The notes under the pieces were generated by a model. That model was not told the DNA's origin and did not search any database. It worked only from the letters and a program-made list of their open reading frames with translations. A stretch of 61,131 nucleotides of DNA, the filler included, from Sphacelaria rigidula (taxonomy: Eukaryota): NCBI GenBank assembly GCA_964200075.2. It is 4 parts of 4 records of this genome, joined end to end, with 100 filler letters (N's around TTAATTAATTAA, not from the genome) between each part and the next. Parts side by side here need not be neighbours in the genome. Positions count along the whole stretch, not along the records: positions 45,926 to 61,131 come from CAXNAA020001863.1; 3 more parts are not named here. The stretch is one strand, 5' to 3'. This document shows, in pieces, positions 1 through 61,131 of this stretch. Numbering within the stretch: position 1 is the first letter of the stretch; every line of letters begins with the position of its first letter. Both the position numbers and the translations under genes were made by a program.

Positions 1-300
1 AGCAAGATGCTGATGTTGGGATTGCGTCCAGTAAAGGAGGATTGCACGGCGGTGCAATTGCAGGTCGGATTCGCGTTTCCAAGACGCTCTCCGAAGACCG
101 TGCCAGTGTGTCTTATACATAACAGCGATCTTGCCTCCTCGACCACGGGTGATTTGGTGGCCGGAAATGGAGGACACAGCCAACCGACGGGGCTGTTCCG
201 TCACGTCGTCGGTTGTAACGTGATAGGGCGGGGACTTGGTCGAGTAGCTGTTGAGAACATACTGTGTGAGTCCGGCAGGTAGATACTTGGGCATGCCACT
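1..300 (-). pseudogene. Integrase C-terminal chromodomain-like region of the Gypsy pol
   Basis: Hand translation antisense to ORF 7..282 gives YLPAGLTQYVLNSYSTKSPPYHVTTDDV...ISGHQITRGRGGKIAVMYKTHWHGLRRASWKRESDL, a chromo-like I-x-x-H...Y-x-x-x-W-x-G...SW pattern. It runs off the contig. Confidence 0.75.
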
Positions 301-439
301 TGTATCATGCGGGTTCGTGCAGGGTTGGCATCTGTGCACGGAGACGTGGGGCTTAATGTCTTTGCCCTAGAAGTCGCGAGGCAACTTGAGATAGAGCAGT
401 TTGTCACCAACGGGTTTTTCATCTGATGATGATGATGAT

Positions 440-1110
440 GGTCCGACTGTCAGGATCTGGAATGGTCCTGTCCAATTGAGGGACACGTTTGTCCTCAAAA
501 CTGTTTCGTTGGCTGCCTTACTGGTGCCTTGGCGGATGGTCGACAAACTGTTGTAGATCCAAACCTAATCACCAACTTTCCAGTTAGGGCGTTTGTGCCT
601 TAGGTTGTAGAGAGCAGTGTTAGATCTCTCTAGGCGCGAGGCGTTGATAGCGTGTTGTTCGCGCACGAGGGTGAACGCTTTGCGTTGTCGTGCATGCGTT
701 AGCTTGTTGTAGGATATCTGATCCTGATCAAATCCTTGGTGTCGGTCGAACATGTGGCGCTCAAACACGGTGATGGGCAGCCGAGGGTAACGTCCAAGAT
801 GGAGTTCATTCGTAGAAAGGCCTGTGGCGGCATTAACCGAGTTGTTGTAAAACAACATGATGTGCGAGAGATGTTGGTCCCAGTCATTTTGGCGGTCATT
901 GACAACTATACAGAGCATCTGGGCCATGGTGTGATTAACTCTTTCGGTACTATCGTTACCGTTCGGGTGGTAAGCGCTCGTGAAGCGTTCCAAGAGCGCG
1001 AGGGTGCGGGTGACGCCAAGGTGGCATGACAAGTCTGTGTGGCAGCCTTTCATGACCCAGGGGCGCATTAATAATGGCACATATATGTGCGTTGGTTCGT
1101 CATTGAGTAG
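440..1110 (-). pseudogene. Gypsy integrase, internally deleted
   Basis: GCHTDLSCHLGVTRTLALLERF (HH half of HHCC) is joined directly to TSAYHPNGNDSTERVNHTMAQML...DWDQHL...YNNSVNAATG. The LNWTGPFQIL (GPF) motif lies at ~450-480. Confidence 0.88.
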
Positions 1111-1972
1111 TCGTGCGGTGCACCCCGTGGTTGAGGCGGCAATTGTGCCTGTCAAGGGCGTGGGCCGACGTACGAGTAGTTGCACGCCTTCATCCGTAGT
1201 AAAAAGGATGCCTTTACGCACTAGCTCGTATACGTCAGAAATAACTGGTGGTGGCAGTGTCCCAACCAGGGCCAGAAGTATAGACGGAAAAGGGACTGGA
1301 CAGCCAAGTTGTAAGTACCGGATGGCTGCGCGACATAGCGGTTCTGCGTGTTGTTCACAAGCCCAATCGCGGTGGAGGTAGCTGGTGAGAAACTCGCGTA
1401 GTTGACCTTCCGCTGGCGAGCCGACCAAACATGGTAGGACAGGCAGCGGGGGAATAGGCGACGGGGCAGAAATGCCGACGTCAATATCTGTTCCGGGAGC
1501 AGGGGACGAATCGTCAGTTCCGTGCTCGGGGGCAAAAGGTGGTTGCGGCGCCGTTATTGACGGCGGGGTTGTATCAGTGCGCGGCGAAAGTTGTCTGCGG
1601 CGCGTGGCGCACGGTGCAGAAGGTTTCGCGAAGCTTTGCGTGTTGATCCGCGGAACTTGTGCTGGGTGGCTCATAGAGGTTGCAGGTGTTGTCGGTGGCG
1701 GCGAGGCACTCGGTGTGGTGCGGGCGGCAGACCGGGAGCGCGTGTTGCCGGAGATAAGGTGGGTGACTGGGGGTGTCTCCGCGAAGAGTTTCGCGCGAGT
1801 ACCGAAAGTGCGAAAATCGACAAAATCGGAGGTAATGGGCTTTAACCCACCCAAGACGGCGTCATATGGTAGAAGGCGAGGTCCTCCCATATGCATACCG
1901 GTTTCCGGGCTCTGAAGGTCGAGGGCGTAAACGGGCGTTGAAAAACGTCTAATCACGTAAATTACGGGTTCA

Positions 1973-3330
1973 TCAGGTTCCGTTAAACGGCAAGCCGGGC
2001 TGGAATCTGCGGCCGTAGGCGGCAGAGGTAAGCGGGAAAGAAGATCCGCGTTTCCGTTGGCCTGGACGGTGCTTAACGGTATACTGGTACGCTGTTAGCA
2101 ACTCCAACCATCGTTGTACACGAGGGTTGTGTTCACCAACATTGGCGAGTTGTTCAAGTGCTCCGTGATCCGTATAGATCTCGAAGGGCACGTGAAACAG
2201 ATATTGTCGAAGGCGCTTAATGGCCCAAGTGATTACTCCGCCTTCCAGTTCTAGCGGGCTCCCAATTGGCCTCGTTGGGCAGAGTAGCGCGGTTGATGTA
2301 AAGGATGGCTCGGACAGAGCCATCAACCTGAGGTTGATTCCAAACTCCTCCAAAGCCATTTTTGCTGGCGTCAGTATGGAGTTGGAAAAGGCGGGAGCCA
2401 TCCTGTACTGCCTCCCAATAAGGAAAACAAAGTACGGGCTTTTCGGTAAGCGTCTTGAGTAATTCGCGGGTGATATTCTCCATTTCGGTGGTGAAAGAAA
2501 ACACGGCTCCTTTCTTGAGTAGTTTAGTAAGGGGGCGAATTCGTTTCGATAAATTCGGCAACAAATTGCGGTAGTAGGATAGCCCACACAACAATGAGCG
2601 AGGTCGAGAAATGTTAGTTGGCATCGGCAAATCAGTCATCGCCTTGACTTTGTTTGTATCTGGAAGCAGGCCTGCTGGCGAAATGGAATGTCCCAAGAAA
2701 TCCAAGTCAGTCGCGCCAAGGCGAGCGTTGGATGGAGACAATTTCAAATCGTGCGTGCGTAGGCGAGAGAGAAATTCTCTTAGAGTGCGTATATGTGTAA
2801 TAGGTGAGGCATCGAAAGCGATAGCGTCATCCAAGTACATGATGATGTGCTCGAGGCCGTCGGTGACGCGTTGCATTAAGCGTTGAAAGCATCCCAGGGC
2901 AGTGGCGGCGCCTTGTGGCATTCGAAGCCACTCATAAAGTCCGGACGAGGTACACAAAGCCGTCAGTGGGGCTGTGACAGGGTGTATAGCATTCTGAAAA
3001 AATCCAGAAGCGAGGTCGAAGGTGCTGAATATTTTTCCTTCGCCCAAGGAGTCGAAGACTTCATCAATGCGGGGAATTGGAAGATTACCGACTATGATGA
3101 CGCGGTTCAACCGTTGATATTTCACGGTTATGCGTATGTTTCCATCCTTTTGGGGGACGACCACAAGTGGCGAGGCCCAAGGAGAGGAGGAATGGTGTAT
3201 TAGTCCCGCTCCCAAATACGCATCCAAGATGGCATTAACTTTCTTGGTTAGGATTGGGTGGTACGATATGGCCGAGAAGAAATCGGCGAGACACCGGGTT
3301 GGAGGGCAACCTCAAAGGGCGGTGTTTTGC
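1973..3330 (-). pseudogene. Gypsy reverse transcriptase + RNase H (frameshifted)
   Basis: SSSPWASPLVVVPQKDG, LPIPRIDEVFDSL, FSTFDLASGFFQ, LYEWLRMPQG, MYLDDAI, FLGHSIS, LHTDASKNGFGG. A second frame gives LELEGGVITWAIKRLRQYLF...YTDHGAL...RVQRWLELL. Confidence 0.95.
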
Positions 3331-3863
3331 AATGCCCAAGATCCGTCTTGGATCGGGAAAATCGATCTTGGTACTGTAGCCGGATATCACTGAGTTCTTG
3401 GATGACTGCCGGTTCCCAGCCGGGCCCATGAAGGTCAAAATTGATGTCGCGCATGTGTGGCGGCAGTTGGTTCCAAAATGTGCAAGAAACTATTCCGAGA
3501 ATCTGGTGATAGGCGTTGAAGCACTTCAGCAGGAGGATCGGAATTTGACTGTGCAGGATCCACGGTGTGGACCTGGGGTGGAGTCGCGGAGGCGAGGTCG
3601 AAGTAGGGTTCATCGACACAATGGACTGACTCCGCCGGAGATGTAGCGTTTGGCGCGGCAGGCTCTGTGACGCACGTCTCGAGTGGGATGTGCGTCATGG
3701 GAGGAGCGGTGATTCCTAAAACATCACAGGGTTCCAAGTGAGCATGGCCCGTAAGAGGGAAGAGTTGTTGTCCCGCTGACGCAAAATGTTCTGTGTCGGC
3801 TGGTGCACCAATACGGGGCAACATTTCGGCAAGATAATGGCCCATAAGTGCTGGCATGCCATT

Positions 3864-4400
3864 TCAGCGAACGAGTGCAACTTCAAGAAGTTTGGGGTCG
3901 TCGGAGAGTGTAATACCCACACTACCGTTATATCGTAGGTGGTAAGCAGCTCCGGTCGCTTGAGGATTCTTCTGATAAGCCAGGGCGCCGTGGAGAGTAC
4001 CGAAGTGCTCGAGGTTGAATTCTCCACGAGGCGTGGAAGGTGGCGTTAGTGGTGGAAGCGTGCGGTATGTTCGTTTATTAAACCGCATATATCTATCTCT
4101 GCCCAATAATATGGCGTGGTGCATTGTGCTGTCGGGGACAATGTATGCCCAGACTACCAGGCTAGCAGATCGAGTGGTGTTGTGAAATAATTGCACGCTG
4201 AGACGTAAGGATTTTCGTGTCGTCAGTGGCGCAGCAGAATCACCGAAACCGCCTCACACGCGAGGTTTGGTGGTGGTTTCACAAGCCGCAGTAGCAGCGC
4301 CAGTCTGTTTCACGTGTTTCCATGTTGATTCTCGAATAAATGTTTGCGGGCTACCGCTGTCCAACAAGGATACGCATTTCGTAGGCGTGATGGCGTTTGG
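3864..4400 (-). pseudogene. Retroviral-type aspartic protease
   Basis: CVSLLDSGSPQTFI catalytic motif (~4335-4380) and downstream ILLGRD in ORF 3864..4196. Confidence 0.85.
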
Positions 4401-5626
4401 ACCGGCGTGGATCGCAACGCAAGTAGTAAAAGTGGCCGGATCTACAGACACTTTGCCGACGACAAGATCCGGACCGTGCTCCGGCAAGGTAAACTGGTCA
4501 GGATCAGCGGGGCTGACAGCAAAAACGCACGGCGGATGATCCGCCGGTGGGTCAGATGTCTCACCAGAGAAGGGGGTGGACGGTATATTATTTCCAGGTG
4601 TGGCACGGTCATTGGCGATTTCGTAAATTATCGTCTTTGGTTGACAAGGATCACCGTCAAAGGGGGATCCAGAATGTGCGGGGCTGGAGCCGTCGATTGA
4701 AGAAGTAGTCCCGTCAGAACCATGTGATTTTGTTTCTTCCGGGATACTTGATAGAGCCGTCGAGCTCAAACTCGTCGCATTTTGGAGAGATTGAGGTCGA
4801 GGATCTCCGCTCGAAAGAGGTGTACGTAATGATGCGCGCGCGTCCTTGGGGGCATGCTTACGGGGCTTTCTCTTTCGCCGTGACAAAGGTCGGGGAGCTT
4901 CCAAAACATTTGGGGATGAAACCACAACTGCGTCCAGTTGCGTGGATGGGGTCAGCATCGGGGCATGACGGAGCGAAACTTGTGGGCTGCTTTCCGTAGG
5001 CAAGTTTGGCTGTTGGGGCATAGCCGAAGACATGTTGGGGCGGTTGTGAGTAAAACCGGCCGAAGGCAGGTTCATGCGTTTTGAAAATCGCGAGGAAGGA
5101 GCCCGATTGAACTGATGGGGAATTACATGATCCGATGTCGTCAGGTTCAAATTAGCAACGCTTGGGTCAGCTGAAAAAGGCTTGCTGCTACCTGTGCGTG
5201 CGGTCGTTGAGGGAAGCCTTTGCCTCAGGGTCTGGCGGTTGGTCTTCCCACACCCCAGACTAATACTCGGTACTGAAGGACCAAGTTCAGTGCCGGGTGT
5301 AGGTCTGAGTCGCGGGGTGACACAACTGTTACGCGGTGTGTGGAGGGGTGAAGACGGGGGTCGATATGAACGGCCGTCAGTTGCACTCCTGCATTGTGCC
5401 GGGAGAGCCGGGCGGACAACCTTAGTCGCGGGCTCTGCGGGCTGTGTTGAAAAATTGTGTGGAGGTTCGAGACGGGGGTCGATATGAACGGCCGTCAGTT
5501 ACGCTCCTGGAAAGTGCCGGGAGAGTCGAGTGAGCAATTTTACACGGTCTCCGTGGGCTGTGTTGAAAAAGTCTTCGCTCGTGCTATCGACTACGTGGAA
5601 GACCGAAGAACGCCGGCGTCGGCACG

Positions 5627-7182
5627 TCATGGATCTAGGCGATCCGTAGTGAAGGTACCAGGGTTTCTGGTGTTGGGATTAGAGCTTTGTGTCGGTCCCG
5701 CCCGCTGGTGTCTATCAGCGGGACATTTGTTGTCGCGAGAATTTTGATCGTTCTGGCGAGGGCTTCCGTGATTGTTGTTGTGTCGGCGACCGCGATTAGA
5801 GTTTTTGTTGCCACGTTGGTTCGAATTGTTGCGGTAATTTCGAGTTGATGGACGATAGTCGCGCATACGTTTTTGCCATCGGCGCCACGCGGGTTCATTG
5901 CCCTGCAATTCAGGGTTCATGATATCAAAGGCATTGATGTATGGACTGTCACAGTCGCGCATGCTGTGGCCTTGAACACTACAGTTGATGCAACTGTTGG
6001 CATGAATGCTGAAGGCATTGGGTCTAGCGGAAGACGAAGGAAGTGGGTTCCACAAATGGGGGTCATCGGTTATGAATGCCGTTGTTGAAGTCAGATAAAC
6101 GTCATCCCAAGTTTCCTCGGAAAATGGCCAACCGTCAAAATCGCGCTAAATGCATCTCTGGTACTCTGAACATGCATAACTGAACCGGCGATCGAGTCGA
6201 GGATCCATGAAGCGCGAGACGAGCTCAAATTCCTGCCACGAGCCCCTTGGGCATGAGCGGAGGACACAACCGTAGGTTGTGAACGCACAGACGTTGAAGG
6301 TTTGCCACGTAGGGCAGGCGTTAGATTACCCTCTTGGTGTACAAAAGCAGACCACATAGTATAAACGAAGGCGTAAGGGACCCCGTGATGCGCCGAACCA
6401 CCCGAAAACAACGACGGCATCAGAGCCGGATACTGTTGAGCAATGCTATGGCGTACGTAAGTCTGACACATTGCGTCACTCGGTCCGTTCTGACGTCCGA
6501 CTCCCCGACTCCCGTCGTACCCGAAGCCAAAAGCTTAAATTCACGGAGATAATCCGCGAAGGGGACATCAGATACGACGACAAAAGAACTCAGCCTCTGG
6601 ATGGCGCCGGCTTGGTCGCTTTTGTCAAAGTAGCATCTGAGACGCCTTTCCAAATCAGAGAGCAACATCGGACCTGTCTTCCCGTGGGAACGATCCGCAT
6701 CCATCTCCGCGAGGAATCCGTCGAGAACCTGCGTTAAAGAAGCAGCGAGGTCGGGAGAACGGCGGCTGATCGATCGATGCATTGCGTTGTGCAAGGGAGT
6801 CTACCAGCCCTCTACCCAGTCGGAATCTTCGAAACGTTGTGTGCCAGGGACATCCGTCAAGAGAAGGATGTTACAAACAGTACGGCGGATGGACGTGATA
6901 AGGGCAGAAGTAAGCTGGCCCGATTTTTTTTTCCGCGGCAGGCATGGTTTTGACGTGCCAGAACTTTTTCATATCCATCTGAATATACTGTCTCTGTATT
7001 GCAGCTACTCGGGTGGACTCAGCTCTATCGGAAGCTGCTTTTTTGCTAGCTTCCGAGCGTTCTTTGTCAGCCGCAGCCATCGCTAAGGCGCGGGCTGCAG
7101 TAGAAGACCAAGGACGGTCAGGTGTATCCGTGTCGGACAAACCTAAAAGGCGGGCCGAAACATCAGCCAACTTAGGAACCAC
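5627..7182 (-). pseudogene. Gag (capsid-like region + CCHC zinc knuckle)
   Basis: CINCSVQGHSMRDC = CX2CX4HX4C (~5950-5995), a helical region with DVPFADYLREFKLL, and an R/N-rich nucleocapsid tail. Confidence 0.8.
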
Positions 7183-10011
7183 TTGCCTGGGGGTCTTCGA
7201 GCCCGAGGCGGGAAGATCTGCACCGGACCGGTTCCAGGACGATGCGGATGATCCGGACGAGTTACCTCCGGTGTTCTTGCCTTTCGGCTTGCGAGGCGGG
7301 CGGTTTGGTCCGGAACCGCCGAAGAGGATCCTCCACCGCCATGGCGGCGGCGTGAATTCCCTCCATCGTTATCATCGTCGTCGCGCCGATGATTTTTCTT
7401 CTGTCCCCGGAAGGTGGATGTTGCGGGAGTCCACCTATCTTCATCTTCGTCGCCGTCGATGGTAGCGCCGGGATGAGAGCCAGAAGCGGCGCGTAGCGCC
7501 GCAAAAAGATCGGTGACAGTGCCAACATGACGCTGGATATGCGGGCTATTGCCGCTAGTCGCGTGAAGGACCAGTTGGCCCAAGGTGATCGCCGACACAC
7601 CTTCGTCCGGGAAGAAGCCGCCCTGGTCCACGTAATCACCAATGACGGCTAATATGCGTTGGGAAATGTTGTTCCAAGCATGGCGGGAGCAGTTGAGGTG
7701 GTTGCGTCGCTGGAAGGGGCCGGTATAGTCGGCCGTAGACCGAGAAAGCCACACTCGTTCGTGTGGGGCAAGTTGCAAGTTTTGCGAAGAAACTGCGTGC
7801 GGCACCGAGCTAACTCCTTGAGGTGGTGGTGTCGGAGGCGTCGTGGCGGCGGCAGCGGTCGCAGCAGACGACACCCTGCTGGACTTGCGAGGAATTACAT
7901 ACGTCGCTCTGTTGGGCGCTGACAGGTGGGGCCTGAGTAAGTGGTCGGTGGAAGGCGGGGCGGCTTGATGATCAGTTAGGCGGGTCGCCGACGAGGCCGC
8001 TACTTGGGCGGTCCGCTGAACGTGATATTCGAGCTGGCGGACCCGTCTTTGAGCCGCCATAGCCACAGTACGGCCTTCCTCGAGCGCCCGTTGGGCCGCC
8101 ACGCTCGTGGATTGGGCAAGGGAGGCCTGCCGCTGGAGGTCCTTGAGTGTATCCGCGTGGTCCTCCAGAAGGAGGCGGGCAGCGGCGGCGTCAGCGTCGC
8201 GTTGTTTCCGAGGATATCCTGCGTCAGCGCAGGTTCCTGCGATGCATAGTCATCTATCAATTGTTGCTGTTCCGCGCGGGGCCTGTTGGTGAACAGGCGT
8301 AAGAGCAGGCCGGTTGGGCAGTGCTCGTCGCCAAGCGGTGGGAGATCTAAGATGGGGGAGGGCGCACAGGGGCCGTTGTGGAACCGCTATCGGCATCTGT
8401 GTCGATAGCAGATGGAGCGGCGGCGGTTCTATGAGCCGGTGCAGGTGCGGCCGAAGGCGCAGCAATCACGGTAGCAGCAGCAGTAGCTGCGGGAGCGCGA
8501 ATGGGCTTGCTGGCAGTAGCGGCGGCGGTAGCGGATGATGAGGAGTCCATCGTAGAAAGTTGGCGCTCAAGTTTTGTCAAGCGTTGTTGGAGAGAACGGA
8601 TAAGCGCAGCATCGGAACGGGACGGTGGTTTGCGGTCAGTGCGTGGTCGTCGGTTGTGCGATGAGGTGCGGCCGGATCCCTCAATTGAGGATTCCGGAGC
8701 CGGTGACATGTCCAAAAATATGTTTTGGATACCATCAGCATGCACACTGTTATCATTGCGTACATGACGGCTATGTGACGAATGCTGAGCAGTAGAGATG
8801 CGCGAGGGTGCATGATCGGGGTTTTTCGAGCGCGAGTTAACGCACGAAGAATTTGATCTGTGCCGCAAGGCATCTTCGTGAGTACGTTCATGGTTGGCAT
8901 TCACCGGACTCTTTTGAGCGCGAGATGAATTGGAACTATGGCGTGAACTACCGTCATATTTGTGACCATGAGCGATCTTCCTCGGGCGTGTGGAAGCGCG
9001 CGATGAGTTCAAGCTTTGCTGGGAGTTGCCCTTAGAACTGCCAGAACGGGAGGCATGGTCATGACCAAGTCTCGGTGTGCGGCGCCGGTCAGAAGCGCGA
9101 GTAAGGCTCTGCTGCGACGTTGAGGAAGGGCTGGTCTCATGTTCGTTGAATGTATCATGAGTGACAAACGGAGGGCGCGAGGTCGCCGAACGGGACGCCA
9201 GACGTACGGATTTGGGCGTGGCAGGTGCAGAATCATCATTGAATTGCACATGAGCAGACGCCGATTGATCTTGGAGCGTTGCGTGGCAAAAGGCCGTAAG
9301 TGCCTCGATGAGGGCTGGCGCTGGCGATGGCGACGACGCCGAGGAGGTGTGATGCAGAGCTTGCATGGCAGCATGCAAGGCCGCAACTGCCTGTCCGACA
9401 TTGGATTGTGCAGTAGGGCGCATGGGACTATCGAGAGTCGTGCGAAGGGGTTCCGTAACGGAAGCAACCCGTGTGACAAAGTCTCTTGCTCCAGAAGCGA
9501 TGCGCTTCGTCGGGACAGAATCGTCTCGAGAGTTGGCAGCCGTCAAGCGACGGGGTGTCACGGTTGGAGCAACCGATACAGGGCCAAGCTGGACACGTGT
9601 GTCCAGGGGCAACGACTCGATCGAGGGCACAATCCTAACTCCGGATTCCACATTGGGATTCGGGAGAGCAGGGGCCAGCGAGGGGTGTGCGACGGAATCC
9701 ACCGTTATGGGCTCACTGACATGCCCGCCAGGAACCAATGACTCGGCCGGTTGCACTATCATGTTCTCTGAGTCCGGGTCGGAACGTGAGAGAACAGTTC
9801 TCGGCGTCAAAGTCTCGTCTTCAAGCCTTGAAGAACGAGCTTTGCTCGAGAGTTGGTCTTCAGATCCCGAAGATCGAACAGCGCTCGCATACGTGAGGGC
9901 GATGCGTTGAAGGTGACGTGCCAATCTTCTTAAAAGATTGCGAGCCGCCAGTAGTTTGACGCCGGGTCCGGCGAAGCGATTGGTGTCCCAATTGAGGGGA
10001 AGAGCTAGCAT
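7143..10011 (-). CDS. Long S/P/R/A-rich ORF(s) upstream of gag (554 aa + 319 aa frames), probably an extended Gag N-terminus or extra ORF of the retrotransposon
   Basis: Uninterrupted 554-aa ORF 8347..10011 and 319-aa ORF 7143..8102 on the same strand as gag-pol, with no introns and short coiled coils (LIRSLQQRLTKLERQL; AAQRRVRQLEYHVQR). Confidence 0.55.
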
Positions 10012-11682
10012 TATTTCTGTGCGACATGATAATCGTACGCAGCCTTTGTGCTTAAAAATGAAGGTGTAGTGCGTCTGATCTGCGGGCTCTAATCAAAGGA
10101 GCTTGACACCAAGAGATGCTACGTGCAAAATCTGAAGCTTGTATCCGGAAATACTGGATAGTGAAGCCTAATAGCGCCTGAGGGGACCGTGGGACCTGAT
10201 TTACTTGAGTAATTTGTTCAAGCAAATTGCTGTTTGTAAGAACTATGTCCAGGGGCTGATTAATACAACTTTATTCAAGTTGTAGCGGTAATAGCTAGCA
10301 CGGGGTTGTGCACAGAACAGACGTATGCCGTCGAAGGCAAGCGAAGACCCGATTGTCTGTAGCAGCGATGGTACGTGGAGGAACAACTTACACGTGTTCC
10401 GGGTGTAGCGTCACGGACAGACTGTAACTATATTATCCCAGCACAAGTTGAGGGACGGCTGGCTGTGTGCAAATGAAAAGAATTATATATATATATATAT
10501 GTTTTTTCGTCAGATGCACACGAACATTGTCCAGCGCAGGGCAGCACAAAAGCTTTTACAAAGCTTGGGTTGTAGACCGCGAAATCGGACTGCGTAGTGC
10601 AGAGCGAAGGCTTGTTATCCAACGGAGTTGAGGCAACGTATGTATGTGGAACAAAGGTGATGTGATGCACAACAGGGGCAACGCTGAGAGCGGGTGCCGA
10701 AAAATTGTTGTGCACAGGCAAGGGGCACCGGTTTCGAGTGCTGCCTGTTCAAATGAGCACGTGAAGTAGGTTCGAAATGTTTCAACGAGTATTATCGCAA
10801 CAAATTCGTCTGGGAATAATAAGTTTTGTTCGTTCGAGAGGAGGTCGAAGGAGAAAAAACTCATAGTACGTTGTGCTGTGTAGGGGTACTTACCACGGTG
10901 ATGTACCGCGTTGCCTTACGGTTGTGCGAAGTACAGAAGAGGACAACAACAACGAAGTAGCCACACGCAACGAAGCTAAAGCTACAACAACAACAAAGTA
11001 GCTACAAGCAATAGATAAAGTGCCGGAACGGGTCCAAATTTTGTGAGCAGATGTCCGTTATCCCGATGTGGGAGCCCAGGGTGTACTTGTTCAGTAATTT
11101 CGTGAGGGCAAGATTCCACAGTCGCGTACAATCGATACTCAAAAGTAAGAGCAGCAGCGTGCTGACTTGGCAGGAGCTCAGGTCAGGGACAGCGGCTGGC
11201 TATTAACAACAGTGCGCCTTTGTGCACTGGTGTGTTGTACAAACCTGTAGTAAAAGACCTCTTTAGCAGAAGGAAAGGGGGGCAACAAGACCAAGTACAC
11301 GAGCCAACGATGGCTTGGCGCGTTGATCGTGCCTGACTGAATGGATCACCGAGAACTTCACCACGTGCAGTTGGAACTGATGCCGTGCAACCTTGTGCAG
11401 GCGATGTCCAAATTGACAGCACGGTGAAAGTAGCAAGCAGTGCGCGTTGACCCCACGTAGCACAATGTGCGCAGTCAAACAATACAGCAAGTTGCAAGTA
11501 GGAGGGCATGAATACTCTTTACCGAGGGACTACGGGGCAGAAGCTTTAGGAGCTGCTGACTATCGAAGCGGTAGATTCGACCAATAACTGTCCCGAAGGG
11601 AACGGAGAGGGGGCAAAATGATCAAAAAGCTGGGGCGACACAGCTGGGCAGCAGGAAGGAAACGCAAGAGCCAAAGAAGAAG

Positions 11683-11710
11683 CTCCTTAGTCAAACGCCA
11701 ATGTAATGAG
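11683..11710 (-). promoter_or_regulatory. Candidate 5' LTR 3' end and primer-binding site
   Basis: Minus strand reads ...CTCATTACA-T-TGGCGTTTGACTAAGGAG (CA end, 1 nt, TGG). No second LTR is available and no tRNA match was verified. Confidence 0.3.
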
Positions 11711-14700
11711 GAGCAAGGGGGTAATATAATGCAAGGACACAGCTTGCAACCCAAGGCACAGGCTTGGCAGGCAAGTGTACAACCGTCAGGCTGCTACAAC
11801 TTGTAGATACCGTGTGACCTGCTCAGCATCCAAATATCAGACGGGTTTTCACGCAATAGATTCTTCACTCCTTCTGGCTATCTTGATTCTAACTCCAGTA
11901 CCCAATCAATCAATCCAACCCAAACCAGCCAATACCTTTCACCGATGGTTAGACCTCCTTTTGCTGGCTAGCAGAAGGGATGCAGTTTTGTAGTGCGAAG
12001 GATGGGGGTGCTTTGGTCGTGGGGACAGCGACCAAATCCAGTATCATCCTCGTGATTATACAGGTTCACATTCGTACCCGACCAACTCTGAACCGACCTG
12101 CAGCCTTGTCTACCGAAACAAAAGCGAGCCATAGCGAGAGTCAACAACGGCTAATATGCGTCTTCATGACAGAAGAAACAATTGTGGAGAATCGAAATGA
12201 TCCGATCAGATCGCCGAAATTCCCCGAAATTAGTTTTTCAACTAGGGCCCCAGCATCTCAGTTATCGGAATCCAAATTTGGTCGGCCTGTAGCAGCTGTC
12301 AAAAGCTACAAATACGATAAAAATGGAACCACATTTCGAAGTGTTGGTGTGAATACGAAGATTTTAGTTCCCTGGGTTTCTCACCCTCAGTAAAAATCCA
12401 TCCCCAATATGTAAAATCCCGTGTGAATGGCAAACAATGTTATGGAAAAGTTGGAGTGAAACATCAGAAGTGAAATTTCAATCAACGCTAGACTCTTAAA
12501 CTCACGAAAACCTTATTATCACTCGTGGTTTGAATGGTACAGAAGGACGTAATAATTCGACGCTCGGAATATGTTTGTGCGCCCCTATACCGTAGCACCA
12601 CTCTACGTAAATATCTTGGGGGGATTTTTTTCCCCGCAATCATACATGCAACAGCCATCATTGCCCGCCAGTAGCAACTACGTTACACACATGTGCATGC
12701 CGTTGTCTCTGGAATGGCGCGTGAAGCGTGCTTGCGGGATTGCCGTGCAGCGTGTAACGCACGGTCACATCCCGCCGACTCGCTGTGTCGTGTGCGATAC
12801 CGTAAGCTTCCGGAATCAAAAGAGTGGTACCACTAAAATGGTGTCGGTGTTTGCTTCGAAGAATAGATGGTCACATCGACTGTCCGGTGTGGTACAGGCG
12901 GAATGTCGGTGATAAACTGGCACGTACGAAGGGAAGAAACACATCACCCGACGTCGTCTCTCTAGCGTTCAGCACATTAAACATTAGGCCATCAAAATTG
13001 AAGGAAGAACTATTTATGGAGGATGATAACCGGAAAGCTGAAATAATCGAATCGACACAAATAGTTAAAAATGTTGTTGCATCACTTCACCCACCGGGAG
13101 CTATCGGTAACTACTGCACGCCGTACCATTCTGCGTTTCAATTACCGAAAGTCGGGATTCCTGGATAAACATATATATAATAAGGGTAACGTAAGTGATC
13201 TATAAGGATTGCCTACATTCCCCGACATCGACTTTTCACTTTGGACCTCAAAGTTTCGGTTCTTTGCATCCACAATTATTTGGCGTGCAGTTGTTGCCAA
13301 TGGCTGCCAGAACGTGAACGAATGCTACAAGGGGTCGAAGAATTGGTGTAGATAACAACATGTTATCTTTCCGGGTAGCCATCCTCATTGAAAAACTCCA
13401 CCCCCATCTTTAATGATCGACTACGATCGGTGTCACCAGCGATGCCTGGCGGTTCGCCCGCTGTGCAGAACAAAATTTGACACAGCCTAACTCCTGGAGT
13501 CGATGCGCGTGCGGTGGCCGGGTCGCACAGTATTCCAAGGCCCAAAGTGCAAGGCTACGTCTTCCACCTGTTTTGTGTTTTCTGAATCGTTTGATTAATA
13601 TCAATGCTTGTCTTCACGTCCAACCGGCGATTCGCCCAAGGGCATCGCCGGACTATTCGCCGTATTGATGTGCTCCCAAGGGCGCATCACACCAAGCACA
13701 CCACACCTTTCCCATCAACGAAACGAACGGACTATGAGTACCTAGAGGAGGAGACAACAACCGCCACGGTTAAATATATACCTACCTGCGCAATCTATCT
13801 ACACGATACATGTCTCCCACTTTCTCTACAGGTTAGATCAAGATTCATCGTCATGGTCTTTGCCCGCTTCCGATACCGAATTCTATCCTTCCGACCCGCT
13901 GCACTCGGAATCTGAATCTACAATCCAGATCGCCGCTGAATACTTCAACCCGCCCTGTGAGGGTTTATCTCCTTCGCCGTCGCTGCAATTACGACTGGTG
14001 GGATCTGTTCCTGGATCCGATCCCTCTTCCATCACCCTCCCGCCGTTGCGCCAGAACGACGCCCCACCATGACTATTATTTACATCTGCCCCTGGTGCTT
14101 TTCTCGCTCCATTTGCCTCGCCCCTAGGACGCAATGCCACTGACCAGCCCCTTCCATGGCTCGCCGCGGACCCGCCCCTTGCACGTTCGCAACTGACCCA
14201 CCCCTGCCATGCTTCCCGGCTGACCCGCATCTTCCACGGTTCGGCGTCGATCCGCCCCTCCCGTTGTGACATCGGCGGCGTGCATCGATGTTTACTGCGG
14301 TGGTATTATCAATAATAGTCGTCGCGTCTGTCGCAGGGGAAGTGGGAGGGGGCAACGAGCATTGGCCTTGGCAAGCGCAGCTCAGCGTGCAGTTCCCCAA
14401 ACACCTGCATCCCCGGCACCGGTGACGTCTTCGTGCCGCCCTTCTGGCTTGCAATCACATCGGAGGGTTTGCCGGTTGCCGGATGTATCCATGTAAGCGT
14501 GGCTTGATTGACAAGTACACCACTAGGTTGTCCCGCGTAAGCTCCACCGTCCCTTTGCTCGCTGTCTTCACCCCACTCTTATGGTGAGTCCTTTTCCCCG
14601 TTTCAACGCCCCATCCGCGCCCGTTGAAGTTCACTGTGGGCACGCTCTTCCCAAACCTCCCCCTCCAATATTCGAATACTTGATCGGACTTAGCCGTGTG

Positions 14701-15209
14701 TATCCTGCATGTGTCCATGTGCTGTGGAGATACACAGGCGGATCTTGTTCACGAATCGCTCCAAGTTCTGCCCACACGGCGATGTCCCTCAGATTTCTCA
14801 CCGGCGCTGTACATTCGGAGTGTGCCGGTCGAAATCCACTGTCAACCGCGGATGTGGCATGTGTTGGACGGGATGGCACTGGAAATGTTGCAACGGCCGA
14901 AGTGAAGAGCCCCAAACACCACGTTTGTCTTAGGACTTTCTGTCTGCTGCAGAAGCAAGTAATTCGACTACTACTGTGCAACCTCTGCTCTACTACTGTC
15001 TCTGCGACGGTGGTCGGTCTGTTTCGAGAACAGTACCTAACACCACGAGTCACAAATATTTCCAACAGCAGGCAGTTTACAATCTGTCCGGAGGATACGG
15101 AATAACGATAGATGGGCACAACGGGTTAGCCGTGTGGTCTTTGTTGGAATAATTCGTGGTCGTGGCACTGTCCTTACGACAGACCAACTACTGTTCAGCG
15201 AACAGTAGT

Positions 15210-15309
15210 NNNNNNNNNNNNNNNNNNNNNNNNNNNNNNNNNNNNNNNNNNNNTTAATTAATTAANNNNNNNNNNNNNNNNNNNNNNNNNNNNNNNNNNN
15301 NNNNNNNNN
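15210..15309. other. Artificial contig-join linker
   Basis: N44 + TTAATTAATTAA + N44 (stops in all six frames). Confidence 0.98.
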
Positions 15310-15352
15310 ATGGTCTGATGACTATGGCAAGCATGATCATGAGTACACCCCC
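15310..15352 (-). repeat. Fragment of unidentified coding repeat family (GVLMIxHAxxIRPLTSH...)
   Basis: GGVLMIMLAIVIRP at the contig end; similar to 17090-17440, 30618-30690 and 43520-43830. Confidence 0.65.
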
Positions 15353-15828
15353 TCTCCCCGGGAAAACAGACACACGAAAATAAGCATTTTGAAAACGTCG
15401 CATTATAATGTGAAATAGTCTTCTCCGCGTTCGTCCGAAGCACAATTCAAGCACATTCTCAAAGGTACTTGACATGAACTTCGATGTTTCTTAGCATATC
15501 TTTATTCCTCATTACTCCGAGGTACCCGGGTATCGACTGGCGAGACTAAGATTTCGGAGTAACTAGTGACTCATCCGGAGCATCGATGATGCCAGAGTAC
15601 CCGGAGTATGAACAATATTACCCGTATGGAACTCTACCCTATTTGGAGTACCTAAGCATATTTTTCACCGCATATTGCTGTCATATCATGGATGAAAAGC
15701 GTATCTTCGCTTCTGTTGACATGCGCCGTTTTCCAAGGACTGGAACATGACTGTTCAATCGGTTCCGCACATACCGAGAAAATAGCGCTTCTGCGTCTTC
15801 TTGTTGGCGTGTTCTCGTCCCACCACAG

Positions 15829-16026
15829 ATGAAGGCCGTATCGTCGCTTCTTCTCAGAGACGTTCCCGGACTCCGAGTGCGGGACGCATCGTTTTGGACC
15901 ATCGCCTACCGGCAGCTCATTCACGCCGCGCCCGAGAACGGTGCTCAGGAACTATACGAACGCCTCTTGCCGTACCTCAACTCCCGTCCTCTGCTCTCCA
16001 ATGTGCCGGCCGGGCTTTCCCAGGAC
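15829..16026 (+). CDS. Exon 1 (of those visible) of the large gene
   Basis: ccacag|ATGAAG...CAGGAC|gtgagt; MKAVSSLLLRDVPG...GLSQD. Confidence 0.8.
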
Positions 16027-16239
16027 GTGAGTCATGTTGTTGGCTAGTTTTACGTTGAATTACACCATGGTTCTGAGGAGGATGTGCAGATTTATGCGCC
16101 GTCTCGTCACTATCATGATGACGCCATCCTCGGCCGGTGCAGATGTCGGTGTTCACTGCAAGTGGTAGCGCCTATCCATGTTGTTGGTGTTGTCGCTGAC
16201 CTTGCTGCTGTTTATTGCTGCTGCTCTGCATGTGCGGCT

Positions 16240-16275
<36 letters not shown>

Positions 16276-18268
16276 ATTTTCCCCGACGGCGACCCTCCTG
16301 CTTCTCTTGCAGCTGCAGGCGTCGGTGTCGTTACCGTCCGTGATGTTACATCTGGTATTGCTATTCTTACCGCCGTTGGTATCGAGATTTCATAATATCG
16401 TTGTGCCCTCTTTCTTATTTTTTGTTCCATATGTGACAGGCCGACATCTCTTTCCGGACAACCCCACGAGGTGGAAACCCGTCGAAGGCCCGCATCGTGT
16501 GGGAAGCCACTAGGCACTGCCTTCGCCTGCTAGGGCTCACCAAGATGCAGGTAGTTACTGTACTCTGGACCGTTGCAAAAGCGCCGCATTACGCTGCCTG
16601 CCGTCGTTGTCTACGTCATTCCACGTCATCCGAAGGTGACCGTGGGTGGAGCAAATGCTTGTCATTGAGTGGATAAAATTAAGTTTGCCGATTCAAGAAG
16701 TGCAAACTTCATTTGTTTTGTTCGCGGGTGGTGTTGTGTGGGACTCTCGAACTCCTGTAGGGTACAGGGATGGCACCCCCTTGTCATGGTATCTTCAGCG
16801 ACAAGGTTTTCTCTTGTCAAGCAAGGGTCCGCATTGCCGAGAATAAACCGGCTCTCTTTAATTGGAAGACTTCGTCGAGAATTTCCCGACAGCTCAACTT
16901 TCCGCCGTCTGGCCTCCGCAGTTTCACCCAGGAAGTAGGGTCAAAATGCTTTGTCGGGCGGGGAACTCAAGAGGGGTGATTGATGTACATCGTCACGGGT
17001 AGATCCCCGTTGTAGTTATTTGGAGTGCCACAACACGGCGTACAAGTCCTGTATGTAGAATGTCACCCCGCTCCCCGCTCCCTCTGAATCACAATTAGTA
17101 CGCTCCGGGCTGAACAATCTCAGTAGGATGCAGCTCATACGGCATGCAAATCGCCGCATACACAACGACGCTTCGCTCTTGGTGATGGCGGGCGTGGTGC
17201 GACAAAAGCCCGGCGTGCCTGTCCCGGCTTTGTAGGGGTGCGAAGTCAATGGTCGCATGGCTACTGCATGCAAGATTATTGTACACACATCGCCACCCCC
17301 CGTATCATATCCTCGACGACTGAAGCATGAAACACAGTGCCGCGGCAGTCAGCGTTCCCGTAGAATCGTGACGTTCTCGAGATGTACGCATTGAAGGTCG
17401 TTTTCCACGAGCGACACGATAAGTCAAGGCTTTCTTCTTCGCAAACGTGATTGCTGTCGCCTTTAATCGTCAGGCTAAGCGGACGTCCGCGCACCTGCGA
17501 TGGACGATGCTGCGATTGGCGGAAGGAGAAATGCCGAGCATCACTAGCGGAGAAAAAATGCGGGGAAATGATACGGTCCCGCTGAGTCTGGCGTGCAGAA
17601 CAGTGGCTAAGGCGGCGTCAAGACTGGCTGTGGATCCGGGCTCCAACGAGACGGAGGTGCAGGTATGTGGGTGGATGCTTGTTCGCCACCATTTTGAGAA
17701 GCACGCGGCCCAAGTTTGACGTTCGAACGGAGGGTATGCTGGGGTAGATATCTAAGTCGTGCTACATTGCATTCGAAGTTGGATACGTGGTGATGTTTCG
17801 TTTGGTTGTGTACTGCCCTTCACATGTTGAAGACTTGATGTGATCTCCGTACCTGATTTCTTATATTGATTTTGTTATGGTTAGCCGTTGTGTGTTCGTG
17901 TGTCTCGACTATTCTACTTAGTGTACTGCGCAGTATTTTATTGTCTAACTTATGGCTATTGTTACTGATGTCACCGCCGTGCTCCAGTAATGAAAAATAA
18001 TTACATGCCTTCTCGAGGATGCTTGGTGAATTTTCCAACAAATGGACCGTAGTAAAGTATCAACGCTATCGTGCTTCCGTCGTTGCCCTCTTCAAGTAGA
18101 CTGTTGTTGTCATCGCTCCGTTCATAGCCTATATTTAGTGCGTTGTGTTGTTCGTCGTCAGGTCATTATCCAGAGGCCGGATTATAGTCCCTGAGCACAC
18201 CGTGAATATATTCGAAGCTTGCTTCGACTTTGTAAGTTTGGGCTCCTTGATTTTACGTCACTATACAT

Positions 18269-18299
<31 letters not shown>

Positions 18300-21200
18300 C
18301 AAGGTTCCCCTTCGGGAGGTTGGTACGAGCCTCCCGGGGGTGACGCGAGTCGAAAATGTATGGGTAAGACAGGCGATTGTATCTCATTGTACTGTAGTGA
18401 TCGTCGCTGCACAAAACATCGAATGTGTTATCGGATGATGGCTCCGGATAAGGTTCACCAACTTGAGTAACACGGATGTGAAGGTTGTACAATTGCTGGG
18501 CGGCAATAATTTCGACATGTGTGGCATATGCGTATCGATGCGACGTGAGCTGCAGGTAATGCTGAATTCTATTGTACTTTTGATCGGCGTAGGACATTTG
18601 TAGTATTCCCGAGGTGCCAGAATGCGAAGTAGCTTTCGTGCCACTAAGACATGACAGCGAGAGGCACTTGCCGAAAAATTCGAATGCGTGGAACATTCTT
18701 GGCATGTTATTCGTCACTTGGGAAGCTCGCGGGTATGTTCTTTCAGTCCTTCGCTTTTTCGCTGCACATGAGAGTTTGCATTTCTCTGTGCAAAATAGTG
18801 GCTTTGGCTGGCTGTTGAAATGCGTAAAATATTCCTGGCATGTTCTTTCTCACTTGGGAAGCTCGCGGGTATGTTCGTTTACCGCTTCGCTTTATCTATG
18901 CACATGAGAGTTGCGCCGGCCGAACTTTTCGTCGGGTCATTTTTTTAGCGGGCATGTTATTGCAGTGCTGTCGTTTTTCGCTGCACTTGGAAGTTTGCAT
19001 TTCTCTGGACATGAAAGTGGCGGTTCTTATCTGAAATGATTCCACATTACTGTGGCTTCCACATCACTCGGCCTTTTGTTAAAGTAGGGTGATGGCTTTT
19101 TGCGGCAAAGCATTCCTGTGCTGCCGTGCTGCTGTGCCTTGTTCAACTTGCCCAACGGCTCATTGCACGGTCTTGTGTTCGCTGCTGACGAAGGCCAAGG
19201 CAATGTTGAATTGTTTCCAACTGCTTTGCTCTCATATCCTCTTGACATTGGCGGCATATCCGGTGTGTTCGTGCTCTCAAATGAACGAGAACGCCATAAA
19301 GAGAAACACGAGTAAAAAATACCCCGCCAGAAGTAATCCTGTTTGAAGATTTCTTTTGTGTTTCGGGTTCCTGTTTCAAGTTTCCTATTATCTTGAAAAG
19401 GCTTTTGTGGTTCGGGATCAACACCCCGCGAAAAAGGGCCAGTTTGAGCGACTTTCGGTGGCCGAAACACGCGCCACAGGTCAGATGACACCCAAACCTC
19501 AACGGTAATGTACCGCTGAGTCTTCTCAGTGCGCTGCAAAAAGAAGCATGCGAAAAAATGTCTTGACGCCAGAGAAAACTCGGCATAAGTAGCGAAAAAT
19601 ATGTAATACATGTACACATGTTCATTATTTGATTGATCGTCGTACATTAACTGATCATGTACCTTAACAACGATGCAAACCAAAAGGGTACTTTGCCGCA
19701 CGTGATCTGATGGTGTAATTCACCAACAAGGCAAATCAGAAGCATAGTTCTTGCGTTGAATGCTTCCCCTCGCGTTCCACCCGTCCCTCGGTAACTCGAA
19801 TAACATCAACAGGCCATCAAGAAAACGATTGACAGCGTACAGGAGAAGGTGAAGGCGTTGTCGATGGCGGGGAAAGGGGGCGGTGCAGGCTTCCAGGATT
19901 GCCCGTTGAGCCTGGAGCTTGACGCTGAAAAGACGCCTTGGGCAGCTGTATTTCCGCTGTTCGGGAGGCTGCGGAGAGACGCGTCGGTGGAGCACATGGC
20001 CGGGGTGAGGGGTAGTCGCAGAGTAGCCACGTTTTTTTCCAGCCGAAGCAGTGGAATTTTGAGTTTTTGTTTTCCTCCATTTTTCTACTGTCGAAATGTA
20101 ATATACGGGTTAAAGGTTATCATACCCTTTTTTTCTGTTTTGTCAAACATGAAAGGGTGTGATGAGTCGTCAATCGGGGCTTGTGGCAACTTGTGGCAGT
20201 TTATCCCTCCTCTGTGCCGTGATATCCACAACAAGCCCCACGATTAATCTGCCTCGTCGTGCATTCTTGCTATGGGAAAGATGTTCGTGGAGGTGATCGT
20301 TTTTGCTGGTATGCGATGAAAATAGTTTTGCATATTTTTTTCGCGTGTCCTTTGGGGTGTGTTGGGTCCCCAAGCGAACGATCTACGCAGACGATTTGTT
20401 CGCCCGTTGATACGTCTGTGTGCTTGCCCCACGCTATTATCGGCGTCTTTTATTGCTCACTTGACGTGACATGAGTTGTGTTAATCGTAGTGATCAAGCC
20501 TCGCTTCAAACCCAAAGAGCAGACAGATTTATCTGTTGATGACCTACCTCAATGTGGAAAAGAAAGCCGCCCTCAACCAACGATTGTGATTACTTCTTCA
20601 CCCCCCCCACCCCCTATTTTTTTTGCCAGTCACAAATTCAACTCCTCTCCTTTTCCGGGAGGAGCCAGTGATCTCGAGGGATAAACCTGTCTCTCTCTCG
20701 GTACACGCTTTGCATTGTAGTGTCGTGGATTGGATCATGACCAAACACTCTCGCACCGCGTCGACTCTCGCCAATCAGAGTCAGTTACAGTCTTGTTGCT
20801 ACTCACGTACGTCCTCACGCCCTGACACTGTTAACGACGGAAATCATATTCTTCCACTTTGATGCAAAAAAAATCGAAACGCATCTGCCGGGAATTAAAC
20901 CTTGCGTTCTTTGCACTCTAATGGTGTCAGTTGTGCTTTTAGATCACCGTCGCGCCCTCATCTAGGGCAGTATCTCCACATGGTGGCATTGCGGATTTCG
21001 AGAACGGGTAGAACACCTACCTTTCATTACCCAAATGTGCGACAGCGCTGTTGATTTGCGCGAATGAAAGCCTGTCGTGTTGAAACGACATGAAACATAC
21101 CGGCACGGCGATGGGCCGACTATGCCGTTGATTCCGGGTCCATCGAGGCAGTCGCGACTGTAATCGGTTCCTCCACGGAATAACTCCCGACATAAGCATC

Positions 21201-24200
21201 GCGCTGGAAGCAAGTTTGTTGGGAAGAAAACTCCGCGAGGTATGCGAAGGCGAAACGACTTGAAACCCCAAACCGTCAGTTGGTCATTCTCCAGTCGTGG
21301 TCAACATTCCAAGGGTCGGGCGAATGAATGGTTCAATGATTCGTCTCAAAATCACTTGATTTTAGTGTAGTTGATTCCTACCGTACGAATCAATCCTTAG
21401 CACTTGTCTTCAGTGTTGCAAGCCAGGTACGCGCACCCCAGGCACGCAGAAAGGCGCAAAAATTGCGTGAAGACCTTTACGACCAGCGGTCAACTTTTTT
21501 CTCTGTCTCAAGCAATCAGGCCTGAAAAATAGTGGATTTGGTGACTCGGACCGGCGATGATTCGTCCAAACCGTGCAATATTCAGGGTTGACGGTGCCTC
21601 TTCCTTGAGTCAGCTGTGTGATTGCTTCTTTACTGGAGATTCCTCGTTGTGGGTTCGTCCGGGTTCGAGCAGATGTAGTAGCGCCATTAAAAGCGAGCCT
21701 CGGCGCTACCCACCCCCTTCGACACGAACCGTCGAAGACAATATCCCGCGTCTTGACTGTCAGATGTGATCTACGGTCTCAAATCTCAAACCAGTTGCGT
21801 GAACACTGGGTGTTCGATTTGAACGTGGCTTCTATTCCGCAGTGAAAGCTTCCCCCCGACCCCAAAAATGTATGTTATGCGCAAAGAGCTTGTGTGTGGA
21901 AAGGGAGAACCCCCCCACCCCCAACATACATACCCCCCTGTAATCGTTGCAACATTTTCCAGGAGACTGTCACTTTCCAAGAGTACAGGCACGGCCATAT
22001 CTTCGGTATATTGCACACGTCGGAGAGCTCATGAGCTACCGAAAGCAACTAATTAACCCTTAGACCGCGAGGTTAGTCTTCTGTTGAATCGGCATCAGTT
22101 TCAAGTGAAATGAAGTATGCATGATCCAGAAAGACTAGTCTCGCGATATACGGGTTGAAGGGGATTTTCATGGTGGTTCAGCGTAAGACCTTTTCAGCCG
22201 AAGCCATGTGGCAGGGACATGCCTTTTGTTTTCCTTTCTCTTCTCTTCTTTTCATTCATTCACTTTTTTTTCACGTCTTAGTTTACTATGTCGTTCTGTT
22301 ATACCTTCGGCGTTTTTTCGTTCATTTCAGCGAGTGTTTCAGTTTTATTTTGTCTCGGGTACGTCTATCATGTCACCACGGCTGGATCATGACCCCTGGG
22401 GGGTCGGTTAAAGTGCGACGATCAATTAATCAATCAATCTCCGACCCGTTAGTCCAAAATATGAAATACTTCACCGCGGGGTCAGAGAAGTCAAAGGGAA
22501 ACTCTTGCGCTACACCACGTGCTCGGGGTCCAGCGCTGCAGGAAGTAAACATGGGAACAGGGGGCCAAATGAGGATCTCATTATCCCGATCAGTACACTC
22601 GTAGGGAGTGATGTTTTGGTAGCTCATGAGCTACTGTCCGACGTGTGGTATATTGTGAATTCGTTCGAAACTCCCTCAAGTTTATATCCCTCATGTCAGT
22701 CCACACATTTTTTTCATTTTGCTTACTGATTGTTGTCCATGGTGCGCAGGAACACAAACCTCCACCCATCCTGCGGCCGGTGGAGCTGACCCTCGTCCCC
22801 GACTCCGTATCGACATTCGAGGACGTTGCCAATACGCTGACGCGTTGCTGCGAGGTGTGCACACTGCTGTCCAACCAGCGCCGAGTGATGAAGAACACGT
22901 TCTTCTTGAGGGCTTCTCTCATCACACACATGGTCACCAGGGTGAGTGAGCGGGAGAGTAGTGCTGTAGTAGTGGAACATGGCGTGGTGATCGTCGAGAT
23001 GAACGTTTTTGTAGTGTCTTGTTTGCATGCTCATATATATGTTGTATTTGGCGTGTCGCTAGATCAAGTCTGCCATTTCGTATCGTACTGTGATGCTAAT
23101 TTCGTGTGTCTTGTGTTTTGTTTAGTTTTTGGTTTGCGAAAAATTTATCGAATAAGTTCTTGGTCCACTTTGCTGCCAGGTGCAGGGCTGCTCTGCACGA
23201 CACGTTGCTGTATCGCGTGATGTGCTTGATGGGGATTTCGCTATGAGGTCAATATCAGGCCAGAAACAAGAATATCTTCGGCATGGCATACTTTTCATGG
23301 GCTGAACGCCTGACGAAACGTTTTGGGCTCTTGATGGGTTCCTGTGGTATGCAGACGTCCGTGCGTGATCCTGAACGTGCGTGCATACATAGAGCGCCTT
23401 GTTTGGTTCAGGTTCTTTCATCATCCGACGCCCAGTTTGTTGTCATCATGTTATTATAGTCCATTTACATCTTCTGATTTGCGGTGAAAGCAGAGAAGTA
23501 TATTAAATCTTGGCTCACTGCGGAGGTTTATGTGTTTCGTGCTGCTTCCAGGTGATCCCCATGCCACTGCCGAATATGTCGCCCAGGGCGCTGACGGAGT
23601 GCTTTTGGCAGGCCAAGGGCAGGTTCATGCGGTACGAGACGCAATCCCACATCCTGAGGATGCTGGTGAGGAAGTACTGCTGTAATGAATGGATAGTGAC
23701 CTCGTGGAAGCGTGCAACATTTGCTTTTGATCTTTGATTTTTGTCACGCTTTTGTTATTTCGGAATCGTGTTGAGGTGCTCCCGTCGCTATTACCTATCC
23801 GTGGGGGGGGGGGTGTCGATGTGTCGCTCTACAGCATCGCAAGTTATTGCGCGTGCTACAGTGGTGGTGTGGTCGCACGATTGTCGGCGTAGACAGACAT
23901 CGTGGACACTTTGAGGTGTCGGCGGACCCATCCAGCTGCACGCTGCACACTGTACACTCGTCAGCGTAGACAAATGTAGGTGACATGCTCTCCAGTGTGT
24001 CAACTCCGTTGAGCAACGTCATGTATGGCACAAACTTGCTCGGGTGTCGTCAGTTTCGTTCATCTCCTCGAGGCCAACGACGATTTTTGACGTTCCTATG
24101 CGGGATTTTTTTAGCGGTGTTTCGAATGTGCGAAGCACTTCCCTGACGCGGTGTATGCGAGAAAGAGATGAATGGGCAATTGCAAAATGTTCGCTTGAGA

Positions 24201-24774
24201 AGACATTTCTGTTCCGGAATTTTAGGTCCGAATCGGCATGTCGTGAGGTGACGAGACACCGCGTTGGTGAACGTCTGGCAAAGATGTTGTCATTACCAAA
24301 ATCAACCTCCCGAGTACCGCTGTCAACGCGTATTGTGCTGTGCTCGAGTATGGTGAGACGCAATTCTCGCCCTTCTCTGTGTTTTTTTGTGACTGCTTGT
24401 GCTTCGACGCCACGATACCCTAGAGTACAGTCTATTACCCGCATTATGGGATGCATGTACATCAAGCGATGTTGCAGACTTTGTCGTGAACGTGAAATAA
24501 AGAGGGACAATGATGAAACGTGTCATGAGGTACCATAATTCTAACCTGTCTTGTAACTTGCGAGACCTTCTACACGACCAACCGTTGTTGTGTTCCAGGA
24601 TCTCGTCAGCCGGCACTTCGCAGCGGCATCGCTGTCTCTTAAGGTCACCCGCAGCTTCGACGCCGTCAGAATGCTCACCATGTCGTGTCTAGCGGCGTTG
24701 GCCGATGTGGTGATGCGTGTGACTGCCTGCGACACCCCTTCGCCGTGCTCCAAGCACTACAGCGGAAAGGCTCA

Positions 24775-24819
<45 letters not shown>

Positions 24820-27800
24820 TGTGTCGCATTTTGAGTCTTCCTTATTGCAGGTGATAACACGTGTGCCACCTCCCTGTAGGTTGCTTGATTTGATTAATAG
24901 ATTGATTTCATGCGTTGACTAATTGGTTGATTATCGTAGATGGAGTGACCTTCGAGAGATGCAGACGTGGTCACAAGATGGACTTCCCCAAGGTACGCAG
25001 AACGGAAACAGCCGCTAGAGGAAGCTTGGGAACGGGAGAAGACCAAGAAAGCAATGTCGAGCGAACGAAGTAAACCGGACAAGAATGGGCGACAAACGTA
25101 GAAAAACACACTAAGGAGGAGGATGTGGATTGTTGACACCGATGAACATGATGGGAAGTATTGATCAGAAAGAAACAAAAATCAAGATGATCAGAAATGG
25201 CCAGCCCGTGCTTCATAGCTTCAGGCAAAAAGCATGGCGGAAAAAATGCTGCGGAACCTACATAGGAATCACGCTATTTGGGTATGAACTGTACCCACGA
25301 GCTCTACAGATAACACTGCAGTGCATTGAAAATGAGAGAACATTGATCTTGATTGGTTGATTGTCTACACGTTAGCTGATCCTCCCGCGGGACCCAGCCG
25401 GGTCACAGCATAGACGTACCCTAGGGCCGAAGTTCTCAAGAGCATGGCGGCACGTGCACCGCGCCCAGCTGACTAGGTTTTGGTGGATCCGACCCCCACA
25501 CTCCTTTGAGTAAGGCTTGCGAACGCTCGAGGCGCCTACCCCACATGACTGCCGCGAGGCAGTCCAGCGAGGCTCTGGGTATTCGGCACACGAAACCGCT
25601 TGCGGGGTAAGCGCTGGGTCAGGTTTCCTGCTTCCTTGAATCACAGAAAAAAAAATAGACGCACTCAAGGTGATCAACAATGGAAATGATCGCTGAAGAC
25701 GAAAAATGAGAAAAAAACAAGTTGAAACGAGTGGAGTAAACTGGACAAGAACAAGCGAACACAAAAATAGAACCACGCAGAAGAAGCAGAGGGAAGGAAA
25801 AGCGAAACTGAACAAAAACCGGTCCCGATGAAGATTGATAATGTAAACCACGAGAAATGGCAGGCTCCTGTGGCATGGCTTCAGGTGAAGAAAGAAGAAC
25901 GTGCGAAAAAAACATACATCCTGCGGGAGTGGGCTGCGGCTCAGCTAGAAGAGAGACCGGATAAAAACTGGAAACGTGCGCAAAAAGTTACCGACGACTA
26001 AACCGCTATGATAATTCATTCAGCCCGTTGAACTGCTTACCTGTGACCGCTGGTTTCAATCCTTTTTTTATTCGTGTGTCGCAGGTCCTGTGGCTCCCTT
26101 CGGATTCGAGATGGGATTCTTCGCGGTGGAGAGCGAGGCAGCAAAGCTTACCGATCCAGGTAGGCGTGCAGGATGAGCTTGGCGGTATATTAACCCACCA
26201 GACCGGGGTCATCGACTTCTTTTCATGCGATGGTTGGATGCATCCCATAGCAGAGGCTAGGTCAGACTCCATGTGCCGCGTTTTGTCTCAGTGTCAAATG
26301 TGGTTGTGATCACTTTGTTAAGTGCCATCACCGCCGAGAACGCCTGCTTTCGTTTGGGGGGATGCACGACTTCGACGGCAGGTCGGACGTGATCCGATGA
26401 CGATGTGATCTCATCGCCTCCGACTTGATCCCTCTCCTGGACACCTACAGCGCGTTCCTGGCGCAAACCGAAGGGGGCAGGCAGCGAGAAAGCTCGTTCC
26501 TGTCGAGAAATCAACGAGTTTGCACGGATCGCTCTAGTGCGTGTTATAGAACGACATACACAACGCCGGTGTAATGCTTGCCTCGTTGAATCCTGTCGCA
26601 TGTCAGAAATGTCAAAACCAAAGCACGAAGACGTATGCAACCGAAGAACTCACGTTGAAATTTCACGGCGGCCTTCACCCCCACGTTTTTCCTTGTATTA
26701 CTGTTTCGACATGGTGTGCTGACAGCTTTTCAAGCGGTGAGGTGCCAAGTGCTGGACTATTTCTTCCGGCAGCGAGAGTGCCTTCGCGATGACCACGTCT
26801 TGTTTTCGTTCGAGCGGAGCATGCTATTTTCCAAGGCAGAGTTCGCCCTGATCAATCAGGTGATGACGATTCAGGTTTCGTTGTGACGCTTGTGTCGTCG
26901 GGTCTCCGTTGTCGTAATGTTGTAGTCGTTGTCACTGTTGGATGTCGATTTCTGTCGTACCGCACATCTCCTCGTAATGGTGTAGATACAATCGTCGGAT
27001 GATCATACTTCCAGGCCGCCTTTCTAGTTGTGGTATCAGTTCGGTCGCTGGATTTCGATTGTCATGGGCGTGCCGTGTCGCGAGTTGAATTCGGCTCACC
27101 GTCAGTGTGGCCTGTCCACCCTCGAAGGCCACCTGGGCGAAGTCCGGTCACCCTGTGACGGCCGACGAAAATATCATAGACCCCTCACGACAGCCTCTCG
27201 GATGTAGTGAGGCACAAATATGTCCCGAAACGACCACAGTACCCTTGCCACGTACCTGAATCCTTCGGGGCGCAAGCCTCATTTCGGAACAAGATTATCG
27301 GCTGGCGTTCAACGCTGGTGTCTCCGGCGCTATAAGTAAGCTCATCATATCTGTTGGCGTGTATCACCAATACCAATGACAAGGTACCGTGGATTCGGGG
27401 GATTCCAATCTTTGACCAACGTGATGCTATCTAAAGGAAGAATATGGTTTTCACGTACGTCCAGTGGTCGATCTGTAGCGGGTGCCTATGCGAATTATAT
27501 AGTAGGCACGGCAGTGCGCAGGCACAGCATTCGTCAGTAATGGCTGCGTTCGGGATGAACTAAGAACCTAGTCTGGAACGATGATGACCACTATACTTCG
27601 CGGCAACAGCTCTATTCGTATTTATTAGTCTTGTACCACGTTCAGTTTTCACTGTTGATCCTTTTCTGTCTTTCCCCCTCCTCGAGTTTAATTCAGCCAC
27701 TGTTTCGTCGATGTAATATGCCTTGGATAGCTGTCTTGTGACTCAATGTTTATGTGGAGACAATCTATCAATTGATCGTTTGAGTCTCACAGCTGCCGGC

Positions 27801-29371
27801 CCGGGGTTCCGAAAGTTGGGGGTGTGACGCGATCGTTGCTAGCACCTACCCACTTGCTCATGGAATTGACGACGATACACCAGAGAGTTTCAATTACTTC
27901 TTTTATTCTGCGCCGGATGTCCGTGTGTGCATGTATATACCCCACCGGGACTGAGATCCCAAGTTGGTTGCGGTCATGTACATATTACCTAGCAGGTCGG
28001 TACTGCACCTTTTTCATATTTTTGGTCGGCATTGAGTGTACCCTGTTTATCTGCTCTGCCTTTATATTTTCCCACTTTTCTTCATGGGTTGTTTCTGTTG
28101 TATTTCTATCTCGGGTACGTCTATCGTGTGGATAATGACCACTGCTAGATCATGACTTCTGGGGGATGAGTTAAGGTACGACAATCAAACAATCAATCAG
28201 TTGTGACAGTTCATGTTCCGAAATAATCATCATTCTCCCCATATGTGCAATGTTGTTCGTGTTCATTTGTTTTCTGATTTGTGGCTCATTTACTGTCTTG
28301 ATGTCTACATCGTTGTTTCCAGATATGCCTGCAAATGGGATTCCAGTGCAACGACCCGTGGTTGTACCTTTCTGGGGACAATCCTGAGCTGTTGGATGTG
28401 TACCCTGAGCTGGGATACCTGAGGGACATTGTGTACCTTCTTAAGGCCTTCATGGCCCCGACTTCGGACGCCCTGCCAGAGGTACACGTTCCACATATTT
28501 TCCCCTTGTGTTTCCCTCTAATATTTCTCCTTTATTTCATCTGGTCTGTTGCTGTCGAGTTGATATGTTGTTGCCGGAACAGCTCCTTCGTGTCAACGAT
28601 ATGACGTGTTCTTGATGAACGTTGGATGAGTGGTATGTCTCCCAGGACTGTGAGTCTATTGTACCGCTAGTGAAACTGTAGTGTGTGGTGAGGTGCGTTT
28701 GCATGCGCGCGTGTGTCGCTGGTTGCCTGTCTTGATATTTCTCAACGTTTTGCTGTTTTTGTTGTTGTTGTTGTTGTTGTCTCCGATTGTTAGTTTCTCG
28801 GCGGCGTGTGATATTCCCCCTGGAGATATTTTCCCTTCGATTCACATTTGTCGCTCGTTGAACAAGCTGTTGCCGTAGCTGCTCTCTGTACCACGTGAAT
28901 TTCCGCCCCTGGGTCAGCTGGGCACTCTCTTGAAGAATCCTCCTTCGTAGGGTTATTTCCTAGTTCGCGCTCGAATGTTACGTGTTCGTCCCTGCGTTTG
29001 TTCACATTTTTTCAACTCGTCAGGTGCGCCCCTGGACCCCAGCGGATGCGCGGTTACATTGGCACTGGGCCGGGCTCGAGGAGGGTTATGTGGTCAAGGT
29101 GTGCACGTGTCTTTGATCACATTCTTTTTTTGTTCGCATTGAGTACCGTGGCCTATGCGGAGTATAGTTGCGTCCTGAGCTGAAGGCTGCATGTTTTCTC
29201 GCCTGTTGGGTAGGGTGTTGGACGTTTTTTCCCCACTAGTGTTGTGTGCTCTCCGCCTGCACGCGCTGCAGATATCTATGACTGAACCTTGGCGATTTCA
29301 CGAGTGAACTAGCCAACGCGACGGTGTCGCTCGACTGTAGTTTTGTTCATTTGTTGCCGGGGTGACTTACG

Positions 29372-29429
<58 letters not shown>

Positions 29430-29560
29430 CGCTGCCGCTGCTGCTGCTGCTGCTGCTGCTGTCGAAAGGGGTTTGGAGGACACACGCTGGACTGTCAGGC
29501 CTTCGTGAATACGGAAGACGAAGGGAGGGGGAACAAGAGCGCGCTTACTGTCTTCAGGAG
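15829..29560 (+). CDS. Internal 12-exon fragment (~570 aa) of a large conserved protein gene; from memory it resembles giant protist DUF3638/DUF3645-type proteins (tentative)
   Basis: AG/GT-bounded exons splice in frame with no stops: 15829-16026, 16440-16550, 17474-17662, 19813-20004, 22750-22941, 23552-23665, 24599-24776, 26085-26159, 26726-26859, 28323-28481, 29024-29098, 29469-29560. Both ends probably lie off-contig. Confidence 0.88.
16440..16550 (+). CDS. Exon 2
   Basis: tgacag|GCC...ATGCAG|gtagtt; ADISFRTTPRGGNPSKARIVWEATRHCLRLLGLTKMQ. Confidence 0.75.
17090..17440 (-). repeat. Decayed copy of unidentified coding repeat family (intronic)
   Basis: FHASVV...IILHAVAMRPLTSHPYKAGTGTPGF...AITK...MPYELHPTEIVQPGAY across frameshifts. 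Confidence 0.75.
17474..17662 (+). CDS. Exon 3
   Basis: cgtcag|GCTAAG...GTGCAG|gtatgt; AKRTSAHLRWTMLRLAE... Confidence 0.78.
18300..19620 (-). mobile_element. Non-autonomous Helitron-like element in an intron
   Basis: 3' end has a CGGGAGG/CCTCCCG hairpin followed by ...GGAACCTTG|T into a (TA)n tract, plus internal ~130-bp imperfect tandem repeats (18700-19020). Three blocks are shared with 51945-54193. Confidence 0.6.
19813..20004 (+). CDS. Exon 4
   Basis: caacag|GCC...GCCGGG|gtgagg; AIKKTIDSVQEKV...FPLFGRLRRDASVEHMAG. Confidence 0.85.
22014..22647. mobile_element. TIR element (MITE) with CACACGTCGGA termini, containing a nested LINE 3' tail
   Basis: Left CACACGTCGGAGAGCTCATGAGCTACCGAAAGCA; right TGTTTTGGTAGCTCATGAGCTACTGTCCGACGTGTG. 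Confidence 0.75.
22215..22440 (+). repeat. RTE-LINE 3' tail / SINE-like copy
   Basis: Pyrimidine-rich tract + TCTCGGGTACGTCTATCATG...GGCTGGATC...GGGGTCGGTTAA...(ATCA)n; homologous to the LINE tail at 41600-41700. Confidence 0.75.
22750..22941 (+). CDS. Exon 5
   Basis: gcgcag|GAA...ACCAGG|gtgagt; EHKPPPILRPVELTLVPD...LITHMVTR. Confidence 0.9.
23552..23665 (+). CDS. Exon 6
   Basis: ttccag|GTG...ATGCTG|gtgagg; VIPMPLP...CFWQ...MRYETQSHILRML. Confidence 0.9.
24599..24776 (+). CDS. Exon 7
   Basis: ttccag|GAT...CAAG|gtgtgt; DLVSRHFAAASLSLKVTRSFDAVRML...HYSGKAQ (phase 1). Confidence 0.9.
24885..25130 (-). repeat. LINE/SINE-like 3' tail
   Basis: (TTGA)n-like tail followed by a purine-rich tract; diverged relative of the other tails. 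Confidence 0.45.
25349..25430 (-). repeat. RTE-LINE 3' tail copy
   Basis: rc reads GGGTACGTCTATGCTGTGACCCGGCTGGGTCC...GGATCAGCTAA...(AATC)n. Confidence 0.65.
26085..26159 (+). CDS. Exon 8
   Basis: tcgcag|GT...CCAG|gtaggc; GPVAPFGFEMGFFAVESEAAKLTDP (phase 1/1). Confidence 0.85.
26726..26859 (+). CDS. Exon 9
   Basis: tgacag|CT...AATCAG|gtgatg; AFQAVRCQVLDYFFRQ...LFSFERSM...ALINQ. Confidence 0.85.
28105..28199 (+). repeat. RTE-LINE 3' tail copy
   Basis: TCTCGGGTACGTCTATCG...GGGGGATGAGTTAAGGTACGACAATCAAACAATCAATC. Confidence 0.7.
28323..28481 (+). CDS. Exon 10
   Basis: ttccag|ATA...CCAGAG|gtacac; ICLQMGF...YLSGDNPELLDVYPELGYLRDIVYLLKAFMAPTSDALPE. Confidence 0.9.
29024..29098 (+). CDS. Exon 11
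   Basis: cgtcag|GTG...GTCAAG|gtgtgc; VRPWTPADARLHWHWAGLEEGYVVK. Confidence 0.82.
29371..29460. repeat. (GTT)n/(GCT)n microsatellite
   Basis: Direct reading. Other microsatellites: (GTT)n 16241-16275 and 54336-54390, (GT)n 24777-24823, (TA)n 18275-18299, (GCA)n 32536-32566. Confidence 0.95.
29469..29560 (+). CDS. Exon 12
   Basis: cgaaag|GGG...AGGAG|gtatat; GFGGHTLDCQAFVNTEDEGRGNKSALTVFR. Confidence 0.7.
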
Positions 29561-30517
29561 GTATATTTGGTCATCCTCGACGCCGATGATATTCTGGACA
29601 GTGTAGTTCGGGTAGTGGCGCACCAGCTGGTGATATGTATCTTGCTGATTATCTGCCCCTTAAAGTCTTCCTTGTCAACGGTAGCTCACAAGTACCAGGA
29701 TCGGCCTTTTGTGGAGTTATTTTTTTCAACTCGATGTAGTGCTTCGGCGTTGCCGATGATGTGGAGCCCGAGACATGTTTCTGCTACGCTGAACTTGCTT
29801 GGGGTCAGCGAACATAACACGGAACAGCGTTGTAACCCGTCTGATGTGAAAAAATAATTTAATACGCACCAATGCCAACGCTTTTGACTTTTTATCCATG
29901 TATTGATGGTTTTGGAGTAAAGATTCCCGAAGGTTCACAGTCAAGGGGCTATGTCCTGAAAAATGGGTTCATTGCTTTCGGAGGCCTAGCGCCCAACTGG
30001 TGGCTCATTGCTTAATCTACGGTCGAGAGCTCTGTATTCCATTCAGATCAAGGAACCTAGAATCCTCACGGAGATATTCGGGATTTTGCATATGACATTG
30101 ATGAAACGGAGTAAAAAAGGGTTGAGTGAAGAATGAGAGACCAACCGGTCAAGCGGCTCCGGTTGAATCGGGGTTATTGTTGCGGAAGTACGAGGCCACT
30201 AATCGTTGCTGACTCGGTCCTTCAGTGGGCGTGTTTGTGCTTGCAACATCTGATGCAGCACCGGTTTGGGGGGATATGATCCCGTCCTGTTTCCCTCTGA
30301 GTCCACCGAAACAGAGCTGTCAGGCATCCAGCGAGCGTGTGTATCTAGGTCTACCTAATTTCGCTGAGAATCTGGCGAACCTAGTTGTCAATGTTGGTAT
30401 TTGACTTGTTCAGACGCGGGTAACAGTGTTTGTAGACGGTGTTACCAAGGCTTGAATTTTAGTACAAGTGAGTTCTACGTAGCATGTGGTTGAGGCAGTG
30501 CTCAGTGATATGACAAC

Positions 30518-30617
30518 NNNNNNNNNNNNNNNNNNNNNNNNNNNNNNNNNNNNNNNNNNNNTTAATTAATTAANNNNNNNNNNNNNNNNNNNNNNNNNNN
30601 NNNNNNNNNNNNNNNNN
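30518..30617. other. Artificial contig-join linker
   Basis: Identical 100-bp N44-TTAATTAATTAA-N44. Confidence 0.98.
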
Positions 30618-30690
30618 CGTCCCGGCTTTGTAGAGATGCGAGGTCAATAGTCTTATGACTATGGCATGCATGGTCATGAGGACACCCTTC
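30618..30690 (-). repeat. Fragment of the same coding repeat family
   Basis: GVLMTMHAIVIRLLTSHLYKAGT at the contig end. Confidence 0.72.
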
Positions 30691-30694
30691 TTGA

Positions 30695-31022
30695 GGGTGG
30701 GGATGGCGATAAGAATGGGGCTGAGCATACTTTCATCGTCGTCCTCGGAGATGTCTCCGTGTAGCGGCTTGAGGTGCTTGATCATCTCCCTGAGGACCCC
30801 GTGCCGCAAGGACCGTTCGTACCCTGCAATTCTTTCGCGACCTTGAAGACAATGAGCATGGTCATTGTCTTCAAGGTCCCGAAGTCGTTGCAGGGTACGA
30901 ACGACACTTGCGGCACGGGGGCCTCAGGGAGAATATCAAGTACCTCAAGTCGCAATACAAGGATCTCTTCGGGGTCGACGATGAACGTATCCTCGGCTCC
31001 AATCTTATCGCCATCCCTGCCC
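30695..31022. repeat. Long imperfect palindrome 1 (~328 bp, no spacer)
   Basis: Arms symmetric about AATGAGCATGGTCATT (centre 30858/9), e.g. GGGATGGCGATAAGA / TCTTATCGCCATCCC and CTTGAAGACAATGA / TCATTGTCTTCAAG. Confidence 0.92.
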
Positions 31023-31197
31023 AGATGTCGGGCCTGTTGTACGATCTTTCGTGATCTCGATTACAGCATTCCGCAAGTATTGAACCAAATTCAATCAGAT
31101 CGAGCGATGATGGGACACTTGTCGACGTTCTGGATCACCAACTTCACAGCTTGTGGCTGGATCTTGTCTGTGAGCGGAGAAGAAAAAGGTGTTCTAC

Positions 31198-31587
31198 CCG
31201 GTTTTGGCTCAGATATCCCTCCCTTGTTCAGGATGGGGATGGCGATAAGAATGTGGCTGAGCATACTTTCATCGTCGTCCTGGGAGATGTCTTTTTGTTG
31301 CGACTTGAGGTGCTTGATCATCTCCCTGAGGACCGCGTGCCGCAAGGGCCGCTTGTACCCTGCAACTCATTCGGGACCTTGAAGACAATGACCATGGTCA
31401 TTGTCGTCAGGGCCCCGAAGTCGTTGCAGGGTACAAGCGGCACTTCTGGCACGCGGTCCTCAAGGAGACGATCAAGTACCTCAAGTCGCAATACAAGGAT
31501 GTCTTCGAAGACGACGATGAACGTATCCTTAGCCTCAATCTTGTTTCCCTCCTCTGAAGGAGGGAGGGATATCTGAGCCAAAACCGG
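31198..31587. repeat. Long imperfect palindrome 2 (~390 bp), tandem paralogue of palindrome 1
   Basis: Centre AATGACCATGGTCATT (31387-31402); outer ends CCGGTTTTGGCTCAGATATCCCTCCC / GGGAGGGATATCTGAGCCAAAACCGG. Confidence 0.93.
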
Positions 31588-32535
31588 AGAATCCGGCGCT
31601 GTGGCCGGTAGCTTCTCTTCAGCAGCGTAGCGTACACCCTTTACCCTTTCGTTCAATGCTGCTGTACACCAACGGAGGTGGTGTATGCACTGGCTGTTCC
31701 AGTTCGCGGTTATCAGCATCTCTTTTTATGCCAGGAGGATTTCACATCCGGCCATGTTCACTTGCATCGCCCACCGTACGAATACCCGATCTCAAAAGCG
31801 CTCCCCATCTCCCTCGTGTCCCTTGTGGCAGAGGAGTGTAAGGGCAATTATCACTGGTGCTCAATTCCTATACGAAGCATCACCGTGTCGAAGACTTTAG
31901 TGCGTACAGTATCCACAGTAATTGCTGTTCCTTTAGACGATAGATTCCATGCTGTACGCAGTACACTTCTTGACAATGTAATGTGTTGTCCAGGACCGTC
32001 CTAAGCATATCATAATGCCCTTACGGTAGCCGTGTGTCTGTTTTTTATGCGGGCGTAATGACTTGGAAAACTGTCGCAGGTTAGTTAATTATTTTGAACA
32101 CGTGTCAAAAACTTTGACTTGATGAAACCGGAGCGCCATAGAGGATGACTTGAAATAACCAGAGTGTATCACAATTATTGACTCAATTGTAGAACCGGAA
32201 CTTGTCACAAAATTTAGAGCAGTAACACACAGGACAGGAACATCAAAGCAAGGGACTACAGGACCTGGCTCAAGTTGCACAGAGAACGATCACCTGAAGT
32301 CCTACGTCCGATGCAAATACAGAGATTCCTCGCTGTACGGCCGTCCTTGCCCGCACACGTGGAGCGCCCATGCAAGGGCAGACTGGGTCTAACGATGGCC
32401 GTTTCTTGGCTACATAGCAATATGAGTTGGCTACCGGCAGCCACCACTTTACTGTGACTTCGAGGTGCTGCTATATTAGAACAGTAATGGACAGAAATCA
32501 ACGGAGAGCCGCAGAACAGAGTTTATATCAAGTCT

Positions 32536-32567
<32 letters not shown>

Positions 32568-32659
32568 GCGTGTACACTGCTGTCAGAGCGTGTCTTGTCA
32601 GGGACACCGACAGATTGAAATCCACAAACCATAGCCTCAAATTGTGGAATATGGTCGGC

Positions 32660-33000
32660 TTGGGGGGCTGTATGCCGGTGGCGTTGTGCTACTATCCCTC
32701 AGTGCATTGGTTGTGCTCCAGGGTGGGAGTGACAACCAAAATCCAATACTTGACTTTGGACTGCAGGAGATCAAATTTGTTGGGCTTAGTGTACACGCAT
32801 ATATATCACTTGGGTTTTGTATGTACCCACTCATCGCTTGGATCGAGTATTGCTGTACTTTTCACTTGAATGCAGTGTGGTCAGTCTATATCCAAGTCAA
32901 TAGATGAAACAACTCGACATTGGAGTACAGATTGGAAAATCAAATTACTCGTGTTTAATTCACCTGTACTCGTAAGTATTTGGCTAACTCTGGTACTGGA
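32660..33000 (+). repeat. Dispersed repeat with internal tandem units (copy 1)
   Basis: GTGCTACT..CCCTCAGTG.ATTGGT..TGCTCCAGG..GGG..TGA.AACCAAAATCCAATACTTG, shared with 34500-35150. Confidence 0.75.
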
Positions 33001-34499
33001 CCAGAACAGTCGTGTGACACCGCAGGGGACGGCCTGACCTCGGTGGGTGAAACAGATGATCAAGCACCATCACCACGTGATGAGCGCCGCCAAATTGCTT
33101 TCCCCCGCCACCCTGTTTCACGCCAGCAACCGTGAGCACGCATCATGCCGTCTACCGTCGGACGAGCTACTCTCGCTGCTAGTCCGTGTCCGCGAAATAT
33201 TGGGACCCACTTTCTGGTGAGGCGTACATCCCCGGGCAAATCTACTCTACCCCCAACTACCAACAGCGCGCTGGACGCGACCCTGTGCCAATGCACACAC
33301 GTCGTCGAGAATGACCAAAACTTACGTCGACGTCGTGAACAATTGTCCGTTGGTACCGATGTCGGTGACGACAAAATATGCGCAACTTTTCCTACGCAAG
33401 ACGACCCCGAGGCAAGAATTCAGCCGTACCGCTGAAGTGAACAGGGAGCTCAAGGCATGGTCGCAACAACTCGAGAGTGGGAATCCACGCGACGACAAGG
33501 CGATACCACCGCCGTTGCAAACACCGTCGGTGCCTACAACACGCGTGGTGCTGGGGCAAAGTAAGCTCAACGCTTGGCTGCGAAATACCGACAGCGGCAA
33601 TCCACATGACTACGAGGCGATCCCGCTGCCGCTGTGATGACCGCTGATACCTACAACCTCCGTGCGATGATGCAATGGAGGCTATGGGCGTGACTGTCAA
33701 ACACCGGCAGCCGCAGTCCAGGCGACGAGAAGGCGACGGCAGCGCCGGTGTGATCACCGCCGATGCTAACAGAAATGCCGTTAAGGCGAAGAAAGGTATA
33801 GGTGTGGCTGTGAAACGGCAGCGGAAGAGATTCAGGCAAAGACAACGCAGTAGCAACGCCGCTGCGATCGACGTCGATGCAAACCGGCCTGCCGTTGAGA
33901 ATAACGAAACTGTACGCGTGGCTGTACCACATCGGTCAGCGAGAATCCAGGCGACAAAGCGACATCACCGCCGATGCTACGATCGCCGATACCATCGAGG
34001 GTGCTGCTGAGGCAAAGGAAATCCTTCGCGTGGCTATGGCAGACAGGCAGCGGGGAAGAAGTTAAGACGGGACGATAGCATCGCCACTGGCTGGCACTAC
34101 TGTAGAAAGCTCGTCGCCAATAACGCGAGCATGCGGCTGCCGCGGCGAACAAGAATCGCAAGCGGAGCATGTTACCGTGTCACCACAGTTGTACGGGTAT
34201 GCCTTTTTGTGGATAACGTGACATCGTGGGTAACATTCAACACGCTGCAGTTGAGTGTGGGTAACACTGGCATGGCTTCGTGTGGGCAGCGTAAGCGTTG
34301 TGGGCAGCGTCGGGCGCGCCGTACCTGACCGTGCTGCCGCATGGGAACCAATGCAAAATGCCACAATCTTTGCATTTTTCGTCCTTGTAGGTACATACAC
34401 AATGGTTCGACGTCGTTTAAGGAAGCCCCGTAGATTGGAATCAAGATACCATAGATTCAAAAGTTATAATTTAGTCGATTTCAGGGGGGGGGGGGGGCG

Positions 34500-35150
34500 G
34501 GGGGCGGGGTGGTGGTGGTATCCAGCGAATGTCGTGCTACTCCCCCCTCAGTGTATTGGTCATGCTCCAGGATGGGCTGAGAACCAAAATCCAATACTTG
34601 GCTTTAGACCACAGAAGACTAAATTACTTGGGGCTTAGTGTACAGGTACGCGGACTACGTAAGTTTTCATGGGCCCACTAATCATCTGCATTTAGTATTG
34701 CCTGTATTTTTACTTGAATTCAGTATGAGCAGTCTATATCCAAGAATATAGCCAAAACTATTCGACTTTGGACTGCAGATTTGAGGACCAAATGACTTGA
34801 GTTTAGTGTTCCTGTGAAAAACTACTTGGCTCTTGTGTCAGCCCAATAATCACGTAGATCTACTATTACTGGTATTCATCACTTCACTACGGTACGGACG
34901 GTCCATATTCAAGACAATACCCAAAATTACTCGACTTGAGAGCACAAGGACTTGATTACTTGCGTTTAGTGTACCTACATATATATTACTTAGTTTTGTA
35001 AGGGTCCGCCAATCATGTGGATCTAGAGTGGACGGTGTTAGTCACTTGTGTGGTCAAGTCTATATCCAAGGCAATAACCTAAACTAGTTGACTTTAGAAG
35101 ACCTAATTACTCGGGTCCGGTGCATCTGTATAAAAAATAATTGAGTTTGG
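34500..35150 (+). repeat. Same repeat (copy 2) with 3-4 degenerate ~160-170-bp subunits
   Basis: Recurrent AGTCTATATCCAAG...CGACTT...AATTACT motifs at ~34730, 34900 and 35055. Confidence 0.72.
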
Positions 35151-36291
35151 TGAACAAAAATTTTAGGTGCCCGAAAGTTGAAAATTCTTCCGTCCGGGAA
35201 CGGGGGGCCAGCATAGGTGTCCGAGGTTTCAATCTACGGTAGGGCCCGGTCGTTCCTATCTCGTCGACTTATTCTTACTTTTTAAACGTCAACACAGACA
35301 GCCACTCATCCGTAGTAACGGTCGATTGTCAAGCCTCAACAGTACCAGTCTCCCTAGTACACCTGCCCTTTTGTATCCGTGCGGTACACGTTCGTCATCT
35401 TGATATATTTAACACAACGCTAATGAAGAATTATTCATCGCTTTGGCGACCTTGGCCTGGTGCTGTTCCCGATTGGCTAATGGAGGATGGCAGTATTGTA
35501 GACGCACACCGTAGATAGCAGAACGCTCGGGTGCTGCAGTGAAATCATTACGCGTGTTATCTTTCTGGACCGACAAGATTGCAGCAGCCCAGCACGGCTG
35601 ATCAGCCAAGTTGAGGTTTCTTTATATTGACCTTGTGTGTGCAAAGCTCATAGCGAAGAGAGTGACCGTGCCCTGTACACCTTCATATCACGCTAGCGTT
35701 GCCGTTGAGGCTTACAACAGTGGAGATGCATGCACGCGATTGGAGAGGAGTTACTGGTAGCGTGCAAACATGACCGGGAGAGGGCACGAGGGATATGAGC
35801 GTAGCCATGGCCTGGCGTGCCTGAACTTACTTGTATTTATCTTTCCCCGCCGAAAAATACGATTCCGAACCCACGGCGGGGGGAAATAAGAAGCGACCTG
35901 CTGGCGAATGGGCGCTAAATGAAAAGTAAAAGTTGGAATCAGTGTGCGCATGCGTGTGCCCGCATTGAGTAAAAAATAGTCCGCCTTGTTTCAGCAAACC
36001 GTGAAATATTTCCACTAGTATGTGCCTTCCGGAAAACCTAATATTGAGGAAAAACAACGTCACAGGGCTAGGGTACTCCTCTACATATTCCGGAACATTT
36101 CAGGGTCAAGAGCTGAGTGTACGATAAGAAGCTCTACAGCGGACAACCTCTGCTGACGCGAGGAGTATTCCTGCTGAGTTTCCAACCTCATGCACCATCT
36201 TAATGGAACGTATCAAGAGTTTCATTTTTCACTGCTGAATAGTCATTTGACCCTGACTTGCGGGGCTCTGATTGGCTGATCCTTGTTGCAG

Positions 36292-37414
36292 GTCACGTAC
36301 GGCATCGGGGTCGGATTTCGTCGTGGATTGTTTAACCCCCTACGACGAATGTTGTTCAAGGATCTGGGAACAGAGGTCGACGCTTCCACGGGTACAACTA
36401 CCACGATGGCGCAGGTGTGGCTCACATTATATATTTTTCACTTTTCATTTCTTAGTCTACTCTGTCTGTTCTACCTTTCGTTATTTCTTCACGATTGTTC
36501 AGCGAGTGTTTTAGTTTTGTTCTTGTCTCGGGTACGCCCGCCTATCATGTGACAACGGCTGGATCCATGGGGGATCATTTGAGACGCGAGAATTAAATCA
36601 AAACAATCGAACGCCGAAACCGTCGTTTTTGAGTTGTTACCATCAGTCTCTTCATGAAGCTTTCATGTTGTCGCGATCCTTGCTCGGTAGACCGACGGTC
36701 CGAAATCTCGTGGCAAGTGGTAGCATGGAGCGAAGGGAGGCCCTATGGTAACGTGTCTCCCGCTTCTACTTCCCGTAGTCGGTACCAAAAGAAGAACGTG
36801 TGATGTACCCCACACAAGTCATCTAGTATTGCTTCATGCCTTTTTCTTGCCGCTTTGGATTTCGCCATCCTCATACCACTCCCATATATCCGCAAAAAAT
36901 CGTAATTCAATGAACAACAAAGCAGAACGTCGCGCCCGACAAAAACGCAGCAGTTGCCGCTGCACCAGCATCAGCACCAGCTGACAGGGGAAGCACAGCC
37001 CGTCTTCTGGAAAAAATTCGATCATCCGGCCGGTTCGTCGGAGTGGCGGAGCGGTTCATGGTCGGTGCACGTGGACCCATGACTTTGCTCTGCGGATTTA
37101 CGGGAGTTCCCTTTACCCGCTTTGCGGCAGGGGTGGCGTTAGGCGCTTTTTTCGGTACGGTCCCCATACAGCTGGCCGTGGGACACGTGCTGAGAGATAG
37201 ACCAGAGATAATGGCCAGTATAGGGGCCGCGTTTTTGTCGTATTATGCTTTGGGGCCTCCGCTTGTGGCCGCTGCAGGCGTGATCAGCCTTTGGTTTACC
37301 GCGATATTTGGGAGGAAAAACAACAACGAGAAGGGAGAGGAGGAGCACGCGGCTACGGAGAAGGACGTCCGTCAACAGGAGAAGGAAGAGATTTTTGAGG
37401 GAAAGACCGCCTGA
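36292..37414 (+). CDS. 3' two exons (36292-36414; 36923/36926-37414) of a DedA/VTT (SNARE-associated) family membrane protein
   Basis: VTYGIGVGFRRG... spliced in frame to ...GRFVGVAERFMVGARGPMTLLCGFTGVPFTRFAAG (DedA RF-x-x-G-x-R...G...F motif), two more TM helices, an acidic tail and TGA. Upstream exons were not resolved. Confidence 0.8.
36430..36609 (+). repeat. RTE-LINE 3' tail copy in DedA intron
   Basis: TTCAGCGAGTGTTT...GTCTCGGGTACG...CTATCATGTGACAACGGCTGGATC, shared with 22320-22390. Confidence 0.7.
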
Positions 37415-39360
37415 GGTCGCGTTATTTTGAACATATTATTTCATTTACAACGTCGAGCAATTGAGAATTTTGACTAGGTGTGTGGATTGTATGCTGTGTG
37501 TGCTCGCTTTTCAGTGCGAGGAGTCTGACTAGGCTGGTTGCGTTCTTGTTGTAAATACTGTGCTCTATGGATTCGAAAAAGACACATTTTGCTCCGCCAA
37601 GAGGCAGTGTGTTGTGGTGCGATGTTGGTTGGAACCAACATGAGTACGGTAGTGATGGTTGTACATTTGGGTCCAGATGTTTGTTGTTGAGAATTTCCTA
37701 GATTTGGCAGCACACAGGGGCATTGGTCGCGACATGGCCTTTTTTGTGAAATGACGGGCTCCCAGCAATTCAAACCCGAGTGACACCGCGATAGCCCCCC
37801 CCACGCCAGCCCCAACATTGTCGCGAAGAAAATGGCCACACGGCGCATGATGGGCGGTTTCAGACGGCATGAAACGCCTCATGGGCGACATTGGCAAAAA
37901 CGATCGCAAGCGTGGGAGTTGCCAGCTGCTCGGTTTGCTCGGCCTGTCATTTTTATTCACATGTAGTTTTGCCTCCTCAAACTAGCCACTTTTCTCGCGG
38001 GGGGCTACCGTACGGTGTGGCACCACTCACACATGCGCCTTTTTCTTTTTTCCACTTTCGACCCTGTAACCGAAGTCTACCCGTAGGTATCCCAACACGT
38101 GGTGTGTTTCCGCCATGCGCGACCGCGTATTAGTCCGCCGAATAAATCCAGGAAGTGTTTGCAGGTGTACACAAATTAGTTATGGCCCCAGTGCACTATT
38201 CGGACAAACCACCGACCGTTCGAATCACCAAACCCGCGGTATTTCAGGCCTGGTTGCTTGTAAAGAGAGAAAAAAGTCGACCGCAGGTCAAAACGGTCTC
38301 GACGCAATTTTGAGCCACTCCACGTGCCTATATAGGCTGTTCGTTTCTGGGTTGCAACGCTGAAAACAAAGCTCAAGGCTTGATTCGGACGGTACGAATT
38401 TGATTCGTGGGGTACGAATCAATGACACTAAAATCAAGTAATTTCTAGATGAATCATTAATTCGTCCGACCCTTGCAGCAGTGTCACACGTTTGCCCTGA
38501 CCGTAGTATATTAACCGCCCGCATCCCGAGCAGAGCACCAAGCGATAGACGCCTCATCTCCAATGATGATAGGAGAGGATTTGGCGTGTTGCCTTGTATC
38601 TTTTGTTGTGTGTACTTCGGTACAGAGTGCGCTCCGGCCCATGTCAGACGATGCGCTGTCTATCATCTTGACAATCGTCCAGTATCACTATTTTTGCTGG
38701 CCCGCATTTGGTTCCGTAATTCTATCAAGTCGTGCTCCTGTACGACGACTACAGTATTATAGCTTCCCACGATAACGATACAAAAGTCTTGACTTGACTC
38801 GTTGAGCGCCCGCCGAGGATGGGCGCCTCAGTGACCGCCTCTTTTTTTAAAGGGAAACTGTCGAATCAGCATACAAAATCTTCTGGGTGGTCACAACGTT
38901 CCAAGGTGACTTGGAAAACAGAACAAACAACAAAAGTGCAGTAGTATGCAGCAGTATAGCAGCGAGATATTAAAACGAGACACGAGTGATTATCGCGGCC
39001 TCGCGCGCCCGAGAGAGAGGGTGGTAGTGAAGGAGTCAACGGGCCTGACAGTGAAAATCCTAGGCGACGGTGAATAATAGAAAATACCATACTGGACCGC
39101 AGCCAAAAATACGGCAGAACATGCATTACACACTTCGCCGAGGTGGGGGCAGTCAAGCTTTAACGCAGTTCCAAAGTGGGCTGCTTGGACTCTTATAATT
39201 TCGACGCTGCGCCTGTGCGGGAAATTTTGTCCCTCTTTTTGTCCATCAGTCCGCTTGTTCGAGAGGCGGAGACGTTGTGAAAATGTGAGAGTGGCAAACG
39301 GCGAGACAGTCAGTTGAGTCGATCATCGAAGCTATCATGTTTTACAGTCGTTAATTCTTG

Positions 39361-39754
39361 CACACGTCGGACGAGCACGAGTGTGACTCGTGGCACTCGC
39401 CCTCATTGGTCTGCTCGTTGGCCGTAAAAACTAGTAGGGCGAGTACTCGAGTCGTTGCTCGTTGTGGAAAAAAATAATAGGGCGAGCACTCGAGTCACTG
39501 CTCGTTGTGGAAGAAAGGAATAGGGCGAGCACTCGATTCATTGCTCGTTGTGGAAGAAAGGAATAGGGCGAGCACTCGATTCATCGCTCGTCGTGGAAGA
39601 AGTTAATAGGGCAGGGCGAGCACTCGAGTTATTGCTCGTAGTGGAAAAAAAACGGTAGGGTGAGCACTGGAGTCAGCTCGTTGTGTCTTCAAAAATATCC
39701 ACGAGTGTCGACGAGTGCACTCGTTTCGACGAGTAATGACTCGTCCGACATGTG
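39361..39754. mobile_element. MITE with CAC(A)(C/T)GTCGGACGAG TIRs and internal ~43-bp tandem array
   Basis: Left CACACGTCGGACGAG, right CTCGTCCGACATGTG; six copies of TAGGGCGAGCACTCGAGTCATTGCTCGTTGTGGAAGAAAGGAA (39435-39685). Confidence 0.82.
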
Positions 39755-40466
39755 AATGCTTAACAATGTTTTCTTGGTGTCCTCAAGAGCCGCAAAAATC
39801 GGGTTCTAGGAACCTTGAACATAGTTCACTGCTGGGGTCTAGTCTATACATTAGGTACACCTTCGCGCCTAGCTATTTGCTATCACAGCAGCACAGTAGA
39901 ATGAGTGATGCTACGGTGGGAGTGCACAAATAGTTTTTGAGGTTTGAATTGTTGAGAGACCCCTATCTTATCCCAAAAACGACTGTCTTGTGAAATATAT
40001 ATGTGAGAGCACGCCACGATTAGCATCCCGATGGGCTAGGGATACCCTAGTGTAATAGGGAGGGGTGTGAACAAGCTCCACACCTTCCAAGGTATGATCA
40101 AGGTGCTGCAAGCTTGGGTAGGTGCGCAAACGCGCAAGGTGTCCGAGTAAATCAAGCTGCAGATACACACGTGCAGATTCACGTGACTGTTCGTCACAGT
40201 AGCAAAACAAACAAAAGGGAGCTCAAAGGCTTGATATCTTTTAATCTCTCACTGATTATTTCCTTGACCGGCCAGCACACTGTTGTCACCAAAGATAAAC
40301 AGTAGGAGCAGATGGTCCGGCTCGAAGGGTAGCTCAAGAGTGAGCGAGGGTGCATGAGGCACGGTAGAGCAACCTATTTTTGAACTCGGCCCGGGAAGGC
40401 GTTTCGCCTCCCCGGGACTAGGGCACACCAATCTGTACACTACTCTTCCCCAGCTAGGGTACACCC

Positions 40467-40677
40467 TGTAATGCGTGAGAGGACCGCGTGCTTAGAGGAC
40501 CGCGCCGCATTTTAAAACACCGCAGGATCGATGTTTTTCAAAATCAATCGGGCCAGTCCCTGCGGGTACCACGTCCCTGATCATAACACCAACACTAACC
40601 CTAACCCTAACCCTAACCATGGGGATGTTCACATTCCGATGCGGTCCTCTAAGCACGCGGTCCTCTCACGCATCACA
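40467..40677. mobile_element. 211-bp MITE with 37-bp TIRs and internal (CCCTAA)n
   Basis: TGTAATGCGTGAGAGGACCGCGTGCTTAGAGGACCGC vs rc of the right end (1 mismatch); CTAACCCTAACCCTAACCCTAACC at ~40594-40618. Confidence 0.9.
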
Positions 40678-40959
40678 CACCAGTCTGTACACCAATCTTC
40701 CCAGAGCTATGGGAGCATTCCCGTGGACAGATCAAATGATCTGTAAGCCAATCTGCCCCAAAGTTGTCTGTGGGAACAGATAACGCCTCTCTATCTCCCT
40801 TCCTCATGACACTAGACGGATTTGAAAGCGTAAATGTTCTGGCGCATATTCTTGTCTAGCTCTTAGCTTTAGGATCCCCCGAATGAGAAAGATCTAGGCC
40901 CATATGTGGAACCCCTACCCCAGCATGACTCCAAGGTTCAAGTAAGGTACACCTTCTAA

Positions 40960-41590
40960 CCCAGAGGTACCCTGGATTTTCAGTATATTTGGAGTACAGT
41001 ACTCAGTACGCACGGGTATCGGCTACCGAAAATACGCAGTATTCCAGGGTATACTCAGAGTATCTTCAGTCTGAGAACCATAGGGTACTAAAAGCAAAAA
41101 GCACCTCGGGTACCCGCCCCCCGAAATACCCGGTGTAATATACGGAATACAGAGTAGAAGTACTTAGTACTTGGGGTTCTCAAGGCGTCGATTGTCGAAA
41201 ATACTCAGTATTTTAGAGTACTTCGGGTACCCAACCTCATAGTACCGCCGTTGTACCCGGAGCACTGACTACATCTGCTGAGTACCTCGGATATCCACCG
41301 CACCGACCACCCATAATACGCAATAAATATTTCAGGGTATCCGGGGTACCAGCTGTCGAATAATACTCAGTATATTCCAAGGTACCCAACACATGGAGTG
41401 CCGAACATACTCAATATTCCCTAGAACCCAGGGTATCAACCCCCCCCCGAAATACTCAGTGCTCCAGGGTATATATACACTACGCAGGGTAGCGACCCTC
41501 GGAAATACTGAATACTTCAGGGCACACAGGATAGCTCCACTCGAATACACTGAGCACTACAGGATACGCAGGGTGTTAACTGCCGAAAAC
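40960..41590. repeat. Degenerate low-complexity repeat rich in GGGTAC(C)/AATACTC(A/G)AGTA motifs
   Basis: Many recurrences of the motifs; a similar patch lies at 15500-15655. Confidence 0.55.
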
Positions 41591-41599
41591 TATGGTCGG

Positions 41600-43050
41600 T
41601 TGATTGATCGATCGACCGATTGAGTAATTGTCGCACACGTGCATTAACTGATCCGCTGGGAAGAAAGCCGTGCTCACAAGATAGACGTACCGAGGGTAAA
41701 TATACGGGAACACTCGTTGTGAAAATGCCGACAGAGGGAGCGGATGAAAAGTTAATAAAGGGAAAACACCAGAGGGAATTGGAAAGGGAAAATAGAAGAA
41801 AATAAGTGGAAGAGAAGGATATGAGACGAAACGAAACGAAAGATACAGACCGAGGGAAAAGCTAGGCTAAGAATTAAGGACGCTGCGAGGAACATCTAAA
41901 AGAAAAATGAGACGGAAAGAAGAGAGGAGCAAAATGGAAGATGAGGAAAGGAAAGGAGAGAAGGTACCCAGGAACAAAACAGAGCATGAAGAGGCAACAC
42001 AGCTACGTAAGCAGCATCAGTAGACTGGCAAGCCAAGAAAAGAGGTCAACAGCCGATAGGATAAGATAAGGATGCCAGCATCCGTGCCACTCCCCCGCGT
42101 CCCCCTTCCATCCCTAGTCTGAGGCAAAGCGGCCCACTGTCTCAACAATTATCCATATTGAATTCCTTCCTCGTGGGCTGTTGCTACTGTAATGTTGTAC
42201 CAGCTGTGGTGACTTTCCTATGACTCACGACTCTCAGCCCAATAACCTCTTTCTTAAGGCGTGGGTCGGGTTGGCGTAGGTCTTCGCATCGCCACGCCTC
42301 CTCGAACTCCTCAGGCTCTTTCCCGACCCCCAGGTGTCACCTGCCCAATTTTTTCATCGGCATTGACCAAATCTTGCAAGTCTTTGACCTCCAAGGGGTA
42401 GACAAACCATTTCCTTCATCTCCCCTGAGTGGCACAGCTCCTGAGGTATCTAGTAACTCCTGAAAGGCGATCTCCCCAGAGCTTCGAAACTTGACCGGAC
42501 TCCTCGGGTTCTTGTGTGGTCAACCGCCGTCCGATTATGACTCGCTTTGGAAGGCGTGCTTCGTCCTTCTGTCGGACAAGGACCTCCGAGAACCAAAGTC
42601 GACCCTCGCGGATGGTCTTTTCGATACATTTGCAGCTGGACACCTCAAGCGCAGCTCTATGTGCAGCATCCTGTACCCACTGTGATCCTTCCTGCAAACG
42701 CCAATTGCTCGGAGTGAACTATGTCTGGCGGGATGTGTACAGGCTCTTGAAGTCTTCAGGATGAAGCGTCCATGTACCGTAGCACACTCGTACAGCATAG
42801 CTTCCACCACCTTCGCTTCCAGCGACCGGATTTTCGGTGGCAGACGCGTGTTACGGTGTCGCACCCGTGTCGTTGGTATGGTCTCGGTAGCGTGTATCGT
42901 TGCCCGTTCAGTCGGGCTTTCATCACTTCTTCCATCGCAATCAAACTGAGCACTGCCTACCCGCCGACTCGAAAGCGTGCCATGGTCCTTCTTCTTTCAA
43001 CTAAAAAATAACAGGTGCACCTGAATCAACCGACTGTCGGAGGGCGATAC
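41600..43050 (-). mobile_element. 5'-truncated, decayed RTE-clade LINE
   Basis: RT C-terminal remnants KIRSLEAKVVEAMLYECAT, LRAIGVCRKDHSGYRML and CKCIEKTIREGRLWFSEVLVRQKDEARLPKRVIIG...WGDRL, a pyrimidine-rich 3' UTR and an (ATC[A/G])n tail. Confidence 0.88.
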
Positions 43051-43519
43051 CGACCTTGACACGGTTGCCTGGAGCAGTTAGGCACGATGCAACGGAAACG
43101 GCGGGAAGCGAAAACGGTCAGAAACGTTTTATCAACAGGTACAGATACTAAATGCTATTCGCAGGAAGACTCGTGCTATTGTTCCGCGTGCTCTTACATT
43201 TGCAGTACACGGAACGCTGGCGCACAAATCGCAAAAGTCCCGCGGTATCAACGCGTGATAGCTATCACTGGTGTGATTTTTCATTATGAATACTGGAACA
43301 ACTGACTAACCCTTCCGTACATACGACTCGCGTGTACAGCACGACTAACAGGTGTGGGCCAATCTCCGCTTGTCATGCTGATACCCGGTATCAGACACTA
43401 GTCAGCTGACCGAACGACTGTTGTTTCTTCGTCTGTTAAAATATGCGCGAACTAGATACAGGGGTCGGATCGATGGCACGGGCCAACGCGATTCTGTTGA
43501 GCAAGCTGGAGGCCTCAAG

Positions 43520-43830
43520 ACTACACGCGCTGGGGGCCCTTTCCAGGCGAGCGTCGTACTCGGAAAGAGTGATCCGAGGGTTGGGGGGGGGGGCGGGAGG
43601 GTACTCATGATCTTGCATGCCGTAGCCATAACACCACTGATCTTGCATCACTTCAACGCCGGGACGGAGCACGCCGGGTTTTCGCCGGACCAGGTTCGCA
43701 AATCAATCACCAAGCGCGAAGCGACGTGATGTGTTCGGCGAGTCGCATGAAGGGTGAGATGCGCCCTGCTGAGATTCTTCGGCCCGAAGCGTACTGGCTA
43801 TCCCACGTGTATTGGGAAGCCTCGAATGAT
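43520..43830 (+). repeat. Decayed copy of the same coding repeat family
   Basis: FQASVV...VLMILHAVAITPLILHHFNAGTEHAGF...SITKR...RMKGEMRPAEILRPEAYW. Confidence 0.75.
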
Positions 43831-45825
43831 CTGCTTCATTTCCTGGTATCCGATTTCCAGAGACAGCCACGGGTTACACTCCCTCATGGGTGTCTCACCA
43901 TTAAGCACTGCGTAGTACGATCATCTCCTTTGCGCAGAGATGAGGCTCTCCACTTCGCACCACATGATCTAACCCGACCACCATCATGGCTACCGCAAAA
44001 AAAACGTTAGCACAAAAAAAACGGTAACCTGGCTGCCTAGCTTACGCAGTGAGTGACTCATTTTACAGCATCGTAGCCAACCGACGCCAACTTTCAAATA
44101 TCGGGGGGGAGGGGGGGGCTTGAGCCGAAGGAGTCGCCCGAAGTTGTCTCTGTGAGCAGAACATTTATTGAACGCTCTTGCTCTTAACTCATAACACGCG
44201 TTCACACCACCCTTGAACGGTTTTAGCCACACCAATGAACCCCTCCGTTTTCGTGCAATCAAGCACTCCTGCCGCTATGGTAGGGTAACTCGGAAGTCAG
44301 AAGTAGGCGTTGTTCTGTGCTCCGATGCTCGCACACTTACCTCGCATTCTCCCTGGATATCTGCGCCCTTCGCACTTGCCCCATCAACAGCTCTAATGTA
44401 CACCAATCCTTCATCCTTCATTAGCAGCATTTGCCTTCCAGCAGTATCTACCTGTTCCTTCTTCCGGATTGTCACATCAAGTCGCCCTTTATTCAAACGC
44501 AGCCCTCTGAAGTGCTCAATGGATGAAAAAAACGGACAAGCAACGCTCGGAGATTACGGAGCAATTCCCTACTTCAGCCTCAGTCGGTACAGCTACGTGA
44601 CTTCAATATATTTTCTCAATACCCCGCATCCCTCCCCGCCTCGAACACTGCTGCTGTCATCGTATTCCATTTCTTCCGTAACAAATAGTGTCTTGTTTGA
44701 CGAAGGGAGAAGGGGGTGCTATGCGTCATGCTCTAGTCCAACACGCACAGCTAGATTTCCATCCGGGACAAGGGGTGCACGGGCGGGAGAATCTCATAGT
44801 CCCTCAAGGGGTGACGGCGGGCGGCCAGGCAGTGGAGCGGCATCGGAGATGGGTTTGGAGCAAGTAGGGTTTCAGCTTTATAGAGCGGAAAGCCACAAAT
44901 GTCATCATCATGAATTTTGTACTTGTTTACCGCAGCCTTGAGGAACTCATTCTCTCTTAAGATACGCTTCAGTGTACCTCGAAGAGTCACATCAGTACAC
45001 TGAAACGCAAGTACTTTTCGGAGGCATGGACGAGGATATCTAGAGTCCTCATGAGCATACCTATAGATTTACGTATGTGCCCGGATTCAAGAAAGAAGCC
45101 CAGAACCTCTTGAGCACACGCATTTGCTAGATGAGATCTTCTGCAAAACCAGCTTTCATTCTATTGGCCATGAAACGCTAAAACCAGTCTCCGGACGAAT
45201 TTTGCTCTCTCGGGAAAAACTCTGGACCTTAAATGGTGAGTCGTGCCGTGTCAAGTCGCCCCCCCCCTCATCCTTCTGAATGAAGAACGCATCAAAAGGG
45301 AATATGCCACCTACCATCTAAGTATAGCTGCCGCGGGTTTTGCAGAGGTTGAGGTCCAAGGCTGTTGCGCTTGTGGAAGAAGAGCGCCAACGGCTGGCGC
45401 TGCAGTTGCAGCGGGAGTTGTTGAAGGAGAGGAAGGCGTTTGAGGCTAGGAAAGCTGGTATCTCGGAAGAGGTGAACAATCCGTGAAAAGTAGCGCGACG
45501 GTGGTTTGTTCTTCCCGTTGTTACCGAGATGTTTCCCCCTCATGAAGACGCCAGGAGTTGTCCGCAGTGCTGCCCTCAGTAATTTATTCTCGACTACGGT
45601 AGTATCCGTTGAACATCTGTGGTTCGAACAGTTTCGCGTTTTTAGCAGCAGTCTTTGACACAGTCGACTCTTCCTGCGCGGAAAATATCCCAACCTAAGG
45701 AAAAAGGAAACGTTGTCCATGTGGTCATGGGCACCTACCTTGCTTGTATCGTGCGGCGGATATTACAGCGTCTACATTTTTGTACGAGCTGGGCCAGCCC
45801 AGAAACGGATTTAACCTGGCAGAGC

Positions 45826-45925
45826 NNNNNNNNNNNNNNNNNNNNNNNNNNNNNNNNNNNNNNNNNNNNTTAATTAATTAANNNNNNNNNNNNNNNNNNN
45901 NNNNNNNNNNNNNNNNNNNNNNNNN
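45826..45925. other. Artificial contig-join linker
   Basis: Identical 100-bp N44-TTAATTAATTAA-N44. Confidence 0.98.
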
Positions 45926-47217
45926 CGTAGAAAACATTTTGACATACGGAGTGAAAAAAGATACGTATAGTGGTGACCCAACTGTTGCTAGTGTGGCGCA
46001 TAGGAGTCCGTCCATGCTGCAACCTGGAGCACACGCTGGTCGCGTGAACACCTGGGTACACCACGAGTAGCTTTTCAGAATTATTCCGATTCTAGAAGGT
46101 CATGCATTACAAGCTGAACGAGAGTGCTTCACCATTAACCACTTAACAGACAATTATATAAGATGAGGTTGATCAATGAAATGAGGTTTGAGGAGGCTCG
46201 CCTGTGTGCGCCAAACATCGGGGGAAGTACCGTCCGCGTGTGCCCTCGATCATTTTCGGGGAGGGCAAACAAGTGTCAGTGGCTGTACTTACCGTTCTTC
46301 GACTGTTCCTGTTTGTCTGCGGCCGGCGGCGGCCGGCGGCGGCGTGGAATTCCATCATGGGCTGGAGAAAAAACGGCGATTTAACAACACTTTGTCCCAT
46401 GTGGATCCGGTGGGTGACGGTCTTCTCGCTGTTACGTGCCTCGAGGCCGCTGTCAAAACGACAATCTCCGGCGCTGGTTTGCTCTCTAGTGACGTGCTGG
46501 AGGAAGGATGAACTGTTGCCGCAGTGACATCGTGAGGGGGCAACCAACTGCTGGTCACTAACATGTCTGAGATGGGATGGAGTTTCTCGTTTCGAGCGTG
46601 TTCGCACAAGGGAGACAACATTTATTACTCAAACACAGAGAGTACCGCAAATGTCCGTCGAGCCCTTCAACCCGGTTCGAGCATGTATGATGCACCGTTG
46701 GCGAACACTCGGCAGCTATGGCAGAGACCATGCCGCTGGCATCAGCACGCTCGTCAGTCTTCGCCGCACATCGGCATTGTCCACTCCAATTAGACAATCT
46801 TGCCATCTCGTTATCCAGCTTATGAACAATCCTCGTCGCACAAAAACACGCACCGTGCACAAAAACATTTCATACTCCCCTCTCCCGTACGGGCGCGCGA
46901 TTGTTTACTTGTCGGTTTTCGCATTTGAAGCGATATCTCCGGGATCCAGCAGCGATCAAACATGGCACATCCTGGCTTCCCAAAGACAAGACGTCATGCA
47001 TTAACTACAAAGGAGCAATTATTTTGTTACACTCACACTCTCGAACGGTAAGCGTGGTCGAAGCCGCCGGCGTCCCTGTCTTTACTGCGGAAAGTCGGGA
47101 ACACTGACCATCAACCCTTGGCCCTCTCATCATTGGCATCCAATACCCCCTTCGGCATCTTGTCACCAGAGTTGAGTTTCCCGCACGAGGCAACTACCAA
47201 CTCTGCCTGCATCCACT

Positions 47218-50200
47218 TCACATCCGGCACCAACCTACGCTTCTTGTCTTTACCGCTTGTAGGGCCGCTTTCACCGTCTTCCCCGGTCTTGTAGTCTGCC
47301 GTGATTTTCCCTCTTCCGCACTCCCCGATGCTGTAGTCGGAAGCGTGCTCTCAAATTGCGGATGTGGCAGGCGACCACCAGGGCACCTCGACTTGAGCTG
47401 CTCGCCGGTCACCTTCCCTACAAGAAATGGGGCTTCGTCGCCGAGGAAGAACACGAAGTCTCCCTTGGTGAAGGAGGGGACGTGCAAGATGTCGTCAGCG
47501 CTGCCGTCCCCATCGGTGTGCCCCCAAACCCAATCCCAAACCCGAACCCAATCCCAATCCCAAACCCAAACCCAAACCCAAACCCAAACCCAAACCCAAA
47601 CCCAAACCCAAACCCAAACCCAAACCCAAACACCCCCAAACAACAAAAACCAAAACCACAATCAAAACCCAAAACCAAAAAACCAAAAACCAAAACCAAA
47701 AACCGAAATTATCAACACCAACTTTCCCCGCCTTCTCACTGAGAGACGACTTCAACCCCCCCCCCCCCCGAACTTCCCATCTACACGAGCACCCCCGTGA
47801 GCCCCTGCCACCGCCTCTCGTGTTCCTCCAGACGGATGTACGTTTTCGCGCGTAAGCCAGTGACACGGGAGGCTCCAAGGTACATAACCTTTCGCTGCGA
47901 GACGTCAGTGTGACGTCGCTATCTCGCTCTTTATGGCCTCCTGTTTTTCGAAATATGCGTGACATGTCTTGCAGATGGGAGGGGGGTGGGGGCACGTGGG
48001 GTCTTGAGGATCGGGTGAATTCCATCTGGGGACGAGAATGGAGGACAGGGGTTAGCGGGAGGAGAACTCCAGGGCCACGGTCAGCATCGTGTGCGGGAAA
48101 TGCAATGAATAGCGATCATAATATTGCGTGATTGCGTGGGGTAAGTGCGATCGACACGCACCAAGAGGGTAGAGGGTGGCCAGTCGACAGTGCACGGCGT
48201 TGTAGCGAGCCTTGATGTTCTGTCGCACCGCGGCGTTCACCTCCTCAAGCTCGAATGGAGGTGCGCACTCGACATCTGGAACACCCATGCGGAAGAGCGG
48301 GTGAGGGGCTCCCTCGTAGATCCCCGCGGGCGTTTTCCCTCTGAAAACCGCGTCATGCATGTTCTTCTTCATGCCCACAGTGACCTGCTCAGTCCCTGCT
48401 GGGCGGATTTCGAATGAACGAGGCTGAGTCACCCCACGGAGGGGCCCCACGCGGCCACCTACACTCACGGCGGCTTTGAAGTTCCCCAGGGAGCGAAGAG
48501 TTGTGGTGAACACTGGCAGGGTCACGTATGCCCTCCGGAATGTTCCTAGTTGCTGTCGTCTCGTGAACAGACAAACCCTCTTGCAGTGTACCGAGATCCT
48601 GTGAAAACAATCAAGAATGCGTCATTGCCGGCTTGCGTCAAGTACATTGTTTTTCTCGCGTGTCGCATGTATACTTTGTGTCGAGCCCTGTCCCACAAAT
48701 GGTGGGGAAGCACCGCACGATTCTGAAGCGGACACTAACAAGGACAGGAATAGTCGTACAAGGGGAACCAACCTGGTCAGCAGATGGAAAAAAGATTGCG
48801 AATTTCGATTAAATATTGGCTGACCTACGTCGTGGTATTACGCCTAAATTGTTGCGATGGCGACGGCGGAATGGTTCCACCTCTTCATCCCGATGCACAA
48901 GTCGTGAGATCTCTTCCCCCGCATCGTGTCTGGGGATAGCTTACAACGGTTTTGACAACCGAGCGGAGAAAAACAGTTGTGTCGCGGACAAGAAATAATT
49001 CATCGTTTACGGGTCCTCTACATTCGTTCGTGTGATCATGTCTATCGTCGTTCATCACGTTAGTGACGTTGCGTTACCTTTATGTACATCAATCGTCATT
49101 CTTTTTCACTCTTCCATGTAGCGTGCAACATCGTCCCGACGCACCTTGAGAATACTTCGTCGATCATGATATGTGTATGGCCGACCATCGTGAAATTTAT
49201 CTCGACCCGACCGATCGTCCCGCGGGCCACCAGATATCCGAGGTACGCCAGAACGACGTGATTTTTGTTTTCCCCTACGCAGTGGTCGAGCTGCAGGAAC
49301 AGTTGGTCGATGTGAGCTCGTGTATCGCCGTCGCAGTGCAAGTCGAACAATCTGGTGAGTGCAAGGTGGATTGAAGTGCAAACAAGGTTGCTCCCTGTAC
49401 AGAGGCGAGTATCGACGGCGTCGGGGTCGTTAATGTTCAAGTATTCGCTGGAACCGCCGGCCAGGAGAGGTCGTGAATCATACGCCACGTTCACATAGCG
49501 GATGAAATATGACTTGCATCGGTGCGTGTATGCATGTGGATCGCGTGGGGAAGAGCACAACTCACCCCCTCCAACTGTCAGAGGGGACAGGGAGAACTCC
49601 ACGAATTGCCCGTCCACCAGGACCGCCATGATCGTTTGACGTTCCGCGTATCCCCTGCCAGTCGTGACGAACGGTGATACCGACGGCAAGAACGCGCACG
49701 AACCACTGTCGGCATCAACAGCGAAATGCAAAGCATTACTCGTTGAACTGAATATTCGCGTGATCGTTGTTGCGTCCAACTTCCGAACAGAAAAGGTTCG
49801 AGAATGAAAAGAAACTTTAGGAGGATATCAGTACGATCACAGCTCAGAAAGCGCCGAACATTCAGCGAACGGATCGAATTTATTGAATTTCGTTCATTGC
49901 CTGAACCTCTTGGACAATATATTGTGGCGATGTCTTCGTTCCTGTCGTCCATCAGTAGAAATGCTGAATCGTTGACCAGCACGATGATGAAGGGTCGCCG
50001 ACAAATCAGGAGAAATTTACGACGTTCGTGCTCGAGGCGAGGGTCGAACGCGTCTCCTGACTCACACCCAGGAAGGGAGACCCTGTGAACAACACCGGCC
50101 AGCACCTGGGGGGTCATCTCAAGAGATTGTAGCAACTCTCGCGTCGATCACCACCCCGAAATGCTGGAGCACGAGCCAGGGTAGCAATTCTGTTCGAGGG

Positions 50201-50630
50201 ATGACGTGGACCATCTCACCTGCAGGGTGTAGTATACCAATCCCTGTAGATAAGGCGAATGGTCAGGCCTGTCTGTGAACGATAACGAATCAGAGTACAA
50301 GCGTTGGTCGTCTATCCACTCAACGGTTGCTATGACCTCAGGACGTGATTTTTGTGCACCTCCTTTCATCGTGTAGCTTATGCGATAGACACGCCCCGGT
50401 TGTAAATAAATGTGGGCGAGAGTGCGACCTACCCTTTGAGTGGCTCACGGAATCCAATGAGCTACGAGTGAGCGCACGGGGGAGGGGGGGGGGGGGGGAA
50501 AACAAAGGCGTCGTCGGGGCCGGCGGTACAAATAGTTCCCCACCCGGCCTTCCCCCGTGGTTCCGGNNNNNNNNNNAGAGGGGGGGGGCGGGGGGTGGGC
50601 CCGCCCGTGGGGGGGGGGGGGGGAGGCGAA

Positions 50631-50669
<39 letters not shown>

Positions 50670-51819
50670 AAGACAAGTGCGTCTGCTGTGCTGCAGTAGC
50701 AATTGCTCGCCAACCTGTCTGTCCCGTGTGTCAACGGCGAGCACATTGGTAACGCGAACGCCGTCTGGGCCGCTGCGTCCGTTTGCATGGAGGTGAACTT
50801 GAGTGGGTCCATGTTCGATCGCCTCTGCTCGAATGGCCCCGGAGCTGATAGAAGCAAGTCCCTCTCGGTCTACCGTCAACGCCTGAGAGGATGACGACAC
50901 GTTGGCGTGGTGTCTTTGTGAGAGAACCACTTTGAAGTGCAAATAGCTGGGCGGGGCTGTTTTGGTTCGTTTCTCAGTGATGATGATTCAAAATGTTTGT
51001 GTGCTGATGCCCGGTCATAACTTTGGACCACTGTAGCTGTGCCCGGGGCACGACGACACGCGGGTCAGTGCCCTTCCAGCGATTGATCCCATGCCGCAAA
51101 CGGAAACGGGGCAGAATGGCGCAGGCGTTAAATATTCGACGCGCCTGTCGCATGAGAACTTGATACCGGAGCACTCGCCATATTCCGTGAACAAACCGAG
51201 GGCGAAAATCCTGCATGTGGAAAAGAAAAAGTAAAACAGATAGCGACGAAATACAATCGTTGATTAATCGAGCGCGGCGCAACAGAAGCAAGGCCCGGGA
51301 ATAATACTCTGAGAATTAGAGCTTGTGATCAGGAACCCCGTCGGTCCTTCCTGCGGAGCAGGTGAATACTAGATGGTGATACGACAGCGGGCCTAACTCG
51401 ACGGACGATATGGATGGGTTTCACCAATCATATCATGGCAGCAACCTTGCTCCGGAAATATGGTTAGTCAACAAAGAGAGCCAATGATGTTCTTGCCTTC
51501 ATATGCGCGACTTGCGCTGCCTTGGCACTCTCGATCGTCTGGGGGTCTGCCGTTACTCTCACACCTGCGGTACCAATTAGGGTGTCATGGTACTGTGTGC
51601 AGCTGTGGCATTTCATGAATGAGCATCTGGAGCGCGTCTTGTAGTTTGGTTGGTGTTCGCTCAGCTTCTGGTAAACGTAGCTTTGGCTGACCACCGTCTC
51701 TCCGACACGAATCGCCTCCGCTACGAAGGTGTCGTGTAGTTCCTGCGATATGTCGTGGATAGCGTCGGGCGGGATATGTTGAGGTGGTGGTGCGAGAATG
51801 CAAACGATATCGTTCGCTT
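47218..51819 (-). pseudogene. Intron-containing Sola-like (DUF7869-type) DDD transposase, decayed
   Basis: Exons 51819-51497 (FMKCHSCTQYHD...AHMK, GC donor), 50882-50715 (FTSMQTDAAAQTAFALP, one frameshift), 49654-49566 (IMAVLVDGQF), 49394-49145 (GSNLVCT...LFLQLDHCVGENKNHVVLAYLGYLV...FTMVGHTHIMIDEVFSR), 48598-48162, then a decayed tail (KGDFVFFLGDEAPFLVGKV). Splice phases are compatible. Confidence 0.85.
47523..47705. repeat. (CCCAAA)n microsatellite grading into (ACCAAA)n
   Basis: Direct reading. Confidence 0.9.
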
Positions 51820-51944
51820 CTGCGTAGGTGTGGCCTTGACAGTGGACAGGAGACTACCCACAGAAAACGATACAAGTTTTCCTGTCACTGTCCAAAACTA
51901 TATGTATCTCGATGTCGGGTTATCATTCATTTGGGAGCACGAGT

Positions 51945-54193
51945 AAACCGCTTATGCCGCCATTGTCACGAGAACATGAGAGTAATGCAGTTGAAAACAA
52001 TTTAACATTGCCTTGGCCTTAGTCAGCAGCATACACCAGACCGTGCGGTGAGCTTTTGACGAGTTGAACATGGCACACACGTGGGCAAACGTCCCCACTG
52101 TGGGTCAACTGTGTTGAACCAACAAAGGGGGGCGCCGAAATCCCTGTGACCATGCAACCCGTAGGATGCTCCTATGAAATACAAGCGCAGGGATATCCTT
52201 GTGACAGGGTTGACAGGGAGGATCATGCGAGTACGCACCTCATGTATCTTTCGACGGCTTAGTACTTTATTTTCAGTACAAGTCAAGCGTTACTTTGCTT
52301 ATGGATTTCTCCGCCGTGTTAGAACGAACCAGCCTGAAAATTGGCACAGCGGTAGACCACAACACAGACAGCATATTCCCGGATCGGCGGCACGTTTGAC
52401 GTGGTGTACCCGACGCACGGAGTGAATACGGATTCTGGGCAATGCCATCGATACGCCCTCAAAACGGAGTCCCCTCGGCCCAGACATTGTGAGACGTCAG
52501 TGAATGCATATATGGACACGCAGATGCGCTCACTTCCACAACATCATGACCTGCTGGGTGGCTCCTGCCCTGGCAAACGAGCATCGATCCGTACTGGGTA
52601 CACTCTGGATGATGTCATTCTGCGCGATACCTATCTTGGTATCGCCTGTAGAGGTACTCACTTCAGGAGGCACGGTCGTGCAAGCGCTGTCAGTGCTTTT
52701 CAGTGTTGCGCCAAGAGAAAGGAGAAGTCAATTGTACGCCGATTTTGGCATACAAGAACCATTATATAAATTACCAGCTTGGATCATCCGCAAAGTAGGT
52801 GTAGTTAACATGAGCGAGGTGCCCCAGAACGACGACCTACGGCCCAATACATGGCATATCTGAAAAGCTATTTTCAAGGCAGGATCGTCGGCACAAGTTG
52901 CAGGTCGCGAACGTGATCATATCCCGCATTCGGTGGTGTGTATGGTGTTGCTCGGTGCGAGTGCCTTGCGGGCTCCATTGTACGACGATAGGTGGCGACC
53001 ACGCTTATATATATGGAGTGTACAATCCGCTTGGAAAAGAAGCATCACGTTTACCCCATGCGTGTCTGGCCGCGCAGCTGATGGGTTTTGAAATTTGAAA
53101 ACTCCGTCATGAACACTATATAAAGTGAAGCATAATACGCCATGCAGTGTACGGTCTTCAGACAGTATACCCGTACCGTAATACTACATAACCGCATATA
53201 TATATATATATATGATGTGATATCCGGCGTAATCAGGGCGTAACCGCATCTCATGTTTATTTGAGTGCATTCCTCAGGCAAACCACCATTATGCAGCGCA
53301 ACGTGAGTTGTGCATTTGTCGCCTGTGACTGCGTGTTCCATCATGGAACTTTGCACACTACTAGCTGGTCACAACATAGGCAGCATATATGCCCGGAGCA
53401 TCCACGCGATTCGGCCTGGGAACACCTACAACATGGTCCGAGCCCATTGTGGGGAATGCCGTCCATGCGCTCTCAAATCAACCATACAGCTGCCAGACTT
53501 CGCGCACTACAGGTGAAAGCATATGTACACGCGCAGATGCACAAACTTGGACATTTAGCGCGGCTGGGCGGCCAATGTAGTAGAAAACTGACACCAGTCA
53601 GTACTGCAATTCTCTCTGGATCATGACCATCTGTAGTGTACCAATCGGCACACAGTCTGCAAAGCAGCGAATTTCATGACGCACGACCCTACGTGCGCTG
53701 TAGCCGCTGCAAGGCGCTTGAACTTTGCCCATATGCTGTACGAACCACAGTCGATAGTTCCACGTCGCTATATCTGGTATTGTGTGCTGCAGGAGTGCGC
53801 ACTGGGGGGAAAAGGGGTCAGATTCTGTTCCGTTTTTTTTTCTTTTTTTGGCGCAACACTGTTTTACGCGCTCTGTGTATTATGTACATGTATCATTTCC
53901 CATGCACACCACCTCTGCCGAGTTTTCTCTGGCGGCAAGGCATTTTTCCCCACACGTCCTGTTGCAGCGCACCGAAAAGGCTCAGTGGTTCATCACTGTT
54001 CAGCTTTGGCCGCCATCTGATACCTGTGGCGCGTGTTCTGGCCACCGGAAGTCGCTCAAACTGGCCCTTTTTCGCAGGGTGGCGATCCCAAACCACAAAA
54101 GCCTCTTCAAGATCGTGGAAACTTGACAAATAGATATTTTCGACATGCGTCACCCCCGGGAGGCTCGTACCAACCTCCCGAAGGGGAACCTTG
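51945..54193 (+). mobile_element. Cluster of the same Helitron-like family
   Basis: 54135-54193 matches rc of 18300-18360; 53885-54120 matches rc of 19385-19620; 51945-52070 matches rc of 19160-19265. Internal diverged duplication at ~52358-52600 / 53368-53620. Confidence 0.6.
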
Positions 54194-54335
54194 TGTGTAT
54201 ATATTTTATTTCTGATCACGACCTCGAGTGTTGCTATCAGCTACTGTGTAATGCGAGGTCATCATAATATTTTTGTGTTGTTTGGGTTTGGCTTTCGATT
54301 TGTGTTTGAGTTTGTCGTTATTTTTTTGTTATCGC

Positions 54336-54391
<56 letters not shown>

Positions 54392-54539
54392 GTTCTCACC
54401 CTTGCTGTTTGTCGTTGTTGATGGTGCTGTTGTTTTCGTTGTTATCGCTGCTCCCTTTCTTTCTTTTCTGAGGCCGTTGCTTCTGTCTTCTTATGTTCAA
54501 ATCTTCCTTTTTTCTTTCATTATGTTTTTTTTTCCTGCT

Positions 54540-54628
54540 CCTGCCTACGGGGTGGATTGGTGCAATCAGCGAACGTGGGATAATCGATAAATCAATCAAT
54601 CGATCAATCAATCGATCAATCAATCAAT
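54540..54628 (+). repeat. LINE/SINE 3' end with (ATC[A/G])n tail
   Basis: Pyrimidine-rich tract followed by GATAATCGATAAATCAATCAATCGATCAATCAATC. Confidence 0.6.
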
Positions 54629-55459
54629 AGCTCTCCGGGACTGCAGGCGAAAATGTCATAATACGCCCACTTCCAACGAGTACAAAACTGCTGTGTGTGG
54701 CACGGTGCTACAACTGTAGCCAGAGCAGACACGCAATACACATGGTCTACATTACACACGTCATTAGGCGTAAATACTCTCCCCCCTGCTACTGACTGCA
54801 GGGTTTTTCCAGCCTGCTTCTGAACTTCCTCGCTGGTTGATACACCCGCCCATCCAGGCCGTACCCACTCCCCCCTCTGCCGCTTGTCACGAGATTATAA
54901 TAGTATGCCCTCCCTGTAGAACCTACGATACACCGGCGCGCTTCCTTCCGTGCTGTATGCAGTTAACGCTAACTTCATACCACGGAAGCTGTGATCTAAG
55001 AGGCGCGCACGGTGGTCGCACACCTTTTTCTTGCGCTCCCGAGTCTTGCGAACGATCACGCCGCACCAAACCACCCATGTTATATCTCCACAGCACTCCA
55101 CGTTCCACTATGAACCTCTTTAGAGGGGGACGGAATACAATACGGAACACGTTTGTACGATTTTGCACAGATTGTCATTATTCATGGGATATCTCATAAC
55201 GGATCAATGAATGTTGTTAACCAGTTCAAGATAGGAGGCAGCTTACGTGGGGGTCTGATGCAGGCGTGGTGGTTGTGAAGGCAGTATTTTTGTAAGGTGC
55301 AGTTCGTTATTGCAGATTCTTGCCCGCCGACTCCCTTGCGCTTTCCGATTTCTAATTATTATATACCCTTTGGATTTCAGCACAAATGCTTGACCGTTAA
55401 ATCTCGTAATTTTGACAAAAAACGAGCCTGATACTATAAAATACAACATTTTTTAATTT

Positions 55460-56242
55460 GTCGCGCCCTGTTTTTCATTCCACCTGGGCAACCTTCAACG
55501 ACGTGGGAGAGACATTGTCGGCGCGCAACACGTATGACAAGCTCTACATGTTCATGGGGATCATCGAGGCTATCCAAGAGGGGGCGAAGAAGCAAGATGT
55601 CGGAGCAGACGCGATCGCGCAGGAGTTCTCGAACGTAAGCACGAATCACCATTTATGTGGTTGACTCCGCTTCTGTTCGTAGGGTGTATCCGCACATGTT
55701 TTCCTACCCGATAAAATGCCTGGATTTGATTCGAGCGAAATTCGATCGTTAACGTCGAGGAGGGTCCGATCAACTGTCAACTTGCCATCGACAAATCGAT
55801 GATATAATTCGTCAACGAGCACTTCCTCGCGACATAAAAGTTATTGTTCTATCGGTCCAATGACCGACCGCCGTCGTCATATAGTGTTGGATTCACACAC
55901 ACACACGGTCATTTCGATACCCTCCAAAACAAACAGCCACACGACACGCAAGTCTTGTCTCTCACGTCGTTTATTACAGCTCGTTTTGTCCCCTGGTACG
56001 TGGCAAAATACGAGGAAAAAACACAAAAGGGCTTCGTCGCGGTTCGTATTTTCACCAGATGGGCCCTCCTGAAAAACACAAACAATCCACTTGTATCTTC
56101 CTGCCGTATGTTATAATTCGAGGCGCGGCGAGACGAGCAATTCCCGCCACCGCTGAAGATGGCTCCACCTTCTTCATCTGCGGGGCTATCCTGACAACAA
56201 AATGTGTCAAAGTACTGCGAATATATATACGTGTCCGTTTCC

Positions 56243-56286
<44 letters not shown>

Positions 56287-59200
56287 ACCACCCCCCAGCC
56301 AACCAAGCNNNNNNNNNNTGCCTTGATTTTCGGACACAGTGCAGCTATAAATTGTGTGCAATCATCAAACACACTTGTTGCATTCCGTCTCGCCCCCCCC
56401 CCCCCCCCCCCCGCCCCCCCCAAAAAAAAATGGATGAATCAGACAAAACGGTGCGGCGCCTACTGTGTCGGCTGGGCTACACGGAGTGCCTCGCATGACC
56501 GGCGTGGGGAAAAATATGAACAAGGGTGGAAACTCCTAGCTGTTCGTTGTCCTCGGCTGTTGGCATTTCAATGTATGTGTGGATTCAGCCTCCGCAATCC
56601 AGCCACAATTTTTCGTTATTGGGGGTAAGACTATCTTTAATGGCGACGAATCTCGATTCTTTTAGAGTATGTCTTCTTGGATTGGTTTACGCACTGCTTT
56701 CTGCTAGCGCACGGTACAGTACAGTATTTGCAGTTCCTTTCGGCAGAGAAGAGTAGGGGGTACCTTGGATGCCCCCTACTCGTATGCCTCTGTGTAAAAT
56801 AAGAAGTTCAACGTTAAGAATTTCGGGGTTTTCACATCTTCGACCAATTAGAATTTGGGTTTAAGCATTTATATACTGAAATCGGAGAGAAAATAAGATG
56901 CCGAGCCTCGCTTTGTACAGTGTATCTTTTGCCGACCTCGTGATCGATGATACGTAATCCCAGCATCCCCATCTACGCCTCTTTTGCTGCCCGAGACTAC
57001 CAGCTGGGCATACAACCCACCTCGCTGTCGTCACTGCGGTTCTGGAAGAAGGTATGCCTGGCGACGTCACCAGAAGCCCTGAAGACCATCGCCTGGGCGT
57101 TGCGGTGCGAGGACCCCGCCGTCGACCCCGGGTTCATCTCTCTGTCCTATCTCAAGAGCAAGCCTTTTCGAGACATGGAAAACAAGCCCGTGGCCCAGGC
57201 CCTCGCGATCAACATGCTAGTCAAGTACACACAGTCGATATCGACCTCGGTCCGAGGTACCCATGATCTTTATCGTACCGTACGCCTGAGTGAAGCATAC
57301 GATGTAGCAAAAAAAGAAGCGTGGTCGTATTTCTCGGTGTCATTTCATATGAAGTCTGGTGTTTAGATAACCGCACAAGTCGACGCCGCTTGTTGTCCAC
57401 AGGTCCCAGAAATCGAATAGGACGGCACCACAAACGAAGGATTGGGGAGGGATTCCCGCGAACGCGCACACAGCCGCAGCCCTGGTGGAGCGAGTCGAGA
57501 GTCACGTCCCTCGTCAAGCGTGGACCAGAATTTTCGACAGGTAAGCGCGAAGAACTTGTAGCATGTTACTCGATAGGGGTGAAGCGCGACGATTGTTGCG
57601 GCCACTTCGCCGGTAGGGACCGTCGTGTGTGTGGCAAGTAAATGTGATCGGCCGCCAGTATGTCTGCTTTCAGTCCTTGTCCTTGTTTGATTTGCTTGGG
57701 TCCAATCGATGCGAGCAGTGAAGTTGACGAAATCGTACGCGGAAAATATGGTGCGGAATATTTCCAGCTGTATGTCGCGGACTACATCAACTCAGTGGAC
57801 AAAACCATGGACGAAACTAGGGCACGTCTGCCCGAACAAGGAAGGACCGGAGCAGCCACGGAGGAATTCGAGGATGTCTGTCGGGGCAAGCTCCCACGGC
57901 GGCTAGACCTGATCAGTCACTTGAACCCAGAGTTCCGGGTTCCCCCTACAACGACTTGAACATCACGCTATGTCTCGGTTGCGAAACCGCCTGAAAGACA
58001 TAGGTGAAGAGTTGCTTCGGCAAATTGCCGTGGCGAGTCATCCTACAATAAGGGGGGGGGGGGGGGGTTCGGGGCGATATATGATTGCACAAAAAAATAT
58101 GCTCATATGCTTGTCAGACGACCTACCGCTGTCGCGGTGCGCTTGTAATCGGTTGAAAACGGTGTCAAGCAGTATGAATGAGCGTTGTATATCTATGACG
58201 AGTTCGTCCGAACAACCGCTGCCGCTTCCAGCGACGATTTGAGTTGAAATTTCGTGCAAGAGGTTGCCTGAAGTCCCCCCCCCACCTATCGTAGGATGAC
58301 TCCGACGCGAACAGTTTAGCTCCACTCTACCGACTCGCCAGCATGCCGGTCTTCTAGTTTCAAACACAAATATAGGGCACCCCAGATCGCCGTCGAACGC
58401 GAACGTGGGCATCGCAAGAGCAACGCACGCTGTTGATACATGGCGACCGTCTGCGGTGTAGTGGGCACGCGATGGGCTCTCAGATCATTCAGTAACGTCA
58501 TGAGCCGCCAATTGGTCAACATGCACGCGATTTTATGGTTCGGATGGCCTTTTGATCATCGCGCGGTTTCGCAGATATCGCACAGAGGGACACTAAGGCG
58601 GTATAACGATGAATGGAGGGAGAGATGGGACGACATGAATAGTGTCATTGCACGCATGAAGTTCGCGAATGTGGGCGACAGCGGAGACGGCAACAAAGAC
58701 GGGAAATAATCCGAAGAGGATACGGAAGAGCCCCAACGTCTGGCGGCGGACAGCCACAAGGATGAATTGTGCCCCTCGTGCAATCCATCACGCGATGTCA
58801 GGTGAAGACGAAGGGCATGAACCGGAATGCCAACCAGTCGTGGCGATTTGGTGCCTGACGGTCGATATCGCAGAGGGCCAAGCGGCCGACCCCAACGGCG
58901 GTGCGTTCGGATCGGGCCCCTTGCACATTCCGAACGGTTAGCCTGCTCCTCCGCTAACCGCTTGACCTTGTCCTGTGATTCTTGACTGGCAGATACCAAT
59001 GAACACACTCAGACCTTCTGCGAGATGCTTGTACCCATCTCTGAGGACGCTTCGCTGGCCGAGAGGAAGCGGCGTCTTTGCCTGGTCTGCGAGGACGAGC
59101 CGGGGCGCCAGAAGAGGAAGGGGGGCGAAGCCGACGGCGTCGAGGGCAGCGACAAACCAAATGAGAAGGGAAAGAGGTCGTCGGAAGAAGGGCTTCCTCT

Positions 59201-60650
59201 TCCCCCCCTGTGTCCGACCGTGGACGACAGGAGGGGCGAATACAACGAACAAAAATAACGGTTATGTCATCGATTGATCGCTCTTGTGGTGATGAGCCGA
59301 GCCGGACTTTTGGAGTCAATATCTTGCTTCGCATGTCATTTTTGGGGCATGCTATTGTAGTGCTGAGTCGTCCTGCGATTGGGGGGGGGGTCTGATTGCA
59401 CGAAAAAAAAGGCTCATAAGTGTGCCGCACGACTTGCCACACTCGCGGTTCGCTGGTATTTGGTTCAAAACGGCGCCAACCGATATAAATCATCGTCATT
59501 TTTATATAACAAGCTTGTCCGAGGAAGCGCGAACAAGCTTGTCCGAGGAAGCGTTGCTGCTTTCGACGACGATAGTCAAAGACAAAGTGGAGTACGGTCA
59601 TCCCCTCGCCAGACTACCTGCGGCAGTCGCAGGTTTTTTATCCGTTGCGCACCTCGATGGAATACCCATGACACCCCAGAGGACGTGCGGTCGTCCTCCG
59701 CTCACCGAAGTGAAGCACACGATGATACCGAATTATTGCGCTGTTTGACTGCACAGAGCTCATCATACCAGCGTACACGAGGAGAGCCTACTGCGCCGCA
59801 ACTGCGCTCTTATCGACGAACGAGAACCACTCCCTGTGAAGAGACAGCCGAAGCTAATCATGGTCTCCATCGACGGCGAAAAAACAATATTGAGCTTGAC
59901 AAACAATGATATCAAGCGATATTTCAAGCGGTTTGTGGAAAAGGTGCTACAAGCCTTGCATCCGATGGGCACCATCGCGTTTGCGGTTCCCCGGCCGTGG
60001 GATCAACACGGACATCGAATCCGAGGTACTACGGCCTGCACATCACGTGTCCACCAATACCCAACGTAGTGGCGGGTCAAAGATCGAAAGCCGTGCTTAT
60101 GAAAATGCTTTGTAGTAAACAGTATCTATGACACGCTCACGGGATGGCGCGAGCTTTGTTTATTCCGTCCCTGTCGACCGCGCTTACCTTCTCTCAACTT
60201 GCAATAATACCTTGTCCCACGGCGATATTCACACCCCACCCCTAACCCCTCACCCTCCGCCGCCGCTGCGATCCACTACCACGGGTATCCTATCGTAGGC
60301 GCGATCGCTGCCGACCCCTCCATGGTCGTCGAGACCGAATTCGTGCTAGTAGAGTGCTCCAGCCGCCACGGAGGTTCCCGAAAAGGATACGAGAATCACC
60401 ACTTCTACCCTCACGTGGAGGCAATCATGGTGGTACACAAGCAATCCACCGAAGATGCCAAGACATTCACGGTAAACCCGAGGGTTACTTTCGCCGATCC
60501 ATACGGCACCAAGAGCACCGGAAAAGTATCAGATTGCTGGCAGAAGATAGGCGGAGGGCCAAAAGACAAGCTGATGTACAAACAAGGAGGGCCTATCGGC
60601 GGGCCGATCAGTTCTTCCCCGCCCGGGATACTGACGACCTTCGTCAAAAG
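55460..60650 (+). pseudogene. Decayed multi-exon gene; 3' exons resemble a beta-class N6A/N4C DNA methyltransferase fold, 5' exon possibly ParB-HTH-like
   Basis: Exon-like blocks: ~55460-55633, 55981-56105, 56963-57257, 57402-57540, 57719-58032 (frameshift in C5), 58295-~58460 (two TAG), 58574-58800, 58992-59260, ~59515-59710, 59848-60025 and 60299-60650. The last two splice in frame. Confidence 0.6.
58035..58302. mobile_element. TIR element coinciding with a GC-AG intron (introner-like); related 5' parts at 59365-59445 and 61039-61131
   Basis: GAGTCATCCTACAATAAGGGG ... CCCCACCTATCGTAGGATGACTC. Shared body TCCT.C.AT-G(n)-TTGCAC.AAAAA...GCTCATA.G..TG.C in three places. Confidence 0.72.
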
Positions 60651-61131
60651 GTGATTCCTTTTTTTTTGAAGTGGTTCCCCCTCCTCCCTGCGGTCATGAT
60701 GTACATATTATTACGACTCAAACATATCGTTTTTTTTCTGTCGATCGACGCCGAGATATACAGAGCCGTGAAAACTGATGGCGAAGTTAACCTTCCTATC
60801 GTAGTGGTCAGAAACATCCGCGAGTGTCTGACATGAGATCCCTGCCCTATTGTCAGGTTGGGGAGATAGGTATATCAGATGGGTCAGAATAATGCATATA
60901 TCACGTTCGTATACGTTCGACTTTGACTTCCGATACATTTGCAGCACGTCATAAATAGTCAGGGACGAATCGCACAGGGTATACTGCAGCACCTCTTGTT
61001 GGCTCCGCCAGATTGACATGACTTGTATTCGAATAGGTGAGACATCCTACGATAGGGGGGGCGGGGTATTTGGTTGCACGAAAAACGAGGCTCATAAGTG
61101 TGTCAGACAGCGTCCCACACTTGCGTAGCGC

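Follow-up and report, generated by a model that had tools for sequence, protein, structure and literature searches.

Introduction

The closest described system to the locus studied here is Sola1-1_Ec32 of the brown alga Ectocarpus, a 21.5-kb transposon in which an opposite-strand gene encodes a 1104-aa protein with ParB-like and N4C/N6A methyltransferase parts (PMC12477816, Genome Biol 2025). The same report describes Ectocarpus Sola-1 as one family of 1989 copies, 2 of them intact, and predicts that the accessory protein writes 4mC or 6mA. A transposon that encodes DNA-binding and DNA-modifying proteins may thereby mark or protect its own DNA, and such self-marking is of special interest in Ectocarpus, given the negligible 5mC and the lack of classical repressive histone marks reported for this alga (PMC12477816). 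The described hallmark of Sola1 elements is a pair of terminal inverted repeats with a 4-bp AWWT-type target duplication (PMC3845634).

Red algal Plavaka elements (PAG2/PAG3) are likewise described as giant DNA transposons with DNA-modification-type and ParB-like genes, proposed to bind or modify the element's own DNA (bioRxiv 10.1101/2025.02.11.637652). However, they belong to a different superfamily, the N6A methylase with a SET domain and the ParB-like protein with a 2OG oxygenase are encoded by separate genes, and PAG3 adjoins tandem inverted-repeat arrays, none of which was found at our locus. The 'chlorophyte-type Dam' of chlorophytes and chytrids is a eukaryotic methyltransferase of the N6A type that carries a fused ParB-type HTH and derives from phage ParB-Tls loci (PMC4738411); it is assigned there to an M.EcoKI/M.TaqI-like group, whereas the signals at our locus point to the permuted beta class (PF01555) and a ParB match was not found. 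Finally, inactive methyltransferase domains with disrupted active-site motifs are described in METTL14 and in the DIRS1 retrotransposon, the latter being one within a mobile element (PMC4738411). These are of a different methyltransferase clade, and inactivity at our locus would follow only from the loss of a motif, in an alignment whose register is uncertain.

A divergent gene pair with a published layout

The window, a stretch of 61,131 nucleotides from Sphacelaria rigidula, consists of four pieces of ~15.2 kb each, separated by N44-TTAATTAATTAA-N44 spacers. The spacer at 45826-45925 (N44, TTAATTAATTAA, N44) is the left limit of the contiguous 15.2-kb piece that holds the methyltransferase-like gene (45926-61131). 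Because 15.2 kb is less than the 21.5 kb of the Ectocarpus element (PMC12477816), both transposon ends are outside this piece, as is methyltransferase motif I.

The ORF list and Pfam scan showed a series of transposase ORFs on the minus strand (47218-51853, with a 10-N gap at 50567-50576) and a plus-strand gene from ~55440, i.e., a divergent pair. One minus-strand ORF (49096-49827) matched Pfam PF25273 (DUF7869) at 3.8e-19, a family name that our literature search did not find; the other six of the seven minus-strand ORFs scanned had no Pfam family below E 0.05, and the transposase ORFs had no PDB or NCBIfam match. The claim, made from the sequence before this analysis, that the methyltransferase-like gene diverges from a transposase was thus borne out. 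The label Sola1 for this transposase is putative, and was adopted because PMC12477816 describes the same layout.

The back-to-back arrangement of a transposase and an intron-containing passenger gene is real, and it is already known, having been published for Ectocarpus in 2025. Compared by description, our locus resembles Sola1-1_Ec32 in its brown algal host, putative giant Sola-1 element, opposite-strand gene, putative methyltransferase-type product, multi-copy state and scarcity of intact copies (PMC12477816). The earlier proposal of a large cargo transposon with a methyltransferase-fold partner was supported, since its main elements match this description; the novelty claimed for it fell, because the arrangement is already in print (PMC12477816). 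We consider it probable that one copy of a giant brown-algal transposon of the Sola1 cut-and-paste type lies here, with the locus covering its middle portion, and that its accessory gene combines a ParB-like part with an N6A/N4C methyltransferase, as described for Sola1-1_Ec32. The two genes would diverge from a common spacer of ~3.5 kb, the transposase on the minus strand and the intron-rich accessory gene on the plus strand, and the ParB-like part of the accessory protein would let it recognize the DNA of the transposon that encodes it.

Two exons are spliced in frame and conserved

Two exons of the plus-strand gene are joined in frame across a 273-nt GT..AG intron at 60026-60298 (donor GAG/GTAC, acceptor TCGTAG/GC, slashes marking the splice sites), and unspliced read-through of this interval meets three stops. 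The 60025/60299 junction was crossed, with the intron skipped, by all three Sphacelaria rigidula partial gene models that span it (P0003, P0007 and P0010), which argues that it is more than chance and confirms the splice as first proposed. For exon 1, the end at 60025 stood, but the start originally placed at 59848 did not: conservation extends 5' of that position over the whole ORF (59749-60069), which P0009 and P0010 match from its start at 70-76%, and the boundary therefore probably lies near 59757, at AG 59755-59758. Both R-Q-P-K and S-I-D-G lie in the extended exon (59757-60025), as does a strand of LHPMG type, and this exon may encode the N-terminal portion of a module resembling beta-class methyltransferases.

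The last two bases of exon 2 (60299-60650, within ORF 60208-60654) begin a split codon; a donor GT follows at 60651 (AAAAG/GTGA), where the next intron starts. No further ORF match was found in 60651-61131, and the rest of the gene, with any motif I, lies off the piece. P0009 and P0001, both from one 6828-nt run-derived contig, have 70-76% identity to the two exons, and the exons are conserved among brown-algal sequences. The sequence-only reading had also held that both genes carry frameshifts or stops. Both exons sit in stop-free ORFs, and neither a stop nor a frameshift was found inside them; the ORF breaks elsewhere could equally well be introns, which leaves that claim unsupported.

Contig depth points to several copies of the exons

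Summed contig depth over 59711-60676 was 189-336 in run X1, 107-162 in X2 and 203-429 in X4, compared with 17-30, 9-20 and 18-33, respectively, for exactly matching contigs. Contigs 90-99% alike, with indel variants among the copies, thus pile up over the exons to roughly 7-12 times the exact-contig depth, a depth that is not itself a copy number. With so many contigs of this likeness, the exons look multi-copy in these three DNA-like runs. The gene family is nearly absent from protein databases (a search of 1.84 billion representatives gave exon 2 only 4 real relatives) and is spliced alike in Sphacelaria rigidula gene models.

These results bear on the idea that the gene only happens to lie next to a transposase, being either a host gene in single copy or the methyltransferase of an integrated phaeovirus or giant virus. 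Only one copy of the gene is visible within the window, and integrated viruses are described in brown algal genomes (PMC3627910). However, the several-fold excess cover in X1, X2 and X4 speaks against a single-copy gene, the introns of the gene are spliceosomal, one junction being kept in Sphacelaria rigidula gene models, and no relative was found in the sets of viral contigs and metagenome contigs, the gene models being fragmentary only. We regard this explanation as very improbable.

Methyltransferase signals in the two exons

The nearest ESM Atlas clusters (protein language model) to exon 2 were PF01555 in the top three positions (0.87, 0.87 and 0.86), and its ten best family-bearing matches all belonged to one family or clan (recognition 3124); the scores stay below 0.9 and no more than 113 of the 256 features are shared, so this is a lead only. 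Exon 1 reached only 0.81, with no family. In profile-profile comparison by hhalign, the spliced 9-row family scored 25.1 (P 0.0073) against 14 PF01555 enzymes, with query residues 46-142 on YhdJ 51-137. This score was reached by none of 200 column shuffles (maximum 21.5), and the reversed query gave 13.0. Greedy alignment was collinear over all 210 residues (YhdJ 14-210) and stopped just before motif I. The exon 1 half scored 20.3 against the same enzymes (P 0.014; none of 100 shuffles as high), and exon 2 by itself did not align in the correct register (16.0; 10 of 100 shuffles as high). When a home-built HMM of 14 methyltransferases was run on 116 plus-strand ORFs, the exon 2 ORF ranked first and the exon 1 ORF fifth, in collinear register, at E values of 1.9 and 4.3.

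Other searches were blank. Neither exon ORF, the X read-through P0011 nor the 8 homologues matched PF01555 or any other Pfam family at E <= 10; P0011 had no NCBIfam match; and the exons had no match in the PDB by sequence or profile. An AlphaFold2 model was unusable (mean pLDDT 32.5, pTM 0.22). On the predicted motif order (IV-VIII, then X) the results were divided: the collinear hhalign match agrees with it, but a larger 19-sequence template gave a score of just 18.7 (P 0.068), below the 19.6 of accC, which was among six unrelated control proteins. Compared with bacterial and phage beta-class enzymes such as E. coli YhdJ, the gene thus gives a weak collinear profile match from strand 4 to the region before motif I, but it differs in having no significant HMMER match, no [DNS]PP[YFW], spliceosomal introns and a eukaryotic transposon context.

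Our evidence for a methyltransferase is weak, yet it points to the published assignment, and a methyltransferase fold is suggested by these signals together with PMC12477816. Exons 1 and 2 would most likely form the first half of a permuted beta-class module, comprising the strand-4 region, an 'RVLKpGG'-type strand and an 'hE-x-I...K' segment; exon 2 would end just before the helix preceding motif I, which would be encoded by the next exon, off the piece.

Two other explanations of the exons were weighed. According to one, which we find unlikely, the accessory gene is the same, and what the two exons encode is a linker, or else a degenerate second module of methyltransferase-like type, the Pfam-detectable active domain lying wholly beyond 61131. 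HMMER found no PF01555 in the 210 spliced-equivalent residues, which also lack a catalytic tetrapeptide, and Iyer et al. describe methyltransferases of eukaryotes in which a second domain is inactive (PMC4738411). In addition, coding potential in the piece is ~560 aa (a rough sum of the listed ORFs), so that only about half of a product like the 1104-aa protein of Sola1-1_Ec32 (PMC12477816) could fit, leaving room for a whole further domain downstream. However, the collinear hhalign match stops exactly where motif I should come, and the Atlas neighbors of exon 2 are PF01555. Less probable still is that the protein is not a methyltransferase but a transposon protein restricted to brown algae and of unknown fold, its motif likeness arising by chance, as might be argued from the blank standard searches, the mere 4 relatives and the unrelated control that reached the profile-profile score once the template was changed. 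Against this, two methods led to one family, on different halves and in the expected order, and a methyltransferase is published for this gene position (PMC12477816).

No canonical catalytic motif in the gene part seen

Motif IV, the catalytic tetrapeptide of beta-class N6A/N4C methyltransferases, is [DNS]PP[YFW]. A search of all plus-strand frames for [DNSH]PP[YFWH] found none in the gene part within the piece. Two stretches could occupy the position, R-[QP]-P-K in the hhalign register or S-I-D-[GAV] in the earlier register, each present in all three sequences that cover the catalytic region (the window copy, the relative P0009 on a run-derived contig and a Sphacelaria model). The loss of the canonical motif and the conservation of S-I-D-[GAV] agree with the proposed replacement of DPPY by SIDG; the hhalign register puts R-[QP]-P-K at that position. 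With the canonical tetrapeptide missing in all three sequences, the balance tips slightly towards a non-catalytic or non-canonical DNA/AdoMet-binding part over a standard 6mA/4mC writer, a reading of motif loss that depends on an uncertain alignment register.

The accessory protein of Sola1-1_Ec32 is predicted to write 4mC or 6mA (PMC12477816), whereas no canonical catalytic motif was found in the half of the module seen here, which bears on whether such writing is real. In a reading that we consider less likely than not, the methyltransferase-like module of the accessory protein of brown-algal Sola1 elements is a conserved pseudo-enzyme, its catalytic loop being degenerate in all three sequences. 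The protein would write neither 6mA nor 4mC and would instead bind the DNA of its own transposon, guided by ParB, as a reader or anchor. It might, for example, shield the transposon DNA or mark it for the transposase. If true, this would suit an organism in which DNA methylation is negligible, and the published prediction would need revision.

Candidate upstream exons and the ParB question

The sequence-only reading had seen a likeness to the ParB HTH region in a 5' exon, which falls in a candidate ORF at 55440-55634. This ORF could join in frame, across a 1369-nt intron, to a putative exon at 57004-57256 (ORF 56944-57366, with acceptor and donor letters). The likeness was not upheld: no ParB profile (PF17762 or PF02195 type) matched by Pfam or NCBIfam among the upstream ORFs scanned, the two putative exons (55440-55634 plus 57004-57255), when compared by hhalign with 9 phage ParB proteins, gave a score of 14.1, within the range of shuffles (median 12.4, maximum 20.5), and the 116 plus-strand ORFs gave no ParB signal, the best (E 0.59) being in the wrong frame. 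The putative exon 57004-57256 itself had no Pfam, NCBIfam or ParB-profile match, and no longer homologue of it was found. By eye only, it has a helix-turn-helix-like look.

Further downstream, a putative Lys/Glu/Gly-rich exon was placed at 58993-59258 (ORF 58986-59258; acceptor CAG at 58990-58992). Within it, 114 nt (59134-59247) are absent from other copies, the joint 59133->59248 occurring in runs X2 and X4, and one X8 contig fits from 58990 on. A lone SPPH occurs at 58274, within an interspersed repeat.

Structure and conservation of the spliced gene

Our results indicate that the locus is a genuine accessory gene, conserved, spliced and present in several copies, that belongs to a giant DNA transposon of brown algae. 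The sequence-only reading had proposed that two plus-strand exons, at 59848-60025 and 60299-60650, splice in frame, and this was borne out by the splice letters, by stop-free ORFs and by Sphacelaria rigidula gene models that span the junction. The stop-free plus-strand ORFs in the ORF list run from 59749 to 60069 for exon 1 and from 60208 to 60654 for exon 2. Between the exons lies a 273-nt intron with its donor (GAG/GTAC) at 60025/60026 and its acceptor (TCGTAG/GC) at 60298/60299; the frame is kept once this intron is removed, and three stops are met if it is read through. Three partial gene models of S. rigidula (P0003 and P0010, plus P0007 from the P0003 cluster) all cross the exon junction uninterrupted, showing that the splice is conserved in these models. 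The proposed exon 1 stood on its junction side but not at its start. Because two relatives, P0009 and P0010, also match ORF sequence upstream of 59848, exon 1 probably starts at the AG at 59755-59758. Three short contigs from run X8 also lie on predicted exons, and two of them fit from 58990 and 60297, which are the predicted acceptors, after 37 and 34 unfitted letters; the kind of this run is a guess ("RNA?"), and we do not take these contigs as evidence of expression or splicing.

A HMMER search with exon 2 among 1.84 billion representative proteins (E <= 0.001) returned 6 proteins, four of them short fragments: P0001 (75% identical), P0003 (56%), P0005 (38%) and P0006 (35%). P0002 (3397 aa) and P0004 (2817 aa) were rejected as relatives, being tandem-repeat proteins as judged by eye. 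A word-index search, which is weak evidence, found no longer homologues of ORF 56944-57366 or of the exon-2 alignment. When the exon-2 alignment was compared with the metagenome_contigs and viral_contigs collections, none of the 27 and 40 pattern matches, respectively, was confirmed.

The spacers at 15210-15309, 30518-30617 and 45826-45925 each consist of 44 N, TTAATTAATTAA and 44 N, a six-frame stop linker. The window is thus a composite of four ~15.2-kb pieces, and features on separate pieces are not genomic neighbours. The exons are therefore confined to the 15.2-kb piece at 45926-61131, and motif I, the remaining gene, both ends of the element and the target duplications all lie beyond it.

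Neighbouring transposase, copy number and published architecture

On the opposite strand of this piece, the ORF at 49096-49827 matched Pfam family DUF7869 (3.8e-19), and none of the other six ORFs in this minus-strand transposase series had a Pfam match with E under 0.05. A literature search did not find the name DUF7869. The overall interpretation offered earlier, a large transposon carrying a methyltransferase-like gene head-to-head with a Sola-like transposase, agrees with the published architecture of Sola1-1_Ec32, a 21.5-kb Ectocarpus transposon in which a gene lies on the strand opposite the transposase (PMC12477816). The likeness is one of architecture as described in print, and the "Sola" label of our locus is likewise applied by analogy from the description in PMC12477816. 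That account gives Ectocarpus one Sola-1 family of 1989 copies, 2 of them intact (PMC12477816, Genome Biology 2025). Accessory genes of Plavaka elements are described in a Bostrychia preprint. The kind of accessory gene present at our locus has already been described, as probably has its very family.

Public contigs from three DNA-like runs were placed on 56330-61131. Exact-contig depth was 17-30 in X1, 9-20 in X2 and 18-33 in X4, and cover summed over the two exons was 189-336, 107-162 and 203-429, respectively; since summed depth is not copy number, we read this cover only as several diverged copies of the exons. Many contigs over the locus were 90-99% alike, with indel variants among them. 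In contigs from two runs, 114 nt are missing (59133 to 59248), an in-frame length within a putative exon rich in Lys, Glu and Gly, indicating that copies of the family differ by an in-frame indel.

Likeness to DNA methyltransferases

Pfam assigned no family to the exons, to the protein read straight through the intron (P0011), to eight homologues or to the scanned upstream ORFs, and NCBIfam assigned none to the read-through protein or the upstream ORFs. No PDB match to the exons was obtained by sequence or profile, and AlphaFold2, given the read-through protein with a 9-row alignment, produced an unusable model (pLDDT 32.5). Two weaker lines point to PF01555, the N6_N4_Mtase family of beta-class methyltransferases. 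In an ESM Atlas feature search, in which scores below 0.9 are leads only, the top three matches of exon 2 were PF01555 clusters (0.87, 0.87 and 0.86), and one family or clan was common to all ten best family-bearing matches; exon 1 reached 0.81, with a match bearing no family. The second line was an hhalign comparison of the exons, joined by coordinates and aligned with eight relatives (Neff 1.7), with 14 PF01555 enzymes, namely E. coli YhdJ and 13 phage methylases. It scored 25.1 (P 0.0073), placing query residues 46-142 on YhdJ 51-137, a score reached by none of 200 column shuffles (maximum 21.5); the reversed query scored 13.0. In a relaxed alignment all 210 residues were collinear, ending at YhdJ 210, immediately before motif I. 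The signal came from exon 1, whose score of 20.3 was equalled in none of 100 shuffles; on its own, exon 2 scored 16.0, matched by 10 of 100 shuffles and lacking a proper register. The hhalign result is not robust: once five longer enzymes were included in the template, the score fell to 18.7 (P 0.068), and of six unrelated control proteins one scored 19.6 against the enlarged template. In our judgement the exon product likely has a methyltransferase-like fold, chiefly on account of the agreement between these weak signals and the annotation in print.

In a tblastn search of the window with 19 bacterial and phage methyltransferases, the motif X-I region of three of these enzymes gave weak matches (E 0.075-1.9) at 76-246. 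They fall in an open-ended plus-strand ORF (1-282) and were judged to be chance, since this ORF lies on another piece, has no Pfam match and has only a chance-level PDB match (ribosomal protein S21e, E 0.38).

The catalytic tetrapeptide pattern [DNSH]PP[YFWH] was absent from every plus-strand frame of the gene. The earlier proposal that DPPY is replaced by SIDG was right that the canonical tetrapeptide is missing, but hhalign sets the enzymes' DPPY on R-Q-P-K, with R-P-P-K in both relatives; in the SIDG register the relatives have S-I-D-A and S-I-D-V. As canonical catalytic residues are missing in all three sequences, whichever register is used, motif loss seems to characterise the family and not just a single decaying copy, and it suggests a module that is non-canonical or inactive. 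Another possibility is that the domain which Pfam can detect in the published protein is encoded entirely downstream of the piece. Inactive methyltransferase domains are described in DIRS1 (PMC4738411). Possible catalytic death of the methyltransferase-like module is the point worth pursuing here.

Proposed ParB-like sequence

Dam-type enzymes fused to ParB-HTH are described in chlorophytes (PMC4738411), and the proposed 5' exon of the present gene had been said to recall ParB loosely. This exon is included in a plus-strand ORF (55440-55664) that would be joined in frame to a putative exon at 57004, and on visual inspection the product appears helix-turn-helix-like. In a comparison with nine phage ParB proteins it scored 14.1, within the shuffle range (median 12.4, maximum 20.5), and a ParB profile matched none of the plus-strand ORFs of 51800-61131. 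The ParB suggestion was thus not upheld, and a ParB part was not located in the piece. Near the gene there were no tandem inverted-repeat (parS-like) arrays, only microsatellites and homopolymers.

Repeats and other features

An interspersed repeat occurs in three copies in introns of the gene (58035-58310, 59381-59560 and 61039-61131), with a 67-nt core that is 70-78% alike and a G-run followed by ...TTGCAC...GCTCATA... Contigs join its copies to each other. In all four runs its contig depth exceeds that of the flanks by a factor of hundreds to tens of thousands, making it a short MITE- or SINE-like element of very high abundance.

At 47523-47708, inside the final ORFs on the minus strand of the transposase region, (CCCAAA)18 precedes a CCAAAAA-type array. 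Translation of this stretch gives long GF/GL/WV dipeptide runs, and it is probably a microsatellite and not coding sequence. The piece also has 10-N assembly gaps at 50567-50576 and 56309-56318, each adjoining a 50-60-nt G or C homopolymer. These two runs form an apparent inverted repeat with 5.6-kb spacing, which is most likely an artefact of low complexity or of assembly and not a transposon terminus. On a different piece, minus-strand ORFs of 509, 220 and 364 aa at 565-3311 resemble LTR retrotransposon pol by eye, including stretches of reverse transcriptase, RNase H and integrase type.
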